A stretch of 64,000 bases of DNA from Pseudomonadota bacterium (GTDB lineage: Bacteria; Pseudomonadota; Gammaproteobacteria; Burkholderiales; UBA9220), in assembly GCA_021845865.1 (NCBI GenBank), contig JAJZVC010000010.1, positions 840 through 64,839 on the forward strand, in the 5' to 3' direction. Below, piece after piece: positions 1 through 64,000 of the stretch. A model generated the notes under the pieces. The model ran no database searches. It saw only the letters and a list, made by a program, of their open reading frames with translations, and was not told the origin of the DNA. How positions within the stretch are numbered: position 1 is the first letter of the stretch; every line of letters starts with the position of its first letter. The position numbers were made by a program, and so were the translations under genes.

Positions 1-8
1 CCGGCGGC

Positions 9-1394
9 TCACTCGAAGCTGTCGGCGTTGGCCTCGAGATTCTCGTGGAAACGCTGCCGCATATCCTCCTCGAAGAAGAACCGCGGCTCGCCGAAGGCGG
101 GTTTCAATTCGTCGAGCCAGGTAGCCTGGTCGTCGAACTCGGCGAAGAAGGGCCGGTGTACCCAGTCCGGATCGCGGCCCTGGAGGAAGCGCAGTTCGAA
201 CACTTGCTTGCCCATGACCTCGGTGGCGCCGAGGACGTGAATTTTCCCCGGGTTGGCGGACATGCTCGGCCCCCGCACGTTGCGGCACAGGCCGCTGACC
301 TGCTGGTAGGCCTGGCGGTAAATCCGCCACGCCTCCACCAGGGGGACGGCGAAGTATTGCTGGGCGCCGGTGTTGCGGGCGATGAACATGTAGTAGGGGA
401 TGCAGCCCAGGTCCACCTGGCGGTTCCACATCTCGGCCCACGCCGCCGGGTCGTCGTTGATGTGGCGCAGGAGGGGGGACTGGGTGCGGATCACCGCCCC
501 CGTTTCGCGGACGTTGCGGATCGCCTGGCGCACCACCTCCGGCTCCAGTTCCTTGGGGTGATTGAAGTGGGCCATCACCGCCAGGTGCTTGCCGGCCTCG
601 CCTACCTTGCGGAACAGGGCGAGGAGCTCCGCGCTGTCCTTGTCGGCGGTGAAGCGGTAAGGCCAGTAGGAAAGGGCCTTGGTCCCCAGGCGGATGCGGC
701 GCAAATTGGGCAGGTCGGCGCCGAGCAGGGGCTCGATGTAGCCGGCCAGGTTCCTCGCCGACATGATCAGGGGATCGCCGCCGGTGAACAGTACGTCGGT
801 GACTTCCGGGTGCTCCTTGAGGTAGGCCACCAGGGTATCGATTTCGCGGCTGGCGAACTTGAGGTCGGAAATGCCCACGAACTGCGGCCAGCGGAAGCAG
901 AAGGTGCAGTAGGCATGGCAGGTCTGGCCCTGGCTGGGGAAAAACAGCACCGTCTGGCGGTACTTGTGCTGCATGCCGTCGAGGGGCTCGCCGCGGAATA
1001 CCGGCACGTTGTGGTCGGCCTGGCCGGCGGGGTGGGGGTTGAGCGCCATGCGGATGCGGTTGGCCGCGGCGGCGACGACGGACGGGTCAGCGCCGTTTTT
1101 CAGCAGGCCGGCGATTTCATCGTAGTGCTCGGGACGCAGCATGTCGCGCTGGGGAAAGGTAAGAATGAACATCGGATCGTCGGGGGCACGGTCCCAGTCG
1201 ATCAGGTGGTCGACGACGAAGTTGTTGGCCTTGAACGGCAGCACGCGGCCAACAACTTCGATGTCGAATTTCTGCGCTTCCGTGAGCTTCGCCATTTGCG
1301 GAATGTCGCGGAAGTTGTGCAGCAGGTAGGATTTGTAGGGCCGATGGGTGGGAAAATCGGCGACCAGCAGTTTCTGGCGGGTTGTGCGCGTCAA
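9..1394 (-). CDS. KamA-family radical SAM protein (lysine 2,3-aminomutase-like)
   Basis: 461-aa ORF with radical-SAM CxxxCxxC motif (CHAYCTFCFRW) in KamA-like context; TTG start 1392-1394 lies 6 nt downstream of AAGGAGG. Confidence 0.85.
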   Translation of the reverse strand: MTRTTRQKLLVADFPTHRPYKSYLLHNFRDIPQMAKLTEAQKFDIEVVGRVLPFKANNFVVDHLIDWDRAPDDPMFILTFPQRDMLRPEHYDEIAGLLKNGADPSVVAAAANRIRMALNPHPAGQADHNVPVFRGEPLDGMQHKYRQTVLFFPSQGQTCHAYCTFCFRWPQFVGISDLKFASREIDTLVAYLKEHPEVTDVLFTGGDPLIMSARNLAGYIEPLLGADLPNLRRIRLGTKALSYWPYRFTADKDSAELLALFRKVGEAGKHLAVMAHFNHPKELEPEVVRQAIRNVRETGAVIRTQSPLLRHINDDPAAWAEMWNRQVDLGCIPYYMFIARNTGAQQYFAVPLVEAWRIYRQAYQQVSGLCRNVRGPSMSANPGKIHVLGATEVMGKQVFELRFLQGRDPDWVHRPFFAEFDDQATWLDELKPAFGEPRFFFEEDMRQRFHENLEANADSFE

Positions 1395-1600
1395 CCGGAA
1401 CCTCCTTTCTGTGTGCCCGCAATCACCGGGGAGAGGGGCAATCTGTTGATTTGTCTATGGTTGTCGAGGCCTCCTGGCGGAGGCATCAATAAATCCGATG
1501 GACGGGGGGCGGAGAAGTTCCCGGAGCGGGAGAGGCGAGGAGCTTCCCGCGCGGCGGAATGCCACGCGGGAAGGGGGATTGGGCGGAGGCGAAAAAAATC

Positions 1601-2506
1601 CTAGGGGGCGTCCTGTTCTTCCCCGCCCAGGGCTTCCACTAGGTCGGGCAGGAAACGGGCCAGTTCACCGGCCATGAGGGCGAAATCGGCGTCGAACTGT
1701 TCGTCGACCGTGGCGGCCTGGGATTCCGCCTCCTCCTTCAGGATGTCGAGGAAGGCCACCTGCTTCACTTGCAGCTGGTCGTTGAGGATGAAGGAGATGC
1801 GGTCGTTCCAGGTCAGGGCGAGGCGGGCGGCGAACTTGCCGTCGGCGATGTGGCGCCGGATTTCCTCGCCGTCGAGGGTGTGGCGGGTGTAGCGCACGGT
1901 GGATTTTTCCTCGCTGGGAGCCTGGAGGACGCAGTCCCGGTCGATGGTGAAGCCGGCGGGGGGCTCCCCGGCGGCGAGCCAGCCGGTCATGGCGGCGACG
2001 GGGGACTGGCGGGTCTTCAGCAGGGAGAGGGGGAGATCGTCCAGGCTGTCCCGCAGCAGGCTCAGCATTTCCTCCGCCCGGGCGCTGTTGGCGGCGTCCA
2101 CCACCAGCCAGCCGTGGAGGGGGTCGACCCAGGCGTGGACGGCGCGGCGGCGGCAGAAGGCCCGGGGCAGCAGCTCCGACATCACCTGCTCCTTCAGTTC
2201 GCGCAGCTGCTTGCGCCCGGGCCGGTAGCCCTGCTGGGCCTCGATGAAATCGGCCTTTTCCTGGGTCAGCTGGTTGACCACCGCGGCGGGGAGCAGCTTC
2301 TGCTCCACGCCCATGGCGATCAGCATCTGCCGGTTGAGGGAATGGACCAGGGCGTCGCCCTTGGCGGGCGGGACCCAGCCTCGGCTTTGCAGGTCCAGCC
2401 CGCCGCAGGGCTGGAGGGGGTGGCGGGCAAGCCGTTCTTCGATCTGGGCGGCGGTGACGCTCCAGCCGGCGGGGAGGCGATAGATTTGCAGGTTCTTGAA
2501 CCACAT
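1601..2506 (-). CDS. rdgC: Recombination-associated protein RdgC
   Basis: Last 301 codons of track ORF 1601..2878, starting MWFKNLQIYRL (typical RdgC N-terminus) at ATG 2504-2506; the upstream part of the ORF is Pro/Arg-rich shadow sequence. Confidence 0.9.
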   Translation of the reverse strand: MWFKNLQIYRLPAGWSVTAAQIEERLARHPLQPCGGLDLQSRGWVPPAKGDALVHSLNRQMLIAMGVEQKLLPAAVVNQLTQEKADFIEAQQGYRPGRKQLRELKEQVMSELLPRAFCRRRAVHAWVDPLHGWLVVDAANSARAEEMLSLLRDSLDDLPLSLLKTRQSPVAAMTGWLAAGEPPAGFTIDRDCVLQAPSEEKSTVRYTRHTLDGEEIRRHIADGKFAARLALTWNDRISFILNDQLQVKQVAFLDILKEEAESQAATVDEQFDADFALMAGELARFLPDLVEALGGEEQDAP

Positions 2507-2591
2507 GCGCGTAATTCCGACACAAAAGGCGCCATTGTACAGGCCGAAAGGGCCGGGGAGAAAAAGTCGGCCTCGGCGCGGCGCAGGCGGT

Positions 2592-3788
2592 TCAGGAACC
2601 GGGGATGACCATGTCCGACGTGCCGGGGCAGACCCAGCGCGGATATTCCCGCGAGGTGTCGATGCAGCCGCCGTCGGCGTAAACCCCCTTGGGGTCCCGG
2701 TAGCGGAGCATGGCATCGAGAATGGCCTCGGTTTCCGCCGGGTTGCGCAGGGAGGCCTGGACGCAGGCATCCACCACGTCTTCGTCGATTTGCAGTTCGC
2801 CGGCGGCGTCATGGTAGGCGCCGTGGCGCCAGTGGAAGATTTCCAGGCATTTCGCCGCCAGGGTATAGGGCTGGTCATGCTTCCAGAAATTGGTGAACAG
2901 GCCGCCGCCGAGGTAGAACACCCAGGAGCCCTCGTAGCCCGTCACGTCGGAGGAGTGCTCGTCGGGGTTGCGAAACCAGAGGCGGTCGCCGGGGACGTAA
3001 TATTTCGGCGGCAGGGGGGCTTCCATGGAACCGTATTCCCGCAGGAAGACGTCGTGAAACTGGCCCGACATGATGGCCCGGGTTTCCCATTGCCGTTGCA
3101 GGCGGTGGTACAGCTCGGGGTTGTGGGTGCTCAGTTCCTGGGCGACGGCGAGGAGGATAACGTACTCGGTGGCCCGGTAGCAGGAGAAGGAGTAGAGCTT
3201 GCCCGATGCCTCGGGCTGGGTCGCCTTCTGCAATGCCGCGAGGAGGGATTTCCCCGGCAGCACGGTGAAGCCCCGCTCCTCGTCGTAGGTCCAGTAGCCG
3301 GCCGGGCGCTCCGCCTCGCTGGTGTGGAAAGCCAGGGCTGTCCGGCGAGCGGCTTCGACGATGTTGCGCCGAACCCGGATGGCGGCCTGAAGCTCGGCGA
3401 AGCTGGGGAATTCGAAGGGCACCGGCCCCAGCAGCAGGGCCAGGAGGATTTCCCGCTCCAGGTCGTCGATTCGTTCCCGGGGGGAAAGGCCGAACTGCTC
3501 GCACAGGCCGGTGGTGTCGAAGCCGGGGGCCCACTGCCCGGCGTCCAGGCTGAGGCGGAGCAAGCCTGAGTGGCTGCTGGCGACGACGCTCACGCCGAGC
3601 CCCTCCAGCTGGGCCTGGAGATAACTCCGCGCGGCCTCGGCGCCGTGGGTCAGGGAACGGTGAAGCAGGATGCCGCCACCGTCGTGGGCGGCCTCGCTGC
3701 GCGTGCCGTCAAGGGGCTGAAACCAGGGCCCGGAAGAACCGGGAAAGGCGCTGGCGCGGGAAGCGGAAAACGGCACGGGCTCCTCCAA
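2592..3788 (-). CDS. Hypothetical protein with Bacillus Tgl-type transglutaminase-like core
   Basis: 398-aa ORF (TTG start without clear SD, start uncertain). Blocks FEFPSFAELQAAIRVRRNIVEAAR, LYSFSCYRATEYVILLAV and GDRLWFRNPDEH match, from memory, B. subtilis Tgl blocks FDYHSIAELMFELKLRMNIVAAAK, FYAFECATAIVIIYYLAL (catalytic Cys) and GDCLYFKNPEFD. Confidence 0.6.
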   Translation of the reverse strand: MEEPVPFSASRASAFPGSSGPWFQPLDGTRSEAAHDGGGILLHRSLTHGAEAARSYLQAQLEGLGVSVVASSHSGLLRLSLDAGQWAPGFDTTGLCEQFGLSPRERIDDLEREILLALLLGPVPFEFPSFAELQAAIRVRRNIVEAARRTALAFHTSEAERPAGYWTYDEERGFTVLPGKSLLAALQKATQPEASGKLYSFSCYRATEYVILLAVAQELSTHNPELYHRLQRQWETRAIMSGQFHDVFLREYGSMEAPLPPKYYVPGDRLWFRNPDEHSSDVTGYEGSWVFYLGGGLFTNFWKHDQPYTLAAKCLEIFHWRHGAYHDAAGELQIDEDVVDACVQASLRNPAETEAILDAMLRYRDPKGVYADGGCIDTSREYPRWVCPGTSDMVIPGS

Positions 3789-4002
3789 GGAGACTCAAGG
3801 AGGCCAACCATATCACGGACGTGCTTACATTTTTCTGACATGGGGCGTCACGGATTGGCTGGATGCGTGGGAAGAGGGTTGAGCGCTGTTTGGGAGAACG
3901 GTTGGAGGGCGCCGCCCCTTGTTAATGCGGTTCGCGGAGGGCTGTTTTCAAGGCGCGGGGCACCGGCACGGCCGTCCAGCGCGGCCATGAAAGCCACGGG
4001 CC

Positions 4003-4248
4003 CTAGGGGGCGACGATGAAAAGCGCGGCCAGCGGGGCCACATTGAGAAGCAGGACGCCCACTTTGTAGAGCGCCATGCCCCCGTAGTGGATTGCGTCGA
4101 ACGTTTCGACCGACACTTTGAACCAACGAGCGTGCAGCCGATATATCGGGTCATGGGCGACGTAGAAGGCGCCAAACCAGAGACAGAGAATCCCGTAGTT
4201 GACGCCGATGCTCCAAAGCAGGATTTCTTTGATTTCAGGGGCGGACAT
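4003..4248 (-). CDS. Small conserved membrane protein, function unknown
   Basis: 81 codons from ATG 4246-4248 (GGAGG 7 nt upstream): MSAPEIKEILLWSIGVNYGILCLWFGAF...; hydrophobic N- and C-terminal segments. Confidence 0.6.
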   Translation of the reverse strand: MSAPEIKEILLWSIGVNYGILCLWFGAFYVAHDPIYRLHARWFKVSVETFDAIHYGGMALYKVGVLLLNVAPLAALFIVAP

Positions 4249-4446
4249 GACAGGCCTCCAAGGCAAGAATTAAACGGATCAACCCTTATCCCTGTTGATT
4301 TAAGCACGTTATTGCCATCCCGGGACGATTCTTGGAATTGCCGCTTCCGGCCCTTTGGGGCGGTACAAAGGGTCGGGCGTGAAGACGCGTCCGCGCTTCC
4401 TCCTTACTGGGGAGGGCGTTAAAGGGAGACGGCGCCCCCAAGGCGG

Positions 4447-4480
4447 GAAAAAGAAAAAGCCCAGCATGAGGCTGGGCTTC
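4447..4480 (-). terminator. Rho-independent terminator downstream of sodB
   Basis: Minus-strand RNA AGCCCAGC-CUCAU-GCUGGGCU (plus 4458-4478) followed by a U-rich run (plus-strand A-run 4447-4457), about 20 nt after the sodB stop. Confidence 0.75.
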
Positions 4481-4501
4481 TTGAGGTTTGCCGCGCGGGG
4501 T

Positions 4502-5089
4502 CTAGGCGGCGAAGTTCTTGGCCGCGAAGTCCCAGTTGGCCAGGCTGGCGAGGAAGGTCTCGACGAACTTGGGGCGCAGGTTGCGGTAGTCGATGTAGTA
4601 GGCGTGCTCCCACACGTCGATGGTGAGCAGGGCCTTGTCGCCGGTGGTCAGGGGAGTGCCGGCGGCGCCCATGTTGACGATGTCCACGGAACCGTCGGCC
4701 TTCTTCACCAGCCAGGTCCAGCCGGAGCCGAAGTTGCCCACGGCGGAGGCCTGGAAGGCCTTCTTGAATTCGTCGAAGGAACCCCATTTGGCCTTGATGG
4801 CGTCGGCCAGGGCGCCGCTGGGCTCGCCGCCGCCATTGGGCTTGAGGCAGTTCCAGAAGAAGGTGTGGTTCCACACCTGGGCGGCGTTGTTGTAGACGCC
4901 GCCGGCGGGGGCCTTCTTGACGATGTCCTCGAGGGCCATGTTCTCGAACTCGGTGCCCTTGATGAGGTTGTTCAGGTTGGTGACGTAGGCCTGGTGGTGC
5001 TTGTCGTGGTGGTACTCCAGGGTCTCGGCGGACATGTGGGGGGCCAGGGCGTCCTTGGCAAAGGGCAGGTCGGGCAGTTTGTGTTCCAT
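4502..5089 (-). CDS. sodB: Fe superoxide dismutase
   Basis: 195 aa, [32 protein letters not shown]...[13 protein letters not shown], unmistakable Fe/Mn-SOD with Fe-type features. Confidence 0.95.
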
Positions 5090-5410
5090 GCTTGTTCTCC
5101 AGAGGGTTGTGAAGGCGGCAGAGGGCGCGCCGGATTTGGAATTAAACTCGATCTAATTTATAGAACCTGACTGATTTTGTCCACATTGTACTGGCTTGCC
5201 TCGCAAAATACCATGCCATGCCGCTTGGCGGTCAGGCAGGTACGGCAACGAAAGCTAACACAGATATAGCGCCTCCCCCTTGTCGTTTCAAGGGGCGGCG
5301 GGTTGCGCGGGGGAGGGGTTGGGGTACAATAGCCAACTTTTCTCTTTATATAACAGTCCGATAATCAAGGTTTTTGGTCAACTTCTACAGGCAGAGGGGA
5401 TTGTCTAATC

Positions 5411-6523
5411 ATGACGGGCTTGGCGACGACTTCCGGGGTGTTGAAAACGATGAACGGCACGCCGCAATTGCCGATTTCCTGGTACTTCGATCCAAAGGTT
5501 TACGAACTGGAGATGAAACTCCTCTTCGATGACGGGCCGGGTTATGTGGGCCACGAGCTGCTGACGCCCAATCCCGGCGATTATTTCGTTCCCGAGTGGC
5601 TGGATAATGCCAAGGCCCTGGTGCGCAACCCGAAAGGGGTGGAGATGGTGAGCAACGTCTGCCGCCACCGCCAGGCCATCATGCTCAAGGGCAGCGGCAA
5701 CACGCCCAACATCGTGTGCCCCTTGCACCGCTGGACCTACGACCTGTCCGGCAAGCTGATGGGGGCGCCCCATTTTTCCGCCGATCCCTGCCTGAACCTG
5801 CAGCGCACGCCGCTGCAGAACTGGAAGGGGCTGCTGTTCTCCGGCCGTCGCGACGTGGCGGCGGACCTGGCGAAATTCGGCCTCGCCAACGACATCGACT
5901 TCGCCGGCTACAAGCTGGACCGGGTGCAGATCGACGAGTACCCCATCAATTGGAAGTGTTTCATCGAGGTCTACCTGGAGGACTACCACGTGGTGCCCTT
6001 CCACCCCGGCCTGGGTCAGTGCGTGGACTGCGACGAGCTGCAGTGGGAGTTCGGCGACTGGTACAGCGTGCAGACGGTGGGCGTGAACAACGGCCTCAAG
6101 ACCGCCGGTTCGCCGGTCTATGGCCGCTGGCAGGAACAGATACTCAAGTATAACCAGGGCAAGCTGCCGAAATACGGCGCCGTGTGGCTAACCTACTTCC
6201 CCAACGTGATGGTGGAGATTTATCCCAACACCCTGGTGGTGTCCACCATCATCCCCCGGGGCATCGACCGCTGCACCAACGTGGTGGAATTCTACTATCC
6301 CGAGGACATCGTCCTGTTCGAGCGGGAATACGTGGAGGCCGAGCAGGCCGCCTACAACGAGACCGCCATCGAGGACCGGGACATCTGCGAGCGCATGCAG
6401 GAAGGCCGCGCCGCGCTGTGGGCCCAGGGCCTCAGCGAAGTGGGGCCCTACCAGGAGCCCACCGAGATCGGCATGGAGCACTTCCACCGTTTCCTGCGGC
6501 GGCAGATCGGCGCACATCTGTGA
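5411..6523 (+). CDS. Rieske [2Fe-2S] oxygenase, ring-hydroxylating alpha-subunit-like
   Basis: 370 aa; Rieske motif CRHR...CPLHRW followed by a catalytic-domain-sized C-terminus. Confidence 0.85.
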   Translation: MTGLATTSGVLKTMNGTPQLPISWYFDPKVYELEMKLLFDDGPGYVGHELLTPNPGDYFVPEWLDNAKALVRNPKGVEMVSNVCRHRQAIMLKGSGNTPNIVCPLHRWTYDLSGKLMGAPHFSADPCLNLQRTPLQNWKGLLFSGRRDVAADLAKFGLANDIDFAGYKLDRVQIDEYPINWKCFIEVYLEDYHVVPFHPGLGQCVDCDELQWEFGDWYSVQTVGVNNGLKTAGSPVYGRWQEQILKYNQGKLPKYGAVWLTYFPNVMVEIYPNTLVVSTIIPRGIDRCTNVVEFYYPEDIVLFEREYVEAEQAAYNETAIEDRDICERMQEGRAALWAQGLSEVGPYQEPTEIGMEHFHRFLRRQIGAHL

Positions 6524-6524
6524 A

Positions 6525-6586
6525 AGGATAAGGATGAAGGATGAAGGATGAAGGATGAAGGATGAAGGATGAAGGATGAAGGAAAG
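6525..6586 (+). repeat. Heptanucleotide tandem array (AGGATGA)x7 perfect plus degenerate flanking units
   Basis: Perfect units at 6531-6579; degenerate AGGAT-A (6525-6530) and AGGAAAG (6580-6586); starts 2 nt after the Rieske gene stop codon (6521-6523). Confidence 0.95.
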
Positions 6587-6607
6587 GTCCCGGGGCAGCG
6601 CCGTTTT

Positions 6608-6635
6608 TCATCCTTCATCCTTATGTCTTCATCCT
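6608..6635 (+). repeat. Three inverted copies of the heptamer (TCATCCT) spanning the transporter ATG
   Basis: TCATCCT at 6608-6614, 6615-6621 and 6629-6635 are reverse complements of AGGATGA; ATG 6623-6625 lies between copies 2 and 3. Confidence 0.9.
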
Positions 6636-7495
6636 TGCCCTTCAAGGGTGCCCTGTGGATGGTGGTGGCGGGGCTGCTGTTCAGCCTGATGGGGGTTTTC
6701 GTCAAGCTGGGGGCCCAGCGGTTCTCCACCGCCGAACTGGTGTTTTACCGTTCCCTTTTCGGCCTCGTCGCCATTTTCGCCATTGCCCGCCTGCGGGGCG
6801 GCCGGTTGAGCACGCGCCACTGGCGTCCTCATCTGTGGCGGGGCCTGTCGGGGTTCACGGCCCTGATGCTGTTTTTTTACGGCCTCAGCCACCTTCCCCT
6901 GGGGACGGCGATGACGCTGAATTACACTTCCCCCCTGTTCCTCGCCTTCCTGACCGTGCTGGTCCTTGGCGAGCGGCCTCGCTGGCCCTTGGTGGCGGCC
7001 ATTCTCGCCGGCTTCGCCGGCGTCGCCCTGTTGCTGCAGCCCAGCTTCGAGCGGGGGCAGCTGCATGCCGGCCTGATGGGCCTGGCGTCGGGCTTTTTCG
7101 CCGCCATCGCCTATCTCAACGTGAAGAACCTGGGCAAAATCGGCGAGCCTTCCTACCGGGTGGTGTTCTACTTCACGCTGATTTCTTCCGTCGGCGGCGG
7201 GGGGTGGATGGTGCTGCACGAATTCCATCCGGTCGACTGGGGGAGCGCGGGCCTGCTGGTGGTCCTGGGGGCAACCGCCACCCTGGCGCAGCTGGCCATG
7301 ACCCAGGCCTATGCCGAGGGAGAGACCTTGACCGTGGGGAGCCTGGCCTATGGCACGGTCGTGTTCTCGGCCCTTCTCGGCATGCTGGTCTGGGGCGAAA
7401 TGCCTCGGCCGGCAAGCTGGCTGGGGATGGGGGTGGTCATCGCCGCCGGCATCATCGGCGTCCGCTTCGCGTCTCCTCCCGCGTCCCGGGCCTGA
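6623..7495 (+). CDS. EamA/DMT-family transporter
   Basis: Ten-TM-like hydrophobic protein with two EamA-like halves (LPFKGALWMVVAGLLFSLMG...); start ambiguous between ATG 6623 (no SD) and in-frame ATG 6569 inside the heptamer array (SD-like GAAGGA upstream). Confidence 0.8.
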   Translation: MSSSLPFKGALWMVVAGLLFSLMGVFVKLGAQRFSTAELVFYRSLFGLVAIFAIARLRGGRLSTRHWRPHLWRGLSGFTALMLFFYGLSHLPLGTAMTLNYTSPLFLAFLTVLVLGERPRWPLVAAILAGFAGVALLLQPSFERGQLHAGLMGLASGFFAAIAYLNVKNLGKIGEPSYRVVFYFTLISSVGGGGWMVLHEFHPVDWGSAGLLVVLGATATLAQLAMTQAYAEGETLTVGSLAYGTVVFSALLGMLVWGEMPRPASWLGMGVVIAAGIIGVRFASPPASRA

Positions 7496-7570
7496 GCGGG
7501 CGTTTGCCGCCCGGAATGAAGTCGCCTATAGTATTTCCCGCCGCCACGCATTTTTTTGAGGAACAGAGCA

Positions 7571-7918
7571 ATGATTACCGTAGAACACAAGAACGACCTG
7601 ATGATCGCCGCCGCATTCGGCGAATTCACCCTGGCGGATTACAAGGAATTCGAACAGGCGGTGCTCGGCCTGCCCAAGGACGGGCGCAAGCCGAATCTGC
7701 TCGTCGATCTCAGCGACATGGCGGGGTTCACCCTCGACGTGGCCTGGGAAGAAATCAAGTTCGGCCACGAGCACGGCAACGATTTCGGCCGGGTGGCCGT
7801 GGTGACCGGCAGCCGCTGGCTGGCGTGGGCGGCGTGGCTGTCCAGGGCTTTCGTGGACAGCGAAATCCAGGTGTTCGAAGACGTCAATCTGGCCGAGGAT
7901 TGGGCCGCGCCTTACTGA
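7571..7918 (+). CDS. STAS/SpoIIAA-like domain protein
   Basis: 115 aa from ATG 7571: MITVEHKNDLMIAAAFGEFTLADYKEFEQAV...GRVAVVTGSRWLAWAAW, pattern of the small STAS/SEC14-like family. Confidence 0.65.
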   Translation: MITVEHKNDLMIAAAFGEFTLADYKEFEQAVLGLPKDGRKPNLLVDLSDMAGFTLDVAWEEIKFGHEHGNDFGRVAVVTGSRWLAWAAWLSRAFVDSEIQVFEDVNLAEDWAAPY

Positions 7919-8101
7919 GTTTGCCCAGGGGTTGAGCCCGGTCCGCGCTGCTGGTCGTGGGGCGTGCTCCCAAGCCCTGTTTGTTGGTGTACGATATGAC
8001 GACATAGCGGTTGCAAGAAATAAATAAAACGCCATCCATAAGGCGGACAAAAACATCTGCAAGCTGGAGGTTGATGGAATGTCTGACAAGGGCCAAGGAA
8101 A

Positions 8102-8779
8102 ATGACCAGTCGAGCCCCGGAGGATGCGATCAAGATCATGATCGTGGACGATCATCCCATCGTCCGCCAGGGGATCGCGCTGCTGTTCGATTCACAGGAT
8201 GACATGCGCGCCGCCTGCGAGGCGGGGTCCGGCGAAGAGGCCCTGGCGAATCTGGCCCGCAGCGACGGCGCCTGCGCCGACCTGATGGTGGTGGACCTGT
8301 CCCTCGAGGGCATGTCCGGCCTGGATTTGATCAAGGCGGTTCGTTTGCGGTTTCCCGAGATGCCCATGCTCGTCATGTCCATGCACGACGAATCCCTCTA
8401 CGCCGAGCGGGCGTTGCGCGCCGGAGCCCGGGGCTACATCATGAAGCAGGAGGCGACGGAAAAAATCCTCACCGCCGTGCGCCAGATATTGCGGGGCGGG
8501 ATTTACGTCAGCGACAAGATGCAGACCCGCATGCTGCAGCGCCTGGTGGACAACCGGGGGGAGCAGGCGGAGACGCCCCTGTCCGCCCTTTCCGACCGGG
8601 AACTGGAAGTGCTGCGCCTGATTGGCCGCGGCCTGTCCACGGGGGAAATCGCCCGCGACCTCCATCGCAGCGTCAAGACCGTGGAGGCCCACCGGGCCAA
8701 CATCAAGGAAAAGCTGAACCTCAAGAACGCCGCCGAACTGGTGCGGTACGCCATCCAGTGGGTGGAGCAGGGCGAGTAG
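8102..8779 (+). CDS. NarL/FixJ (LuxR)-family response regulator
   Basis: Receiver domain (IMIVDDHPIVRQG...DLMVVDLSL...) plus LuxR HTH (LSDRELEVLRLIGRGLSTGEIARDLHRSVKTVEAHRANI); no cognate kinase adjacent. Confidence 0.9.
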   Translation: MTSRAPEDAIKIMIVDDHPIVRQGIALLFDSQDDMRAACEAGSGEEALANLARSDGACADLMVVDLSLEGMSGLDLIKAVRLRFPEMPMLVMSMHDESLYAERALRAGARGYIMKQEATEKILTAVRQILRGGIYVSDKMQTRMLQRLVDNRGEQAETPLSALSDRELEVLRLIGRGLSTGEIARDLHRSVKTVEAHRANIKEKLNLKNAAELVRYAIQWVEQGE

Positions 8780-8975
8780 CCGAGGAATGAATTCGTCATA
8801 TTTCTAGGGGGAACCCCTAGGCGCTGTTTGGGCGTTCGCCTAGGCGGCTTTCGGCGTTCCGCCGATCCTTTTTCTTTTTCCGTTCTGATTTAATTGGAAT
8901 CGTGGGGGTCCCCGAATTGAGCTGATCGGGTCGCTGCTCCCCCACGCAGATTTCCATCCTCCAAAAGTGGAACTT

Positions 8976-9001
8976 GGGCGCCTCGTGCGCCCGCTTTTTT
9001 T
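8976..9001 (+). terminator. Rho-independent terminator
   Basis: GGGCGC-CTCGT-GCGCCC stem-loop (8976-8992) followed by GC and seven T (8995-9001); about 200 nt after the response-regulator stop. Confidence 0.7.
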
Positions 9002-9039
9002 ACGGCGATTTGTCCGAGGGGTCGAACGAAAGGGCAAAT

Positions 9040-9375
9040 ATGGTTGAGGCATCGAGCGATAGCGCTTACTGCGTGGCCAATCTGCTGGTGGATGCCCGGA
9101 GCGGCGGCATTCTCCAGGCCCATCTCACCGCCAGGCTTTTCTGCGGCTATGGCGTGACGGCTTTGCAGGCCATGAACGTGGCGGACCTGTTCGGCCAGTC
9201 CGTGGCGGACATCCTCCATGCGGCAGAAGGCCCGGGCCGCCGCAACGTCATTGCCTTGAGCGCCAAGACCTCTGCGGGCCAGCTGTGCCCGGTCCAGGCC
9301 CACGCCGACCGTTCCCCCTCCGATGGCACTTTCTTCCTCGCCGTGTTCGAGAACCTCAGCAAAACCCATAGGTAA
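9040..9375 (+). CDS. Small PAS-like domain protein (putative)
   Basis: 111 codons from ATG 9040: ...ANLLVDARSGGILQAHLTARLFCGYGVTALQAMNVADLFGQ... resembles a lone PAS fold; only sensible ORF in this interval. Confidence 0.45.
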   Translation: MVEASSDSAYCVANLLVDARSGGILQAHLTARLFCGYGVTALQAMNVADLFGQSVADILHAAEGPGRRNVIALSAKTSAGQLCPVQAHADRSPSDGTFFLAVFENLSKTHR

Positions 9376-9542
9376 GATTACTTATCTTGCTGATGGATAT
9401 ACGTATTTTTACTTGATTTGCTTTGCCCGCCCAGGCGCGGTAACATTGGCGAAAACTAGCACTTTCCCATAAGGCTCACGGAGGATGGGAAGCGGCACTC
9501 TCGCCAAAGAGAACCCATAAAGCGTGTTAGGAGGAATGAGGC

Positions 9543-11141
9543 ATGAAAATCAACCTGCCGGTAACGGGTAACGAACGCCTGTTCGAACACGGCACCATCG
9601 TGTCGAAAACCGACCTCAAGGGCCTTATTACCTACGCCAACGATGCCTTCGTGGAGATGAGCGGCTTCACCTGCGAAGAGCTGATCGGCAAGAACCACAA
9701 TATCGTCCGCCATCCCGACATGCCCGCCGCCGCTTTCGCCTGGCTGTGGGACACCGTCAAGCAGGGAAAGCCCTGGCGGGGCATCGTCAAGAACCGCTGC
9801 AAGAACGGCGACCATTACTGGGTCGAGGCCTTCGTCGTGCCGGTGAGCAAGAACGGCCAGGTCGTCGAGTACATGTCGGTGCGCAGCCCCGTCAGCCGCG
9901 AACAGATCGCGGCGGCGGAAGCCCTGTACAAGGAGCTCAATGCCGGCAAATCCTTGCCTCGTCCCAGCCCCCTCAAGAAACTGACCATCAAGCGCGGGGT
10001 GCAATTCCTGGCCCTGCTCAACGCCCTGGTGCTGACCGCCAGCGCCGTCCTCGGCTTCAGCGGGCACCACGGCCTTAATGCCGTCTTGGTGGGGGCCGCC
10101 GTGCTGGTGTCGGTCATCGCCGGCCTTTCCATTTCCTCCGTCATCGACCGCGGCCTCGGCCGCATCATCCGCGTCTTCCAGCGCATCGGCGAAGGGCATC
10201 TGGACAACCGCCTGGATATCGACGGCGAGGACGAACCGGGCCAGGTGCTGGCGGCCCTGGCGGTGATGCAGGTGCACATCAAGGTGATCCTGGACGAGGT
10301 CAAGCAGGCCTCGGAAACCATCGCCAACAGCAGCCACCAGCTGAAGGCCGAGGTGGCCCGGGTGCTCGATCAGGCCCAATCCCAGAGCCAGCAGGTGATG
10401 CACGCCTCCGGCACCATGGAGGAGATGAGCGTGGCCATCAAGGACGTGGCCGACAGCGCCAGCGAGGCCGCCGCTGCCGCCAGCGAGACCCATGCCGTGG
10501 TGGAGCAGGGCAACCAGCAAATGGCCCGCAGCATGGAGGCCACGGGGCGGGTGGTGGAGGCGGTCCAGGCCTCCGGCGCCTCCATCGGCGAGCTCAACCA
10601 GTCCATCCAGCGCATCGGCACCATCACCCAGGCCATCAAGGAAATCGCCGACCAGACCAACCTGCTGGCGCTCAACGCCGCCATCGAGGCGGCGCGGGCG
10701 GGGGAACAGGGAAGGGGGTTCGCGGTGGTGGCCGACGAGGTGCGCAAGCTGGCGGAGCGCACCGCCGCCAGCACGGCCGACATCACCAACATGGTGGAAA
10801 GCATCAACGCCACCACTGGCGCGGCCGTGAACGCCATGGAGCTGGCGGCGCAGGAAGTGCAGGATGGGCTGGTGCTGATCCAGGCCAGCAACAACAGCCT
10901 GCTGGAAATCCGCCAGGCCTCCGACCGGGTGACGGCCATGGCCCAGCACATCGCCGAGGCCTCCACCCAGCAGTCGGCGGCGGGCGAGGAGATTTCCGCC
11001 GACATGGGCGAAATCGCCGCCCTGACCGAGCAGACCAGCGCAAGCATCCGCGAGGTAGGGGATACCACGGCCGCCTTGGTGGAGGTGGCCAAGAGCCTGG
11101 AAGCCCTGGTGCGGCACTTCGATGGGCAAGAAAAAGCCTAG
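9543..11141 (+). CDS. aer: Aer-like aerotaxis/energy-taxis methyl-accepting chemotaxis protein
   Basis: N-terminal PAS closely matching E. coli Aer ([21 protein letters not shown]...[13 protein letters not shown]...[15 protein letters not shown]), TM hairpin, HAMP and MCP signalling domain ([41 protein letters not shown]). Confidence 0.9.
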
Positions 11142-11173
11142 AACTAATTTTGGGCGATCCAGTCCATAAGCGT

Positions 11174-12643
11174 ATGTCGACAACAAAAACAACCGCCGAG
11201 CCCTTGGGGGCCGTGATGGCGGCCTGCCGCCAAGTGGACGCCGCCGACTCCCAGGATGTGTTCATCGAGCAATTGATTCCCCTGGCCTCGACGGCGGTGG
11301 GCGGCCACGAGGCCGCCTTGACCGCCTTGGTGGAACAGGGGTCGGCGAATCCGCGCATCCTTCACGGCGATGGCCGTTTCGCGCCGGCCATCGAGCAACT
11401 CATCCCCGAAGAGGAAATCCTGGAGCGGCTGAGGGGAGCGCTGGCGGCCGGGAACAGCGTCATGGCGCCCGGCTTCGTGGTGTTCCTGGTCCAGCATCCG
11501 GCCCAGTTTTCGTTGCTGGTGTACCTGGAGCTGACCCAGTCCCTGGAAGCGGAAAGGGAGCGGCTGCTGCCGTTTTTCATCGACCGCGTGGGCAGCGCCC
11601 TGGCCGCCCTCTATTACGCCAAGCTGTCGGAGCGGACCACCCGGGCGACGGTGGCCGCCCTGGCCAGCCTCGCGGAGCACAAGGACCACAACACCGGCGA
11701 GCACATCCTGCGGGTGGCGCGGATGGCGGATGAAATGGTCCACGTGCTGGAGGAAATGGGCGCCTACCCGGACCAGATCACGCCCGAGTTCAAGCGCTTC
11801 GTCGGCACCGCCAGCATTCTCCACGACGTGGGCAAGGTGGCGATCCCGGATTCCATTTTGCAGAAACCCGCCGCGCTGGACCCGGAGGAATGGGAGATCG
11901 TGCGCGGCCATACCTTCCACGGCAAGCGGGTGCTGGACAAGGTGAACCTGATCCTGGAGAGCGGCAATTACCTCATCGATCTCGCCGGAGAGGTGGCGCT
12001 GACCCACCACGAACACTTCAGCGGCCAGGGGTACCCCATGGGGCTGGTCGGCCAGCATATTCCCCTCGCCTCCCGCATCGTCGCCCTGGTGGACGTGTTC
12101 GACGCCCTCACCTCGCGCCGCCCCTACAAGCCCGCCTGGCCGGAGGAGGAGGCCGTGGATTACATCCGCCAGCGTGCCGGCGAGCAGTTCGACCCCATCC
12201 TGGTGGAGGCCTTTCTCAAGGTGATGGCATACCGGCGGGAAACCCTGGTGGCGGATTGGACGAGCCGTCTTTCCGTCAACGTGGAATTGCTCGACGAGGA
12301 CCATCAGCGGCTCATCGGCCTCATCAACCAGTTGGCCATGTCGGAGCGCATCGGCAACCGGCGCATCGTCGAAAGCGTTCTGGACGAGCTGATGAATTAC
12401 ACCATCGAGCACTTCCAGCGGGAAGAGGCGATGATGGCGGAACGGGGATACGCCAAGCTGGAGAGCCATATGCGCCAGCACGCGGTATTCGCCGAAACCG
12501 TCAACGACATCCGCTGGCAGTACCTGCACGGCCTGCGCTCCAACATCAACCAGAAGGTGCTGCGCTTTCTCATGAACTGGCTGCAAACCCATATCTATCG
12601 CGAGGACCGCGGCGTTTTCGCCGCCGCCGTGGCGGCGGCGTGA
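11174..12643 (+). CDS. HD-GYP phosphodiesterase fused to a C-terminal hemerythrin-like domain
   Basis: HD-GYP core (HNTGEHILRVA...ILHDVGKVAIPDSILQKP...HHEHFSGQGYP) then bacteriohemerythrin signature (ELLDEDHQRLIGLIN...YTIEHFQREE...HMRQH...WLQTHIYREDR); ATG 11174 preferred over track start 11150. Confidence 0.85.
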   Translation: MSTTKTTAEPLGAVMAACRQVDAADSQDVFIEQLIPLASTAVGGHEAALTALVEQGSANPRILHGDGRFAPAIEQLIPEEEILERLRGALAAGNSVMAPGFVVFLVQHPAQFSLLVYLELTQSLEAERERLLPFFIDRVGSALAALYYAKLSERTTRATVAALASLAEHKDHNTGEHILRVARMADEMVHVLEEMGAYPDQITPEFKRFVGTASILHDVGKVAIPDSILQKPAALDPEEWEIVRGHTFHGKRVLDKVNLILESGNYLIDLAGEVALTHHEHFSGQGYPMGLVGQHIPLASRIVALVDVFDALTSRRPYKPAWPEEEAVDYIRQRAGEQFDPILVEAFLKVMAYRRETLVADWTSRLSVNVELLDEDHQRLIGLINQLAMSERIGNRRIVESVLDELMNYTIEHFQREEAMMAERGYAKLESHMRQHAVFAETVNDIRWQYLHGLRSNINQKVLRFLMNWLQTHIYREDRGVFAAAVAAA

Positions 12644-12649
12644 CGGGAG

Positions 12650-13357
12650 TTATTTGGGCACCGGGATGGGGAGGAATACCGCCGTCGCCACGCTCTGGGC
12701 CACGTGGGCGATGGAACGGTTGGTCTTTTCGGCGATGATTTTCGCCAGGGTGTCCTGGCCCGCGATCATCTTGCCGAACTCCCGCTCGAAGCTGAGGTTC
12801 TTCACCGGCCCTTCCGCCTCGTTGCTGAGAAGGAACGGCTCCCCCCGGGCGTTGCGGGTATTGGCCAGCTTCCAGGCGGCGATTTCCAGGTTGCGGGCGC
12901 TGTTGTAGAGTTTCTGGGGGTCCAGGTCGTCGGTGAGGAAGAATTCGGTCTTGTTGCCGTAGGACGCCAGCAGCATTTCCTTCAAGCCGAAGCAGAAGGC
13001 CAGCACCCGGTCGCCGCTGTAATTGTCGTCGAAGGCGAGGTAAATCGCGTCGCTGCCCCGCCGCCCGTCGAGGACGAGATACTTGCGCGGCACGCCGTCG
13101 AACAGCCGGGCCGCGGCGGCATCGGCGCTGGCTTGGCCGCTCTTGCGCCATTCCTTGGGGTTGCGCTTGTAGAGTTTTTCCGTCAGCAGGCGCAGGGAAT
13201 CGAGCACCGCCTTCTGGTGCACTTCCGACACCATGTCCACGTCGCTCTTGGCGATGTAGTCGAGGCGGAAATCCCGGCCGAGGGGCTTGCCGCCGGGGGC
13301 GGCGCAGCCGGGCAGCAGGAGCAGAGACAGCAGCAGGAGCGGCAGGCGTTTTCCCAT
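12650..13357 (-). CDS. Lipoprotein of unknown function
   Basis: 235 aa with lipobox LLLLPGC after a hydrophobic leader; no family recognised. Confidence 0.7.
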   Translation of the reverse strand: MGKRLPLLLLSLLLLPGCAAPGGKPLGRDFRLDYIAKSDVDMVSEVHQKAVLDSLRLLTEKLYKRNPKEWRKSGQASADAAAARLFDGVPRKYLVLDGRRGSDAIYLAFDDNYSGDRVLAFCFGLKEMLLASYGNKTEFFLTDDLDPQKLYNSARNLEIAAWKLANTRNARGEPFLLSNEAEGPVKNLSFEREFGKMIAGQDTLAKIIAEKTNRSIAHVAQSVATAVFLPIPVPK

Positions 13358-13401
13358 CCGGCCAGTATACCGGAAGCCATTCCCTGGAGTATCCTTTCCC
13401 C

Positions 13402-14589
13402 ATGGTCACCCGAACCCAGCGCCGCGCCCGTCTTGCCGCCCTCCTCGCGGCGTTTCCCCTGGCTTCCTGCAGCGTCGGCCAGGTGGTGACCGTCGCCCGC
13501 AGCGGCAGCCCCGAGCAGGCCCTGGCCAACCTGGCGCGGCAGCGGGTGCAGTCCTACGAAACCAACCCCTTGCTGCTGGTGCGCGACGCCGAGCGCGTCA
13601 AGCAGGCTTTCGACCGTCTCGTGGCCGTGCTGCAAGGCAAGGCCGGCAAGCAATGGGGCCAGCGGGACGTGGCCTTGCCGAGCCGCAAGCAGTACGTCAA
13701 ATACACCCAGAACTACCTCAGCCGGGCGGTGGTGGATTTCGACCGCGGCACGGTGACGGTGGAGACGGTGGACCAGGCCGACCCGGACAAGAGCTTGACC
13801 AACGCCATCGTCACCACCCTCCTCACCCCCGGCGACCCCCGGGCGGTGGATATGTATTCCGACAAGACCGTGCGCCTGACGGGCAAGCCCTACCTTTACG
13901 GCCTGGTGGACGACCAGGAGGGCCTGGCCATCGGCACCGTTTACCGGGCCGAGCGCTACGCCCGCTACCTGCTGCAGCGCGACAAGCGCTTCCGCCCCGC
14001 CCAGGACGGCAGCGGCAAGCGGGTGGCCTACGTCCAGTTCGCCATGGTGCCCGACCACGTCAACCTCAGCGCCCGGCGCTACGCCCGCTGGGTGGACGAG
14101 AACGCCCGCCGCTTCGGCGTCAGCAAGAGCCTGGTCTACGGCATCATGGAAACGGAAAGCGCCTTCAACCCCTTCGCCGTCAGCGCGGCGCCGGCCTACG
14201 GCCTGATGCAGCTGGTGCCCACCACCGGCGGGCGCGACGCCTACCGCAAGGTGAAGGGGGCGGACGTCGTTCCCAGCAGCGGCTACCTGTTCGACCCCGC
14301 CAACAACATTGAGCTCGGCACCGCCTATCTCGCCATCCTGGGCGGCGATTACCTCGATGGCGTGCGCGACCCCCTCAGCCGCGAGTATTGCGTCATCGCC
14401 GCCTACAACGGCGGCACGGGCAACGTCCTGGCCACCTTCTCCCGGGACCGGGAAGAGGCCCTGCGCATCATCAACCGCCTGCCGCCGGGGGAGGTCTACC
14501 AGCGGCTGCGGACCGAGCACCCCCGGGCGGAAACGCGGCGCTACCTGGACAAGGTGCTGGGGGCGCGCAAGGACTTCGTGAATACCTAG
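13402..14589 (+). CDS. mltC: Membrane-bound lytic murein transglycosylase (MltC-like lipoprotein)
   Basis: Lipobox FPLASC; SLT catalytic block LVYGIMETESAFNPFAVSAAPAYGLMQLVPTTGGRDAY. Confidence 0.8.
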   Translation: MVTRTQRRARLAALLAAFPLASCSVGQVVTVARSGSPEQALANLARQRVQSYETNPLLLVRDAERVKQAFDRLVAVLQGKAGKQWGQRDVALPSRKQYVKYTQNYLSRAVVDFDRGTVTVETVDQADPDKSLTNAIVTTLLTPGDPRAVDMYSDKTVRLTGKPYLYGLVDDQEGLAIGTVYRAERYARYLLQRDKRFRPAQDGSGKRVAYVQFAMVPDHVNLSARRYARWVDENARRFGVSKSLVYGIMETESAFNPFAVSAAPAYGLMQLVPTTGGRDAYRKVKGADVVPSSGYLFDPANNIELGTAYLAILGGDYLDGVRDPLSREYCVIAAYNGGTGNVLATFSRDREEALRIINRLPPGEVYQRLRTEHPRAETRRYLDKVLGARKDFVNT

Positions 14590-14746
14590 AGCAGGCCGCT
14601 GAAAAACGTCGCGAGGACGGCCAGAGGCAAGGCGTGCGGCGCGCAGCGACCGAGACACATCAATTGGATAGGCGAGGGAGCGAGCACCGCGCAACGCCGC
14701 GGATGGCCTGCCGCAGCAGGTTTTCAGCGGCCTGCTAGAGCAGGCC
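14586..14746. repeat. 149-bp-period direct repeat CTAGAGCAGGCC flanking a 16-bp perfect inverted repeat (small insertion-like element)
   Basis: CTAGAGCAGGCC at 14586-14597 and 14735-14746; AGCAGGCCGCTGAAAA (14590-14605) is the exact reverse complement of TTTTCAGCGGCCTGCT (14721-14736); mltC stop TAG and radC stop CTA each sit in one repeat copy. Confidence 0.85.
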
Positions 14747-15409
14747 CCGTTCGGCGAAGGAGTAAGCGCTGCCGCCGCCGACGATGAAATGGTCGAGGAC
14801 GTTCACTTCCACCAGGGCCAGGGCCTGTTTCAGGGCGTCGGTAAGGTGCCGGTCGGCGCCGCTGGGCTCGGCCACGCCCGACGGGTGGTTGTGGGCGAAG
14901 ATCACGCCCGCCGCGTTGTGGTGCAGGGCCCGCTTGACCGCTTCCCGCGGGTGGACGCTGGTCTGGGTGAGGGAGCCGGCGAACAGCTCCTCCTCGGCGA
15001 GGATGCGGTTCTGGGCGTCGAGAAAGAGGGCGAGGAAAACCTCCCGGGGCCGGTGTTCCAGCTTCAGCCGCAGGTAGTCCCTCACCGCCCGGGGCGAGGC
15101 AAGGGTATCGCCCTGGCGCAGCTCCTCGGCCAGGGCGCGGCGCGCCATTTCCACCACGGCCTGGAGCTGGGCGTACTTGGCCGCCCCCATCCCGGGCACC
15201 GCCGAGAAGGCCCGCAGATCGGCGGCGAAGAGCGCGTTGAGGCTGCCGAAGCGGGCGAGCAGCTCCCGCGCCAGGTCCACCGCGCTTTTCCCCGTCACCC
15301 CCGTGCGCAGGAAGATGGCCAGCAGTTCCGCGTCGGACAGGGCGGCGCAGCCCCTGGCGAGGAGTTTTTCCCGGGGACGCTCGTTTTCGGGCCAGTCGGT
15401 GATCGCCAT
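14735..15409 (-). CDS. radC: RadC-family JAB-domain protein
   Basis: 224 aa, ...[28 protein letters not shown]...[10 protein letters not shown] (JAMM motif); AAGGAA 6 nt before ATG. Confidence 0.9.
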
Positions 15410-15431
15410 GAGATTCCTTTGAAGCGGGCAC

Positions 15432-16049
15432 CTAGCAGCTCGGGCAGTAGTCGCTCTGCATGCGCACGATGCCCTGGGCCACGAGGGGCAGGCGCTTATT
15501 GTCGTAGCAGGTCTTTTCCAGCCCCGTGGCGCCGCTACTGACCAGGGCGACGATGGTGCGGTTGATGAAGGGGACCTGCAAGGGGTAGCAGTAGGTGACC
15601 TTGATCTTCAGGATATTGGCATCCTGGATTGTTATGCCTCCCGGTCCCACTTCCTTGGAATAGGCCAGATTGCCGTTGGGTATCCTGTTGTTCCAGTGAT
15701 GCAGGGCATCGGCGGTGGGGTTGACGACGTCGATGCGGGAGTAGGTATCCACTTCCTGTTTGGCGATGTCGAAGCCGCCAATGACCTGGCTGTTGCTTGT
15801 GCCGTAGGTGAAGAGGGGGCGCAGACCGTTGGCCAGTCCCAGTTTCATGGCGTCCATCTTGCCCTGGTTGAGAGCGCCGGCTCGGGCGGCCTCAAAAGCG
15901 GCTAGATTGAGCGACCCTTTGGCGTAGTAGAGGAGGCCGAACTGGATGGCGCCGAGGAGGAGCAAGAGGAGCACGGGCAGGATGACGATGAATTCGCTCA
16001 TGCTCTGGCCGCGCTGGCGCGACGGGAGGTGAAGCCAGTCAGTGCTCAC
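15432..16049 (-). CDS. TadE-like pseudopilin
   Basis: [23 protein letters not shown] = prepilin-type G/xxxxEF motif plus hydrophobic helix; motif lies upstream of the first ATG (16001), so GTG 16047-16049 (overlapping the upstream stop) is the likely start. Confidence 0.75.
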
Positions 16050-16716
16050 TGCGGTTTTCGATTTCCAGGCGAAGCAGGGGGAGGGGTATCCAGCCGGTAT
16101 GGCCCTCCCGGTCGCGTACCTCGGCATGCCCCTCCTCCAGCTTCAACACTTCCAAGGGCGTGTCGGCATCGAGTGTGGCCACTTTGCCGTGGCTGACGCC
16201 GCGTCCCTCGCGCAGGTTAACACGTCCCAAGGTATGGGCAATAAGAGTTGGTGCCGCAGGGCCGGGCGGGCAGGTGGATGGCTTGGGCTCGGGTTGTGGC
16301 GTGTCGCCCAGGGCGATTTCCAGGGACTGCAGGAGGTGGGGGGTGGGTAATTTCTCGCCCGAGGCGCCGAAGCGCTCTGCTTCGGTGAGAGCCGCCATGG
16401 CTTGACGCACCCGCACCACGGCGAGGTTGTGCCAAGCCTTGGCGAAGTCGGGTTGGTGCGTCAGCAGGGTTTGGTAGCTGGCTACCGCCTCGTCGAGGCG
16501 ACCCAGTCGGGCCTGGGTGTTGCCTAGGCGAAAGAGAATCTCCACGTTGGAGGGCATCCGTTCGGCGAGCTGATTGTAGCGTTGCAGGGAGTCTTCCCAG
16601 TGGCCCGCATTGTAGGCCTGGGCGGCCTGCTCAACTTGATCCACCAGGTCGTTGTCCTCCCCGTGAGCAACAATGGGGAGCAAGAGGAGGAGGGCACACA
16701 GGAGACGCTTGGTCAT
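16039..16716 (-). CDS. Secreted TPR protein with C-terminal SH3b-like domain (TadD-position)
   Basis: Signal peptide MTKRLLCALLLLLPIVAHG; TPR-like repeats (AYNAGHWEDSLQRYNQL..., LGRLDEAVASYQTLL...); C-terminus GRVNLREGRGVSHGKVATLDADTPLEVLKLEEGHAEV...GWIP is SH3b-like. Confidence 0.7.
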   Translation of the reverse strand: MTKRLLCALLLLLPIVAHGEDNDLVDQVEQAAQAYNAGHWEDSLQRYNQLAERMPSNVEILFRLGNTQARLGRLDEAVASYQTLLTHQPDFAKAWHNLAVVRVRQAMAALTEAERFGASGEKLPTPHLLQSLEIALGDTPQPEPKPSTCPPGPAAPTLIAHTLGRVNLREGRGVSHGKVATLDADTPLEVLKLEEGHAEVRDREGHTGWIPLPLLRLEIENRSEH

Positions 16717-17072
16717 TTTCCCCCCCCGTCGTCTTGCCAGTGGGTCGCCATCCCGGTTCTCAGCCCCAGCCGGGCCATTTCCCCTGACGCCAGTTCCAGC
16801 ACTGCCCGAGCACCGGGGCAGGCGGCGAAGCGCCAGGGGGCCAGGCGTTCCACCACCCTGAGGATGCGCCCGCCGTGGTCGAGGAAGGCCGCGTCAATGG
16901 GATAAGCCATGGCCCAGGTGTGGATACCCGAGCAGGGTTCGATGAGGAGGGCTTCACCACTTTTCGGCTCGGGGCGCGCAAGAAGGCCACGGGCCCGTTC
17001 AAGGGGGCCTTCCGTACGGCGCGCACGGGGGATCAGGACCGTGCCGTTGGCTAGGATGCGCCCCGCCTTCAC
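16713..17072 (-). CDS. DUF192-like protein
   Basis: Last 119 codons of track ORF 16713..17870; GTG 17070-17072 overlaps tadC stop (GTGA); ...ERARGLLARPEPKSGEALLIEPCSGIHTWAMAYPIDAAFLD... resembles DUF192 (COG1430). Confidence 0.6.
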   Translation of the reverse strand: MKAGRILANGTVLIPRARRTEGPLERARGLLARPEPKSGEALLIEPCSGIHTWAMAYPIDAAFLDHGGRILRVVERLAPWRFAACPGARAVLELASGEMARLGLRTGMATHWQDDGGGK

Positions 17073-17956
17073 AGCGTTCCCTGAGCCATGAACTTCATCA
17101 CCAGGGGGAAGGCAAGGACGATGAAGGTGACGGGGAAGATGAACAATACCAGGGGTCCGACCAGCTTGACCGGGGCTTCCATGGCGATTTTTTCCACCAA
17201 CTGGAAGCGTTCGGTACGGCGCTGGATGGCCATGGACTTGAGCACCGGCCCCAGGCTGCCGCCGCTGCGTTCCGCCTGGATGATGGCGCCGACGAAGGAG
17301 TAAACCGGGTCCAGATCGGCCCGGTCGGCCATGCGACGCAGAGCGTCGGCCCGGGATAGGCCGGCGCGGATTTCCCTCAGTACGCGGGAGAACTCGAAGC
17401 GCAGGGGGCCGGGTGGTCCTTTCTCCACGACCTGGGCGATGGCGCCGGACAGGTTGAGGCCGGCTTCCACGGCCATGGAGATGAAGTCGAGGAAAACCGG
17501 CAGCATCTTGAGGATGGCCTTGCGGCGGCGCAGACGGGTATCGCGCACCCACAGCAGGGGATAGAAGAATCCTCCCACGGGCAGGAGGGCCAGCCACAAG
17601 GCAACGTGAATAGGGGCCACGGGCAGTAGGAGAAGCCCGAGCAGGAAGGCAATGCTGGCGGACGTGGCTTGGAGGCCGAAGAACTGTTGCGGCAGGAGGA
17701 CGTAGTCCAATCCGGCTCCCTGTAGGGTTTTCTGGATGGACTGGAGGCGGGTCACGGGCAGGTGGTTGCCGAGGAAATAGCCGTAAAAGCGCACAAAGGG
17801 CCAGAGCAGGACGACGGGTCGGGGCGGTCGGTCCAGGTTCTCGCGCTGGTCGGCGGGGAGTTTGTGCCACAAGGTCGCCACGGTGAAGAAAATGAGCGCC
17901 ACGGCCAAGCCGAAACCGAGGGCGATAAGGAACTGGAAGAGGGTGGCGTCAGACAT
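17069..17956 (-). CDS. tadC: Tad pilus inner-membrane platform protein TadC (GspF-like)
   Basis: 295 aa from ATG 17954-17956 (overlaps tadB stop); T2SS-F-type domain, N- and C-terminal TM helices. Confidence 0.85.
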   Translation of the reverse strand: MSDATLFQFLIALGFGLAVALIFFTVATLWHKLPADQRENLDRPPRPVVLLWPFVRFYGYFLGNHLPVTRLQSIQKTLQGAGLDYVLLPQQFFGLQATSASIAFLLGLLLLPVAPIHVALWLALLPVGGFFYPLLWVRDTRLRRRKAILKMLPVFLDFISMAVEAGLNLSGAIAQVVEKGPPGPLRFEFSRVLREIRAGLSRADALRRMADRADLDPVYSFVGAIIQAERSGGSLGPVLKSMAIQRRTERFQLVEKIAMEAPVKLVGPLVLFIFPVTFIVLAFPLVMKFMAQGTL

Positions 17957-18797
17957 CGATGGTGGTGATCTTGCTGATGGCAAAGTAGCCCAGGGACTCC
18001 ATGACCACGATCACGCCCAGTACCGCCCAGCCGGTGTGGGTGGTGAAGAGGAGGCTCATGGCGTCGGGTTCCATGAAATAAAGAATGACGGCGAGAACCA
18101 CGGGCAGGAAGGTCATGACCATGCCCTGGAGCTTGCCTTGGGCGGTGAGGGAATGGATTTTCCCCTCCATCATGGCCTTGTTGCGCAGGATGTCGGCCTG
18201 GGTCTCCAGAATGTTCGCCAGGTTGCCGCCTACTTCGCGGGAGATGCGCATCCCTGCCGTCACCAGCTGGAAGTCGGGGTGGGAAATACGCGTGGCCATG
18301 TGTTCCAGGGCGGTATCGAAATCCAGGCCCATGCGCTGCTCCCTCTGGAACAGCTCGAACTCCTGGCTCAGGGGGGGGCGCTGCTCGTCCACTAGCTTTT
18401 CCAGGGACACGGCCATGCTGCTTCCCGCCCGCAGGCTGCTGGAAAGGGCCATGAGGGCGTCAGGAAGCTGGGTGATGAATTTCTTGAGGCGGGCTTGCTG
18501 CAGGCGGCGGTAGACCAAGCGCGGCAGGAACGCCACCAGGGCCATTGCCATGGCAGCCAGGGGCCAGGAACCCGTCAGGACCTTAATTGTCAGTGGAACA
18601 AGGGCCAGCAGTGCGAGGTTATAGTAAAAGATGCGCTGGGAGTCCACGAAAAGAAACATCTCTCCCAGGGTGTTGCTGGCCGTGTGGGTGAAGGCCTCCC
18701 GGTAGCGGCGCAGAAAGGCCGAGCCTCCCAGCAGGGCCACTGTCCCGATGAGGGTGCCGCCGACGAAGGCGAGCAGGATGATAGCCAGCTTGGTCAC
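17949..18797 (-). CDS. tadB: Tad pilus inner-membrane platform protein TadB (GspF-like)
   Basis: 282 codons from GTG 18795-18797 (GTGA overlap with ATPase stop): VTKLAIILLAFVGG...; T2SS-F-type domain. Confidence 0.85.
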   Translation of the reverse strand: MTKLAIILLAFVGGTLIGTVALLGGSAFLRRYREAFTHTASNTLGEMFLFVDSQRIFYYNLALLALVPLTIKVLTGSWPLAAMAMALVAFLPRLVYRRLQQARLKKFITQLPDALMALSSSLRAGSSMAVSLEKLVDEQRPPLSQEFELFQREQRMGLDFDTALEHMATRISHPDFQLVTAGMRISREVGGNLANILETQADILRNKAMMEGKIHSLTAQGKLQGMVMTFLPVVLAVILYFMEPDAMSLLFTTHTGWAVLGVIVVMESLGYFAISKITTIDV

Positions 18798-20467
18798 GCT
18801 GCGTTGCCCTCCGCGCGGAAGATGCTGAGGTCGGTCTGGATGCCTCGCTGGGAGAGGGTTTCGTAGAACTCGGGAATGGCGCCGGTGGCGACGAATTCTC
18901 CCTGCACCTTGCCGTCGGGACCATATCCCCGTTGGCGGAAGAGGAAGATGTCCTGGAGTTGGATGGTGCCGCTCTCGGTGCCGGTGATCTCGCTGATGTA
19001 GGTGATCTTGCGGCTGCCGCAGGCGAAGCGCGTCTGCTGCACGATGAGGTGTATGCCGGAGGCGATCTGCTCGCGGATGGCGGAGATGGGCATCTCCATG
19101 CCCGCCATCAGCACCATCACCTCGATGCGGGACAGGGCATCCCGGGGCGAGTTGGCGTGGACCGTGGTAAGGGAGCCGTCGTGGCCGGTGTTCATGGCCT
19201 GAAGCATGTCCAGGGCTTCGCCGCCGCGGCATTCGCCCACCACGATGCGGTCGGGGCGCATGCGCAGGCTGTTCTTCACCAGGTCGCGGATGGCGACCTC
19301 GCCCTTGCCCTCGGCGTTGGCGGGACGGGCCTCGAGGGAAACCAGGTTGGGCTGGTTGAGCTGCAGTTCCGCCGCGTCCTCGATGGTGACGATGCGCTCG
19401 GTGTGGGGGATGAAATTGGACAGCACGTTGAGGAAAGTGGTCTTGCCCGAGCCCGTGCCGCCGGAGACCACGATGCTGCGCCGCTGTTCCACGGCGACCT
19501 TGAGGAAACTCACCATGTTCTCGCTGATGGAGCCGAATTGCACCAGTTCCTCGATTTCCAGCCGGTGGCGGAAAAATTTCCGGATGGTAACGCTGGGCCC
19601 CTTCAAGGCCAGGGGCGGAATGATGGCATTGACCCGGGAACCGTCCTGCAAGCGGGCGTCCACCATGGGGGAGCTCTCGTCGATGCGCCGCCCCAGGGGG
19701 GAAACGATGCGTTCGATGACGGACATCACGGCTTCGTCGCTGGTGAAGGTGACGGGGGTGCGCTCCAGACGGCCTTTGCGTTCGACGAAGATCTCTTCGT
19801 GGCTGTTGACCATGATCTCGCTCACGCTGTCATCCGCCAGAAGGGGTTCCAGGGGGCCCAGGCCCACCGCTTCACTGAGTACCGACTGGGCGAGAAGACC
19901 GCGGTCCACGTCGGCTGGGAGTGTCATGCCAGCGAGGATGTCGTCGATCATCTGGCGGGTGAGGGTGCGTAGCTCATTCTCGCCCATGCGGCTCACGTCC
20001 ACCCGCTTGAGGTCCATCTGCTGGAGCAGGGCTTGGTGGACTTTCTGCTGCCACTGACCCAGTTCGGCCAGTTGGCTGGCATTGTAGGCGCCCTCATGTG
20101 GCGCTTCGGCCAGGGGCGGTGCAGTAGGGGCGGAAGGCGCGGTGACAGGTGCAGTTGCCTTCTGAGCGGCAGGGTCCTGGCCGTTGTCCAGATAGATGCG
20201 GTAACCCCCGGCTTGGATTTCATCGGCGGGGCCGAGGGGGCCTTGGCGGGAGATGCGCTCGCCGTTGACGAAGGTGCCGTCCACGGAGCCTGCGTCCTCC
20301 ACGAAGAGTTGGCCGTTTTCCTCGCTCACGGTGAAGTGGGTCAGCGCCGCCTTCTGGCCGAAGAGGGTGACGAGGTTGTCGGGGCCGCTGCCAGCAGTGA
20401 AGCGGTTGCCCGCGCAGGAAACGGTGCTGGCATCGCCCCGGGGCGGGACCACGCGAATCTTGATCAT
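18794..20467 (-). CDS. tadA: CpaF/TadA secretion ATPase with N-terminal FHA domain
   Basis: N-terminus has FHA signature (GSGPDNLVTL...THFTV...LFVEDAGSVDGTFVNGERI); C-terminal CpaF core with Walker A GGTGSGKTT. Confidence 0.9.
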   Translation of the reverse strand: MIKIRVVPPRGDASTVSCAGNRFTAGSGPDNLVTLFGQKAALTHFTVSEENGQLFVEDAGSVDGTFVNGERISRQGPLGPADEIQAGGYRIYLDNGQDPAAQKATAPVTAPSAPTAPPLAEAPHEGAYNASQLAELGQWQQKVHQALLQQMDLKRVDVSRMGENELRTLTRQMIDDILAGMTLPADVDRGLLAQSVLSEAVGLGPLEPLLADDSVSEIMVNSHEEIFVERKGRLERTPVTFTSDEAVMSVIERIVSPLGRRIDESSPMVDARLQDGSRVNAIIPPLALKGPSVTIRKFFRHRLEIEELVQFGSISENMVSFLKVAVEQRRSIVVSGGTGSGKTTFLNVLSNFIPHTERIVTIEDAAELQLNQPNLVSLEARPANAEGKGEVAIRDLVKNSLRMRPDRIVVGECRGGEALDMLQAMNTGHDGSLTTVHANSPRDALSRIEVMVLMAGMEMPISAIREQIASGIHLIVQQTRFACGSRKITYISEITGTESGTIQLQDIFLFRQRGYGPDGKVQGEFVATGAIPEFYETLSQRGIQTDLSIFRAEGNAA

Positions 20468-20472
20468 GGGGT

Positions 20473-21804
20473 TTACTCCGCCAGGTTGTCCTTGAGCAGC
20501 GCGTCGCGCTTCTGCTCCACCAGGGCCGCCCGGGCGTCCGCCTGGGGGTCGGTGGTGTTGCCCGCCTCGACGACGTGGGGTTCGACGAACACCACCAGTT
20601 CGGTGCGGTTGTTGCGGAATTCGCTGGAGCTGAATAGTGCCCCCAGCACCGGGATATCACCCAGGAAGGGGAGCTTGTTGATGTTGTTGGAGATGCTGGC
20701 GTCGATGAGGCCGGAGAGGGCGATGGGTTCGCCATCCTTGAGGTTGACCTCCGCGCTGGTACGGCGGGTGAGGAAGCCGGGGATACCCTGGACGGTCACC
20801 GAGTTGTCCACCGTGCTGACTTCGGTGTCCACCTTGATGAGGACATTGTTGTTGGCGTCGGTGACGGGTTTGAAGTTCAGCTTGATCCCGTAGTCCTTGA
20901 AGGTGACGTTGCTTTGGCCGGTGGTGTTGGTGGTGGGGATGGGAATCTGTCCACCCGCCAGGAACTCGGCCTGCCCGCCGCTGCGGGTGCTGAGGCGGGG
21001 AGAGGCCAGTTCCACGGCATCCCCGTTGGTTTCCATCAGGTTGAGGATGGAGGTGATATTGGTGCCCCAGCTGAGAAACTGGCGCGGTCCCGTGAGGCCC
21101 GGAACGGTGCTTTGGAAGCGGCCGATGCGCAGACCGAAGTTGGGGCCGGCGATGGCGGTACTGGTTTGGGGGGTGACCCAGTCAAAACCGATGCGCTCCA
21201 GGGCGGTTTTCTTGAACTCCATGATGCGCACATTTAGGAGGACCATCTTCTTCATGGTCATGTCGCTTTCCAGGGTGAGGTCCACCACCCGGGGGAAAGA
21301 CTTGGTAATGGAGGTGAGTTGGGGTTTCACCTTGGGGTCCACGGCGCCTTCCAGGAACACCTGGCCCCCCACTTGCCGCGCGGTGATGCCGCCGATGGGC
21401 TGGATAAGGGCGCGGATGTCGGACAGGACGCGGGCGGAATCGTTCTCCGAAACGTGAACGGCGAGCTGCATCTCCCGTCCGTCCTTGAGCCAGATGTGCA
21501 CGGTGGTATCGCCGGCGGCTTCCGCCATGAGGAGAAGCTGGTCGTTGGGCAGAATGGTGGAACTCAGGAGCTTGGCGTTGCCCATGGCGACCTTGGAAAC
21601 GGGGCGGATGGGCAGGACCCTCACTTCGCCCGCATACAGCTCAAGACGTTCCATGAGAATGGGCGGCTTCCTGGAAATTTCGGTCTTGGCAGGGACCTTG
21701 AGCGACTCTTTGGGTGTGTCCTTGGCGGGTTCAGCCAAGGCGGAGGCTGCGGCGAGAGCCAGGCAGGCGGCCAGAATCCGTGCCGGGGAGAGTCTTATCT
21801 TCAT
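20473..21804 (-). CDS. cpaC: Tad pilus secretin CpaC/RcpA
   Basis: Signal peptide, BON-like N-domain and secretin C-domain (...LPFLGDIPVLGALFSSSEFRNNRTELVVFVEPHVV). Confidence 0.9.
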   Translation of the reverse strand: MKIRLSPARILAACLALAAASALAEPAKDTPKESLKVPAKTEISRKPPILMERLELYAGEVRVLPIRPVSKVAMGNAKLLSSTILPNDQLLLMAEAAGDTTVHIWLKDGREMQLAVHVSENDSARVLSDIRALIQPIGGITARQVGGQVFLEGAVDPKVKPQLTSITKSFPRVVDLTLESDMTMKKMVLLNVRIMEFKKTALERIGFDWVTPQTSTAIAGPNFGLRIGRFQSTVPGLTGPRQFLSWGTNITSILNLMETNGDAVELASPRLSTRSGGQAEFLAGGQIPIPTTNTTGQSNVTFKDYGIKLNFKPVTDANNNVLIKVDTEVSTVDNSVTVQGIPGFLTRRTSAEVNLKDGEPIALSGLIDASISNNINKLPFLGDIPVLGALFSSSEFRNNRTELVVFVEPHVVEAGNTTDPQADARAALVEQKRDALLKDNLAE

Positions 21805-22775
21805 GGTTTGTCCTGTTTCTTGGTGTCGTTGCCGCTGGCTGCCGGGGAGGCGGATGCGGGTGGAGTGGTGGTGTGTGCCTTGGCCGGGGCGGGCGAGGAA
21901 ACGGCCGGCAGGTTCATGCTGATGGGGACCTGGATGGTGGTCGCCACGCCGGGTTGGCTGCCGGGCATGATGTAGCTCACGGTGTCGCCCAGGTTGAGGC
22001 TGTGGGTGAACAGTTGCTCCATTTGCAGGGGGGCGAGGGCGGCAACGTCGGCGTCATCCCCCCGGCCGCGCAGGATGGCGGTGAGGGAGCCCGTATCCCG
22101 GGCCAGTACCACGCGCTCTGCATCTTCGGGGGTCACGTCCAGGGTCACGGTGGCATAGCGCAGGCCGAATTTGTCACTGCCCTGTTGTACGCTCGCGGCA
22201 GCCGAGTACTGGCTGCCCGTGGCGATCACCTTCACGTTTTGCAGGAGGGGCAGCACCATGCTGCCGCTGCTTCCCCGGCTGCTCAGCATCAGGTCGATAC
22301 GGTCTCCGGGCATGAGCAGGCCGCTGAAGGAACTGACCTCGTCCACGTTGATGGTGATGGCCCGGCGGCCGTCCTTCAATTTGTCCGCCAAACCCGCCGC
22401 GCCGCCATCGGCGAGGTAGCTGAGAAGCAGTGGCTGCCCCTGCTCTAGGGGCTTGATAAGGACCTGGCCCTGGATCTTGTCGAAGTTGCCCGGCAGGATC
22501 GTCTCCGGATAGACATAATCTTTGGGTACCTGGCGAACGGCCATGTTGTTGTCGCCGACAGTGGTTCCGGCGGCCAGGGCGAACTTGGCCACCACCACGG
22601 GGACGAGGTCCTTTGTCTGTTCCGTGTGGACCTGCTCCCGCAGCTTGGTCTCTTCCTGCTCCAGATAGACATAGGCAAGGATACTGGCCAGTACCCCCAG
22701 CACTCCTCCAGCCACGGCAAGTACGAGGGTGCGGCGGGTGCGCATCAGTTCGGCAAAATCGGGGCGTGTGAGCAT
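21801..22775 (-). CDS. cpaB: Flp pilus assembly protein CpaB/RcpC
   Basis: 324 aa from ATG 22773-22775; N-terminal TM anchor then SAF/RcpC-type domains (VVVAKFALAAGTTV...GRRAITINVDEVSSFSGLLMPGDRIDL). Confidence 0.85.
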   Translation of the reverse strand: MLTRPDFAELMRTRRTLVLAVAGGVLGVLASILAYVYLEQEETKLREQVHTEQTKDLVPVVVAKFALAAGTTVGDNNMAVRQVPKDYVYPETILPGNFDKIQGQVLIKPLEQGQPLLLSYLADGGAAGLADKLKDGRRAITINVDEVSSFSGLLMPGDRIDLMLSSRGSSGSMVLPLLQNVKVIATGSQYSAAASVQQGSDKFGLRYATVTLDVTPEDAERVVLARDTGSLTAILRGRGDDADVAALAPLQMEQLFTHSLNLGDTVSYIMPGSQPGVATTIQVPISMNLPAVSSPAPAKAHTTTPPASASPAASGNDTKKQDKP

Positions 22776-22803
22776 GGTTCCCTGTCGCTTTTTTGAGTTT
22801 GAG

Positions 22804-23004
22804 TTATTTATTTGATGGCAATTCCGGTAACGCCATGGACGTGACATAACCCTGGTAATTCTGCTGGATGACGACGATCAGCTTGTTGATATAGGGCTGC
22901 CCCGTTTTGTCCTTCGCCAGCAGCGCCATGGCCACAAACATCACCACGATGACGTACTCGGTGTAAGATTGCCCGGAATTCCGCTTTATGTCCATCTTAA
23001 TCAT
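22804..23004 (-). CDS. Flp-like prepilin (second, divergent copy)
   Basis: 66 aa; KRNSGQSYTEYVIVVMFVAMALLA = G/xxxxEY Flp motif plus hydrophobic helix; ATGA overlap with upstream gene; about 49 percent G+C by hand count over 22801-23004. Confidence 0.6.
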   Translation of the reverse strand: MIKMDIKRNSGQSYTEYVIVVMFVAMALLAKDKTGQPYINKLIVVIQQNYQGYVTSMALPELPSNK

Positions 23005-23663
23005 CGCGTTACAATAGTCATGCCAATGGCGGTGCGGCTTCCCGAGGGGGCGAAGGCCAGGGAGAGTTCCTGGTTGTCCTTGCGCAGCACCATCTGGCGC
23101 CCGCCGTTGCGGGCCTTGCCTTCATTCACCAGGGTCCAGCCGTCCTTGCCCATGGATTCACGGTAATAGGAGGCGCTGGCGTCCACGGAGAGGGGGCAGA
23201 AGGCCACCAGGGTGCGGCCCTGGCGGTCTCCGTCGTTGCTCCGGATGTCGTTCACCACCTCGCTCCCCGGCGGGAGGGGCGCTCCCTGGCCCAAGAGGGG
23301 GCGGGGCGACATTTTGAGGGGGCGCTGGGAGAGGTAGCCTTCCGCCGTGTTCCCGGCGGCCGGGCGAACCTGTACCACGAGGAAGAAGTCCCCCTGGGCG
23401 CGGGAGATGTTGCGCCAGGGCCCCACGGTGTTCTCCACGTAGTTCTTCCAGCCAGTGTCGGTCCAGCGCTGGCGGTAATAGGCCAGCACCTGGGGGAGGG
23501 AGTTCTTGCTGTGGAAATACTGAATGCGCATGGGGACGCCGTTGTAGACCATGTCCTGGGCCACCCAGGAAACGGTGGATTGGGGTGGCGCTTCCATGGT
23601 CACCCAGGCCCGGGCGGCGGGGGCGGCGAGGAGAAGCAGAGCGGCGAGGAGAAGGGCTCTCAT
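23001..23663 (-). CDS. Secreted protein of unknown function inside the Tad operon
   Basis: 220 aa from ATG 23661-23663: signal peptide MRALLLAALLLLAAPAARA; two halves each with a YYR-x6-GW core. Confidence 0.6.
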   Translation of the reverse strand: MRALLLAALLLLAAPAARAWVTMEAPPQSTVSWVAQDMVYNGVPMRIQYFHSKNSLPQVLAYYRQRWTDTGWKNYVENTVGPWRNISRAQGDFFLVVQVRPAAGNTAEGYLSQRPLKMSPRPLLGQGAPLPPGSEVVNDIRSNDGDRQGRTLVAFCPLSVDASASYYRESMGKDGWTLVNEGKARNGGRQMVLRKDNQELSLAFAPSGSRTAIGMTIVTR

Positions 23664-24511
23664 GGGGCTTGCCGGTCCTTGGGGGCCTGGTCGGGGACGA
23701 TGCGGCCGTAATCCAGTCCCTTGAAGTCGGGGATCACGTCGCTCACGTAGCCCGTGAGCGTGCTGACCCAGCCGGAGAGGACGGTGGTCGGCACGAGATT
23801 GGCCACCTGGCAGAGCTCGGAGTGGGGGTCCTGCCCCGAGGTGCAGTGGTTGCCGCTGCCGGGGCCGGAAACCTGCCAAGCGTCGGTGATGATGACGTTG
23901 GGGCGGGGGATGATGGTGATGGGCGCCACGTAGAGGAGGGGTGGGATCATGCCGCTGCCGCCGGGACTACCTTGTTGGGCCACGTTGACGCTCATCGTGC
24001 TCGAGTACATGCCCTTGATGTTGACTTGGAACTGGCTTTTGTGCACGTCACCGAAGCTCTCGAGCCAGCCCGCGACGGTGTTGAACATGTTCACCAGGAA
24101 GTTGAAGACCGTGTTGTAGATGATCCCCGGCGATGTCTGGCCCTGGCCGCTTTCGGTCTGGGCGGTCACGTTGTCGTAGCTCGCCAGCATGGAGTTTCCA
24201 GAGGGGTCGGTCCACAGGGGATTGTACCGCGCGGGCGGGCCTGAACCGTCGGAGACGCTGAGGGGGGTGCCGGGAGCGGTGAAGATACGGTTGCGCACCT
24301 CGTTCTGCAGCGCCGTATTGCCCTTGGCGTTCGGTGTCCAGACGGTGCGCTCCCAGGCCACGTAGCGGCTGCCCTGGGCCGCGCTGTGGTTGATGTCCAT
24401 GTATTTTCCCAGGAGCGGGATGGCGAGGAAGATGGGGATGAGCACCAGGCAGACCACCAGGAATTCGGCCATGGCCTGCCCGTGCAGGGAAAAGGATGGC
24501 TTACGGTTCAT
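23660..24511 (-). CDS. TadE/TadF-like pseudopilin
   Basis: 283 aa from ATG 24509-24511; SLHGQAMAEFLVVCLVLIPIFL = G/xxxxEF motif plus hydrophobic helix. Confidence 0.7.
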   Translation of the reverse strand: MNRKPSFSLHGQAMAEFLVVCLVLIPIFLAIPLLGKYMDINHSAAQGSRYVAWERTVWTPNAKGNTALQNEVRNRIFTAPGTPLSVSDGSGPPARYNPLWTDPSGNSMLASYDNVTAQTESGQGQTSPGIIYNTVFNFLVNMFNTVAGWLESFGDVHKSQFQVNIKGMYSSTMSVNVAQQGSPGGSGMIPPLLYVAPITIIPRPNVIITDAWQVSGPGSGNHCTSGQDPHSELCQVANLVPTTVLSGWVSTLTGYVSDVIPDFKGLDYGRIVPDQAPKDRQAP

Positions 24512-26144
24512 AGGCGCTGAGTCCACTGGTGTTGGTGGAAGAGGGGGAGGGGTGGGATAGCAGTGACTTCCAGCCGAAGAGGGTTTCGTAGGCCTGGGAG
24601 CGCTCCTGGTCGGTGGTGTCGGCCAGGGTGGCCTCCCAGTAAGGGCTGAAGAGGTTGCTGTACTGCTTGTCGAGGGCGAAGTGCAGCTTGCCCTTGGAGA
24701 TGGCGTAGAGGGCGCTCGCATCGGGGGGCTCCTCAAGCCGCATGTTGTTCAGGCCGAAGGGTCCGAGCCCGTTGGCGGGCGCGCCAAAACCCGCCTGGGC
24801 GGCGGTGCGTGCCTTGGCCATGTCCTTGCTCACCACGATGGTGAGCTGGGGGCCATCGTTGTTTTGGGTGGATGGGTCACCGGGATTGCTGATGCCGTAA
24901 TAGGGCTTGAGGCCGATGGATGAGATGGATGCCTCGCCATACTCGCCCACCGCCATTTCGAATACATCCGCGGTCTCAGAGGGGGCGCCGCCATACGAGG
25001 AGGAATTGTTGTTGCTGTTGTAGATGTCCTCCCCCGGCGTGCCGTCACCGGGAGCATTGGCGTAGGCGGCGCCCCAGCCCAGGGGGACGGTGATGGACGG
25101 GTCGATGTTGAAGGGGAGGATGTTGCAGTAATCCCAGCCGCAGGGGTAGGGGATGCCGTGCCAGTGGCAGAATTGGACGCCGCAGATGACTTTCACCTTG
25201 ACGTGCACGGCGCCGTAGGCCCCCATGGTGTCCGCGGCGGACCAGGAGTACTGCTTGTTGACCTGTTTCAGTTCCGTGCCGCCGCGGCGGTTGACGCTTA
25301 GGTCGGCGCTGGCATCGATCTTCACCGGCAGGGGGATGTCGTTGATGATGTCCTGCGCCCACTTGGGGAGCCAGCTCAGGAGCCAGTCGGTGTTAAACAC
25401 CTCCCCGCCGAGCGTCCATCCACGGTTTTGGGCGAAGCTGTCGTTGGAGGCCCGGGTGACGTCGGCGAAGCGGCTCATTTCCGGCTGGCTGGCGTCGTAG
25501 CGGCTGGTGTATTTCCACCAGGCGCTGGCATCCTTGATGAGGATGCCGAGCCGGTAGAGATCCCCCGGGAGGTCGCTGCCGCTGCTCGGCCATTTCAAGA
25601 GTTTGGCATCCGGGTCGTTGAGGGCCAGTATCCCGGTCTGCACCGTGGAGCCGCTGTAGAGCAGGTTCTGGATGATGGCCTCCCCGTTGCCGTAGTGGAA
25701 CGTCTCTTCCAGGTCGGAGAGAGCACCCATCCAGTATCCCAGCACTTTGATGAGTGCAGGGAGGACGGAATCCACGAACACATCCTCGAAGCCGTTATAG
25801 GCACCGGCGAGGGCGTCGCAGACGGCGTCCAGGAAGGGGATGGGCTCGCACACGGCGGCGAGGTTGTCGATGACCTGGCCGGTGAAGCGGAACCAGGAGG
25901 CGAGGCCCACCATCTGGCTCACGGCGACCTGATTGGCGACCATGGCCCGATTCATGTAGGCGGTGAAGTTGTAATCCCGCGCGGCGATGGTGGCGACACT
26001 GTACGCCGTGGCGTCGGCGGTGTTTTGAAGCTCCATCTTGGAGCGGGTAAGCTGGGCGGTGTTGAAGAGGAGCAGCAATATAATGCCCACCACCATCAGG
26101 AGAATGGTGGCGAAGACCAGGGACTGGCCCCGTTGTCGAATCAC
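24501..26144 (-). CDS. TadG-like pilus-associated protein
   Basis: 547 aa, GTG start; N-terminus IRQRGQSLVFATILLMVVGIILLLLF typical of TadG/TadE-G-like N-terminal domain; large Cys-containing C-terminal region. Confidence 0.7.
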   Translation of the reverse strand: MIRQRGQSLVFATILLMVVGIILLLLFNTAQLTRSKMELQNTADATAYSVATIAARDYNFTAYMNRAMVANQVAVSQMVGLASWFRFTGQVIDNLAAVCEPIPFLDAVCDALAGAYNGFEDVFVDSVLPALIKVLGYWMGALSDLEETFHYGNGEAIIQNLLYSGSTVQTGILALNDPDAKLLKWPSSGSDLPGDLYRLGILIKDASAWWKYTSRYDASQPEMSRFADVTRASNDSFAQNRGWTLGGEVFNTDWLLSWLPKWAQDIINDIPLPVKIDASADLSVNRRGGTELKQVNKQYSWSAADTMGAYGAVHVKVKVICGVQFCHWHGIPYPCGWDYCNILPFNIDPSITVPLGWGAAYANAPGDGTPGEDIYNSNNNSSSYGGAPSETADVFEMAVGEYGEASISSIGLKPYYGISNPGDPSTQNNDGPQLTIVVSKDMAKARTAAQAGFGAPANGLGPFGLNNMRLEEPPDASALYAISKGKLHFALDKQYSNLFSPYWEATLADTTDQERSQAYETLFGWKSLLSHPSPSSTNTSGLSAYEP

Positions 26145-26173
26145 CGGAACCGTCCGGTCTGTTCCGCCCAGGC

Positions 26174-26197
26174 GGGGCCCCGGTCGGGGCCCCGGTC
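26174..26197 (-). repeat. Tandem 12-mer GGGGCCCCGGTC x2 (GC palindromes) between pilin and tadG-like genes
   Basis: Identical 12-mers at 26174-26185 and 26186-26197; each contains palindrome GGGGCCCC, allowing an 8-bp GC hairpin with 4-nt loop in the transcript. Confidence 0.8.
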
Positions 26198-26201
26198 GGA
26201 C

Positions 26202-26480
26202 TTAGTTACCGCCCTGAGGGTTGCTGTAGGAGCCCAGACCCTTGTCTTTGTTGGCCTCGGTCTGACCTTGGTTGGCGGCTTCCTTCGCCTGCTGCTGGGC
26301 CGTCTGGCTGCTCTGGCCGGCCATTTCCTGGGACATGCCCGCCACGTCTTCGCGCACGGTCTTGCCGAAGTACATGTAAACGCCGATGGCGGCGACGGCC
26401 ACCAGGATGACGATGATGATGTATTCGGTCATGCCTTGGCCGAGTTGACGGCGGCGCGCAGGGAATCGGGTGGCTTTCAT
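26202..26480 (-). CDS. flp: Flp-family type IVc prepilin with extended Gln-rich C-terminal tail
   Basis: 92 aa; RRRQLGQGMTEYIIIVILVAVAAIGVY = G/xxxxEY motif plus helix; AAGAGGAGA SD upstream; AT-rich leader region 26481-26591. Confidence 0.75.
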   Translation of the reverse strand: MKATRFPARRRQLGQGMTEYIIIVILVAVAAIGVYMYFGKTVREDVAGMSQEMAGQSSQTAQQQAKEAANQGQTEANKDKGLGSYSNPQGGN

Positions 26481-26591
26481 GGTGTTCTCCTCTTTGGTTG
26501 TTAGTTAGGGGTCTACTCTTGAATACTTTTAGACTTTGTAAAAAATTCTAACATAACGATAACACGGGAGGAATAACGTTTTTTCGGGCGT

Positions 26592-28142
26592 TTACGGCGC
26601 AAGGCCGAAAAACTGGCGCACGCGGCGCAGGATGTCCGTGTGCTCCTGGGCCACCTGTTTGGCCTGGGCGGCGGCGTCCATTTCTTCCAGGCGGTGCTCC
26701 CGTTCCAGGGCGCGGGTGGCGAGAACCTTGGAGATTTCCTCGGCCAGGGACGGGCGGGAATGGAGAATGCCCTCGAAGGAGGCCTTGTCCAGGCGGTAGC
26801 ATTCCACGTTGCTGCGGGCGACGACGGTGGAGGCCCGGGGGCTGCCGGTCATCAGGCCCATTTCGCCGAAGAAGCTGCCTTCCCGCAGGGTGGATATCCA
26901 GCGTTTTTCGCCTTCTGGCGTTTCCAGGAAGACGTCGACCTGGCCCTCGGTGAGGATGTACAGCCAGTGGGCCACCGCCCCTTGCCGGGTGAGTATCTCG
27001 CCCTGGGCGAACGGGGCGTACGCCAGCCTTTCGGCGATGGTGCCCAGTTCCTCGCGGCTGAGGGTGTTGAACAGCTCCACTTTTTCCAGCGCCGCCAGGC
27101 GGCGGGCCAGTTCCCGCTGGCGCACCGCCAGTTCGTGCTTTTCGCTTTCCTTGACGATGTGGCGGCTCTCCTCGGGAGTGGCGAAGCGGATGCCGGCCCG
27201 CTGGAAGGCGGTGAAGAGGTGGGCGCGGACGATGGAGTCGGTGGGGTCGTCCAGGGCCAGTTCGGTGAGCCAGTAGCGCAAGGCGTAGCGGGCGTAGTTC
27301 TTGTCGAATTCCATCAGCACGCAATTGGGGAGGGGATCGCGGGCCGCGTTGGGGATGTCCGCGCCGCGCACGGCTTCCTCGGCGGTCTGGATGACCCGGA
27401 AGGGGGGCTCCTTGAGGTCCACGTTGAACCATATCCAGCGCCGCAGCTGCACCGGCTGTCCGCTACGCTGGCCGAGGACGCTGAATTTGTTCTTCATCAA
27501 CTGGCTGTTGGGGATGACCACCGTTTCCCAGTTACGGGTCTCCACCACCGTGGAGCGCCAGCGGATGTCCACCACCCGGCCCACCACGTCGTCGGCCTTG
27601 ATCCAGTCCCCCACCTCCACCGACTTGTCCAGTTGCAGGGCGATGCCGCCGAGGATGTTGCCCAGGGTGTCCTGCATGGAGAAGGCCACCACCGCCGTCA
27701 CCACCGCCGAGGTGGTGACGATGCCCGACAGATCCATGCCGGCGTAGCGCAGCCGCATCATGCCCCAGACGAAATAGGCGCCGAAGGTGACGATGTCCTC
27801 CGAGATGCGCGGGGGGTGGACGCCCAGGCGGGAAAGGATGAGGCGGAAGAGGAAGATGGCCCAGAGGCGGATCAGGGCCACCCCCTGGATGAGGAAAAAA
27901 ACCTCCCGCAGGGTGGCGGCCATGGCCGGCAGTTCCAGCTGGTGGAACAGGGTGCTGACCAGGGCGCCGGCCAGGCTGGTGGCGAGGAACAGCAGGGAGT
28001 TGCGGATGTCCCGCCGTTCCGTGGGCAGAAGGCGGTAGGAGAGAGCGGTGATGGCCAGGGTGGCCACCAGCAGGACGGGGAAGCTGTCCCAGCCGAAAAG
28101 ACGCATCACGGCATGCCACAGGGCGATCGGGTCGGCGGTCAT
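26592..28142 (-). CDS. MscS-family mechanosensitive channel fused to a cyclic-nucleotide-binding domain
   Basis: 516 aa; TM region plus MscS beta-domain (VGDWIKADDVVGRVVDIRWRSTVVETRNWETVVIPNS) and C-terminal cNMP-binding fold (FFGEMGLMTGSPRASTVVA). Confidence 0.9.
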   Translation of the reverse strand: MTADPIALWHAVMRLFGWDSFPVLLVATLAITALSYRLLPTERRDIRNSLLFLATSLAGALVSTLFHQLELPAMAATLREVFFLIQGVALIRLWAIFLFRLILSRLGVHPPRISEDIVTFGAYFVWGMMRLRYAGMDLSGIVTTSAVVTAVVAFSMQDTLGNILGGIALQLDKSVEVGDWIKADDVVGRVVDIRWRSTVVETRNWETVVIPNSQLMKNKFSVLGQRSGQPVQLRRWIWFNVDLKEPPFRVIQTAEEAVRGADIPNAARDPLPNCVLMEFDKNYARYALRYWLTELALDDPTDSIVRAHLFTAFQRAGIRFATPEESRHIVKESEKHELAVRQRELARRLAALEKVELFNTLSREELGTIAERLAYAPFAQGEILTRQGAVAHWLYILTEGQVDVFLETPEGEKRWISTLREGSFFGEMGLMTGSPRASTVVARSNVECYRLDKASFEGILHSRPSLAEEISKVLATRALEREHRLEEMDAAAQAKQVAQEHTDILRRVRQFFGLAP

Positions 28143-28233
28143 AAGGATTTGGCGGAACGCAATTTTTTCCGTGTCGGAGGGCGTGTTACTTGTTAAAATC
28201 CCGGCTGGACTGACATCTCAAACATAGCCCATT

Positions 28234-29436
28234 ATGAGCGACACGGTTAAGAAACGCATCGTGCTCGGCATCACCGGCGGCATCGCGGCCTACAAGGCGG
28301 CGGAGCTGGCGCGGCTGATGATGAAGCGCGGCATGGACGTGCAGGTGGTTATGACCGATTCCGCCACCCGCTTCGTCGCCCCCCTGACTTTCCAGGCCCT
28401 CACCGGCAAGCCGGTGTTCACCGGCCTGTGGGACGACCGCATCGACAACGGCATGGCCCACGTGGAATTCACCCGGGGCGCCGCCGCGGTGGTGGTGGCG
28501 CCGGCCTCCGCCGACTTCCTGGCCAAGCTGGCCCAGGGGCGGGCGGACGATTTGCTCTCCACCCTGTGCCTGGCCCGGGACTGTCCCCTGATGGTGGCGC
28601 CGGCCATGAACCGGCAGATGTGGGACAACCCGGCCACCAAGCGCAACGTGGCCCAGCTCAAGCGCGATGGCGTGGCGGTGTTCGGCCCCGCCAGCGGCGA
28701 GCAGGCCTGCGGCGAGGAAGGTTTCGGCCGCATGGTGGAGCCGGAGGAACTGCTGGCGGACGTCGAGGGCTATTTCCAGCCCAAGCTGCTGGCGGGGCGC
28801 AAGGTGCTGATCACCGCCGGGCCGACCTTCGAGGCCATCGACGCGGTGCGCGGCATCACCAACCGCAGCTCGGGCAAGATGGGCTATGCCGTGGCCCGGG
28901 CCGCCCTCGACGCCGGGGCGGAGGTGACCCTGATTTCCGGTCCCACCTGCCTCGCCCCGCCGGCGGCGGCGAAGCTGGTGAAGGCGGTGAGCGCCCAGGA
29001 CATGCTGACGGCGGTGAACGACCTGGTGGGGGAGACGGACATCTTCATCGGCGTGGCGGCCGTGGCCGACTATTACGTGCTCAATCCCAGCGAACAGAAG
29101 ATCAAGAAGGACGCCCACATCCTGACCCTGGAGCTGGCGCCCAATCCCGATATCCTGGCCAACGTGGTGAACCTGCCCAACCCGCCCTTCTGCGTCGGCT
29201 TCGCGGCGGAAAGCGAGAGCCTGTTCGAGTTCGCCGAGATCAAGCGCCACCGCAAGAAGCTGCCGCTGCTGGCGGGCAACCTGGTGGAAGCCATCGACAG
29301 CGACGAATCGGAACTCACCCTGTTCGACGACGAAGGCGCCCATCCTTTGCCGCGGGGGCCGAAAATCCAGCACGCCCGCAGCCTGATCGCGCATATCGCC
29401 AAGCTCTATGGCCGCCGGCCGGCGGCCGGAGAGTGA
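28234..29436 (+). CDS. coaBC: Bifunctional phosphopantothenoylcysteine decarboxylase/synthetase
   Basis: 400 aa, KRIVLGITGGIAAYKAAEL...ITNRSSGKMG..., full-length Dfp/CoaBC. Confidence 0.95.
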   Translation: MSDTVKKRIVLGITGGIAAYKAAELARLMMKRGMDVQVVMTDSATRFVAPLTFQALTGKPVFTGLWDDRIDNGMAHVEFTRGAAAVVVAPASADFLAKLAQGRADDLLSTLCLARDCPLMVAPAMNRQMWDNPATKRNVAQLKRDGVAVFGPASGEQACGEEGFGRMVEPEELLADVEGYFQPKLLAGRKVLITAGPTFEAIDAVRGITNRSSGKMGYAVARAALDAGAEVTLISGPTCLAPPAAAKLVKAVSAQDMLTAVNDLVGETDIFIGVAAVADYYVLNPSEQKIKKDAHILTLELAPNPDILANVVNLPNPPFCVGFAAESESLFEFAEIKRHRKKLPLLAGNLVEAIDSDESELTLFDDEGAHPLPRGPKIQHARSLIAHIAKLYGRRPAAGE

Positions 29437-29577
29437 GCCGGATGCCTTAAAGGCTGTACCGCCAAGGCGCCAGGAAATAAAATAGAGCGTTTTGCGGCCG
29501 CCTTTTGCTCAGCGAGGCCAGCCCGGTTTCATGGCCGGGGCCACATTTAACTGCACACTAAAACTAGAGGTTGTATC

Positions 29578-31293
29578 TTGGATAAGAACGATTTGATCAT
29601 CCGCGTGGCGGGCGAAGGCGGGGAGGGCATCATTTCCACCGGCGACTTCATCACCCAAGCCTGCGCCCGTGCCGGTCTGGAGGTCTACACCTTCAAGACC
29701 TTCCCCGCCGAAATCAAGGGCGGCTACGCCATGTACCAAACCCGGGCCAGCGCTCAGCCCCTGTACTGCCAGGGGGATACTTTCGACGTGCTGTGCGCCT
29801 TCAACGGCGAAGCCTACGATTTGAACCGCAGCCGCCTGCTGCCCGGTACCGCCTTCGTCTACGACGGCCCCGGCGGCGACTTCGAGCCGGAGATTCCCGC
29901 CGGGGTGCACGGCTATGCCATCCCCATGACCAAGACCGCCAAGGAGATGGGCAACCCCAAGGCGAAGAACATGGTGGCCCTGGGCGCCCTGTCCCAGCTC
30001 TTCAACATTCCCGAGCAGGCCCTGCGGGAGGTCATCACCGCCAAGTTCACCAAGAAGGGCACCACGGTGGTGGAGGGCAACCTCAACGCCTTCGCCAAGG
30101 GCCGCGAACTGGCCGCCGCCCTGGCCAAGACCGATCCGTGGAAGCTGGAAGCGCCGGAAAGCAAGCGCGACGTGGTGGTGATGTCGGGCAACGACGCCGT
30201 CGGCCTGGGCGCCCTGATCGCCGGCCTGGACTTCTTCTCCGCCTACCCCATCACCCCGGCCACGGAAATCGCCCGCTACGTGGCGCGCCACCTGCCCAAG
30301 CGGGGCGGCACCCTGATCCAGGCCGAGGACGAGATCGCCTCCGCCTCCCAGGTGGTGGGCGCCTCCTTCGCCGGCAAGAAGGCCATGACCGCCACTTCCG
30401 GCCCCGGCCTGGCCCTGATGGGGGAAATGCTCGGCATGTCCTTCATGAGCGAAACTCCCTGCGTCATCGTCGACGTGCAGCGGGGCGGTCCCTCCACCGG
30501 CCTGCCCACCAAGCACGAGCAGTCCGACCTGTTCCTGGCGATTCACGGCTCCCACGGCGACTGCGGCCGCATCGTGCTGTCGGTGGAAGACGTCTCCGAC
30601 TGCATTTCCCTCACCGTGGAAGCCTTCAACCTGGCGGAAAAGTACCAGTGTCCGGTGCTCCTGCTGTCCGACGGCTCCCTGGCCTTCTCCACCCAGACCG
30701 TGGCCTACCCCGACCCCGCCAGCTTCAAGATCGTCTCCCGCAAGCGCTGGGACGGCCACGGCGAATACAAGCGCTACGCCATTACCGACGACTTCATCTC
30801 CCCCATGGCCGACCCTGGCACCCCCGGCGGGATGCACATCGCTACCGGCCTGGAGCACGACGAGACCGGCAACCCCAACTACAGCCCGGCCAACCACGAG
30901 GCCATGCAGGCCAAGCGCTTCCGCAAGCTGGATGGCGTGGTGAATGACTTTCCCCCGGCGGAGGTGGACGGCGACGGCGAGGCCGAACTGGGGATCATCG
31001 CCTGGGGCAGCACCATCGGCGTGGCGCGGGAAGCCATCGCCCGCCTGCGTGCCGAGGGCGTGTCGGTGAAGGGCTTCTATCCCAAGCTGCTGTGGCCCAT
31101 GCCGGTGGAGCAGTTCGAGGCCTTCGGCGCTTCCTGCCGCCGGCTGATGGTGGCGGAGGTGAACTTCCTCGGCCAGCTGGCCCACTTCATCCGCGCCGAG
31201 ACATCCCTGCGCCCCGAGTCCTATACCATCTGCGGCGGCCTGCCCTTCACGCCCGCCATGATCGTCGCCAAAGTCAAGGAGATGCTGGCATGA
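29578..31293 (+). CDS. korA: 2-oxoacid (2-oxoglutarate-type):ferredoxin oxidoreductase alpha subunit
   Basis: 571 aa (TTG start); IIRVAGEGGEGIISTGDFI... gamma-alpha fused KorA layout. Confidence 0.88.
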   Translation: MDKNDLIIRVAGEGGEGIISTGDFITQACARAGLEVYTFKTFPAEIKGGYAMYQTRASAQPLYCQGDTFDVLCAFNGEAYDLNRSRLLPGTAFVYDGPGGDFEPEIPAGVHGYAIPMTKTAKEMGNPKAKNMVALGALSQLFNIPEQALREVITAKFTKKGTTVVEGNLNAFAKGRELAAALAKTDPWKLEAPESKRDVVVMSGNDAVGLGALIAGLDFFSAYPITPATEIARYVARHLPKRGGTLIQAEDEIASASQVVGASFAGKKAMTATSGPGLALMGEMLGMSFMSETPCVIVDVQRGGPSTGLPTKHEQSDLFLAIHGSHGDCGRIVLSVEDVSDCISLTVEAFNLAEKYQCPVLLLSDGSLAFSTQTVAYPDPASFKIVSRKRWDGHGEYKRYAITDDFISPMADPGTPGGMHIATGLEHDETGNPNYSPANHEAMQAKRFRKLDGVVNDFPPAEVDGDGEAELGIIAWGSTIGVAREAIARLRAEGVSVKGFYPKLLWPMPVEQFEAFGASCRRLMVAEVNFLGQLAHFIRAETSLRPESYTICGGLPFTPAMIVAKVKEMLA

Positions 31294-32177
31294 GCTGCGC
31301 CCAGACCCACCTGCACCAAGTCGCCCTCGAAACCAAGGACTACAAGACCGACGCCAAGCCCTTCTGGTGCCCCGGCTGCGGCGACCACGGCGTGCTTACC
31401 GCCATGTACAAGGCCCTGGCCGAGATCGGCGTGGACCCCAACTACCTGGTGAACATTTCCGGCATCGGCTGCTCTTCCCGCCTGCCCTACTTCGTGCGCT
31501 CCTACAAGATGCACACCCTCCACGGCCGCGCGGGCCCCGTGGCCACCGGCGTGCAGCTGGCCCGGCCCGACCTGGCCATCCTGGTCAACGGCGGCGACGG
31601 CGACGGCTTTTCCATCGGCGGCGGCCACATGCCCCACCTGGCGCGGAAGAACGTCAACATGACCTACGTGCTGATGGACAACCGCATCTACGGCCTGACC
31701 AAGGGCCAGGTGTCCCCCACCTCCCAGCGCAAGATGAAGGCCTACACCACCCCCTACGGCGGGGTGGAGGAGCCCATGGACCCGGTGCTGTACATGCTGA
31801 CCTACGGCGCCAGCTTCGTCGCCCAGTCCCTGGCCACCAACGTGAAGATGACCGCCCAGCTGATCAAGGACGGCATGGAGCACAAGGGCTTCGCCTTCAT
31901 CAGCGTGCTGAGCCAGTGCCCCACCTTCAACGTCATCGATGACGCCAAGTACTTCAAGGGCGCCGCCGAGGAGGTGTCGCCGGATCACGACGTGACCAGC
32001 GTCGACGCCGCCATGCACGTGGTGAACGTGGGCCACGAGACCGGCCGCATTCCCGTGGGCCTGCTGTACCGCCAGGAACGCCCGACCCTGGACGAATACA
32101 TGGCGGACCTGGTGAAGCAGGCCGGCGGCGGTCCGGATTACGACCTGCGCAAGATCATCGACCTCGCCCGCCCATGA
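31290..32177 (+). CDS. korB: 2-oxoacid:ferredoxin oxidoreductase beta subunit (TPP-binding)
   Basis: 295 aa from ATG 31290 (ATGA overlap with korA); WCPGCGDHG and TPP motif GGDGDGFSIGGGH...NRIYGLTKGQ. Confidence 0.9.
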   Translation: MSCAQTHLHQVALETKDYKTDAKPFWCPGCGDHGVLTAMYKALAEIGVDPNYLVNISGIGCSSRLPYFVRSYKMHTLHGRAGPVATGVQLARPDLAILVNGGDGDGFSIGGGHMPHLARKNVNMTYVLMDNRIYGLTKGQVSPTSQRKMKAYTTPYGGVEEPMDPVLYMLTYGASFVAQSLATNVKMTAQLIKDGMEHKGFAFISVLSQCPTFNVIDDAKYFKGAAEEVSPDHDVTSVDAAMHVVNVGHETGRIPVGLLYRQERPTLDEYMADLVKQAGGGPDYDLRKIIDLARP

Positions 32178-32809
32178 CGGAGAACGCTGCCAGCGGCCCG
32201 GCCGTGGAGCTGACCATCAACGGCCAGGCGGTTCGCGCCGAACGGCACATGACCGTGGTGGAGGCGGCCTGGGCCAACGGCGTGCCCCGGGTTTCCGGGG
32301 TGGGCTGCCTGGAAGGGGTGTGCGGTTCCTGCCGCATCCTGCTGCGGCGCGGCAAGGAGGTGGGGGTCGCCTTGGCCTGCGAAACCCTGGTGGAGCCGGG
32401 GATCGAGGTGCTGTTCCTGCCGCCCCCCGCCGCGCCGCGCCACCAGTACGAGCTGACGGACCTCAGCGACGGCTGGGATATTCAGGCCCGGTTCCAGGAA
32501 ATCTTTCCCGAGGCCGCCCGCTGCCGCCATTGCCACGGCTGCGTCCGTTCCTGCCCCAAGGGCATCGTGGTGGAGGAAGGGGTGGCCTTGGCCGTGGCGG
32601 GCCATTTCCGCGAAGCCGGAGAAGCCTTCTTCGAGTGCGTGATGTGCGAGCTGTGCGACACGGCCTGTCCCGAGCAGATCGCTCCTGCCCACGTGGGATT
32701 GTTCTGCCGCCGCATCACGGCCTTTTTCCACCTGCGGCCGCCCAACTTGATCAACCGCCTGGAGGAAATCCGCCAGGAGCCTCCCCAGGACGGGAAGGAG
32801 AAGCCATGA
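32174..32809 (+). CDS. SdhB/FrdB-like iron-sulfur protein (2Fe-2S plus two 4Fe-4S motifs)
   Basis: 211 aa; CLEGVCGSC...C (plant-type 2Fe-2S), CRHCHGCVRSCP and CVMCELCDTACP; ATGA overlaps on both sides. Confidence 0.75.
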   Translation: MTENAASGPAVELTINGQAVRAERHMTVVEAAWANGVPRVSGVGCLEGVCGSCRILLRRGKEVGVALACETLVEPGIEVLFLPPPAAPRHQYELTDLSDGWDIQARFQEIFPEAARCRHCHGCVRSCPKGIVVEEGVALAVAGHFREAGEAFFECVMCELCDTACPEQIAPAHVGLFCRRITAFFHLRPPNLINRLEEIRQEPPQDGKEKP

Positions 32810-34407
32810 CCAGCAGCTTGTCTTACCAGGCTGCCCTGGCGGCGTACCGCGCCGGCGCCGAGCCGTGGCCGCTGCCGGAACCCATGGACCCCGACCGGCT
32901 GCTGTCCGCCTACCATCCGGACTATCTCCCGGGCAGCATGACCACCTTGGCGGTGGGGCCCAACGCCGGCGAGCAGTGCCAGCGGGAGCTGGCGGAACTG
33001 CTCCAGGCGGAGGCGTATATCGACGAAGTGGACCTGGCCGGAGTGCCGGTGACGGACACCGACGTGCTGGTGATCGGCGGCGGCGGCGCGGGCTGCGCCG
33101 CCGCCTTGGCCGCCGCCGAGCATGGCGCCCGGGTGTTGCTGGTGACCAAGCTGCGCCTCGGCGACAGCAACACGGTGATGGCCGAAGGCGGCATCCAGGC
33201 CGCCATCGAGCCTGGCGACAGCGCCCAGAAGCACATGCAGGACACCCTGCGGGCGGGTCATCATGCCGGCGATCCGTCCCTGGTGGCGGCTTTGGTCGGC
33301 GACGGTCCGGACGTGATCCGCTGGCTGATCCGCCAGGGAATGCAGTTCGACCAGACCCCTTCCGGCGATCTTCACACCCGGCCCGCCGGCGGCACCAGCG
33401 CCGCCCGGGTGGTGCACTGCCGCGACTACACCGGCCTGGAGATGATGCGGGTGCTGCGGGAGGCGGTGACCCAGCATCGCGGGGTCGAAGTGTGGGAGCA
33501 GCACTCGGCGGTGGAGCTGCTCTCCAATGAAAGCGGCCAGAAATGCGTGGGCGCCGTGCTGGCTTCCCGCGCCGACCAGACTCTGCGCATCGTCCGCGCC
33601 CGGGCGGTAATCCTGGCCACCGGCGGCCTGGGCCGCCTGCACCTGAACGGCTTCCCCACCTCCAATCACCTGGGCGCCACCGGCGACGGCCTGGTGCTGG
33701 CCTACCGCATGGGGGCGAAGCTGTGCGAGCTGGACTCCTTCCAGTATCACCCCACCGGGCTGGTCAACCCGCCATTGCTGTCCGGCAAGTTGGTCACCGA
33801 GGGCATCCGGGCCGCCGGCGCCCTGCTGCTGAACGCCCAGGGCAAGCGCTTCATTGACGAATTGCAGCCCCGGGACATCGTCAGCGCCGCCATCATTCGT
33901 GAATGCCAGGAGGGCCGGGGCATCCATCCGGCCTCCGGCGGGGTCGGCGTGTGGCTCGATACCGCTGGCCTGGAGCGCCGCCAGCCGGGCCTGCTGGGGC
34001 AGCAGTTCCCCAAGCTGCTGGCCCGTGCCCGCATGGCCGGCATCGATCCGCGCCAGGAGCCGATCCTGGTTTATCCCACGCTGCATTATCAGAACGGCGG
34101 CGCGGTGATCGACGCCCACGGCGCCACCACCGTTCCCGGCCTGTACGCGGCGGGAGAGGTGGCCGGCGGCATCCACGGCCGCAACCGCATCATGGGCAAC
34201 GCCCTGCTGGAGATCATCGGTTTCGGCCGCCGGGCCGGCGCGGCGGCGGCTTTGTCCGGCCACGACCGGGGGCCGAAGAAAATCACCCTGGAGCATGTCA
34301 ACCGCGCCCGCCGCGCGCTGGCCCTGGCGGGCCTTCCTCTGGCGCGGCGCGCGCCCCTGTTGTTTCCCGCCTACACGGCGCCGGGGAAAGATCTATGGAA
34401 ATCTTGA
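32806..34407 (+). CDS. SdhA/FrdA/NadB-family FAD flavoprotein
   Basis: 533 aa from ATG 32806; VLVIGGGGAGCAAALAAAEHG, FQYHPTG, GLYAAGEVAGGIHGRNRIMGNAL. Confidence 0.8.
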   Translation: MTSSLSYQAALAAYRAGAEPWPLPEPMDPDRLLSAYHPDYLPGSMTTLAVGPNAGEQCQRELAELLQAEAYIDEVDLAGVPVTDTDVLVIGGGGAGCAAALAAAEHGARVLLVTKLRLGDSNTVMAEGGIQAAIEPGDSAQKHMQDTLRAGHHAGDPSLVAALVGDGPDVIRWLIRQGMQFDQTPSGDLHTRPAGGTSAARVVHCRDYTGLEMMRVLREAVTQHRGVEVWEQHSAVELLSNESGQKCVGAVLASRADQTLRIVRARAVILATGGLGRLHLNGFPTSNHLGATGDGLVLAYRMGAKLCELDSFQYHPTGLVNPPLLSGKLVTEGIRAAGALLLNAQGKRFIDELQPRDIVSAAIIRECQEGRGIHPASGGVGVWLDTAGLERRQPGLLGQQFPKLLARARMAGIDPRQEPILVYPTLHYQNGGAVIDAHGATTVPGLYAAGEVAGGIHGRNRIMGNALLEIIGFGRRAGAAAALSGHDRGPKKITLEHVNRARRALALAGLPLARRAPLLFPAYTAPGKDLWKS

Positions 34408-35639
34408 ACGCGAACCTGCTCCATCCCCGCTGGCGAGTGGGAGAGCATCTGCAACGCTGGCGGGATGCCGGCGGCGGCGAGGCCTTGGCTATCGGCGCCG
34501 GGAATCCCGCCGCCATCCTGGCGGCGGTTAAGGAAGCCGACCTGCGTGGCCTGGGCGGCAGCGGCTTTCCGGTTTGGCGCAAGTGGGAGGCGGTGGCCCA
34601 TGCTCCTGCCGACAAGGACAAATACCTGGTGTGCAACGGCAACGAGGACGAGCCGGGAACCTACAAGGACCGCCTGCTGCTGGAGGAAACTCCCCATCAG
34701 GTGATCGAGGGCGCCGTGCTGGCGGCCCTGGCGGTGGGCGCCAACCGGGTGGTGTTCTACGTCAATCCGGACCTCAAGCGTTCCCTGGCGGCCCTGGATC
34801 TGGCCCTGGCCCAGTGGCAGGGGTCCGCCATGCAGGAGCAGGCGTCGGCGGCCCTTGGGCGCCCGATGGCGCTGGAACTGGTGCCCAGCTCCGGCCACTA
34901 CATCGGCGGCGAGGAAACGGCGGCCCTGGAATGGATCGAAGGGAAGTTCCCTTTTCCGCGGGGCAAGCCGCCCTATCCGGCGGAGTACGGCGTTCACGGT
35001 TGCCCTACCCTGGTCAACAACGTGGAAACCTTGGCCAACGTGCCGGCCATCGTGCGTCACGGGGCGGAGTGGTTCCGCGCCCAGGGGACGGGCGGCGCGG
35101 GCGGCACCAAGCTCTATTCCCTCAGCGGCGACGTGCTGCACCCGGGCGTGTACGAACTGCCCATGGGCACCACCCTGCGGGACATGATCTTCGTCCACGG
35201 CGGCGGCTTGCTTTCCGGCAAGCCCATCAAGGCGGTGTTCACCGGCGGGCCGTCCAACACCCTGCTGACGCCGGACGACCTGGACGTGGCCCTGGACTTC
35301 GACTCCTTGCGGGAACGGGGCGCCGCCCTCGGCACCGGCGCCATGATCGTGGTGTCGGAAGGGACCGGCATCGTCAAGCGGGTGGCCGAATACGTGCGCT
35401 TTTTCGCCCATTCCTCCTGCGGCCAGTGCCCGTCCTGCAAAACCGGCACCGCCACCATCAGCCGCCTGCTGGACCGCATCGATACCGGGCAGGGGACGGC
35501 GGCGGACATGGCGACCCTGGAAACGCTCTGCGCCATGCTGCCGGGCAGCGGCCGCTGCCACCTGGTGAACGGCGTGGTGCAGCTGTTGGAAAGCTCCTTC
35601 CGCCACTTCCGCCAGGAATACCGGCAGGCGCTGAAGTGA
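34395..35639 (+). CDS. NuoF/HoxF-like NAD(H)-, FMN- and 4Fe-4S-binding protein
   Basis: 414 aa from ATG 34395 (13-nt overlap with upstream gene); [41 protein letters not shown]. Confidence 0.8.
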
Positions 35640-35703
35640 ACGGCGGCGACGGTTTTCGCGAGAAGCGCTAAAATGGCCTGATTTCGGAATAAGGGGGAGG
35701 CAC

Positions 35704-36153
35704 ATGGCAACCATCGACATCAAGATTCTCGACGAACGGGTGAAGCATTGCCTGCCCGCCTATGCCACGCCCGGTTCCGCCGGGCTCGACCTGCGGGCTT
35801 GCGTCGAGCACGTGGTCACCCTCAACCCCGGCCAGACCGAATTGATCCCGACCGGCATCGCCATTCATCTCGAGGACCCTGGACTGGCCGCCATGATCCT
35901 GCCCCGCTCAGGCTTGGGCCACAAACACGGCATCGTCCTGGGCAACCTGGTGGGGCTGATCGACTCCGATTACCAGGGGCAGATTTTCGTCTCCGTCTGG
36001 AACCGGGGCAAGACTCCTTTCATGCTCAATCCCATGGAGCGCATCGCCCAGCTGGTGGTGGTGCCGGTGGTGCAGGTGGGATTCAACGTGGTGGACGAGT
36101 TTCCGGAAAGCCATCGGGGAGAGGGCGGCTTTGGCAGCACCGGCAAGCACTGA
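35704..36153 (+). CDS. dut: dUTP diphosphatase
   Basis: 149 aa; ...[13 protein letters not shown]...[13 protein letters not shown]...[11 protein letters not shown]. Confidence 0.95.
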
Positions 36154-36751
36154 CTGGCGCGGCTGGCTGTTTGCCCTGGGGATGGTCTTGGCTGTCCCGG
36201 CAACGGCGGACGTGTTCAATCGCGAAGACGTGATTCTCGCCCCCGTTCCCGAGCGTTTTTCGGTCTGCTTCAACGGTTCCTGCAAGGAACTGTCCATGGT
36301 GGGATTGGACGCCGAGCAATGGCGCCAAGTCAGGGAAGCGTTCAACCCTCCGGCGCCCGACCCGGAGGCCGAGCGCAAGCAGATCGCCGCCGCCATCGCC
36401 CAGATGGAGCGCTTCGTCGGCGGTCTCACCGATACCGCCCATGACCTGGGGCGCAACGATGTCGGCGATCCTGGCGACAATTGGATGGACTGCATCGACG
36501 AATCCACCAATACCACCTCCTATCTCAAGATTTTCGCCGCTCGGGGCCTGTTGAAATGGCACACGGTGCAGGATAGGCAGACCCGGGGCTGGTTTCTCTT
36601 CGGCTATCCCCACACCTCTGCCGTGATCAGGGATACGCAGAGCGGCCTGGAGTATGCCGTGGACTCCTGGTTCTATCCCAACGGCGAGGCGCCGGCCATC
36701 CTCCCCGTGGGGGCGTGGCACGACGGCTGGAATCCCCCGCCGACGCCCTGA
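36131..36751 (+). CDS. Hypothetical exported protein
   Basis: 206-aa ORF (TTG start overlapping dut end; start uncertain); hydrophobic leader [15 protein letters not shown]; no family recognised. Confidence 0.5.
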
Positions 36752-36820
36752 AGGGGCTTGATATGTCGGGGTCATTGGTCTAAGTTTTACTAACTGCGTG
36801 TCGCAAGAAAAGGCGGGCCG

Positions 36821-37909
36821 ATGAAAGAACAAGAAACCCTGGCTGAACATCTTCGCCGGCAAGGCATCAGCCGCCGCTCCTTTCTCAAGTTTTGCGTGGC
36901 CACCGCCTCCCTCCTCGGCCTGCCGCCGGGGATGGCGCCCCTGATGGCCGAAACCCTGGGCAAGGTCAGGCGCCCGTCGGTGATCTGGCTCTCCTTCCAG
37001 GAATGCACCGGCTGTACCGAATCCCTGACCCGCTCCCACTCCCCCACCCTGGAAAGCCTGCTGTTCGATTTCATTTCCCTCGACTATCACCACACCCTCC
37101 AGGCCGCCTCGGGCGAAGCGGCGGAGCGGGCGCGGGAAGAGGCGATGAAGGCCAATTACGGCAAGTACCTGGTGCTGGTGGACGGCTCGGTCCCCCTGGG
37201 AGAGGGCGGGGCCTATTCCACCATCGCCGGCCGCACCAACCTGGAAATGCTCGAAGAGACCGCCAAGGGGGCGGCGGCCCTGATTGCCATCGGCACCTGT
37301 TCCTCCTACGGCGGCCTGCCCTACGCCCATCCCAACCCGACGGGGGCGGTTCCGGTGTCGGCCATCGTCAAGGACAAGCCCGTCGTCAACGTTCCCGGCT
37401 GCCCGCCGATCCCCCTCGCGATCACCGGCGTGGTGGCCCATTACCTGATGTTCGGCGCCCTGCCGGAACTGGACGAGAAGGGACGCCCCCTTTCCATTTA
37501 CGGCGAGACCATCCACGACCGCTGCTACCGCCGCCCCTTCTACGACCAGGGAAAGTTCGCCAAGACCTTCGACGACCGGGGCGCCCGCGCCGGCTGGTGC
37601 CTGTACGAGCTGGGGTGCAAGGGGCCCACGACCCACAACGCTTGCGCCACCACCAAGTGGAACGGCGGCACCAGCTTTCCTATCGAATCCGGCCACGGCT
37701 GCCTCGGCTGCTCCGAGCCCGACTTTTGGGACGCGGGCAGTTTCTACCAAGCGCTGTCCACCCCGCTCTCGTCCCTCGACAAGGCAGCGGGGGTGGCGGC
37801 GGGCGCGGGGGTGGCGGCGGGCGCCGCCATTGCCGTCCACAACCGTGCCGCCAAGCGCGCGGCGAAGGCCGGCCATCAGGCCGTGACGGTCAACGACCTG
37901 GAGAAGTGA
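36821..37909 (+). CDS. hynS: [NiFe] hydrogenase small subunit (Isp-type, group 1e-like)
   Basis: Tat signal SRRSFLKFC; Fe-S cluster Cys pattern (ECTGCTES..., GTCSSYGG, PGCPP, ...GCLGCSEP). Confidence 0.9.
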   Translation: MKEQETLAEHLRRQGISRRSFLKFCVATASLLGLPPGMAPLMAETLGKVRRPSVIWLSFQECTGCTESLTRSHSPTLESLLFDFISLDYHHTLQAASGEAAERAREEAMKANYGKYLVLVDGSVPLGEGGAYSTIAGRTNLEMLEETAKGAAALIAIGTCSSYGGLPYAHPNPTGAVPVSAIVKDKPVVNVPGCPPIPLAITGVVAHYLMFGALPELDEKGRPLSIYGETIHDRCYRRPFYDQGKFAKTFDDRGARAGWCLYELGCKGPTTHNACATTKWNGGTSFPIESGHGCLGCSEPDFWDAGSFYQALSTPLSSLDKAAGVAAGAGVAAGAAIAVHNRAAKRAAKAGHQAVTVNDLEK

Positions 37910-38569
37910 ATGAGCGACATGGAATTGCTGCTATGGGCGCGGGGGCCGGGACTGCAAGGAGCGGTGGCGGTTTTCGTCGCCGGCATGGCGTTGCGCCTGA
38001 TCGAAATCTACAGCCTGGGGCGCAAACGGGACCTTTCCCCGGCGCGGCCGGGAAACGGCGGTGCCGGCTGGGCGACCATCATCACCCGCAGCATTCCCCA
38101 CAAGGAATTGCTGCGAACCACCTATCTGACCTATATCCTGGGTTATACCTTCCACATCGGCCTGTTCGTCACCCTGCTGCTGTTCGCGCCCCATATTCAG
38201 CTGTTTCGCGGCGTCCTGGGTTTCGGTTGGCCTTCCCTGCCCTCGCCGGTGGTGGATGCCGTGGCCCTGGTGTCCATCGCGGCCTTGTTTGGCATGCTGG
38301 CTTACCGCCTTTATCACCCGGTAAAGCGTTTCCTTACCACCTTCGGCGACCACGCGGCCTGGCTGCTGACCATGCTGCCACTGCTGACCGGCTATCTGGC
38401 TTTCCATCATCTGCTGTTGCCCTATACCCTGATGCTGGCGGTGCACATCCTGTCGGTGGAACTGCTTCTGGTCTTCATGCCCTTCACCAAGCTGGTCCAC
38501 GTGGCGACGATTTTCATTTCCCGCTGGTACAACGGCGACATGCTGGGGCATAAGGGGGCGCGGCTATGA
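37910..38569 (+). CDS. isp1: Isp1, NarI/DsrM-like membrane b-type cytochrome subunit
   Basis: 219-aa polytopic membrane protein encoded directly between small and large hydrogenase subunit genes. Confidence 0.75.
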   Translation: MSDMELLLWARGPGLQGAVAVFVAGMALRLIEIYSLGRKRDLSPARPGNGGAGWATIITRSIPHKELLRTTYLTYILGYTFHIGLFVTLLLFAPHIQLFRGVLGFGWPSLPSPVVDAVALVSIAALFGMLAYRLYHPVKRFLTTFGDHAAWLLTMLPLLTGYLAFHHLLLPYTLMLAVHILSVELLLVFMPFTKLVHVATIFISRWYNGDMLGHKGARL

Positions 38570-38606
38570 ACGGGTGCTTGCGGCACGAGGAAAGAAAGGC
38601 GGAGCC

Positions 38607-39875
38607 ATGAGCGCATCGTTCGAGCGTGGCGTGAATTCCTTCCGGGAGGTGATGGATGCGCCCATCGCCAGTTTTTTCTCCAGTTGCGTCCATTGCGGCC
38701 TGTGCGCCGATGCCTGTCTGTTTTACACGGAAACGGGCGATCCGAAATACACGCCGATTTACAAGTTGGAGCCTCTGAAGCGCCTGTGGCGCCAGGAATA
38801 TACCTTGTTGGGCAAGCTGGCCTCCCTGGCGGGGCTGTCCAAGCCCATCACGGATGCCGAGCTGGCGGAGTGGAGCGAACTGGTCTACGACAGCTGCACC
38901 CTCTGCGGGCGCTGCACGGTGGCTTGCCCGGTGGGCAACGACATCACCTACATGGTGCGCAAGATGCGCGAAGGCATGGCGGCAGCCGGTCATGCGCCGG
39001 AAGGGGTGATCGAAGCCACCCGCAAGACCATCGAGCAGGGCAGCCCCATGGGGATTCAGCTCAAGGCGTTTTTGGCGCAGGTAAAGGGGCAGGAGGAGGA
39101 AACCGGCATCGAGATTCCGCTGGACAAGGCGGGAGTGGATTATCTGGTCATCATGTCGTCCATGGAGATTCTCGGCTATCCCGAATACCTCGGTTCCCTG
39201 GCGCGCATCTTCAAGCAGGCCGGCCTGACCTGGACGGTGTCTTCCGAGGCCTTCGAGGCCACCAACAGCGGCATCCAGATCGGGGTGTCGGACATCGCGC
39301 GGGAAATCGTCCTGCGTGTCGTCAACGCGGCGGAGAAGCTGGGGGTGAAGTACGTCATCAGTCCCGAGTGCGGCCACGCTTTCACCGCCCTGCGTTGGGA
39401 AGGGCCGAACCTGATCGGCCGCCCCTACAAATTCGAGGTGGTGCACGTCTTGGAACTGCTCGATCAGTTGCGTCGCGCCGGCAAGCTCAAGACGGTGGGC
39501 AAGACCGATGAACCCCTTACGCTCCACGATCCCTGCCAGATCGTGCGTCGCGGCGGCGTGGTGGCCGAACCGCGGAATTTGATCCGGATGGTGGCGTCGG
39601 ATTTCCGCGAGATGGAAGATTCCGGCATGTACAACTGGTGCTGCGGCGGCGGTGGCGGCGTATCCGCCAACCATCGGGCGGAAGAATTGCGCTTCACCGT
39701 CTTCAAGCGCAAGAAACGCCAGATCGAGGGCACGGGAGCGGTCACCATGGTCACCGCCTGCGCCAACTGCCGCAATGTGCTGGAAGAAGGCCTGGAGCGC
39801 TACCACATGGATACCAAGATGATCGGTTTGACCGAACTGGTCGCCGAACACCTGAAAGAGGATGAACAGGCATGA
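38607..39875 (+). CDS. isp2: Isp2, HdrD/DsrK-like Fe-S protein with CCG domains
   Basis: CVHCGLCADAC and CTLCGRCTVACP ferredoxin motifs; CCG-type Cys clusters (PECGHAF, DPCQIV, NWCCGGGGG); ATG 38607 preferred to track start. Confidence 0.8.
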   Translation: MSASFERGVNSFREVMDAPIASFFSSCVHCGLCADACLFYTETGDPKYTPIYKLEPLKRLWRQEYTLLGKLASLAGLSKPITDAELAEWSELVYDSCTLCGRCTVACPVGNDITYMVRKMREGMAAAGHAPEGVIEATRKTIEQGSPMGIQLKAFLAQVKGQEEETGIEIPLDKAGVDYLVIMSSMEILGYPEYLGSLARIFKQAGLTWTVSSEAFEATNSGIQIGVSDIAREIVLRVVNAAEKLGVKYVISPECGHAFTALRWEGPNLIGRPYKFEVVHVLELLDQLRRAGKLKTVGKTDEPLTLHDPCQIVRRGGVVAEPRNLIRMVASDFREMEDSGMYNWCCGGGGGVSANHRAEELRFTVFKRKKRQIEGTGAVTMVTACANCRNVLEEGLERYHMDTKMIGLTELVAEHLKEDEQA

Positions 39876-41641
39876 ACCACCGCGTCGTCGTCGACCCCAT
39901 CACCCGCATCGAGGGCCATCTGCGCATCGAGGCGGAAACCACCCCGGACGGCACCATCACCCAGGCCTATAGCTCCGGCACCATGGTGCGGGGGCTGGAA
40001 ATCATCCTCCAGGGACGCGATCCCCGCGACGCCTGGGCCTTCGCCCAGCGCATCTGCGGCGTCTGCACCCTGGTCCATGGCCTGGCTTCGGTGCGGGCGG
40101 TGGAGGATGCGCTGAAATACCCCATTCCGCCCAACGCCCAGATTATCCGCAACCTGATGGCGGCGGCCCAGTACGTCCACGACCACGTGATGCACTTCTA
40201 CCACCTCCACGCCCTGGACTGGGTGGACGTGGTTTCCGCCCTGAAGGCCGATCCGAAGAAGACCTCCGAATTGGCCCAGTCCATCAGCGGCTATGCGAAA
40301 TCCTCTCCCGGCTATTTCGCCGATACACAGAAGCGTCTGAAGAATTTCGTCGACGGCGGGCAGCTGGGTATTTTCGCCAACGGCTACTGGGGCCACCCGG
40401 CGTACAAGCTGCCGCCGGAGGCCAACCTGATGGCGGTGGCCCATTATCTCGAGGCCTTGGCTTGGCAGCGGGACGTGGTGAAGCTGCACGCCATTTTCGG
40501 CGGCAAGAACCCCCATCCCAACTTCGTGGTGGGGGGCGTGCCCTGCGCCATCAGCGCCGAACCGGGACACCCCGGCAAAGGGCAAGGGCCCCGCCATCGG
40601 GGCGGCGGGGGGGCGACAGCCGTGGATATGCAGGGCTTGCAACTGGTGAAGAACGTCATCGACCAGATGCGGGAGTTCGTCGATCAGGTCTACCTCCCCG
40701 ATGTCCTGGCGATCGCCGGCTTCTATAAGGACTGGGCGTCCCAGGGGGAAGGGCTGGGGAATTTCCTCACCTATGGCGATTTTCCGGCGAAGGGCTTTGG
40801 TGGCGTGGATGATTTCATCGTTCCACGGGGGGTGATCCTCAACCGGGACCTCGGCGCCATCCACGAACTGGACCTCAATGCCCCGGACCAGATCCAGGAG
40901 TTCGTGGCCCATTCCTGGTACGACTACAGCGGCGGCAAGGACAAGGGCCTGCATCCCTACGATGGCGAAACGGCGCTCCACTATACCGGGCCGAAACCGC
41001 CCTACGACCAACTGGAAGTGGCGCAGGGCTACTCCTGGCTCAAATCGCCGCGTTGGAAGGGGCGCGCCGTGGAAGTGGGGCCCCTGGCGCGGGTGCTGAT
41101 GATGTATGCCAAGGGGCACGCCCAGACCAAGGAGCTGGTGAGCCACGTCCTCAAGACCCTGGACGTTCCGGCGGCAGCCCTCTATTCCACCCTCGGCCGT
41201 ACCGCCGCCCGTGCCCTGGAAAGCAAGGTCATGGCCGATGCCATGACCGGCTGGTACGACACCCTCATCGCCAATATCCGTGCCGGGGACGTGAATACCT
41301 TCAACGCCGACCTGTGGGAGCCCTCCTCCTGGCCGAAGGAAGCCAGGGGCGTGGGCTTCATGGAAGCCCCCCGGGGCGCCCTGGGCCACTGGCTGGTGAT
41401 CCAGGACGGCAAAATCGCCAACTATCAGGCGGTGGTCCCCAGCACCTGGAATGCCGGCCCCCGCGACCCCCAGGGGCAGCCGGGGGCCTACGAGGCTTCC
41501 CTCCAGTCAACCCGTCTCCATGACGCCCAGCAGCCCATCGAAATCCTGCGCACCATCCACAGTTTCGATCCCTGCATCGCCTGCGCGGTGCATGTCGTCT
41601 CGCCAGAAAGCGAAGGCAGTTTCCGCGTCAGGGTGGATTGA
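39872..41641 (+). CDS. hynL: [NiFe] hydrogenase large subunit
   Basis: RICGVC N-terminal and DPCIACAVH C-terminal Ni-Fe ligand motifs, with a C-terminal extension after the His (protease-processed type); ATGA overlap with isp2. Confidence 0.95.
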   Translation: MNHRVVVDPITRIEGHLRIEAETTPDGTITQAYSSGTMVRGLEIILQGRDPRDAWAFAQRICGVCTLVHGLASVRAVEDALKYPIPPNAQIIRNLMAAAQYVHDHVMHFYHLHALDWVDVVSALKADPKKTSELAQSISGYAKSSPGYFADTQKRLKNFVDGGQLGIFANGYWGHPAYKLPPEANLMAVAHYLEALAWQRDVVKLHAIFGGKNPHPNFVVGGVPCAISAEPGHPGKGQGPRHRGGGGATAVDMQGLQLVKNVIDQMREFVDQVYLPDVLAIAGFYKDWASQGEGLGNFLTYGDFPAKGFGGVDDFIVPRGVILNRDLGAIHELDLNAPDQIQEFVAHSWYDYSGGKDKGLHPYDGETALHYTGPKPPYDQLEVAQGYSWLKSPRWKGRAVEVGPLARVLMMYAKGHAQTKELVSHVLKTLDVPAAALYSTLGRTAARALESKVMADAMTGWYDTLIANIRAGDVNTFNADLWEPSSWPKEARGVGFMEAPRGALGHWLVIQDGKIANYQAVVPSTWNAGPRDPQGQPGAYEASLQSTRLHDAQQPIEILRTIHSFDPCIACAVHVVSPESEGSFRVRVD

Positions 41642-41794
41642 TGTCAATTTGATGCGTATTCGCTGGGCAATGCGGGTTTTGTCTTATTGCGGCACGGGTT
41701 TAAATGTACTAGTATCCGCCGGGTAACCAATAACAACAATTATCTAAACATCATTGATTGTGTTGCCGCTTGAGGCGGCAAACGGGAGGTTGTT

Positions 41795-43129
41795 ATGTCG
41801 AAGCAGGGGCGCTGGCTGCTGTTAGCATTGTTGCTGGGCCTGACCGGGGAGAGCTTTGCCGCCGACCCGGCCATGCTCAAGCAGGCACAGGAGTTGATGG
41901 CACAAGGTAACGCCAAAGGCGCCTACGAACTCCTCATTCCCAAGCAATCTGATTATGCCGGCGAAGTCGATTACGACTATTTGCTCGGTATTGCCGCTCT
42001 GGACGCGGGGCACCCGACCGAGGCGGTGTTCGCCCTGGAACGGGTGCTGGCGGTGAACCCCGATCATGCCCAGGCGCGAGCCGAAATTGCCCGGGCCTAT
42101 TTCCAGATGGGCGAGCTGGATGCTTCCAAGCAACAGCTGGAAATGGTGCAAAGCCAAAAGCCGCCGGCCCAGGTGCAGGCCAGCATCAGCAAATTCCTGG
42201 AAGCCATCGAACAGGCCAAGTCCGCGGAGCGGACCACGGTACGGGCGTATCTGGAAGGCGCGCTGGGTTACGATACCAACGTCAACGCGGCGACCTCGAA
42301 TATCCAAGTGGCCATTCCGGCTTTCGGCGGTGCGATTGCGACCCTGAGCAATACCGCGACCAAACAGCATGATGAGTTCTATTCCCTTAGCGGCGCTCTG
42401 AACGTGCGCCACATGGCGACCCCGGATCACGTGATTTTCGCCGGCGGCAGCTTCAATCGCCGTTTCAATTTCAGCACGCCCCAGGACCAGTTCAATACCG
42501 GCACCCTGGACGGCAACGTCGGCCTCAGCATCATCAGGGGGGACAACGTCTTTACCGGCGCCATGCAGGTGCAGAATTTCACGGTGGATGAAAAGGACTA
42601 TCGCAACGCCGATGGCTTTTCCTTCCAGTGGATGCGCAACCTGAGCCAGGTAAGCCAGTTTACAGCCTATGTCCAGTACACCGACCTGACTTATCCCGGA
42701 CAGTCTCCCCGGGATGCCGGGCGCACGGTTTTGGGCGCGGCCTATGCGCGAGCCTTGGGTGGGGATTACTCGCCGGTGGTGTATATCGGCGGTTATGGCG
42801 GCAACGAAATAGCCAAGGTCGATAGATTCAACTACAACGGCCACGATGTCTACGGCGTGCGCCTGGGGGGCGAAATGCGCTACACCGACAAGGCGACGCT
42901 TTTTGCCTCTCTCAGCTATGAGGACCGCCGCTATCGGGGCATTGATCCCCTTTTCCTGGACCGCCGCCATGACAAGCAAACAGACCTGAACCTTGGGGTG
43001 AATTATGTGGTGGCGCCGAAGTGGACGGTGAAGCCGCAACTCAGCTACACCCTGAACGATTCCAACTGGACGCTTAACGACTACGACCGGACGATGGTGA
43101 GCGTGAGCGTTCGCCGCGACCTCAATTAA
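41795..43129 (+). CDS. Slam-like outer-membrane protein (N-terminal TPR plus DUF560-type beta-barrel)
   Basis: Signal peptide; TPR region (AQGNAKGAYELL..., AGHPTEAVFALERVLAVNPDH...); C-terminal alternating beta-strand pattern (YLEGALGYDTNVN... to the end) as in DUF560/Slam proteins. Confidence 0.65.
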   Translation: MSKQGRWLLLALLLGLTGESFAADPAMLKQAQELMAQGNAKGAYELLIPKQSDYAGEVDYDYLLGIAALDAGHPTEAVFALERVLAVNPDHAQARAEIARAYFQMGELDASKQQLEMVQSQKPPAQVQASISKFLEAIEQAKSAERTTVRAYLEGALGYDTNVNAATSNIQVAIPAFGGAIATLSNTATKQHDEFYSLSGALNVRHMATPDHVIFAGGSFNRRFNFSTPQDQFNTGTLDGNVGLSIIRGDNVFTGAMQVQNFTVDEKDYRNADGFSFQWMRNLSQVSQFTAYVQYTDLTYPGQSPRDAGRTVLGAAYARALGGDYSPVVYIGGYGGNEIAKVDRFNYNGHDVYGVRLGGEMRYTDKATLFASLSYEDRRYRGIDPLFLDRRHDKQTDLNLGVNYVVAPKWTVKPQLSYTLNDSNWTLNDYDRTMVSVSVRRDLN

Positions 43130-43145
43130 GCGGGAGGAAAAGCAG

Positions 43146-44570
43146 ATGACCCCTCAGCAGCGATTCAAACCGGCCCGTCAGGCCCTGATGCTGGCCTTGA
43201 TCGTGGCCGCCTTCCCCCTCGGCGCCCAGGCCTCGGCGGGCAGGCTGGATTTCGTCTTCGGCCGCGTGACGGCGACTGGCGTTGATGGCAAGGAACGGCT
43301 CCTTCTCAAGGGCGACGAAATCAACTCCGGCGAAGCCGTGAATACCGCCCCCAATGCCCGGGCGCAAATCCGCTTTACCGACGGGGCTTTCATGTCCCTG
43401 CAGCCCAGTACCACCTTCAAGGTGGACGACTATCGTTTCGCCGGCAAGGCTGACGGCAGTGAAAAGGGCTTCTTCAGCCTCGTCAAAGGCGGGCTGCGCA
43501 CTATTACCGGCGCCATCGGCCACGGCAAGAACCGGGACGCCTATCAGGTCTCGACCCCTGCCGCCACCATCGGCATCCGGGGGACCGGCTACACCGCCAA
43601 GTTGGGCAATAGCTTGTCGGTAAGCGTGGGCGAAGGCGCCATCGCGCTCCTCAATAATGGGGGCGCACTGGTGCTCACGGCGGGCCAGACTGGCTACGTG
43701 AAGGATTTCAACACCGCGCCGCAACTGACTTTCGAAAAGGCCTCCGCGCCGCCAGCGAGCCTTGGGTCGCAAAGCTCGACCAACACGAACGAGCAGAAAA
43801 ACCCGCCGCCGGAGTATTGTTCCGGTTGCAACACGGGCGGTGGCCTGGGGACTAAAACCATCACGGGGGTGACGGGGGTGATGTCGCGGAGTTCGTCTCT
43901 TGCCTATGGCAACACCACCATTGCCACGGATACGGGCGGCACGCTGGTGCTGGACGATTCCATGAACCGGGTCTATTACCAGGATGGGACGAGCGGGACC
44001 ATCACCAGCTTTACCGGGGCAACCCTCGACAAGACCTCATCCGGCAGCTATGCGCCCTATGGTTTCGATGGCATCGTCGGCTGGGGCCGTTGGTATGGGA
44101 CTCTCACCTATACCGAGGGCGGTGTAACCACCACCAGGACAGCTTCCTCGGCAGAGGGCATGCACGGAGTGGCTGGCTTGCCCGCCACGATGCCGACGGT
44201 GGGTTATGCCAGCTATAGCCTGAGCGGGGCGACGAACCCGACGGATGGTACCAATGTCGGCTATGGTACCGGTGGTTCCATCAGCGTCTATTTTGGCTCG
44301 TCCCCGTCCTTATCCGGTAACTACAGCTACCATCTTGCTGCTACCAACTACAACTTGACGTTTAGCGCCAGCAATTGGAGCGGTAGTCAGTTCACGACCA
44401 GTGGCAGTATCACGGGTGGTAGTGGCGGTAGTGCCAGTGTCCACGGCTTCTTTGCTGGGAGCAATGCCGAGCGCATCGGCATGTCCTTCCAAGGGACGAT
44501 CTCTAGCGGACCTACGCAAAACGGTGCGGCGGTGTATTCTCAAACTTATTACTCGCATACCGTGCCTTAA
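43146..44570 (+). CDS. Exported FecR-domain protein with TbpB-like C-terminal beta-barrel (candidate Slam/TXISS cargo)
   Basis: SPase-I type leader (...AAFPLGAQA/SAG, no lipobox Cys); FecR-type domain (LKGDEINSGEAVNTAPNARAQIRFTDGAFMSLQPST); C-terminus ASVHGFFAGSNAERIGMSFQG resembles the terminal strands of TbpB-type barrels. Confidence 0.6.
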   Translation: MTPQQRFKPARQALMLALIVAAFPLGAQASAGRLDFVFGRVTATGVDGKERLLLKGDEINSGEAVNTAPNARAQIRFTDGAFMSLQPSTTFKVDDYRFAGKADGSEKGFFSLVKGGLRTITGAIGHGKNRDAYQVSTPAATIGIRGTGYTAKLGNSLSVSVGEGAIALLNNGGALVLTAGQTGYVKDFNTAPQLTFEKASAPPASLGSQSSTNTNEQKNPPPEYCSGCNTGGGLGTKTITGVTGVMSRSSSLAYGNTTIATDTGGTLVLDDSMNRVYYQDGTSGTITSFTGATLDKTSSGSYAPYGFDGIVGWGRWYGTLTYTEGGVTTTRTASSAEGMHGVAGLPATMPTVGYASYSLSGATNPTDGTNVGYGTGGSISVYFGSSPSLSGNYSYHLAATNYNLTFSASNWSGSQFTTSGSITGGSGGSASVHGFFAGSNAERIGMSFQGTISSGPTQNGAAVYSQTYYSHTVP

Positions 44571-44597
44571 TTCGCAAGTGGATTGCTCCCTTCGTAC

Positions 44598-44630
44598 AAA
44601 AACCGCAGCGCAATGCTGCGGTTTTTATTT
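44598..44630 (+). terminator. Rho-independent terminator
   Basis: AAAAACCGCAGC-GCAAT-GCTGCGGTTTTT then ATTT, 28 nt after the stop at 44570; shows that track start 44583 for the next ORF is spurious. Confidence 0.85.
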
Positions 44631-44639
44631 GAGCCGGGC

Positions 44640-46718
44640 ATGAGCTCGCACTACGAGACCGCCCTGGAAAAGATTCGCTGTGGCGAATGGACGTCTGCGT
44701 TGGAATACTTGGAGCGGGCGGTTGCGCAAGACCCATCCAATGTGGCCGTTCGAGGGGCCAAGGGAACCGTGCTCTTTAACCTTGGCCGTCTTGGCGAGGC
44801 GGAACGGGTCCTGCGTAAAGCGCTCCACCTGGACAAGGGGAACGTTCAGGTCCGGGGCGATCTGGCGTTTGTGCTCGAACATTTGGGACGGCCTGCCGAG
44901 GCGCTGGAGCAATATGACCGGGTTTTGGAGATTGCCCCGGACCACATGCAGGCGCGGGTGAATCGAGGCGGCGTGCTGATGTCCCTGGGGCGTCATGCCG
45001 AAGCGCTGGCCAACAACCATTCCGTCGCGGCGGCTTACCCCGAGCGGCCTCTCGCCCACTTCAACCTTGGCGAGGCGCTGCTGGCCGTTGGGGAATGGGG
45101 GGCGGCGCTGGCGGCTTTCGACGAGGCTTTAAGGCTGCAGCCGGATTATGCCAAGGCCCACTTCAACTGCGGGGTGGCGTTGTCCATGGTGGCGGAATTC
45201 GCCGGGGCCAAGGAGGCTTTCGCCGTGGCAAGGCGGCTGGACGAACCGCTTTATCGCCAGTGTCTGGAGAATGTCCGGCGCGCGTCCGGACTTGACCGCC
45301 TGCTTCTCGATGCGGTGCCGCAACGCATCTACCTGTCGGGCATGTACGTTCGCCAGGAAGCCTGCGATTGGCGCAACCGAACGGCGTATAGAGAAAATTT
45401 CCTGCGCTGGCTGGAAAATGGCGAGCCTTTCATGGACGACCAAGCCTTGGCGTTTCAGGGGCTGTCGTTATTGCGCGAACCGCGACACCAGCTGGAACTC
45501 TGTCGGCGGATAGCGGGCAAAATAGTCAGGGAGGCCGGGCTTCCGTTGCCCCCGCCTTCGCCTTTCCCGGGGAAAAAAGAAAAAATCCGCGTGGGTTATG
45601 TGTCGCCGGATTTCCGTTTTCACCCCACGGCCCGGCTGTCGCGGCAGCTTTTTCACCTCCACGATCGCGAACGCTTTGAAGTCTATGCCTATTCACTCCA
45701 GCCAGACGATGGGAGCGCGCTGCATCGCGACATTCGTCATGCCTGTGACCGTTTCGTCGATGTCGCCGGGCTGGGTTCTCGCGAGTTGGCGCAACGTATC
45801 CGGGAGGATGGGATTGATATCCTGGTGGATATGGCAGGGCATACCCGCAAGAGCCGATTCGAGGTCTTTGCCCTGCGGGCGGCGCCCCTGCAAGTGGCTT
45901 ACCTGGCATTTCCGAGCACCACTGGAGCGGATTTCATCGATTATCTGGTGACGGATGCCGTGACCAGCCCCGCCGGTTCGGCGCGGTTTTATTCCGAGAG
46001 GCTGGTTTTCCTGCCGCGAAGCTACGTGATGTACGACAACGAACAAAGGGTCGGGGCCGCGCCATCCCGCCGCGAGGCGGGGTTGCCGGAAAACGGCACG
46101 GTATTCTGCTGCTTCAACAATCCTTACAAGGTCGAGCCGGAGATATATTCCGTCTGGATGCGCATCCTGGAAAGGGTCCCGGGCAGCATCTTGTGGCTCC
46201 TTGCGGGAAAGGAAGGCGTGGAAAGCAATCTGCGCCGGGAGGCGGAGGTTCGGGGCGTTGCGCCGGAGCGCCTGGTTTTCGCTCCCTTTGTCGGCGATTC
46301 GCCACGCCATCTTGCCCGCTATCGCCTGGCCGATTTGTTTCTCGACACGACGGTATGCAACGCACATACTACCGCAGCGGATGCCCTCTGGGCGGGCCTG
46401 CCCGTTCTCACTTGCGCGGGAGAGGCTCATTGGTCCCGGGTGGCGGCCAGTTTGCTGGAGTCGGTGGGATTGCCGGAATTGGTTGCGGCGAATTTGATGG
46501 AATACGAGAACAGGGCGGTGGCGTTGGCCCGCCGGCCCCAGGATATGGCGGAATTGAAATCCAAGCTGGAGCACCATAAAAGAACGTGGCCGCTGTTCGA
46601 TACGGCGGCGCTGGTGACGTCTTTGGAGGAAGCCTATCAACGGATGTGGGGCCGGCATCTGGCCGGCCAGCCTCCGCGGTCGTTCAGCCTGCCTGCGGCG
46701 GCTAGCAAGGGAGGGTGA
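44640..46718 (+). CDS. TPR-repeat protein with GT41 (O-GlcNAc transferase/SPINDLY-like) C-terminal domain
   Basis: 692 aa from ATG 44640; several TPRs then VGYVSPDFRFHPT...DILVDMAGHT...FCCFNNPYKV...DLFLDTTVCNAHTTAADALWAGLPVLT. Confidence 0.8.
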   Translation: MSSHYETALEKIRCGEWTSALEYLERAVAQDPSNVAVRGAKGTVLFNLGRLGEAERVLRKALHLDKGNVQVRGDLAFVLEHLGRPAEALEQYDRVLEIAPDHMQARVNRGGVLMSLGRHAEALANNHSVAAAYPERPLAHFNLGEALLAVGEWGAALAAFDEALRLQPDYAKAHFNCGVALSMVAEFAGAKEAFAVARRLDEPLYRQCLENVRRASGLDRLLLDAVPQRIYLSGMYVRQEACDWRNRTAYRENFLRWLENGEPFMDDQALAFQGLSLLREPRHQLELCRRIAGKIVREAGLPLPPPSPFPGKKEKIRVGYVSPDFRFHPTARLSRQLFHLHDRERFEVYAYSLQPDDGSALHRDIRHACDRFVDVAGLGSRELAQRIREDGIDILVDMAGHTRKSRFEVFALRAAPLQVAYLAFPSTTGADFIDYLVTDAVTSPAGSARFYSERLVFLPRSYVMYDNEQRVGAAPSRREAGLPENGTVFCCFNNPYKVEPEIYSVWMRILERVPGSILWLLAGKEGVESNLRREAEVRGVAPERLVFAPFVGDSPRHLARYRLADLFLDTTVCNAHTTAADALWAGLPVLTCAGEAHWSRVAASLLESVGLPELVAANLMEYENRAVALARRPQDMAELKSKLEHHKRTWPLFDTAALVTSLEEAYQRMWGRHLAGQPPRSFSLPAAASKGG

Positions 46719-47738
46719 GTGGCCATGGCCGGAAAACTGACCCTCGCGGCGATAGCGCGCTTGACCCGTCAACGCTATCACCATGATCTGGTGGCGAATC
46801 TGGTGAGTCTGGCGGCCCGCCTGCTGGGAACGCGGTCCGTCGGCTATTACGAAGTGGCGGCTCCGGAGGAGGAGGGCGGCTCGCCCAGGTTCCAGAACTA
46901 CCTGGCGCCTGACGGCCCGCCGCCATCTTGGGGGGAAGAGAAGGTTTTGCTGCGCGCCTATCGGCGCCGCCGGCCAGTCAGGGGGAAGGTGTCTCATGGG
47001 GCGGGACAGAAAACCTGCGTGGTTTACCCGATATTGGGGGCGGCAGGGGTGCAGGCCTTGTTGCTGGCGCGGGTGCGCGCCGCTCAATCGGCCGGCCAGC
47101 GGGAACTGGGCCAGCTGCTGGCGGTGTATCAAAACTTTCTCCAGCTGTTCGAGCGCGTGGACCGCGATGCCTTGACGGGGCTTTACAACCGCCAGGCATT
47201 CGGCGAAACCATCAACCGCATCATGCATCCGGCACGGGGGGCACGAGGCCGGCGCAAGGACCGGGAGCATGTCTATTGGCTGGGCATCCTGGATATCGAT
47301 CACTTCAAGAACGTGAACGACCGCCACGGCCACCTCATCGGGGACGAGGTGCTGCTGCTGTTCGCCCGCCTGATGCGGGATACTTTCCGCTACGAGGACA
47401 GGCTGTTCCGTTACGGCGGGGAGGAGTTCATCGTTCTTCTGGAGGGGGCGAACGGCGATAGCGCGCAGCAGGTATTCGAGCGCTTCCGGTTGGCGGTGGA
47501 GGCAACCCGTTTTCCGCAGGATACCCGCATTACCGTCAGCATCGGCTACACCGAAATTTCCCACGAAGGTCTGCCCAGCGACGTCATCGACCGGGCCGAC
47601 CGGGCTCTTTACGTCGCCAAGAACTCCGGCCGCAATCAGGTCTTGGGGTACGAGGATCTCCTCGCCCAGGGACGCCTGCGCCAAGCCGAATATCCCTCCC
47701 ATCAGGACATCCAGCTCTGGCTCAACGCCAAGGCGTAA
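46719..47738 (+). CDS. Diguanylate cyclase (GGDEF) with N-terminal GAF-like region
   Basis: LTGLYNRQAF...DIDHFKNVNDRHGHLIGDEVL...RYGGEEFIVLL; GTG 46719 abuts the upstream stop (alternative ATG 46725). Confidence 0.85.
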   Translation: MAMAGKLTLAAIARLTRQRYHHDLVANLVSLAARLLGTRSVGYYEVAAPEEEGGSPRFQNYLAPDGPPPSWGEEKVLLRAYRRRRPVRGKVSHGAGQKTCVVYPILGAAGVQALLLARVRAAQSAGQRELGQLLAVYQNFLQLFERVDRDALTGLYNRQAFGETINRIMHPARGARGRRKDREHVYWLGILDIDHFKNVNDRHGHLIGDEVLLLFARLMRDTFRYEDRLFRYGGEEFIVLLEGANGDSAQQVFERFRLAVEATRFPQDTRITVSIGYTEISHEGLPSDVIDRADRALYVAKNSGRNQVLGYEDLLAQGRLRQAEYPSHQDIQLWLNAKA

Positions 47739-47876
47739 GCGCGCTGGCCTGTCTATCTCCTTGCCCCAGCAGAGAAATGCCAGGGGCTTGTTTTTAGTTA
47801 CGGCGCATATCTAATAAGTTGCATTTATTATTTATCGCTTTATACTGAAAACTAAGGTTTTTTATTGGGGGGTGTC

Positions 47877-48512
47877 ATGAGAGCAAATTCTGCCGCCAAG
47901 GAACATGTCGGATCGGGGCCGGGGGGCATCCCGGGGGTCTATCCTGTGGCCTCCGGGAATCAGAACTGCGCCTGGATGCGTGCCCCGTGGGGGGAGGAGG
48001 ATGATGGGCTCCACGCCGAGCGGCGCGCCGAGGTGAAAAGCGACCGTTACCAGCGAGCCGTCTCCCGCCTGCTGAAAGAGGAAGTGCTGTACGTCAAGTT
48101 CAGCGAGGCGGAGGGATGCCTGACCATCAAGATTCGCGGCGGCACGATGCGGGATTTCGGCGATTGCCTGGTGATGGAGAACGGCACCGACCGCGAAATA
48201 GCCTGTCTGGGCAAGCTGGTGGGCTTCAAGCAGTGGCAGTCCCTGGAGTTGTCGGGGAGCAGCCGTTTCCGGGAACAGGCCATGCTGGAATGCCTGCGCT
48301 ACGGCGTGCAGGTGCTGGGGTGCTCCATGCCCGAGCATTTGCGGGCCAGACTGATGGAAATGAAGCGCGAGCCGGCGCGCCCGGTGCTGCGTCCCGTCGC
48401 GGCGCCCAAGCCGCGCTCTGCGCCGAAAGCGGCCGAACCCTTGGGGAAGGATGCCGAGCGGGAGATGCTGGAATCCGTGGAGCACTACATCCTGGACATG
48501 CTGAGCGATTAA
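47877..48512 (+). CDS. Hypothetical protein
   Basis: 211 codons from ATG 47877 with GC-rich third positions; preceded by an AT-rich 140-nt region; no family confidently recognised. Confidence 0.5.
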   Translation: MRANSAAKEHVGSGPGGIPGVYPVASGNQNCAWMRAPWGEEDDGLHAERRAEVKSDRYQRAVSRLLKEEVLYVKFSEAEGCLTIKIRGGTMRDFGDCLVMENGTDREIACLGKLVGFKQWQSLELSGSSRFREQAMLECLRYGVQVLGCSMPEHLRARLMEMKREPARPVLRPVAAPKPRSAPKAAEPLGKDAEREMLESVEHYILDMLSD

Positions 48513-49114
48513 ACGCTCAGGGGCTGACCCCAGCTACCCTCGAAAAACAGTTCTCCCAGGGGCGCGCGGCTGCGCGGAGCCAGTTCCGCCTCCTTCAATT
48601 CTCCCGTCAGCATGTCCGCTTCGGCGGGATGGCCGACAGCGATCATCGCCATGCAGGCAAAGGCTTCGGGAATGGAAAATTCCTGGCGGATTTTCTCGGC
48701 GTCGAAACCGCCCATCTGGTGCGCCATCAGTCCCAGCGCAACTGCTTGCAGGCACAGGTTCTCGCTCGCCGCCCCCGTGTCGTACTGCCCCCAGCGGTTG
48801 GGTTTGCCGTTGTGGCGGAAAGCGCTGTTGGCGGTCGCCAGCAGCAGCACGGGGGCGTTCTTCACCCAGGTCTGATTGCCTTCGGCCAGGCAAGCGAACG
48901 CCCGCCGCCACGATGCTTCATCCCTGAAACGGTCCCAGACCAGAAAACGCCAGGGCTGGTCGCCGAAACAGGAGGGCGCCCAGCGGGCGGCCTCCAGGAG
49001 GGCAACCAGCTGCTCCTGCGGCACGCCTTGGCTCGGGTCGAAGGCGCGCCCGCTCCAGCGGCGGGCAATGATGTCATGGATGGGGTAGCGGGTGGCAGCG
49101 GGTTTTTCGCTCAT
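48509..49114 (-). CDS. Nitroreductase-family protein
   Basis: 201 aa; IIARRWSGRAF...LLEAARWAPSCFGDQPWRF... Confidence 0.85.
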   Translation of the reverse strand: MSEKPAATRYPIHDIIARRWSGRAFDPSQGVPQEQLVALLEAARWAPSCFGDQPWRFLVWDRFRDEASWRRAFACLAEGNQTWVKNAPVLLLATANSAFRHNGKPNRWGQYDTGAASENLCLQAVALGLMAHQMGGFDAEKIRQEFSIPEAFACMAMIAVGHPAEADMLTGELKEAELAPRSRAPLGELFFEGSWGQPLSV

Positions 49115-49121
49115 TTCGGCC

Positions 49122-49724
49122 TCACGGTTGGTTGATGGGGCGGACGCCTTCCACCAGCAATGTTACTTCAATTTCGTTGCCCACCGGGCCTCCGCCCGGG
49201 AAATTAAGCCCCCAGTCGATGCCGTAGTCGCTACGCTTGAGCGTGGCGTGGCCTTCGAAGCCGGCGCGGACCTTGCCCGCCCCCGTGGGGGTCGTGTCCG
49301 GTCCGAAGCCGAGGATGCGGAAGGGAAAATGGATGTCACGCGTCACGCCGTGGAGGGTCAGCTTGCCGTAAAGGATGCCGCTGTCCGGCCCAGTGGGTTT
49401 CACGGCGGTACTGACGAAGCGCATGGTGGGAAACTTGAGGACGTCCAGGAAGGCGTTGCTCAAAACGTGCACGTCCCGTTCCCGGTGGCTGGAGTTGAGG
49501 GACAGGACGACAATGGTGACGTCCACCGAGGAGTTGGCCAGCTTGTCCCGGTCCACTTTCACCGTGCCGTTAACGTCGGAAAAGGTGCCGCTGGTCTTGG
49601 AGACCGTGTGGCGGATGGCCCAGTTGGCGAAGCTGTGGGCGTTGTCGATAGTGTAAGTCTCCACTTCCGCCAAGGCGACGGCCGGGGAGAGGAGGGCGAG
49701 GAAGAGCAGGCTGCGTAGTGACAT
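49122..49724 (-). CDS. YceI-family periplasmic protein
   Basis: Signal peptide then YTIDNAHSFANWAIRHTVSKTSGTFSDVNGTVKVD...LTLHGVTRDI. Confidence 0.85.
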   Translation of the reverse strand: MSLRSLLFLALLSPAVALAEVETYTIDNAHSFANWAIRHTVSKTSGTFSDVNGTVKVDRDKLANSSVDVTIVVLSLNSSHRERDVHVLSNAFLDVLKFPTMRFVSTAVKPTGPDSGILYGKLTLHGVTRDIHFPFRILGFGPDTTPTGAGKVRAGFEGHATLKRSDYGIDWGLNFPGGGPVGNEIEVTLLVEGVRPINQP

Positions 49725-49739
49725 GGCGGGTCCCCTTGT

Positions 49740-50309
49740 TCAAGGGTGGGTAAAGCGGGCCGCCAGCTCGGCCACGCGGCGCCCCAGGTGTTCGGCGGTG
49801 CGGCGGTCGCTGGCGCTTGGACCCATGTCGGGGCCCTGGTCGACGTTGGACTGGCCCATGGCGCCGAGGAAACTGCCCAGGCGGTTGAGGTCGTCCGGCC
49901 CGCCCTGGCTGGAATTGTTGCCGGGGAGAAGACCGAGGGATACCCAGAGCATGCCGTGCTGGGCGGCGAAGGTGGCGAGCTGGACCAGGGAGTTGAATTT
50001 GTCGCCGCTCTGGCTGCCGGAATTGGTGAAGCCCGCGGCCAGCTTGTCCTTCCATTTTTGCGCGAACCAGACCTTCGAACTGGCGTCCATGAAGGTTTTG
50101 AACGGGGCGGAAAGACTGCCCATGTAAGTGGGGGCGCCGAAAATGATGGCATCGGCGGCGTTCAGCGCATCCCAGTGTTGATCGGCGTCTTCCGCCGCCA
50201 CCAGCGAGGCTTCCGTTCCGGCAACGGCTTGGGCGCCGGCCAGAACGGATTCCGCCAGTACCTTGGTGTGGCCGTAGCCACTGTGATACACGATGGCAAC
50301 TTTACTCAT
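49740..50309 (-). CDS. Flavodoxin-like NAD(P)H:quinone oxidoreductase (WrbA-like)
   Basis: 189 aa from ATG 50307-50309: MSKVAIVYHSGYGHTKVLAESV...IIFGAPTYMGSLS. Confidence 0.8.
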   Translation of the reverse strand: MSKVAIVYHSGYGHTKVLAESVLAGAQAVAGTEASLVAAEDADQHWDALNAADAIIFGAPTYMGSLSAPFKTFMDASSKVWFAQKWKDKLAAGFTNSGSQSGDKFNSLVQLATFAAQHGMLWVSLGLLPGNNSSQGGPDDLNRLGSFLGAMGQSNVDQGPDMGPSASDRRTAEHLGRRVAELAARFTHP

Positions 50310-50329
50310 GGGGCTCTCCTTTTCAAGGA

Positions 50330-51022
50330 TTAGGGTAGATCGAACAGCAGAAGTTCGGCGTTGCCCTCCAGGCGGATTTCGGGCTCGTTCTCGATGCGGG
50401 CGCCATCCCCGCCAGCCATCGGAATGCCGTTGAGGGACAAGGTGCCTCGGGCCACATGGAGGTAGCAGCGGCGGCCGTCGGCGGGGCGATGAGCCACGGG
50501 CTCGCCGTGTCCGAGCAGAGCGGCGTAAATGCGGGCATCCTGGTGGATGGTGACCGAGCCGTCGCGGCCGTCCGGAGAGGCGATGAGGCACAGGCGGCCG
50601 CGTTTGGCGCCGGGGCCGAAACTTTTTTGCTCATAGCCGGGGTCCAGGTTTTGCTCCTGGGGCAGCAGCCAGATTTGCAGCAGGTGTACCGCTTCGTCCT
50701 GGGAGGCGTTGAATTCGCTGTGGCGGATGCCGCGGCCCGCGCTCATGCGCTGCACATCGCCGGGCAGGATGGTGGAGCCGTGGCCGAGACTATCGCGATG
50801 GGCCAGGGCCCCCTCCAGGACGTAGGTGACGATTTCCATATTGCTGTGGGGGTGGGCGGGGAATCCGCCGCCGCCGGCGATGCGGTCGTCATTGATGACG
50901 CGCAGGGCGGAATAGCCGTTGTGCTCCGGGTCGAAGTAGTCGCCGAAAGAGAAGCTGTGCCAGGTATCCAGCCAGCCGTGGTCGAAATGGCCGCGTTCGG
51001 CATGGGGGCGAAGGCGTATCAT
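50330..51022 (-). CDS. Pirin-family protein
   Basis: 230 aa; HGWLDTWHSFSFGDYFDP...GFPAHPHSNMEIVTYVLEG. Confidence 0.9.
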   Translation of the reverse strand: MIRLRPHAERGHFDHGWLDTWHSFSFGDYFDPEHNGYSALRVINDDRIAGGGGFPAHPHSNMEIVTYVLEGALAHRDSLGHGSTILPGDVQRMSAGRGIRHSEFNASQDEAVHLLQIWLLPQEQNLDPGYEQKSFGPGAKRGRLCLIASPDGRDGSVTIHQDARIYAALLGHGEPVAHRPADGRRCYLHVARGTLSLNGIPMAGGDGARIENEPEIRLEGNAELLLFDLP

Positions 51023-51128
51023 CCGGACCTCCTGTTCTTTAAAATTGAATATGCAGGTCCTATGATAGACAATGATGTTGCTATAAGTTGCCGAAAAGTT
51101 CTGAGTAAATCATTCTAATATTTTGAAT

Positions 51129-52037
51129 ATGCGTCTGACTCTTGATGCCATTGCCGTGCTGGACGCCATTGAGCGCAAAGGGAGCTTTGCCGCGGCGGCG
51201 AAGGAATTGCACCGGGTGCCGTCGGCGATTACCTATGCCGTGCAGAAGCTGGAAAGCGACCTGGGGGTGCGTTTATTCGAACGCAGCGGCCATCGGGCCG
51301 TTCTGACGCCGGCGGGCGAGGCCCTGTTGGAGGAAGGCCGGCGCCTGTTGCAGGCGGCGTCCGCCCTGGAGGGGCGGGTCCGGCGGGTGGCCACCGGCTG
51401 GGAGGGCGAGTTGCGCGTGGCGGTGGGGGATTTGGTGCCCATGGCGCGGATTTATTCCCTGGCCTCCGATTTCTATGCCTTGGAAAGCGGTACCCGCCTC
51501 CGTTTGTCGCGGGAGGTGTTTGGCGGCTGCTGGGACGCGCTGGTTTCGGACCGTGCCGATTTGGTGATCGGCGCTCCCTCCGATGTCCCTTCCGGCGGCG
51601 GTTTTGCGGTGCGGGAGCTGGGGGCGGTGGAGTTCCGGTTCGCCGTGGCGCCTTTTCATTCCCTCGCCATGGCTCCGGAGCCCCTGGCCAACGAGGACAT
51701 CCTCCGCCACCGGGCCATCGCCGCCGCGGACAGTTCCCGCAGCCTGCCGCCGCGTACCGCCAACATCCTCTCCGGCCAGGATGTCCTGACGGTGCCGGAT
51801 TTTCGCGACAAGCTGGAGGCGCATTTGCTGGGCATGGGGGTGGGCTGGCTGCCGCGGCATCTGATCCAGTCCTTTGTCGCCGCCGGCCGCTTGGTGGTGA
51901 GGGAAACCGAAGAACGCCAGGCGCCGGTGGCCTTGGTGGCTGCCTGGCGGACGGGAAAGAAGGGGCGGGCCCTGGAATGGTTTCGCCAGCGCCTGGAGGA
52001 CGAGGCTTGGCGGGAGCGGCTGTTTTCGCCTTTTTGA
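51129..52037 (+). CDS. LysR-family transcriptional regulator
   Basis: HTH block LDAIERKGSFAAAAKELHRVPSAITYAVQKLE; divergent from the pirin gene; ATG 51129 (track start TTG 51123). Confidence 0.9.
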   Translation: MRLTLDAIAVLDAIERKGSFAAAAKELHRVPSAITYAVQKLESDLGVRLFERSGHRAVLTPAGEALLEEGRRLLQAASALEGRVRRVATGWEGELRVAVGDLVPMARIYSLASDFYALESGTRLRLSREVFGGCWDALVSDRADLVIGAPSDVPSGGGFAVRELGAVEFRFAVAPFHSLAMAPEPLANEDILRHRAIAAADSSRSLPPRTANILSGQDVLTVPDFRDKLEAHLLGMGVGWLPRHLIQSFVAAGRLVVRETEERQAPVALVAAWRTGKKGRALEWFRQRLEDEAWRERLFSPF

Positions 52038-52177
52038 CGCGTGGAAGGGGGATGGCCTAAGAAGCTGTCTCATGAAATGTGGCGAGCAGCGCCCGACCCT
52101 GGGTCACGGGTGCGCGGTAATTTATGAGGCAGTTTCTAAAGCTTAGGGGGGAAGCGGCCGATAAATAAATCAAGAGG

Positions 52178-52705
52178 ATGACAAAAGCATTGGAGGGCAT
52201 CATGGCTGTTCTTGGCGTTGGACCTGTCGGTGGCATGCAGGCCACCAGCGGGAAGGCGCATGGCAAGGCCGGCGGCAAAGGCACGGCAAGGCCGGCTGCC
52301 GCGCCCTCTCCCAGCTACTACGTGGAGGAAGGGGCGCCGGTGGAGGCATCCAACTGGCTGAAATCGCTGTTCCAGGCGGGGGCGATTCGGCTGTCCAGGG
52401 AGCGGATCGCCGCGCTGCTCAACACCGAGGGGAAAAAGGCGGAGAGCGTTCCCGGCGAGGCGCGGAAAGAGCGTCCGGCGGCGCCGAAGGCCTCGAACCG
52501 GGATTACCAGCTGTTCAAGCAGGCCGTGGCCCTGGAAGAGGCGGACGCCGAGGCCCGCGAAGCGGAGTCGGCCGGGGGCTGGCGCTTCTGGTACGGCCCC
52601 GCCTTGATGGCGGTGGTGGCAGTGGTGTTCCTGCTGACGGTGATGGTCCTGGACGCGGTTTTCGGGACGCGGGTCTTGGCGGCCCTTCTGCCCTTTCTCG
52701 GTTAA
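52178..52705 (+). CDS. Hypothetical protein with C-terminal TM helix
   Basis: 175-aa ORF; better SD (GGAGGG) precedes internal ATG 52202; C-terminus YGPALMAVVAVVFLLTVMVL hydrophobic. Confidence 0.45.
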   Translation: MTKALEGIMAVLGVGPVGGMQATSGKAHGKAGGKGTARPAAAPSPSYYVEEGAPVEASNWLKSLFQAGAIRLSRERIAALLNTEGKKAESVPGEARKERPAAPKASNRDYQLFKQAVALEEADAEAREAESAGGWRFWYGPALMAVVAVVFLLTVMVLDAVFGTRVLAALLPFLG

Positions 52706-53610
52706 CCCCCGGCGGCGTCGGGGCGGCAGCTTTTCTTTTCCCGTTTCTGGGCATACATCCGTTTATCCGCCGCATCCAAGAGCTCGGGAATCGGCGTTGG
52801 GGTTTGGGGGTCGTAGTGCACCACCCCGACGCTGAGGGACAGGCAATAGGGGCGCCTGCGGGTGTCGTTGAAGGCCGCGACGCGCCTTTGCAGCCGCTGT
52901 TCGATGGCTTCCGCGCTGTTGTTGTTGGAATCGATGGTGATGATGGCGAATTCGTCGCCCCCCATGCGGGCGATGATGTCCGAGCCGCGGAAGGTTTCGG
53001 TCAACAGGTTGGCGGTGTCCGTCAGGGCCATGTCTCCCGCGGGGTGTCCGTGGGTGTCGTTGATGGCCTTCATGCCGTCCAGGTCGGCAAAAATCAGGTA
53101 GAACCCCGTCTTCTTGCGCTGGGAAAGCTTCACCTGGTGCTCCGCCAGGGTCATGAATCCCCGCCGGTTGTAAAGGCCCGTGAGTTCGTCCACCAGGGAC
53201 AGGATGCGCAGGGCGGCCTGCATGCGATGGCGCTCGATGGCGTAGCGGATGGAACGCATCAGCAGGTTGCCGTCCGCTTCGCCCTTGACCAGGTAATCCT
53301 GGGCGCCTTCCCGTACCGCCTGGACGGCCGTGTCTTCGTCGTTGAGGCCGGAGAGCACGACGATGGGCGTTTCGGGTGAATGGGCGCGGGTCCGGGACAC
53401 GGTATCCAGGCCCTGGCTGTCCGGCAGGGAAAGGTCGAGTAGCACCACATCCCGGCTGCCCTGGTCCAGGGCGGCGAAACCCTCCGCCAGACTGCTAGCG
53501 GTATCTATCTGGATGGCGGCGGCACCGCTGTCCGACAGGGCTTCCCGGATCAGCCGGGCGTCGCCGGGGTTGTCTTCGATCAGCAGAACGCGGATGGGCG
53601 GGGCGTCCAT
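52702..53610 (-). CDS. Response regulator-diguanylate cyclase (REC-GGDEF)
   Basis: RVLLIEDNPGDARL...DVVLLDLSLPD receiver, then LTGLYNRRGF...RMGGDEFAII. Confidence 0.9.
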   Translation of the reverse strand: MDAPPIRVLLIEDNPGDARLIREALSDSGAAAIQIDTASSLAEGFAALDQGSRDVVLLDLSLPDSQGLDTVSRTRAHSPETPIVVLSGLNDEDTAVQAVREGAQDYLVKGEADGNLLMRSIRYAIERHRMQAALRILSLVDELTGLYNRRGFMTLAEHQVKLSQRKKTGFYLIFADLDGMKAINDTHGHPAGDMALTDTANLLTETFRGSDIIARMGGDEFAIITIDSNNNSAEAIEQRLQRRVAAFNDTRRRPYCLSLSVGVVHYDPQTPTPIPELLDAADKRMYAQKREKKSCRPDAAGG

Positions 53611-53614
53611 GAGC

Positions 53615-54052
53615 TCACTCCTTGCGCGGCAGCTTGACCAGGGTCAGCCAGAAATCGTCGATGGCCCGAATCACCTGGATGAACTGTTCCAGGTCCACGG
53701 GCTTGGTGATGTAACAGTTGGCATGCAGGGCGTAGGCCTGGGTGATGTCCTGCTCCGCGTCGGAGGTGGTGAGCACGACCACGGGGATGGATTTGAGATG
53801 AGGGTCGGCCTTGATTTCCCGCAGTACTTCCCGGCCATCCTTGCGCGGCAGGTTGAGGTCCAGCAGAATCAAGTCGGGCAGTTTGCGTCCCGCTCGCCGC
53901 AACCAAGCCAAGGCCTCCTCGCCGTCCCGGGCAACGCTCAGGGTGGCCCGCACCTTTCCCTCCTTCAGGGCTTCTTCGGTCAGGCGCACGTCTCCCGGAT
54001 TGTCTTCCACCAGGAGAATTTCCACCGGGGCCAGGTCGCGGTGGTCAGGCAT
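53615..54052 (-). CDS. Single-domain CheY-like response regulator
   Basis: 145 aa; [13 protein letters not shown]...[14 protein letters not shown]...VVVLTTS...YITKP. Confidence 0.85.
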
Positions 54053-55895
54053 GGGGCGTTTCCTCGTTGGGCGGCTTTATGGGTAGTGTAAACCAGAAAG
54101 TGGAGCCTTTCCCGGCCTCGGAGTCCACGCCAATGCGTCCGCCGTGGCGTTCCACGATGCGCTTGCAGATGGATAGGCCGATGCCGGTGCCGGGGTATTC
54201 TTCCCGGCTGTGGAGGCGCTGGAAAATCTGGAACAGCCGATCCCGGTGTTCCGGCGCGATGCCGATGCCGTTGTCCCGTACCGTGAAGCGCCACTCTTTG
54301 CCGGCGAGAGAGACGCCGATATGGATGTCGGGTTTCGCCGCGCCGCGGAATTTGATGCCGTTGGCGATCAGGTTCTGGAACAGCTGCACCAGCTGGCCGC
54401 GGTCGGCCATGACGCTGGGCAGCTTGTCGCTGGTGATTTCCGCGCCGCTGTCGGCGATGGCGCGGCTGAGGTTGAAGAGGGCGTCCTCGGCGACCCGGTT
54501 GCAGTCCGTGGGGGAAAATTCCTTGCCCCGGGTGCCGACGCGGGAATAGGCCAGCAGGTCGTTGATCAGCTGCTGCATGCGGGTGGCGCCATCCACGGCG
54601 TAGTGGATGAAATCGTCGGCATCGGCGTCCAGGCGTCCCCGGTAGCGCTTGGCCAGGAGCTGGACGTAGCTGGCCACCATGCGCAGGGGTTCTTGCAGGT
54701 CGTGGGAGGCCACGTAGGCGAAGCGCTCCAGCTCGGCATTGGAGCGGGTCAGTTCGTCGATTTTCTTCGCCAGCAATTCTTCCGCCCGTTTGCGCTCCGA
54801 GATGTCGAGGAAAGTCACCACCGCGCCGACGGTTTTGCCCTCCTGAACGATGGGGTGGGACCAGTATTCCACCGGGACGGGAGAGCCGTCGGCGCGCCAG
54901 TAGACTTCCGTGTCTTCATGCTGTCCCCGGTTTTTCCTCAGGGCGGCGTAGACCTTGCATTCCTCGGCGGGGTAGGGGCTGCCGTCGGGATGGGAATGGT
55001 GGATCAGGCCATGGATGTCCTTCCCCAGCAGCTCGGAGGCGTCCGGGAACCCCAGGATGCGCAAGGCGGACGGGTTGCAGAACGTCAGGCGTCCATCGGG
55101 CGCCATGCCGTAGATGCCCTCGGCGGTGGAATCGAGCAGAAGCTTCAGCCGTGCCTCGTTGGCGGTGAGCGTGTCCAGCATTTGGTTGAAATCCGCCGCC
55201 AGCAGGCCCAGCTCGTCGTTCCTGTCCAGCTTTACCCGCTCCGTGCGACCGCCGGTGCGGACGCGGCCGGCGGTCTGGACGAGGGTGTCGATGTCGCGGG
55301 TCAGGCTGCGAGCCATGAAATAGGCGAAAACCAGCCCCACGAGGATGGCCAGCAGGGTATAGAACATTCCCCAGCGGCCAACTCGCTGGATATTGGCGGC
55401 TAAATGCCCTTGATCCAGGGCGATGCGCGCCCAGCCGATGAGGCGGCCGCCGACGACGACGGGTTCGGCGACGTCCAGCAGGCTGTCGTCGTCGATCAGG
55501 ACTGCGCTACGGGGCGGGGCGCGCCGGAGGGAGGCGCTGACGGGGTCGGTGGCGTAGAGGCCCTGCCGGCCGCGGTCCGTGTGGGCCAGGACTTGTCCCT
55601 TGGGGGAGAGAATCATGGCGTAGCGCAGATTGGAGTAGCGTTGCAGGGAATGGATGACTTCTTCCAGTCCTTCCACGTCGTTGGAGAGAACCCAGGCGGT
55701 GCTGTTGGTGGCCAGGGCTTGCGCCAGGCTGCTGGCCTGGTCGAGGGATTGGCGGTGGAGGAAATTCTTTTCCCGGTGCGCCAGTTCCGACACGAAGATC
55801 GTCATCAGCACCGCGTGAATCAGGGCGATGCCCAGCATCAGCTGGTGGCGGATGGAGCGGGTCCAGAATTTTCGAAGGGCTTGGCCAAGCTTCAT
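54045..55895 (-). CDS. Sensor histidine kinase (periplasmic/TM sensor, HAMP, PAS, HisKA-HATPase)
   Basis: 616 aa; HAMP ([17 protein letters not shown]), PAS, H-box [12 protein letters not shown], ATPase G-boxes ([20 protein letters not shown]). Confidence 0.9.
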
Positions 55896-56003
55896 TTTGT
55901 CTTCCCGGGTACCCGGTCGGCATGGCGCCTTTTCAGGCCGTGTCGCCGCCGGGGTCGGCGGCCGACGGTTCCATTCTAGTCAAAAACCTGGGGGGCGGAG
56001 GCT

Positions 56004-56432
56004 TCAGCCCGCCTTGTTGGGGCAGTTCGGCTTGGCGCAGTCGGCGTAGATGTAGAGGGAATGCTCGTGGATGGTGAAGCCGCGTTCCTTGGCGATCTTC
56101 TGCTGGCGTTTTTCGATTTCCGGGTCGCAGAATTCCTCCACCTTGCCGCATTGCAGGCAGACGATATGGTCGTGGTGGTGGCCCTTGTTGAGCTCGAAAA
56201 CCGCCTTGCCGCCTTCGAAATGGTGGCGCACCAGGATGCCCGCGTTCTCGAACTGGGTCAGCACCCGATAGACGGTGGCCAGGCCCACGTCCTCTCCTTC
56301 CGCGAGCAGCAGGCGGTAGACGTCCTCGGCGGTGAGGTGGCGGTCGGCGCTGCTTTCGAACAGGTTGAGGATTTTCAGCCGGGGCAGGGTAGCCTTCAGG
56401 CCGACGCTTTTCAGATCGGAGGAATCGCTCAT
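56004..56432 (-). CDS. fur: Ferric uptake regulator
   Basis: 142 aa from ATG 56430-56432; [14 protein letters not shown]...[17 protein letters not shown]... Confidence 0.9.
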
Positions 56433-56544
56433 GGGGGAATGCCCGCTGCGGTGGAGTTCGGGTATCATTATGCCGATTTGTGCCGAAAAATGGCAAATGC
56501 GCGGCCCGCCGGGCCGCAGGTGAAAACTCATTCGTGGGGCTGGT

Positions 56545-57054
56545 ATGAACAAAATCCTGATTGCGGCCGTGGTGGCGCTTCTTTCCGCCTGTTCCGTGAG
56601 CAATCCCCTCAAGCCGTACAAGCTGGACGTCCAGCAGGGCAACGTGGTGACCCAGGACATGATATCCAAGCTGCGGCCGGGAATGACCAAGTCCCAGGTG
56701 CGTTTCATCATGGGGTCCCCCCTGCTGGTGGATATTTTCCACGGCAACCGCTGGGATTACGTCTATACCCTGCAGAAAGAAGGCAAGCTGGCCGAGGAGC
56801 GCCGCATTACCCTGTACTTTGACGGCGACCTGCTGCAGAAGGTCGCCGGCGACGTGGTGGCCGGTTCCGAGGAGGACCTGAATCCCCAGCCCAAGCCCAC
56901 CTACGAGTCGGTGCCCCAGCCGGGCAGCGCCGCACCTGCCGACGGCAAGGCCGCCGATGGCGGCGCGGCGAAGGATGAGCCGGCCAAAAAAGCGGACCCC
57001 GACGACGAGGAAAAAGGTTTCTTCGGCCGTATGCTGGAAAAGATCGGCCTGTGA
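56545..57054 (+). CDS. bamE: Outer-membrane protein assembly factor BamE (SmpA/OmlA)
   Basis: Lipobox LLSAC; [37 protein letters not shown]; acidic/Ala-rich C-terminal tail; divergent from fur. Confidence 0.85.
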
Positions 57055-57077
57055 CGTCAGTCACAGGCCGATCTTTC
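57037..57077 (+). terminator. Strong hairpin spanning the bamE stop codon (probable terminator)
   Basis: AAAGATCGGCCTGTGAC-GTCA-GTCACAGGCCGATCTTT, 17-bp perfect stem; U-run is short and partly inside the stem. Confidence 0.55.
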
Positions 57078-57216
57078 GGCGCAGACTAACGTTCGCCGCA
57101 GGCTAACGTTATGTCGTAGCCAAAAGGTTTGTCGTGACGTCAGTCACAGGCCGATCTTTCGGCGCAGACTAACGTTCGCCGCGGGCTAGCGCTATGTCGT
57201 AGCCAGAAATGCTTCT
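57051..57216 (+). repeat. 83-bp tandem duplication (2 copies)
   Basis: GTGACGTCAGTCACAGGCCGATCTTTCGGCGCAGACTAACGTTCGCCGC identical at 57051 and 57134; the remainder differs at a few positions; copy 1 starts inside the last bamE codons. Confidence 0.9.
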
Positions 57217-57229
57217 TTAAGGATTGTAA

Positions 57230-58033
<804 letters not shown>

Positions 58034-58205
58034 GCGGTCTGTCCTCTATAGGACTCGACGTTGAAGGCGCGGCGGGTTTTTGCTAAAATTTCAAAAATTT
58101 TACGAGCGGGGCGGGTGAACAACCTGCCCCGCTTTGTGTATCCGCTAGTCAATATCGCGCCGGCTTTTGCCTGGCCGGCGCGCAAAAGCCCTTAAGGAGT
58201 GTCCT

Positions 58206-59336
58206 GTGCCGCAACGTCGTCCTGCCGTACTCGTGCTTGCAGATGGGACAGTGTTTCGCGGTGTTGCCATCGGCGCGGACGGCCACACCGTCGGCGAGGT
58301 GGTTTTCAACACCTCCATCACCGGCTACCAGGAAATCCTCACCGACCCTTCCTACTGCCGCCAGATCGTCACCCTGACCTATCCCCATATCGGCAATACC
58401 GGCGTCAATCCCCAAGACGAGGAATCCGCCCGCGTGTTCGCCAGCGGCCTGGTGGTCCGCGACCTGCCCCTCCTGTCCAGCAACTGGCGCAAGGAGGAGG
58501 AGCTCACCGCGTATCTGCAGCGCCACAACATCGTCGCCATCGCCGACATCGACACCCGCCGCCTGACCCGGGTGCTGCGGGAAAAGGGCGCCCAGAGCGG
58601 CTGCCTGATGGCGGGGGAGATCGACGAAGCCAAGGCCCTGGAACTGGCCAAGGGCTTCCCCGGCTTGGCGGGCATGGACCTGGCCAAGGTGGTGTCGGTG
58701 GAGAAGCCCTACGAGTGGAAAGAGGGGGAGTGGTCCCTGGAGAAGGGCTTCGCGTCCCAGGATAATTCCCGCTTCCACGTGGTGGCTTACGATTTCGGCG
58801 TCAAGCGCAACATCCTGCGCATGCTGGCCCACCGCGGCTGCCGCGTCACCGTGGTGCCCGCCCAGACTTCCGCCGCCGACGTGCTGGCCCTGAATCCGGA
58901 CGGGGTGTTCCTGTCCAATGGCCCCGGCGACCCGGAGCCTTGCGGCTACGCCATCGACGCCATCCGCGTGTTCCTCGACAAGGCGCTGCCGATCTATGGC
59001 ATCTGTCTCGGTCACCAGTTGCTGGCCCTGGCCTCCGGCGCCAAGACGCGCAAGATGAAGTTCGGCCACCACGGCGCCAACCATCCGGTGAAGGACCTGG
59101 ACAGCGGTCGGGTGATGATCACCAGTCAGAACCACGGCTTCGCCGTCGACCCCGATACCCTGCCGGCCAACCTGCGGGTGACCCACCAGTCCCTGTTCGA
59201 CGGCAGCAACCAGGGCATCGCCCGCACCGACGTGCCGGCCTTCAGCTTTCAGGGCCACCCGGAAGCGAGCCCCGGTCCCCACGACGTGAGTTATTTGTTC
59301 GACCGTTTCATCGGCCTGATGCAGGAGAAGAAGTAA
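58206..59336 (+). CDS. carA: Carbamoyl-phosphate synthase small (glutaminase) subunit
   Basis: GTG 58206 (AAGGAG 6 nt upstream) gives [19 protein letters not shown]... matching the CarA N-terminus; ICLGHQLL catalytic Cys. Confidence 0.9.
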
Positions 59337-62543
<3,207 letters not shown>

Positions 62544-62565
62544 CGCGGCAAAACCTCCGAGGTGG

Positions 62566-62603
62566 ACCGACCGCCCATCGGGCGGCGGTTCACTATTATT
62601 TTT
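62566..62603 (+). terminator. Possible terminator after carB
   Basis: ACCGACCGCCC-ATC-GGGCGGCGGT (one bulge) followed by TCACTATTATTTTT. Confidence 0.45.
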
Positions 62604-62628
62604 GGAACGGAACGATTAGGAGAATGGC

Positions 62629-63111
62629 ATGAGCCGAATTCCCCTCACGGTAAACGGGGCCGAGGCCCTCAAAGTCGAATTGCACCGCCTGAAGACGGTG
62701 GAGCGCCCCAACGTCATCCAGGCCATCGCCGAGGCGCGGGCCCAGGGCGACCTGTCGGAGAATGCCGAGTACGATGCCGCCAAGGAGCGTCAGAGCTTTA
62801 TCGAGGGGCGCATCGCCGAGCTGGAGGGCAAGCTGTCCAACGCCCAGGTCATCGATCCCAAGACCCTGGCCGCCGATGCCGACGGGCGGGTGGTGTTCGG
62901 CGCCACGGTGGAGCTGGAGAACCTTTCCAACGGCGACATCGTCACCTACCAGATCGTCGGCGACGACGAAGCCGAGATCAAGCATGGCAAGATATCCATC
63001 AGCTCTCCCATCGCCCGGGCGCTGATCGGCAAGTTCGCCGGCGATACCGTGGAAGTGCAGGCCCCGGGCGGAATGCACGAATACGAAGTGATCGACGTCA
63101 AGTACATCTGA
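62629..63111 (+). CDS. greA: Transcription elongation factor GreA
   Basis: 160 aa; [19 protein letters not shown]...[27 protein letters not shown]. Confidence 0.95.
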
Positions 63112-63124
63112 CCGCATCTTCCCG

Positions 63125-63580
63125 ATGAGAAAAATCGCCGACGCCCTGCAGACCCTCGTCGTCACCCTCTGGGCCGGTGGGCTGTGGGTGACCGCGCTGC
63201 TGGTCAAGGTCCTGTTCGACGTCCTTCATGACGACCGGGTGTTGGCGGGAGCGATCGCCGGCAGGTTTTTTACCGCCCTGTCCTACATGGGCATGGCTTG
63301 CGGGCTGTATCTGGTGCTTTACCGGCTTTCCCGCTTCGGCGGCGGGGCGTGGAAGCAGCTGTTTTTCTGGGTGGCGCTACTGCTGCTGGGGTTGGTGGCG
63401 GCGGGACATTTCGGCATCCAGCCCGTATTGCAAGGCTTGAAGGACGCGGCGCAGCCTCTGGACGTGATGCGCAGCGCGTTCAAGGACAATTTTGTCAAAT
63501 GGCACGGCATATCCAGCCTGGTCTACCTGGCGGAATGCCTCCTGGCCCTCGTCCTGGCGCTGCTGCCCAAATCAAGGTAG
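63125..63580 (+). CDS. DUF4149-like membrane protein
   Basis: 151 aa, four hydrophobic helices; position after greA as commonly seen in Betaproteobacteria. Confidence 0.7.
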   Translation: MRKIADALQTLVVTLWAGGLWVTALLVKVLFDVLHDDRVLAGAIAGRFFTALSYMGMACGLYLVLYRLSRFGGGAWKQLFFWVALLLLGLVAAGHFGIQPVLQGLKDAAQPLDVMRSAFKDNFVKWHGISSLVYLAECLLALVLALLPKSR

Positions 63581-63865
63581 CTGGAGTTTCGGCTCCTTGG
63601 CCGGGCGATAGACGACCAGGATCTTGCCGATGTGTTGTACCGGCGCGGCGTCGAGGTGGCTGCAAAGTTCCGCCAGCAGGGCTTCCCGCGCGTCGCGGTT
63701 ATCGGAGTGGACCTTGATCTTGATCAGCTCGTGCCGTGCCAGGGTGGCGTCGGCCTCCTTCAACACCGCCTCGGACAGGCCGGCGTCGCCGATCATCACC
63801 ACCGGGTTCAGGCCGTGGGCCTGGGCCTTGAGGAAACGGCGCTGGGCAGGCGTCAATGAAATCAT
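63572..63865 (-). CDS. yhbY: Ribosome assembly RNA-binding protein YhbY (CRM domain)
   Basis: 97 aa; [49 protein letters not shown]. Confidence 0.88.
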
Positions 63866-63898
63866 GATCTTCCTTCAAAAAACCCGGCAGTTTACTCC

Positions 63899-64000
63899 AT
63901 GAAACGCAGCAAAACCAGCAAGGCGTGGATGCAAGAACACGTCAACGACCCCTACGTGAAAAAGGCCAAGCAGGAGGGCTGGCGTTCCCGCGCCGCCTAC
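63899..64000 (+). CDS. rlmE: 23S rRNA (uridine-2'-O)-methyltransferase RlmE/FtsJ, 5' end only (runs off the window)
   Basis: [34 protein letters not shown] matches the RlmE N-terminus (compare E. coli ...[25 protein letters not shown]). Confidence 0.8.

What the first reader, a model, noticed from the sequence alone, without database searches (positions are those of the whole stretch)
41795..44570. Slam/DUF560-like barrel followed by a non-lipidated FecR-domain protein with a TbpB-like barrel: candidate type XI secretion pair with novel cargo
The gene at 41795-43129 encodes a signal peptide, an N-terminal TPR region and a C-terminal beta-barrel-like domain. This is the architecture of Neisseria Slam (DUF560) proteins. 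The gene 16 nt downstream encodes a 474-aa protein with three parts: an SPase-I type leader (no lipobox Cys), a FecR-type domain, and a Ser/Thr/Gly-rich C-terminal region. That region ends in ASVHGFFAGSNAERIGMSFQG, which resembles the last strands of TbpB/HpuA-type 8-stranded barrels. Those strands act as the Slam recognition module. DUF560 proteins are established to export the neighbouring gene product to the cell surface (TbpB, LbpB, fHbp, HpuA; NilB/NilC; hemophilin-type non-lipidated cargo). A FecR-domain passenger is not among the cargo classes I know. A strong terminator (44598-44630) closes the pair.
Basis: partly seen in the sequence, partly recalled or inferred. Interest (0 to 1): 0.65.

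Follow-up and report, generated by a model that had tools for sequence, protein, structure and literature searches.

The report
Slam-type secretion pair, FecR-domain cargo
Two adjacent genes in a sulfur-oxidiser-like betaproteobacterium encode a Slam/type 11 outer-membrane exporter and what looks like its passenger, a non-lipidated protein with a FecR-like head and a TbpB-like tail barrel; this would be the first predicted cargo for a large, unstudied environmental branch of this secretion system.

Summary
Gene 1 (41795-43129) is a DUF560/SlipAM outer-membrane protein. Its model has a signal peptide, seven TPR-type helices and 14 β-strands. Its Sideroxydans ES-1 orthologue (53% identity) sits in T11SS network cluster 2, which has no characterised member and no predicted cargo. 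Gene 2 (43146-44570) encodes five parts: an SPase-I leader, a FecR-like domain, a disordered linker of about 60 aa, a β-handle and an eight-stranded barrel. The only structural relatives of the handle and barrel are known Slam cargoes (TbpB, hemophilin, NHBA, fHbp). The pairing is conserved in both directions: 70 of 73 cargo-seeded genome loci and 65 of 65 OMP-seeded metagenome loci. No lipobox occurs in 45 of 45 homologues. No TonB receptor, ECF sigma factor or Fur box is linked.

An OGT-type TPR-GT41 glycosyltransferase follows the pair in about 60% of loci. The FecR-like domain is the most conserved part of the cargo, the reverse of known cargo. Its first ~65 residues resemble the LapA/MpIBP periplasmic retention module.

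No searchable paper describes this cargo class. Export itself is untested. Verdict: interpretation supported in silico; a new variant of a known kind; moderate interest.

The parts
41784..41789 (+). GGGAGG ribosome-binding site of the OMP gene
   Evidence: Read directly from the sequence, 5 nt before the ATG at 41795.
41795..43129 (+). T11SS/Slam-family outer-membrane protein gene (444 aa), DUF560/SlipAM, SSN cluster 2 type
   Evidence: ORF. PF04575 scores 32.1 bits against a gathering score of 22. All 42 of 42 homologues match SlipAM. Orthologue Slit_2212 is in SSN cluster 2.
41795..41860 (+). Sec signal peptide of the OMP (residues 1-22, ...ESFA|ADP)
   Evidence: Inspection of the translation. 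AF2 models an N-terminal helix at residues 3-16.
41867..42229 (+). Periplasmic TPR domain (residues 25-145, seven helices)
   Evidence: TPR_19 at 46.4 bits. AF2 helices span 25-145 at pLDDT 75-93. Mean pairwise identity is 68%.
42236..43120 (+). 14-stranded β-barrel (residues 148-442), including a conserved low-confidence loop at residues 165-188
   Evidence: AF2 models 14 strands. Best barrel superposition is 14-stranded OmpG, TM 0.70. The loop holds invariant residues A173, P175, G178, G179 and L184.
43132..43137 (+). GGGAGG ribosome-binding site of the cargo gene, inside the 16-nt spacer
   Evidence: Read directly from the sequence.
43146..44570 (+). Predicted T11SS cargo gene (474 aa)
   Evidence: ORF. 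At least 907 homologues. Found directly after the OMP gene in 70 of 73 and 65 of 65 loci.
43146..43232 (+). SPase-I signal peptide (residues 1-29, ...GAQA|SAG); no lipobox
   Evidence: Inspection. None of 45 homologues has a canonical lipobox.
43239..43739 (+). FecR-like β domain (residues 32-198); its first ~65 residues also resemble the LapA/MpIBP retention module
   Evidence: PF04773 at 47.2 bits. Foldseek: 4m0n, TM 0.51, rmsd 2.9; and 5ix9, TM 0.76, rmsd 0.9, 31% identity. The profile's top PDB sequence hit is 5ix9, E = 0.006. NF033682 scores 29.7 bits, below its cut-off. Mean pairwise identity is 66%.
43749..43928 (+). Disordered Pro/Ser/Thr/Gly-rich linker (residues 202-261)
   Evidence: pLDDT below 50. 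Mean identity is 27%; length across the family is 43-82 aa.
43938..44180 (+). β 'handle/pedestal' domain (residues 265-345) with the invariant DGxxGWGRW motif
   Evidence: AF2 strands at pLDDT 80-90. W313 and R315 are invariant. Hemophilin matches span handle plus barrel.
44181..44555 (+). TbpB-like eight-stranded β-barrel (residues 346-470), the presumed T11SS targeting domain
   Evidence: Eight strands at pLDDT 88-97. Foldseek hits are TbpB, HphA, NHBA and fHbp. Homologues P0047 and P0051 pass the TbpB_B_D gathering score. Conserved motif: GFFAGxNAxRAG...GAAAF.
44598..44630 (+). Intrinsic terminator hairpin between the cargo gene and the GT41 gene
   Evidence: -20.1 kcal/mol, z = -3.4. Sequence shown.
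44640..46718 (+). TPR + GT41 (OGT-type) glycosylt­ransferase; probable third member of the module. The start is probably the ATG at 44640, although the mechanical ORF begins at TTG 44583.
   Evidence: PF13844 at 335 bits. Closest solved structures: human OGT at 8e-113, XcOGT at 3e-81; HMW1C/NGT only at 4e-7. Found downstream on the same strand in 43 of 67 and 14 of 27 loci, and in ES-1 after a 38-nt gap.

Best explanation
The two genes form a type 11 (Slam/DUF560) secretion pair of the uncharacterised 'cluster 2' branch.

Inferred mechanism, by analogy with characterised Slam systems: both proteins cross the inner membrane through Sec. Protein 1 inserts in the outer membrane as a 14-stranded barrel with a TPR domain in the periplasm. 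Protein 2 is cleaved by signal peptidase I and is not lipidated. Periplasmic holdases keep it unfolded. The OMP recognises it through its C-terminal TbpB-like eight-stranded barrel and threads it across the outer membrane, where handle, barrel and the N-terminal FecR-like domain fold outside. Without a lipid anchor it would then be released or held non-covalently at the surface, as hemophilin-type cargo is. The FecR-like domain would act as the effector (binding) module.

The OGT-like TPR-GT41 enzyme encoded next door in most relatives probably O-glycosylates the Ser/Thr-rich cargo in the cytoplasm before export. This step has low confidence.

Shown here: domain architectures, folds, family membership, and the two-way conserved gene pairing. 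Inferred: recognition, translocation, final location, glycosylation and biological role.

I put about 0.8 on the general claim that the OMP exports the product of gene 2. The confidence given below is for the full-translocation version.
For: OMP: SlipAM passes the gathering score and matches 42 of 42 homologues. AF2 gives TPR helices plus 14 strands. Orthologue Slit_2212 (D5CUQ3) is listed in SSN cluster 2.

Cargo: AF2 gives a handle plus an eight-strand barrel at pLDDT 84-97. Foldseek probability-1.00 hits for that part are all known Slam cargo: TbpB 7.5e-6, HphA 2e-4, NHBA-C TM 0.62, fHbp. TbpB_B_D matches 10 of 45 homologues, and two pass the gathering score over the equivalent region. No lipobox in 45 of 45.

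Linkage: the OMP gene lies directly upstream on the same strand in 70 of 73 cargo-seeded genome loci, median gap about 30 nt. The cargo gene lies directly downstream in 65 of 65 OMP-seeded metagenome loci. The other flanking genes differ between lineages, so the unit moves as a module. Four loci carry two tandem full-length cargo paralogues behind one OMP gene.

Published basis: Slam1 is an autonomous translocon for unfolded substrates and recognises a C-terminal motif (PMC9090332). The eight-strand barrel is common to all cargo (PMC5449769). Unlipidated cargo are secreted (PMC12282271).

GT41: OGT-type and conserved downstream.
Against: There is no experimental evidence of export for any cluster 2 OMP. 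The window protein itself gets no Pfam barrel hit at E < 0.1. A profile of its C-terminal region finds no solved Slam cargo by sequence, and hhalign against fHbp is not significant. No Slam structure is in the PDB, so the closest folds to the OMP are generic 14-strand barrels and TPR-porins of polysaccharide export. The domain conservation pattern is the reverse of known cargo: FecR-like domain 66% against barrel 41%. That is unexpected for a free extracellular effector and fits the tethered rival at least as well. For GT41: a strong terminator separates it from the cargo gene in this window, it is absent from about 40% of loci, and N-sequons are not enriched.
Confidence: 0.55

Rival explanations
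1. Tethered display. The pair is a T11SS, but only the handle and barrel reach the outside. The N-terminal FecR/retention-like domain folds in the periplasm and cannot pass the 14-strand pore, and the 43-82 aa disordered linker stays threaded through the OMP. The periplasmic plug would then replace the lipid anchor of classical Slam lipoproteins, much as the LapA/MpIBP retention module anchors type 1-secreted adhesins in their TolC-like pore.
For: The first ~65 mature residues match the MpIBP anchoring domain 5ix9: Foldseek TM 0.76, rmsd 0.9 A, 31% identity. 5ix9 is also the top PDB sequence hit for the domain profile, E = 0.006, and NCBIfam retention_LapA gives E = 6e-7. A long, non-conserved, disordered linker is always present. 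The FecR-like domain (66%) is as conserved as the OMP's periplasmic TPR domain (68%), while the handle and barrel evolve fast at 38-41%. FecR-domain distances track OMP distances at r = 0.83-0.86. Slam needs unfolded substrates (PMC9090332).
Against: The retention_LapA score (29.7 bits) is below its cut-off of 50, and the same residues also match generic FecR, so the resemblance may only reflect a shared fold. No LapG-type conserved di-alanine site appears in the alignment (by inspection). The mirror-tree signal has no phylogenetic control. In known T11SS cargo the N-terminal domain is exported. No in-silico test separates the two topologies.
Confidence: 0.2
2. Not a protein secretion pair. 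Protein 1 would be a TPR-porin for another substrate, for example an exopolysaccharide as with BcsC, PgaA, PelB or EpsL. The FecR-domain protein would be a periplasmic sensor or accessory factor, with the glycosyltransferase pointing to glycan biology.
For: The top Foldseek hits of the OMP model are BcsC (2.5e-15) and PelBC. There is a weak NCBIfam EpsL hit, E = 9e-10. PF04575 is known to pick up PgaA-like proteins (PMC8406197). FecR domains are usually periplasmic. Short FecR-only paralogues sit beside histidine kinases in some loci.
Against: The EpsL and BcsC scores are far below their cut-offs: 38 against 275 bits, and 20 against 858. The model has 14 strands, and its best barrel superposition is 14-stranded OmpG. 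No polysaccharide synthase, copolymerase or flippase is conserved in 79 loci. GT41 is a protein-modifying, OGT-type family. The neighbour always carries a handle plus TbpB-like barrel, a fold that in the PDB search matched only Slam cargo.
Confidence: 0.1
3. The C-terminal eight-strand barrel of protein 2 is itself an integral outer-membrane anchor (OmpX/PagP/OmpA-like), inserted by BAM, with the FecR-like domain in the periplasm. The Slam-like protein would be an assembly helper rather than a translocon.
For: Eight-stranded barrels are also a common membrane-anchor fold. InterPro annotates many Slam-adjacent proteins as 'PagP-β-barrel' (PMC5449769).
Against: Foldseek ranks soluble TbpB, HphA, NHBA and fHbp barrels at probability 1.00. 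Integral barrels appear only at probability 0.12-0.25. The barrel region is rich in Ser, Thr, Gly and Asn. The family's C-terminus (GAAAFxK plus variable tails) does not end in the terminal aromatic residue typical of BAM substrates (by inspection; the BAM signal is from general knowledge).
Confidence: 0.05

Closest known systems
Hemophilin-type T11SS pairs (Hpl, HphA/HsmA, HrpC/HrpB)
   Same: A DUF560 OMP gene lies next to a non-lipidated, Sec-dependent cargo built from a β-handle plus a C-terminal eight-stranded barrel. HphA structures are among the best Foldseek matches, covering about 260 aligned columns.
   Different: Hemophilins have no extra N-terminal domain or long linker. They bind haem through the handle and sit with TonB-dependent receptors, haem oxygenase and FecI/FecR regulators. 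Here there is a FecR-like head, no TonB or haem context, no Fur box, and a different SSN cluster: cluster 2 rather than cluster 1.
Neisseria Slam1/Slam2 with TbpB, LbpB, fHbp, HpuA
   Same: The OMP has the same architecture of TPR domain plus a predicted 14-strand DUF560 barrel. The cargo has a handle-barrel lobe. One OMP can serve several cargo paralogues.
   Different: The classical cargo are lipoproteins with a lipobox, and none of the 45 family members here has one. The hosts here are free-living chemolithotrophs and relatives, not animal-associated bacteria. The conservation pattern is inverted: conserved N-domain, variable barrel.
FecR-type anti-sigma factors (FecIRA signalling)
   Same: Both share the PF04773 β domain. 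The structural match to the putative anti-sigma factor BDI_1681 (4m0n) has TM 0.51 and rmsd 2.9.
   Different: There is no cytoplasmic anti-sigma domain and no transmembrane helix; the domain directly follows a cleavable leader. No ECF sigma factor or TonB-dependent transducer is nearby or conserved. The protein is fused to a secretion-type barrel.
LapA/MpIBP retention module of type 1-secreted adhesins
   Same: The N-terminal β-sandwich is closely superposable (5ix9: TM 0.76, 31% identity). It is followed by a long extended region and an exported C-terminal part.
   Different: Those adhesins have no Sec leader, use a T1SS with a TolC-like pore, and are released by LapG cleavage under c-di-GMP control. 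The NCBIfam model is matched only below its cut-off.
HMW1A/HMW1B/HMW1C of Haemophilus influenzae (from general knowledge)
   Same: A three-gene logic: secreted surface protein, dedicated outer-membrane transporter, and a cytoplasmic GT41 glycosyltransferase that modifies the passenger before Sec export.
   Different: The transporter there is a two-partner-secretion Omp85 protein, not DUF560. HMW1C is an N-glucosyltransferase without TPRs, whereas the enzyme here is OGT-type with TPRs. N-sequons are not enriched in the cargo.

Membership tests
T11SS / Slam outer-membrane protein (DUF560, PF04575) | C-terminal DUF560/SlipAM domain detected by the family profile | tested here: met
   32.1 bits against a gathering score of 22, residues 259-441. 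All 42 of 42 homologues match, best E = 1.1e-13. The match covers only profile positions 104-286 of 288.
T11SS / Slam outer-membrane protein (DUF560, PF04575) | N-terminal periplasmic TPR domain behind a Sec signal peptide | tested here: met
   TPR_19 at 46.4 bits. Seven helices at residues 25-145 in the AF2 model. The leader ...ESFA|ADP is judged by inspection. The Slam-specific TPR_Slam profile is matched only weakly, 19.3 bits against 35.2.
T11SS / Slam outer-membrane protein (DUF560, PF04575) | Predicted 14-stranded membrane barrel (PMC5449769) | tested here: met
   The AF2 model has exactly 14 strands at residues 148-442, mostly pLDDT 84-95. Best barrel superposition is 14-stranded OmpG, TM 0.70. 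This is a prediction only.
T11SS / Slam outer-membrane protein (DUF560, PF04575) | Placement in a named SSN cluster of Grossman et al. 2021 | tested here: met
   P0201 is 53% identical over 94% of the query. It is ADE12440.1 / D5CUQ3 / Slit_2212, which Table S1 lists with Cluster Number 2 and 236 sequences. The network itself was not recomputed.
T11SS / Slam outer-membrane protein (DUF560, PF04575) | Necessary and sufficient for moving its cargo across the outer membrane | not testable with these tools
   This needs co-expression and shaving assays or reconstitution in proteoliposomes.
T11SS cargo (Slam-dependent proteins) | C-terminal eight-stranded TbpB_B_D / lipoprotein-C-type β-barrel | tested here: met
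   Structure: eight strands at 353-470, pLDDT 88-97, and Foldseek hits to TbpB, HphA, NHBA and fHbp. Sequence: the window protein has no Pfam hit. Homologues P0047 and P0051 pass the TbpB_B_D gathering score, 34.8 and 29.5 bits against 26, and 10 of 45 members match.
T11SS cargo (Slam-dependent proteins) | β 'handle/pedestal' domain preceding the barrel | tested here: met
   AF2 strands at 265-345, pLDDT 80-90. Hemophilin alignments span about 260 columns.
T11SS cargo (Slam-dependent proteins) | Sec-type signal peptide | tested here: met
   A hydrophobic h-region followed by an AQA|S site, by inspection. No signal-peptide predictor was available.
T11SS cargo (Slam-dependent proteins) | Gene adjacent to its DUF560 OMP gene | tested here: met
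   70 of 73 and 65 of 65 loci. Two of the three orphan copies are in MAGs that also carry a complete pair.
Slam-dependent surface lipoproteins (SLP subclass) | N-terminal lipobox with Cys at +1 | tested here: not met
   No Cys in the leader of the window protein. None of 45 homologues has a canonical lipobox; where a Cys occurs it follows Tyr, and that column alternates with G, S or A. The protein therefore belongs with the soluble-cargo subclass, not the SLPs.
FecR-type anti-sigma factor | Cytoplasmic anti-sigma domain, transmembrane helix and periplasmic FecR domain, with a partner ECF sigma factor and TonB-dependent transducer | tested here: not met
   Only the PF04773 domain is present, directly after a cleavable leader. 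No sigma-70 or TonB receptor gene lies within about 6 kb or among the conserved neighbours of 79 loci.
LapA-type retention module (NF033682) | Profile match above the curated cut-off, in a T1SS substrate lacking a Sec leader | tested here: not met
   29.7 bits against a cut-off of 50, and a Sec leader is present. The structural resemblance is real (5ix9, TM 0.76) but does not make this a family member.
Exopolysaccharide export TPR-porins (BcsC / PgaA / EpsL) | Family profile above cut-off, with polysaccharide synthase genes in the cluster | tested here: not met
   EpsL 38.1 bits against 275; BcsC 19.9 against 858. No synthase is conserved nearby.
GT41 OGT-type protein O-glycosyltransferase (third gene) | N-terminal TPRs plus a GT41 catalytic domain | tested here: met
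   PF13844 at 335 bits plus several TPR families. Human OGT at 8e-113, XcOGT at 3e-81, SPINDLY at 4e-67. The acceptor substrate cannot be tested here.

The most novel reading that the evidence does not exclude
A lipid-free way of anchoring a T11SS passenger. The conserved FecR/retention-module-like head folds in the periplasm, possibly docking on the OMP's TPR domain, and plugs the Slam pore. The disordered linker stays threaded through it, and only a fast-evolving, possibly O-glycosylated handle-barrel is displayed on the cell surface. This would be a convergent counterpart, in a Sec-dependent single-protein secretion system, of the LapA/LapE retention mechanism. It would also be the first functional model for the second-largest branch of T11SS.
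Probability: 0.17. Interest if true: 0.8.

Novelty: new variant of a known kind. Interest (0 to 1): 0.55.

Why it matters
T11SS/Slam biology rests almost entirely on animal-associated cluster 1. The 2021 network paper says the other nine clusters contain no characterised proteins and transport 'as-yet-unknown cargo'. The 2025 cargo survey covered only clusters 1 and 3.

This locus and its roughly 300 species-level relatives give cluster 2 a specific, near-universal cognate cargo. That cargo has a domain never listed among T11SS passengers. It occurs in free-living iron-, sulfur- and methyl-oxidising Betaproteobacteria and has no metal-uptake context.

The prediction can be tested directly in cultured strains (Sideroxydans lithotrophicus ES-1, Methyloversatilis universalis) or by two-gene co-expression in E. 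coli.

The conserved OGT-like enzyme offers a concrete case for the published speculation that T11SS cargo may be glycosylated. The inverted conservation pattern raises the question of how a non-lipidated passenger is retained.

Tried and rejected
Sequence-only links to solved Slam cargo. A profile of the handle and barrel against PDB sequences found nothing relevant. This agrees with the published remark that Slam cargoes share fold rather than sequence.

Iron regulation. The best Fur-box match upstream of the OMP gene is 12 of 19, no better than 14 other sites in the window. Rejected.

RNA and promoter elements. No Rfam element in 35-51 kb at E <= 0.1. No sigma-70-like promoter upstream of the OMP gene.

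HMW1C-like N-glycosylation. NxS/T sequons are not enriched, z about 0-0.4, and the enzyme is OGT-type. Rejected in favour of possible O-glycosylation.

Expression data for the ES-1 locus. The locus tags occur in no searchable paper. The transcriptome and proteome supplements gave no entry, though the files were truncated when stored.

Mirror-tree test. FecR-domain distances correlate with OMP distances at r = 0.83-0.86, but there is no phylogenetic control. I treat this as evidence of co-inheritance only.

Apparent exceptions. L103 and L126 seemed to lack a FecR gene after the OMP gene. Both turned out to be artefacts of my HSP filter.

Other recurrent neighbours. thrC, hom, an aminotransferase, a decarboxylase, dcd, mrp and dnaJ, identified by eye from the translations, are lineage-specific housekeeping synteny and not part of the module.

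Tools not used. I did not run the representative-library search or the third homologue search. Their top lists would have been filled by the same family and would not have changed the verdict.

Full report
OBSERVATION

They are 16 nt apart, and each is preceded by GGGAGG.

Protein 1 starts with a typical Sec leader (…GESFA|ADP). It matches Pfam TPR_19 (46.4 bits) and SlipAM/DUF560 (PF04575, 32.1 bits against a gathering score of 22, residues 259-441).

Protein 2 has a leader ending …PLGAQA|SAG without Cys, and a FecR domain (PF04773, 47.2 bits, residues 65-166). Pfam matches nothing after residue 170. Its C-terminal 274 residues are 30% Ser+Thr and 17% Gly.

The hairpin at 44598-44630 (AAAAACCGCAGC-GCAAT-GCTGCGGTTTTTATTT) folds at -20.1 kcal/mol, z = -3.4. 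The pattern scanner did not list it, probably because A-U pairs extend the stem into the T-run.

WHAT PROTEIN 1 IS

It has 1,287 detectable homologues. Nearly all carry precomputed PF04575, and sources name some of them 'surface lipoprotein assembly modifier' or 'DUF560 domain-containing protein'. In a sample of 42, all match SlipAM (best E = 1.1e-13); porin-like families such as BBP2_2 score weaker.

An AlphaFold2 model built on that alignment (mean pLDDT 82) shows seven helices at residues 25-145 and then exactly 14 β-strands at 148-442. It also has a low-confidence but highly conserved loop at 165-188. Fourteen strands plus an N-terminal TPR domain is the architecture published for Slam1 (PMC5449769).

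The PDB search returned no solved Slam. The nearest folds are therefore generic: 14-stranded OmpG (TM 0.70), CymA, FadL, and the TPR-porins BcsC and PelBC. That raises an exopolysaccharide-porin rival. However, NCBIfam scores for EpsL (38 bits against 275) and BcsC (20 against 858) are far below their cut-offs, and no polysaccharide synthesis genes are conserved nearby.

The homologue P0201 is 53% identical over 94% of the query. It is ADE12440.1 = D5CUQ3 = Slit_2212 of Sideroxydans lithotrophicus ES-1. Table S1 of Grossman et al. 2021 assigns it to SSN cluster 2 (236 sequences, 159 nodes, 79% environmental). That paper states that the nine clusters other than cluster 1 contain no characterised proteins and probably carry unknown cargo. 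The 2025 follow-up analysed only clusters 1 and 3.

WHAT PROTEIN 2 IS

It belongs to a family of at least 907 proteins, annotated only as 'FecR family protein' or 'hypothetical protein'. Most come from Gallionellaceae, Sulfuricellaceae, other Nitrosomonadales, Rhodocyclaceae and Burkholderiales. The window's nearest relative is a Sulfuricellaceae MAG at 92-97% amino-acid identity.

An AF2 model on 45 homologues resolves five parts:
- the leader;
- a β domain at residues 32-198 (pLDDT about 60-85);
- a disordered linker at 202-261 (pLDDT below 50);
- a β 'handle' at 265-345 (pLDDT 80-90);
- eight strands at 353-470 (pLDDT 88-97).

A Foldseek search of the PDB returns, at probability 1.00, only known Slam/T11SS cargo for the C-terminal part: TbpB (7.5e-6), A. 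baumannii and other HphA hemophilins (2e-4, about 260 aligned columns), the NHBA C-domain (TM 0.62) and fHbp. Integral membrane barrels appear only at probability 0.12-0.25.

The N-terminal domain matches the FecR-like putative anti-sigma factor 4m0n (TM 0.51, rmsd 2.9 Å). Over its first ~60 residues it matches the MpIBP 'cell surface anchoring domain' 5ix9 (TM 0.76, rmsd 0.9 Å, 31% identity).

At sequence level the window protein itself does not reach any barrel family. Ten of 45 homologues match TbpB_B_D and two match HphA_C. P0047 and P0051, which are 40-43% identical to the window protein over 94-95% of its length, pass Pfam's own gathering score for TbpB_B_D (34.8 and 29.5 bits against 26) over the region that aligns with window residues ~345-460.

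The family alignment shows the hallmark motifs …MPTxGxAxYxLxG… at the start of the barrel and GFFAGxNAxRAG…GAAAFxK at its end. It also shows an invariant DGxxGWGRW motif in the handle.

None of the 45 homologues has a canonical lipobox. Where a Cys occurs near the cleavage site it follows Tyr, and that column alternates with Gly, Ser or Ala. The family is therefore processed by signal peptidase I.

The protein is not a FecR-type anti-sigma factor. It lacks the cytoplasmic domain and the membrane helix, and no ECF sigma factor or TonB-dependent receptor lies nearby or among conserved neighbours.

LINKAGE

A scan of 185,579 species-representative genomes found 310 loci encoding a relative of protein 2, and 79 were fetched. 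Of the 73 with enough upstream sequence, 70 have the Slam-like gene upstream on the same strand, with a median gap of about 30 nt. Two of the three orphan copies are in MAGs that also hold a complete pair.

The reverse search seeded on the OMP gave 65 metagenome loci with at least 400 nt downstream. All 65 carry the FecR-handle-barrel gene directly after the OMP gene. Two apparent exceptions were filter artefacts.

An unbiased clustering of all ORFs in the 79 genome loci found only one other widely conserved real gene, the downstream glycosyltransferase. The remaining recurrent neighbours, identified by eye from the translations, are housekeeping genes that differ by lineage: thrC/hom in Gallionellaceae, a decarboxylase in some Rhodocyclaceae, and the NiFe hydrogenase only in the window's own species. 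The unit therefore moves as a module.

Four loci have two tandem full-length cargo paralogues behind one OMP gene. This echoes Slam systems in which one OMP serves several cargoes.

THE THIRD GENE

The ORF after the terminator probably starts at the ATG at 44640 and ends at 46718. It is a TPR + GT41 enzyme (PF13844, 335 bits) of the OGT type: human OGT 8e-113, XcOGT 3e-81, SPINDLY 4e-67, against 4e-7 for HMW1C/NGT.

A homologue lies downstream on the same strand in 43 of 67 genome loci and 14 of 27 metagenome loci with enough sequence. These include distant Rhodocyclaceae and Burkholderiales. In the complete genome of S. lithotrophicus ES-1 the order is OMP, 27 nt, FecR protein, 38 nt, TPR-GT41.

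It has no signal peptide by inspection, so any modification of the cargo would occur in the cytoplasm before Sec export. N-sequons are not enriched, which fits O- rather than N-glycosylation.

This link is an inference from synteny only. In this window a strong terminator separates the two genes. Neither T11SS paper reports GT41 co-occurrence, and the 2025 paper only speculates that other cargo may be glycosylated.

AN UNEXPECTED PATTERN

Across the same 45 homologues, mean pairwise identity is 66% for the FecR-like domain, 27% for the linker (length 43-82 aa), 38% for the handle and 41% for the barrel. For the OMP, the TPR domain is 68% and the barrel 59%.

This pattern, together with the resemblance of the first ~65 mature residues to the LapA/MpIBP retention module, keeps a tethered-display model alive. 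In that model the head stays in the periplasm as a plug and the linker threads the pore. The evidence is indirect. The retention_LapA score is below its cut-off, the same residues match generic FecR, and the mirror-tree correlation (r = 0.83-0.86 between FecR-domain and OMP distances) has no control for shared ancestry.

MECHANISM

Shown here are the architecture, folds, family membership and conserved pairing. The rest is inferred from characterised Slam systems.

In those systems Slam1 is an autonomous translocon for unfolded substrates, which Skp holds and which are recognised through a C-terminal motif (PMC9090332). The eight-strand barrel is the shared feature of all cargo (PMC5449769). 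Unlipidated cargo are released (PMC12282271).

On that basis the protein would be exported by Sec, cleaved by SPase I, recognised through its barrel, translocated and folded outside. It would then be released or held non-covalently at the surface.

I put about 0.8 on the general claim that this OMP exports this neighbour. Within that, about 0.55 goes to full translocation and about 0.2 to the tethered variant. About 0.15 goes to readings in which this is not a secretion pair.

The biological role is unknown. There is no iron-uptake context: no TonB receptor, no ECF sigma factor, and no convincing Fur box (best match 12 of 19). The best NCBIfam neighbours of the head domain are Leptospira surface adhesins Lsa33 and LipL45, far below their cut-offs. 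An adhesive or surface-interaction role is therefore a reasonable guess, and nothing more.

NOVELTY

No paper in the searchable library holds both 'DUF560' and 'FecR'. The T11SS papers that mention FecR treat it as a neighbouring iron regulator. No recent T11SS paper covers cluster 2. The iron-oxidiser literature does not mention the locus.

The general design of effector, pedestal and C-terminal barrel next to a DUF560 OMP is established. This is therefore a new variant of a known kind rather than a new kind: a new head domain, a new (environmental) T11SS branch, a conserved OGT-like partner, and an inverted conservation pattern. Subscription-only literature and database notes could not be searched, so prior description cannot be excluded.

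Noticed in passing
window 44640-46718 (mechanical ORF from 44583); L080 10892-13102: An OGT-type TPR-GT41 glycosyltransferase follows the OMP-cargo pair on the same strand in 43 of 67 genome loci and 14 of 27 metagenome loci, including S. lithotrophicus ES-1 after a 38-nt gap. This suggests a three-gene module and possible O-glycosylation of the Ser/Thr-rich cargo.
   Followed up: partly
window 43239-43739 compared with 43938-44555: Domain conservation is inverted relative to published T11SS cargo. The FecR-like head has 66% mean pairwise identity, the handle 38%, the barrel 41% and the linker 27%. The OMP's periplasmic TPR domain has 68%.
   Followed up: partly
window 42287-42358 (OMP residues 165-188): This loop between barrel strands 1 and 2 is modelled with very low confidence (pLDDT 30-42). 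It is nevertheless among the most conserved stretches of the OMP: A173, P175, G178, G179 and L184 are invariant, and the loop averages 69% identity. It could be a plug or gating loop.
   Followed up: no
L023 2297-5193, L025 6536-9413, L026 1732-5078, L072 1760-4789: Two full-length FecR-handle-barrel paralogues lie in tandem behind a single Slam-like gene.
   Followed up: partly
L029 14028-16727; L023 10208-12962; L025 13902-14642; L053 4467-5291: Short FecR-only paralogues (233-274 aa, most with a Pro-rich tail and no barrel) lie a few kb downstream of the module. In L029 and L023 a sensor histidine kinase gene follows. This may be a signalling link to the FecR-like domain.
   Followed up: no
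window 36821-41641: A four-gene NiFe hydrogenase cluster lies directly upstream: small subunit, a 219-aa gene with no Pfam match that reads by eye as a membrane protein, an Fe-S/CCG HdrD-like protein, and the large subunit. The order looks like the Isp-type arrangement, recalled from general knowledge. It is conserved only in the same-species MAG (L001), so it is not part of the module.
   Followed up: no
window 46719-47738: A GGDEF diguanylate cyclase gene starts at the base after the GT41 stop codon (46718/46719), which suggests translational coupling. It is not conserved next to the module in other lineages.
   Followed up: partly
window 41762-41782: A perfect 8-bp GC-rich hairpin (TTGCCGCC/GGCGGCAA) lies just upstream of the OMP gene's ribosome-binding site. 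It has no T-run; -14.7 kcal/mol, z = -2.0. Its function is unknown.
   Followed up: no
window 43818-43829 (cargo residues 225-228): The window protein has a CxxC pair (C225, C228) in the linker. It lacks the CxxGC pair that most family members carry just before the last barrel strands, so the position of the probable disulfide is not fixed in the family.
   Followed up: no
window 47865-48512: An ORF with a marginal LPD7 match ('large polyvalent protein-associated domain 7', 28.2 bits against a cut-off of 27). It may be a remnant of a mobile element or a chance ORF.
   Followed up: no
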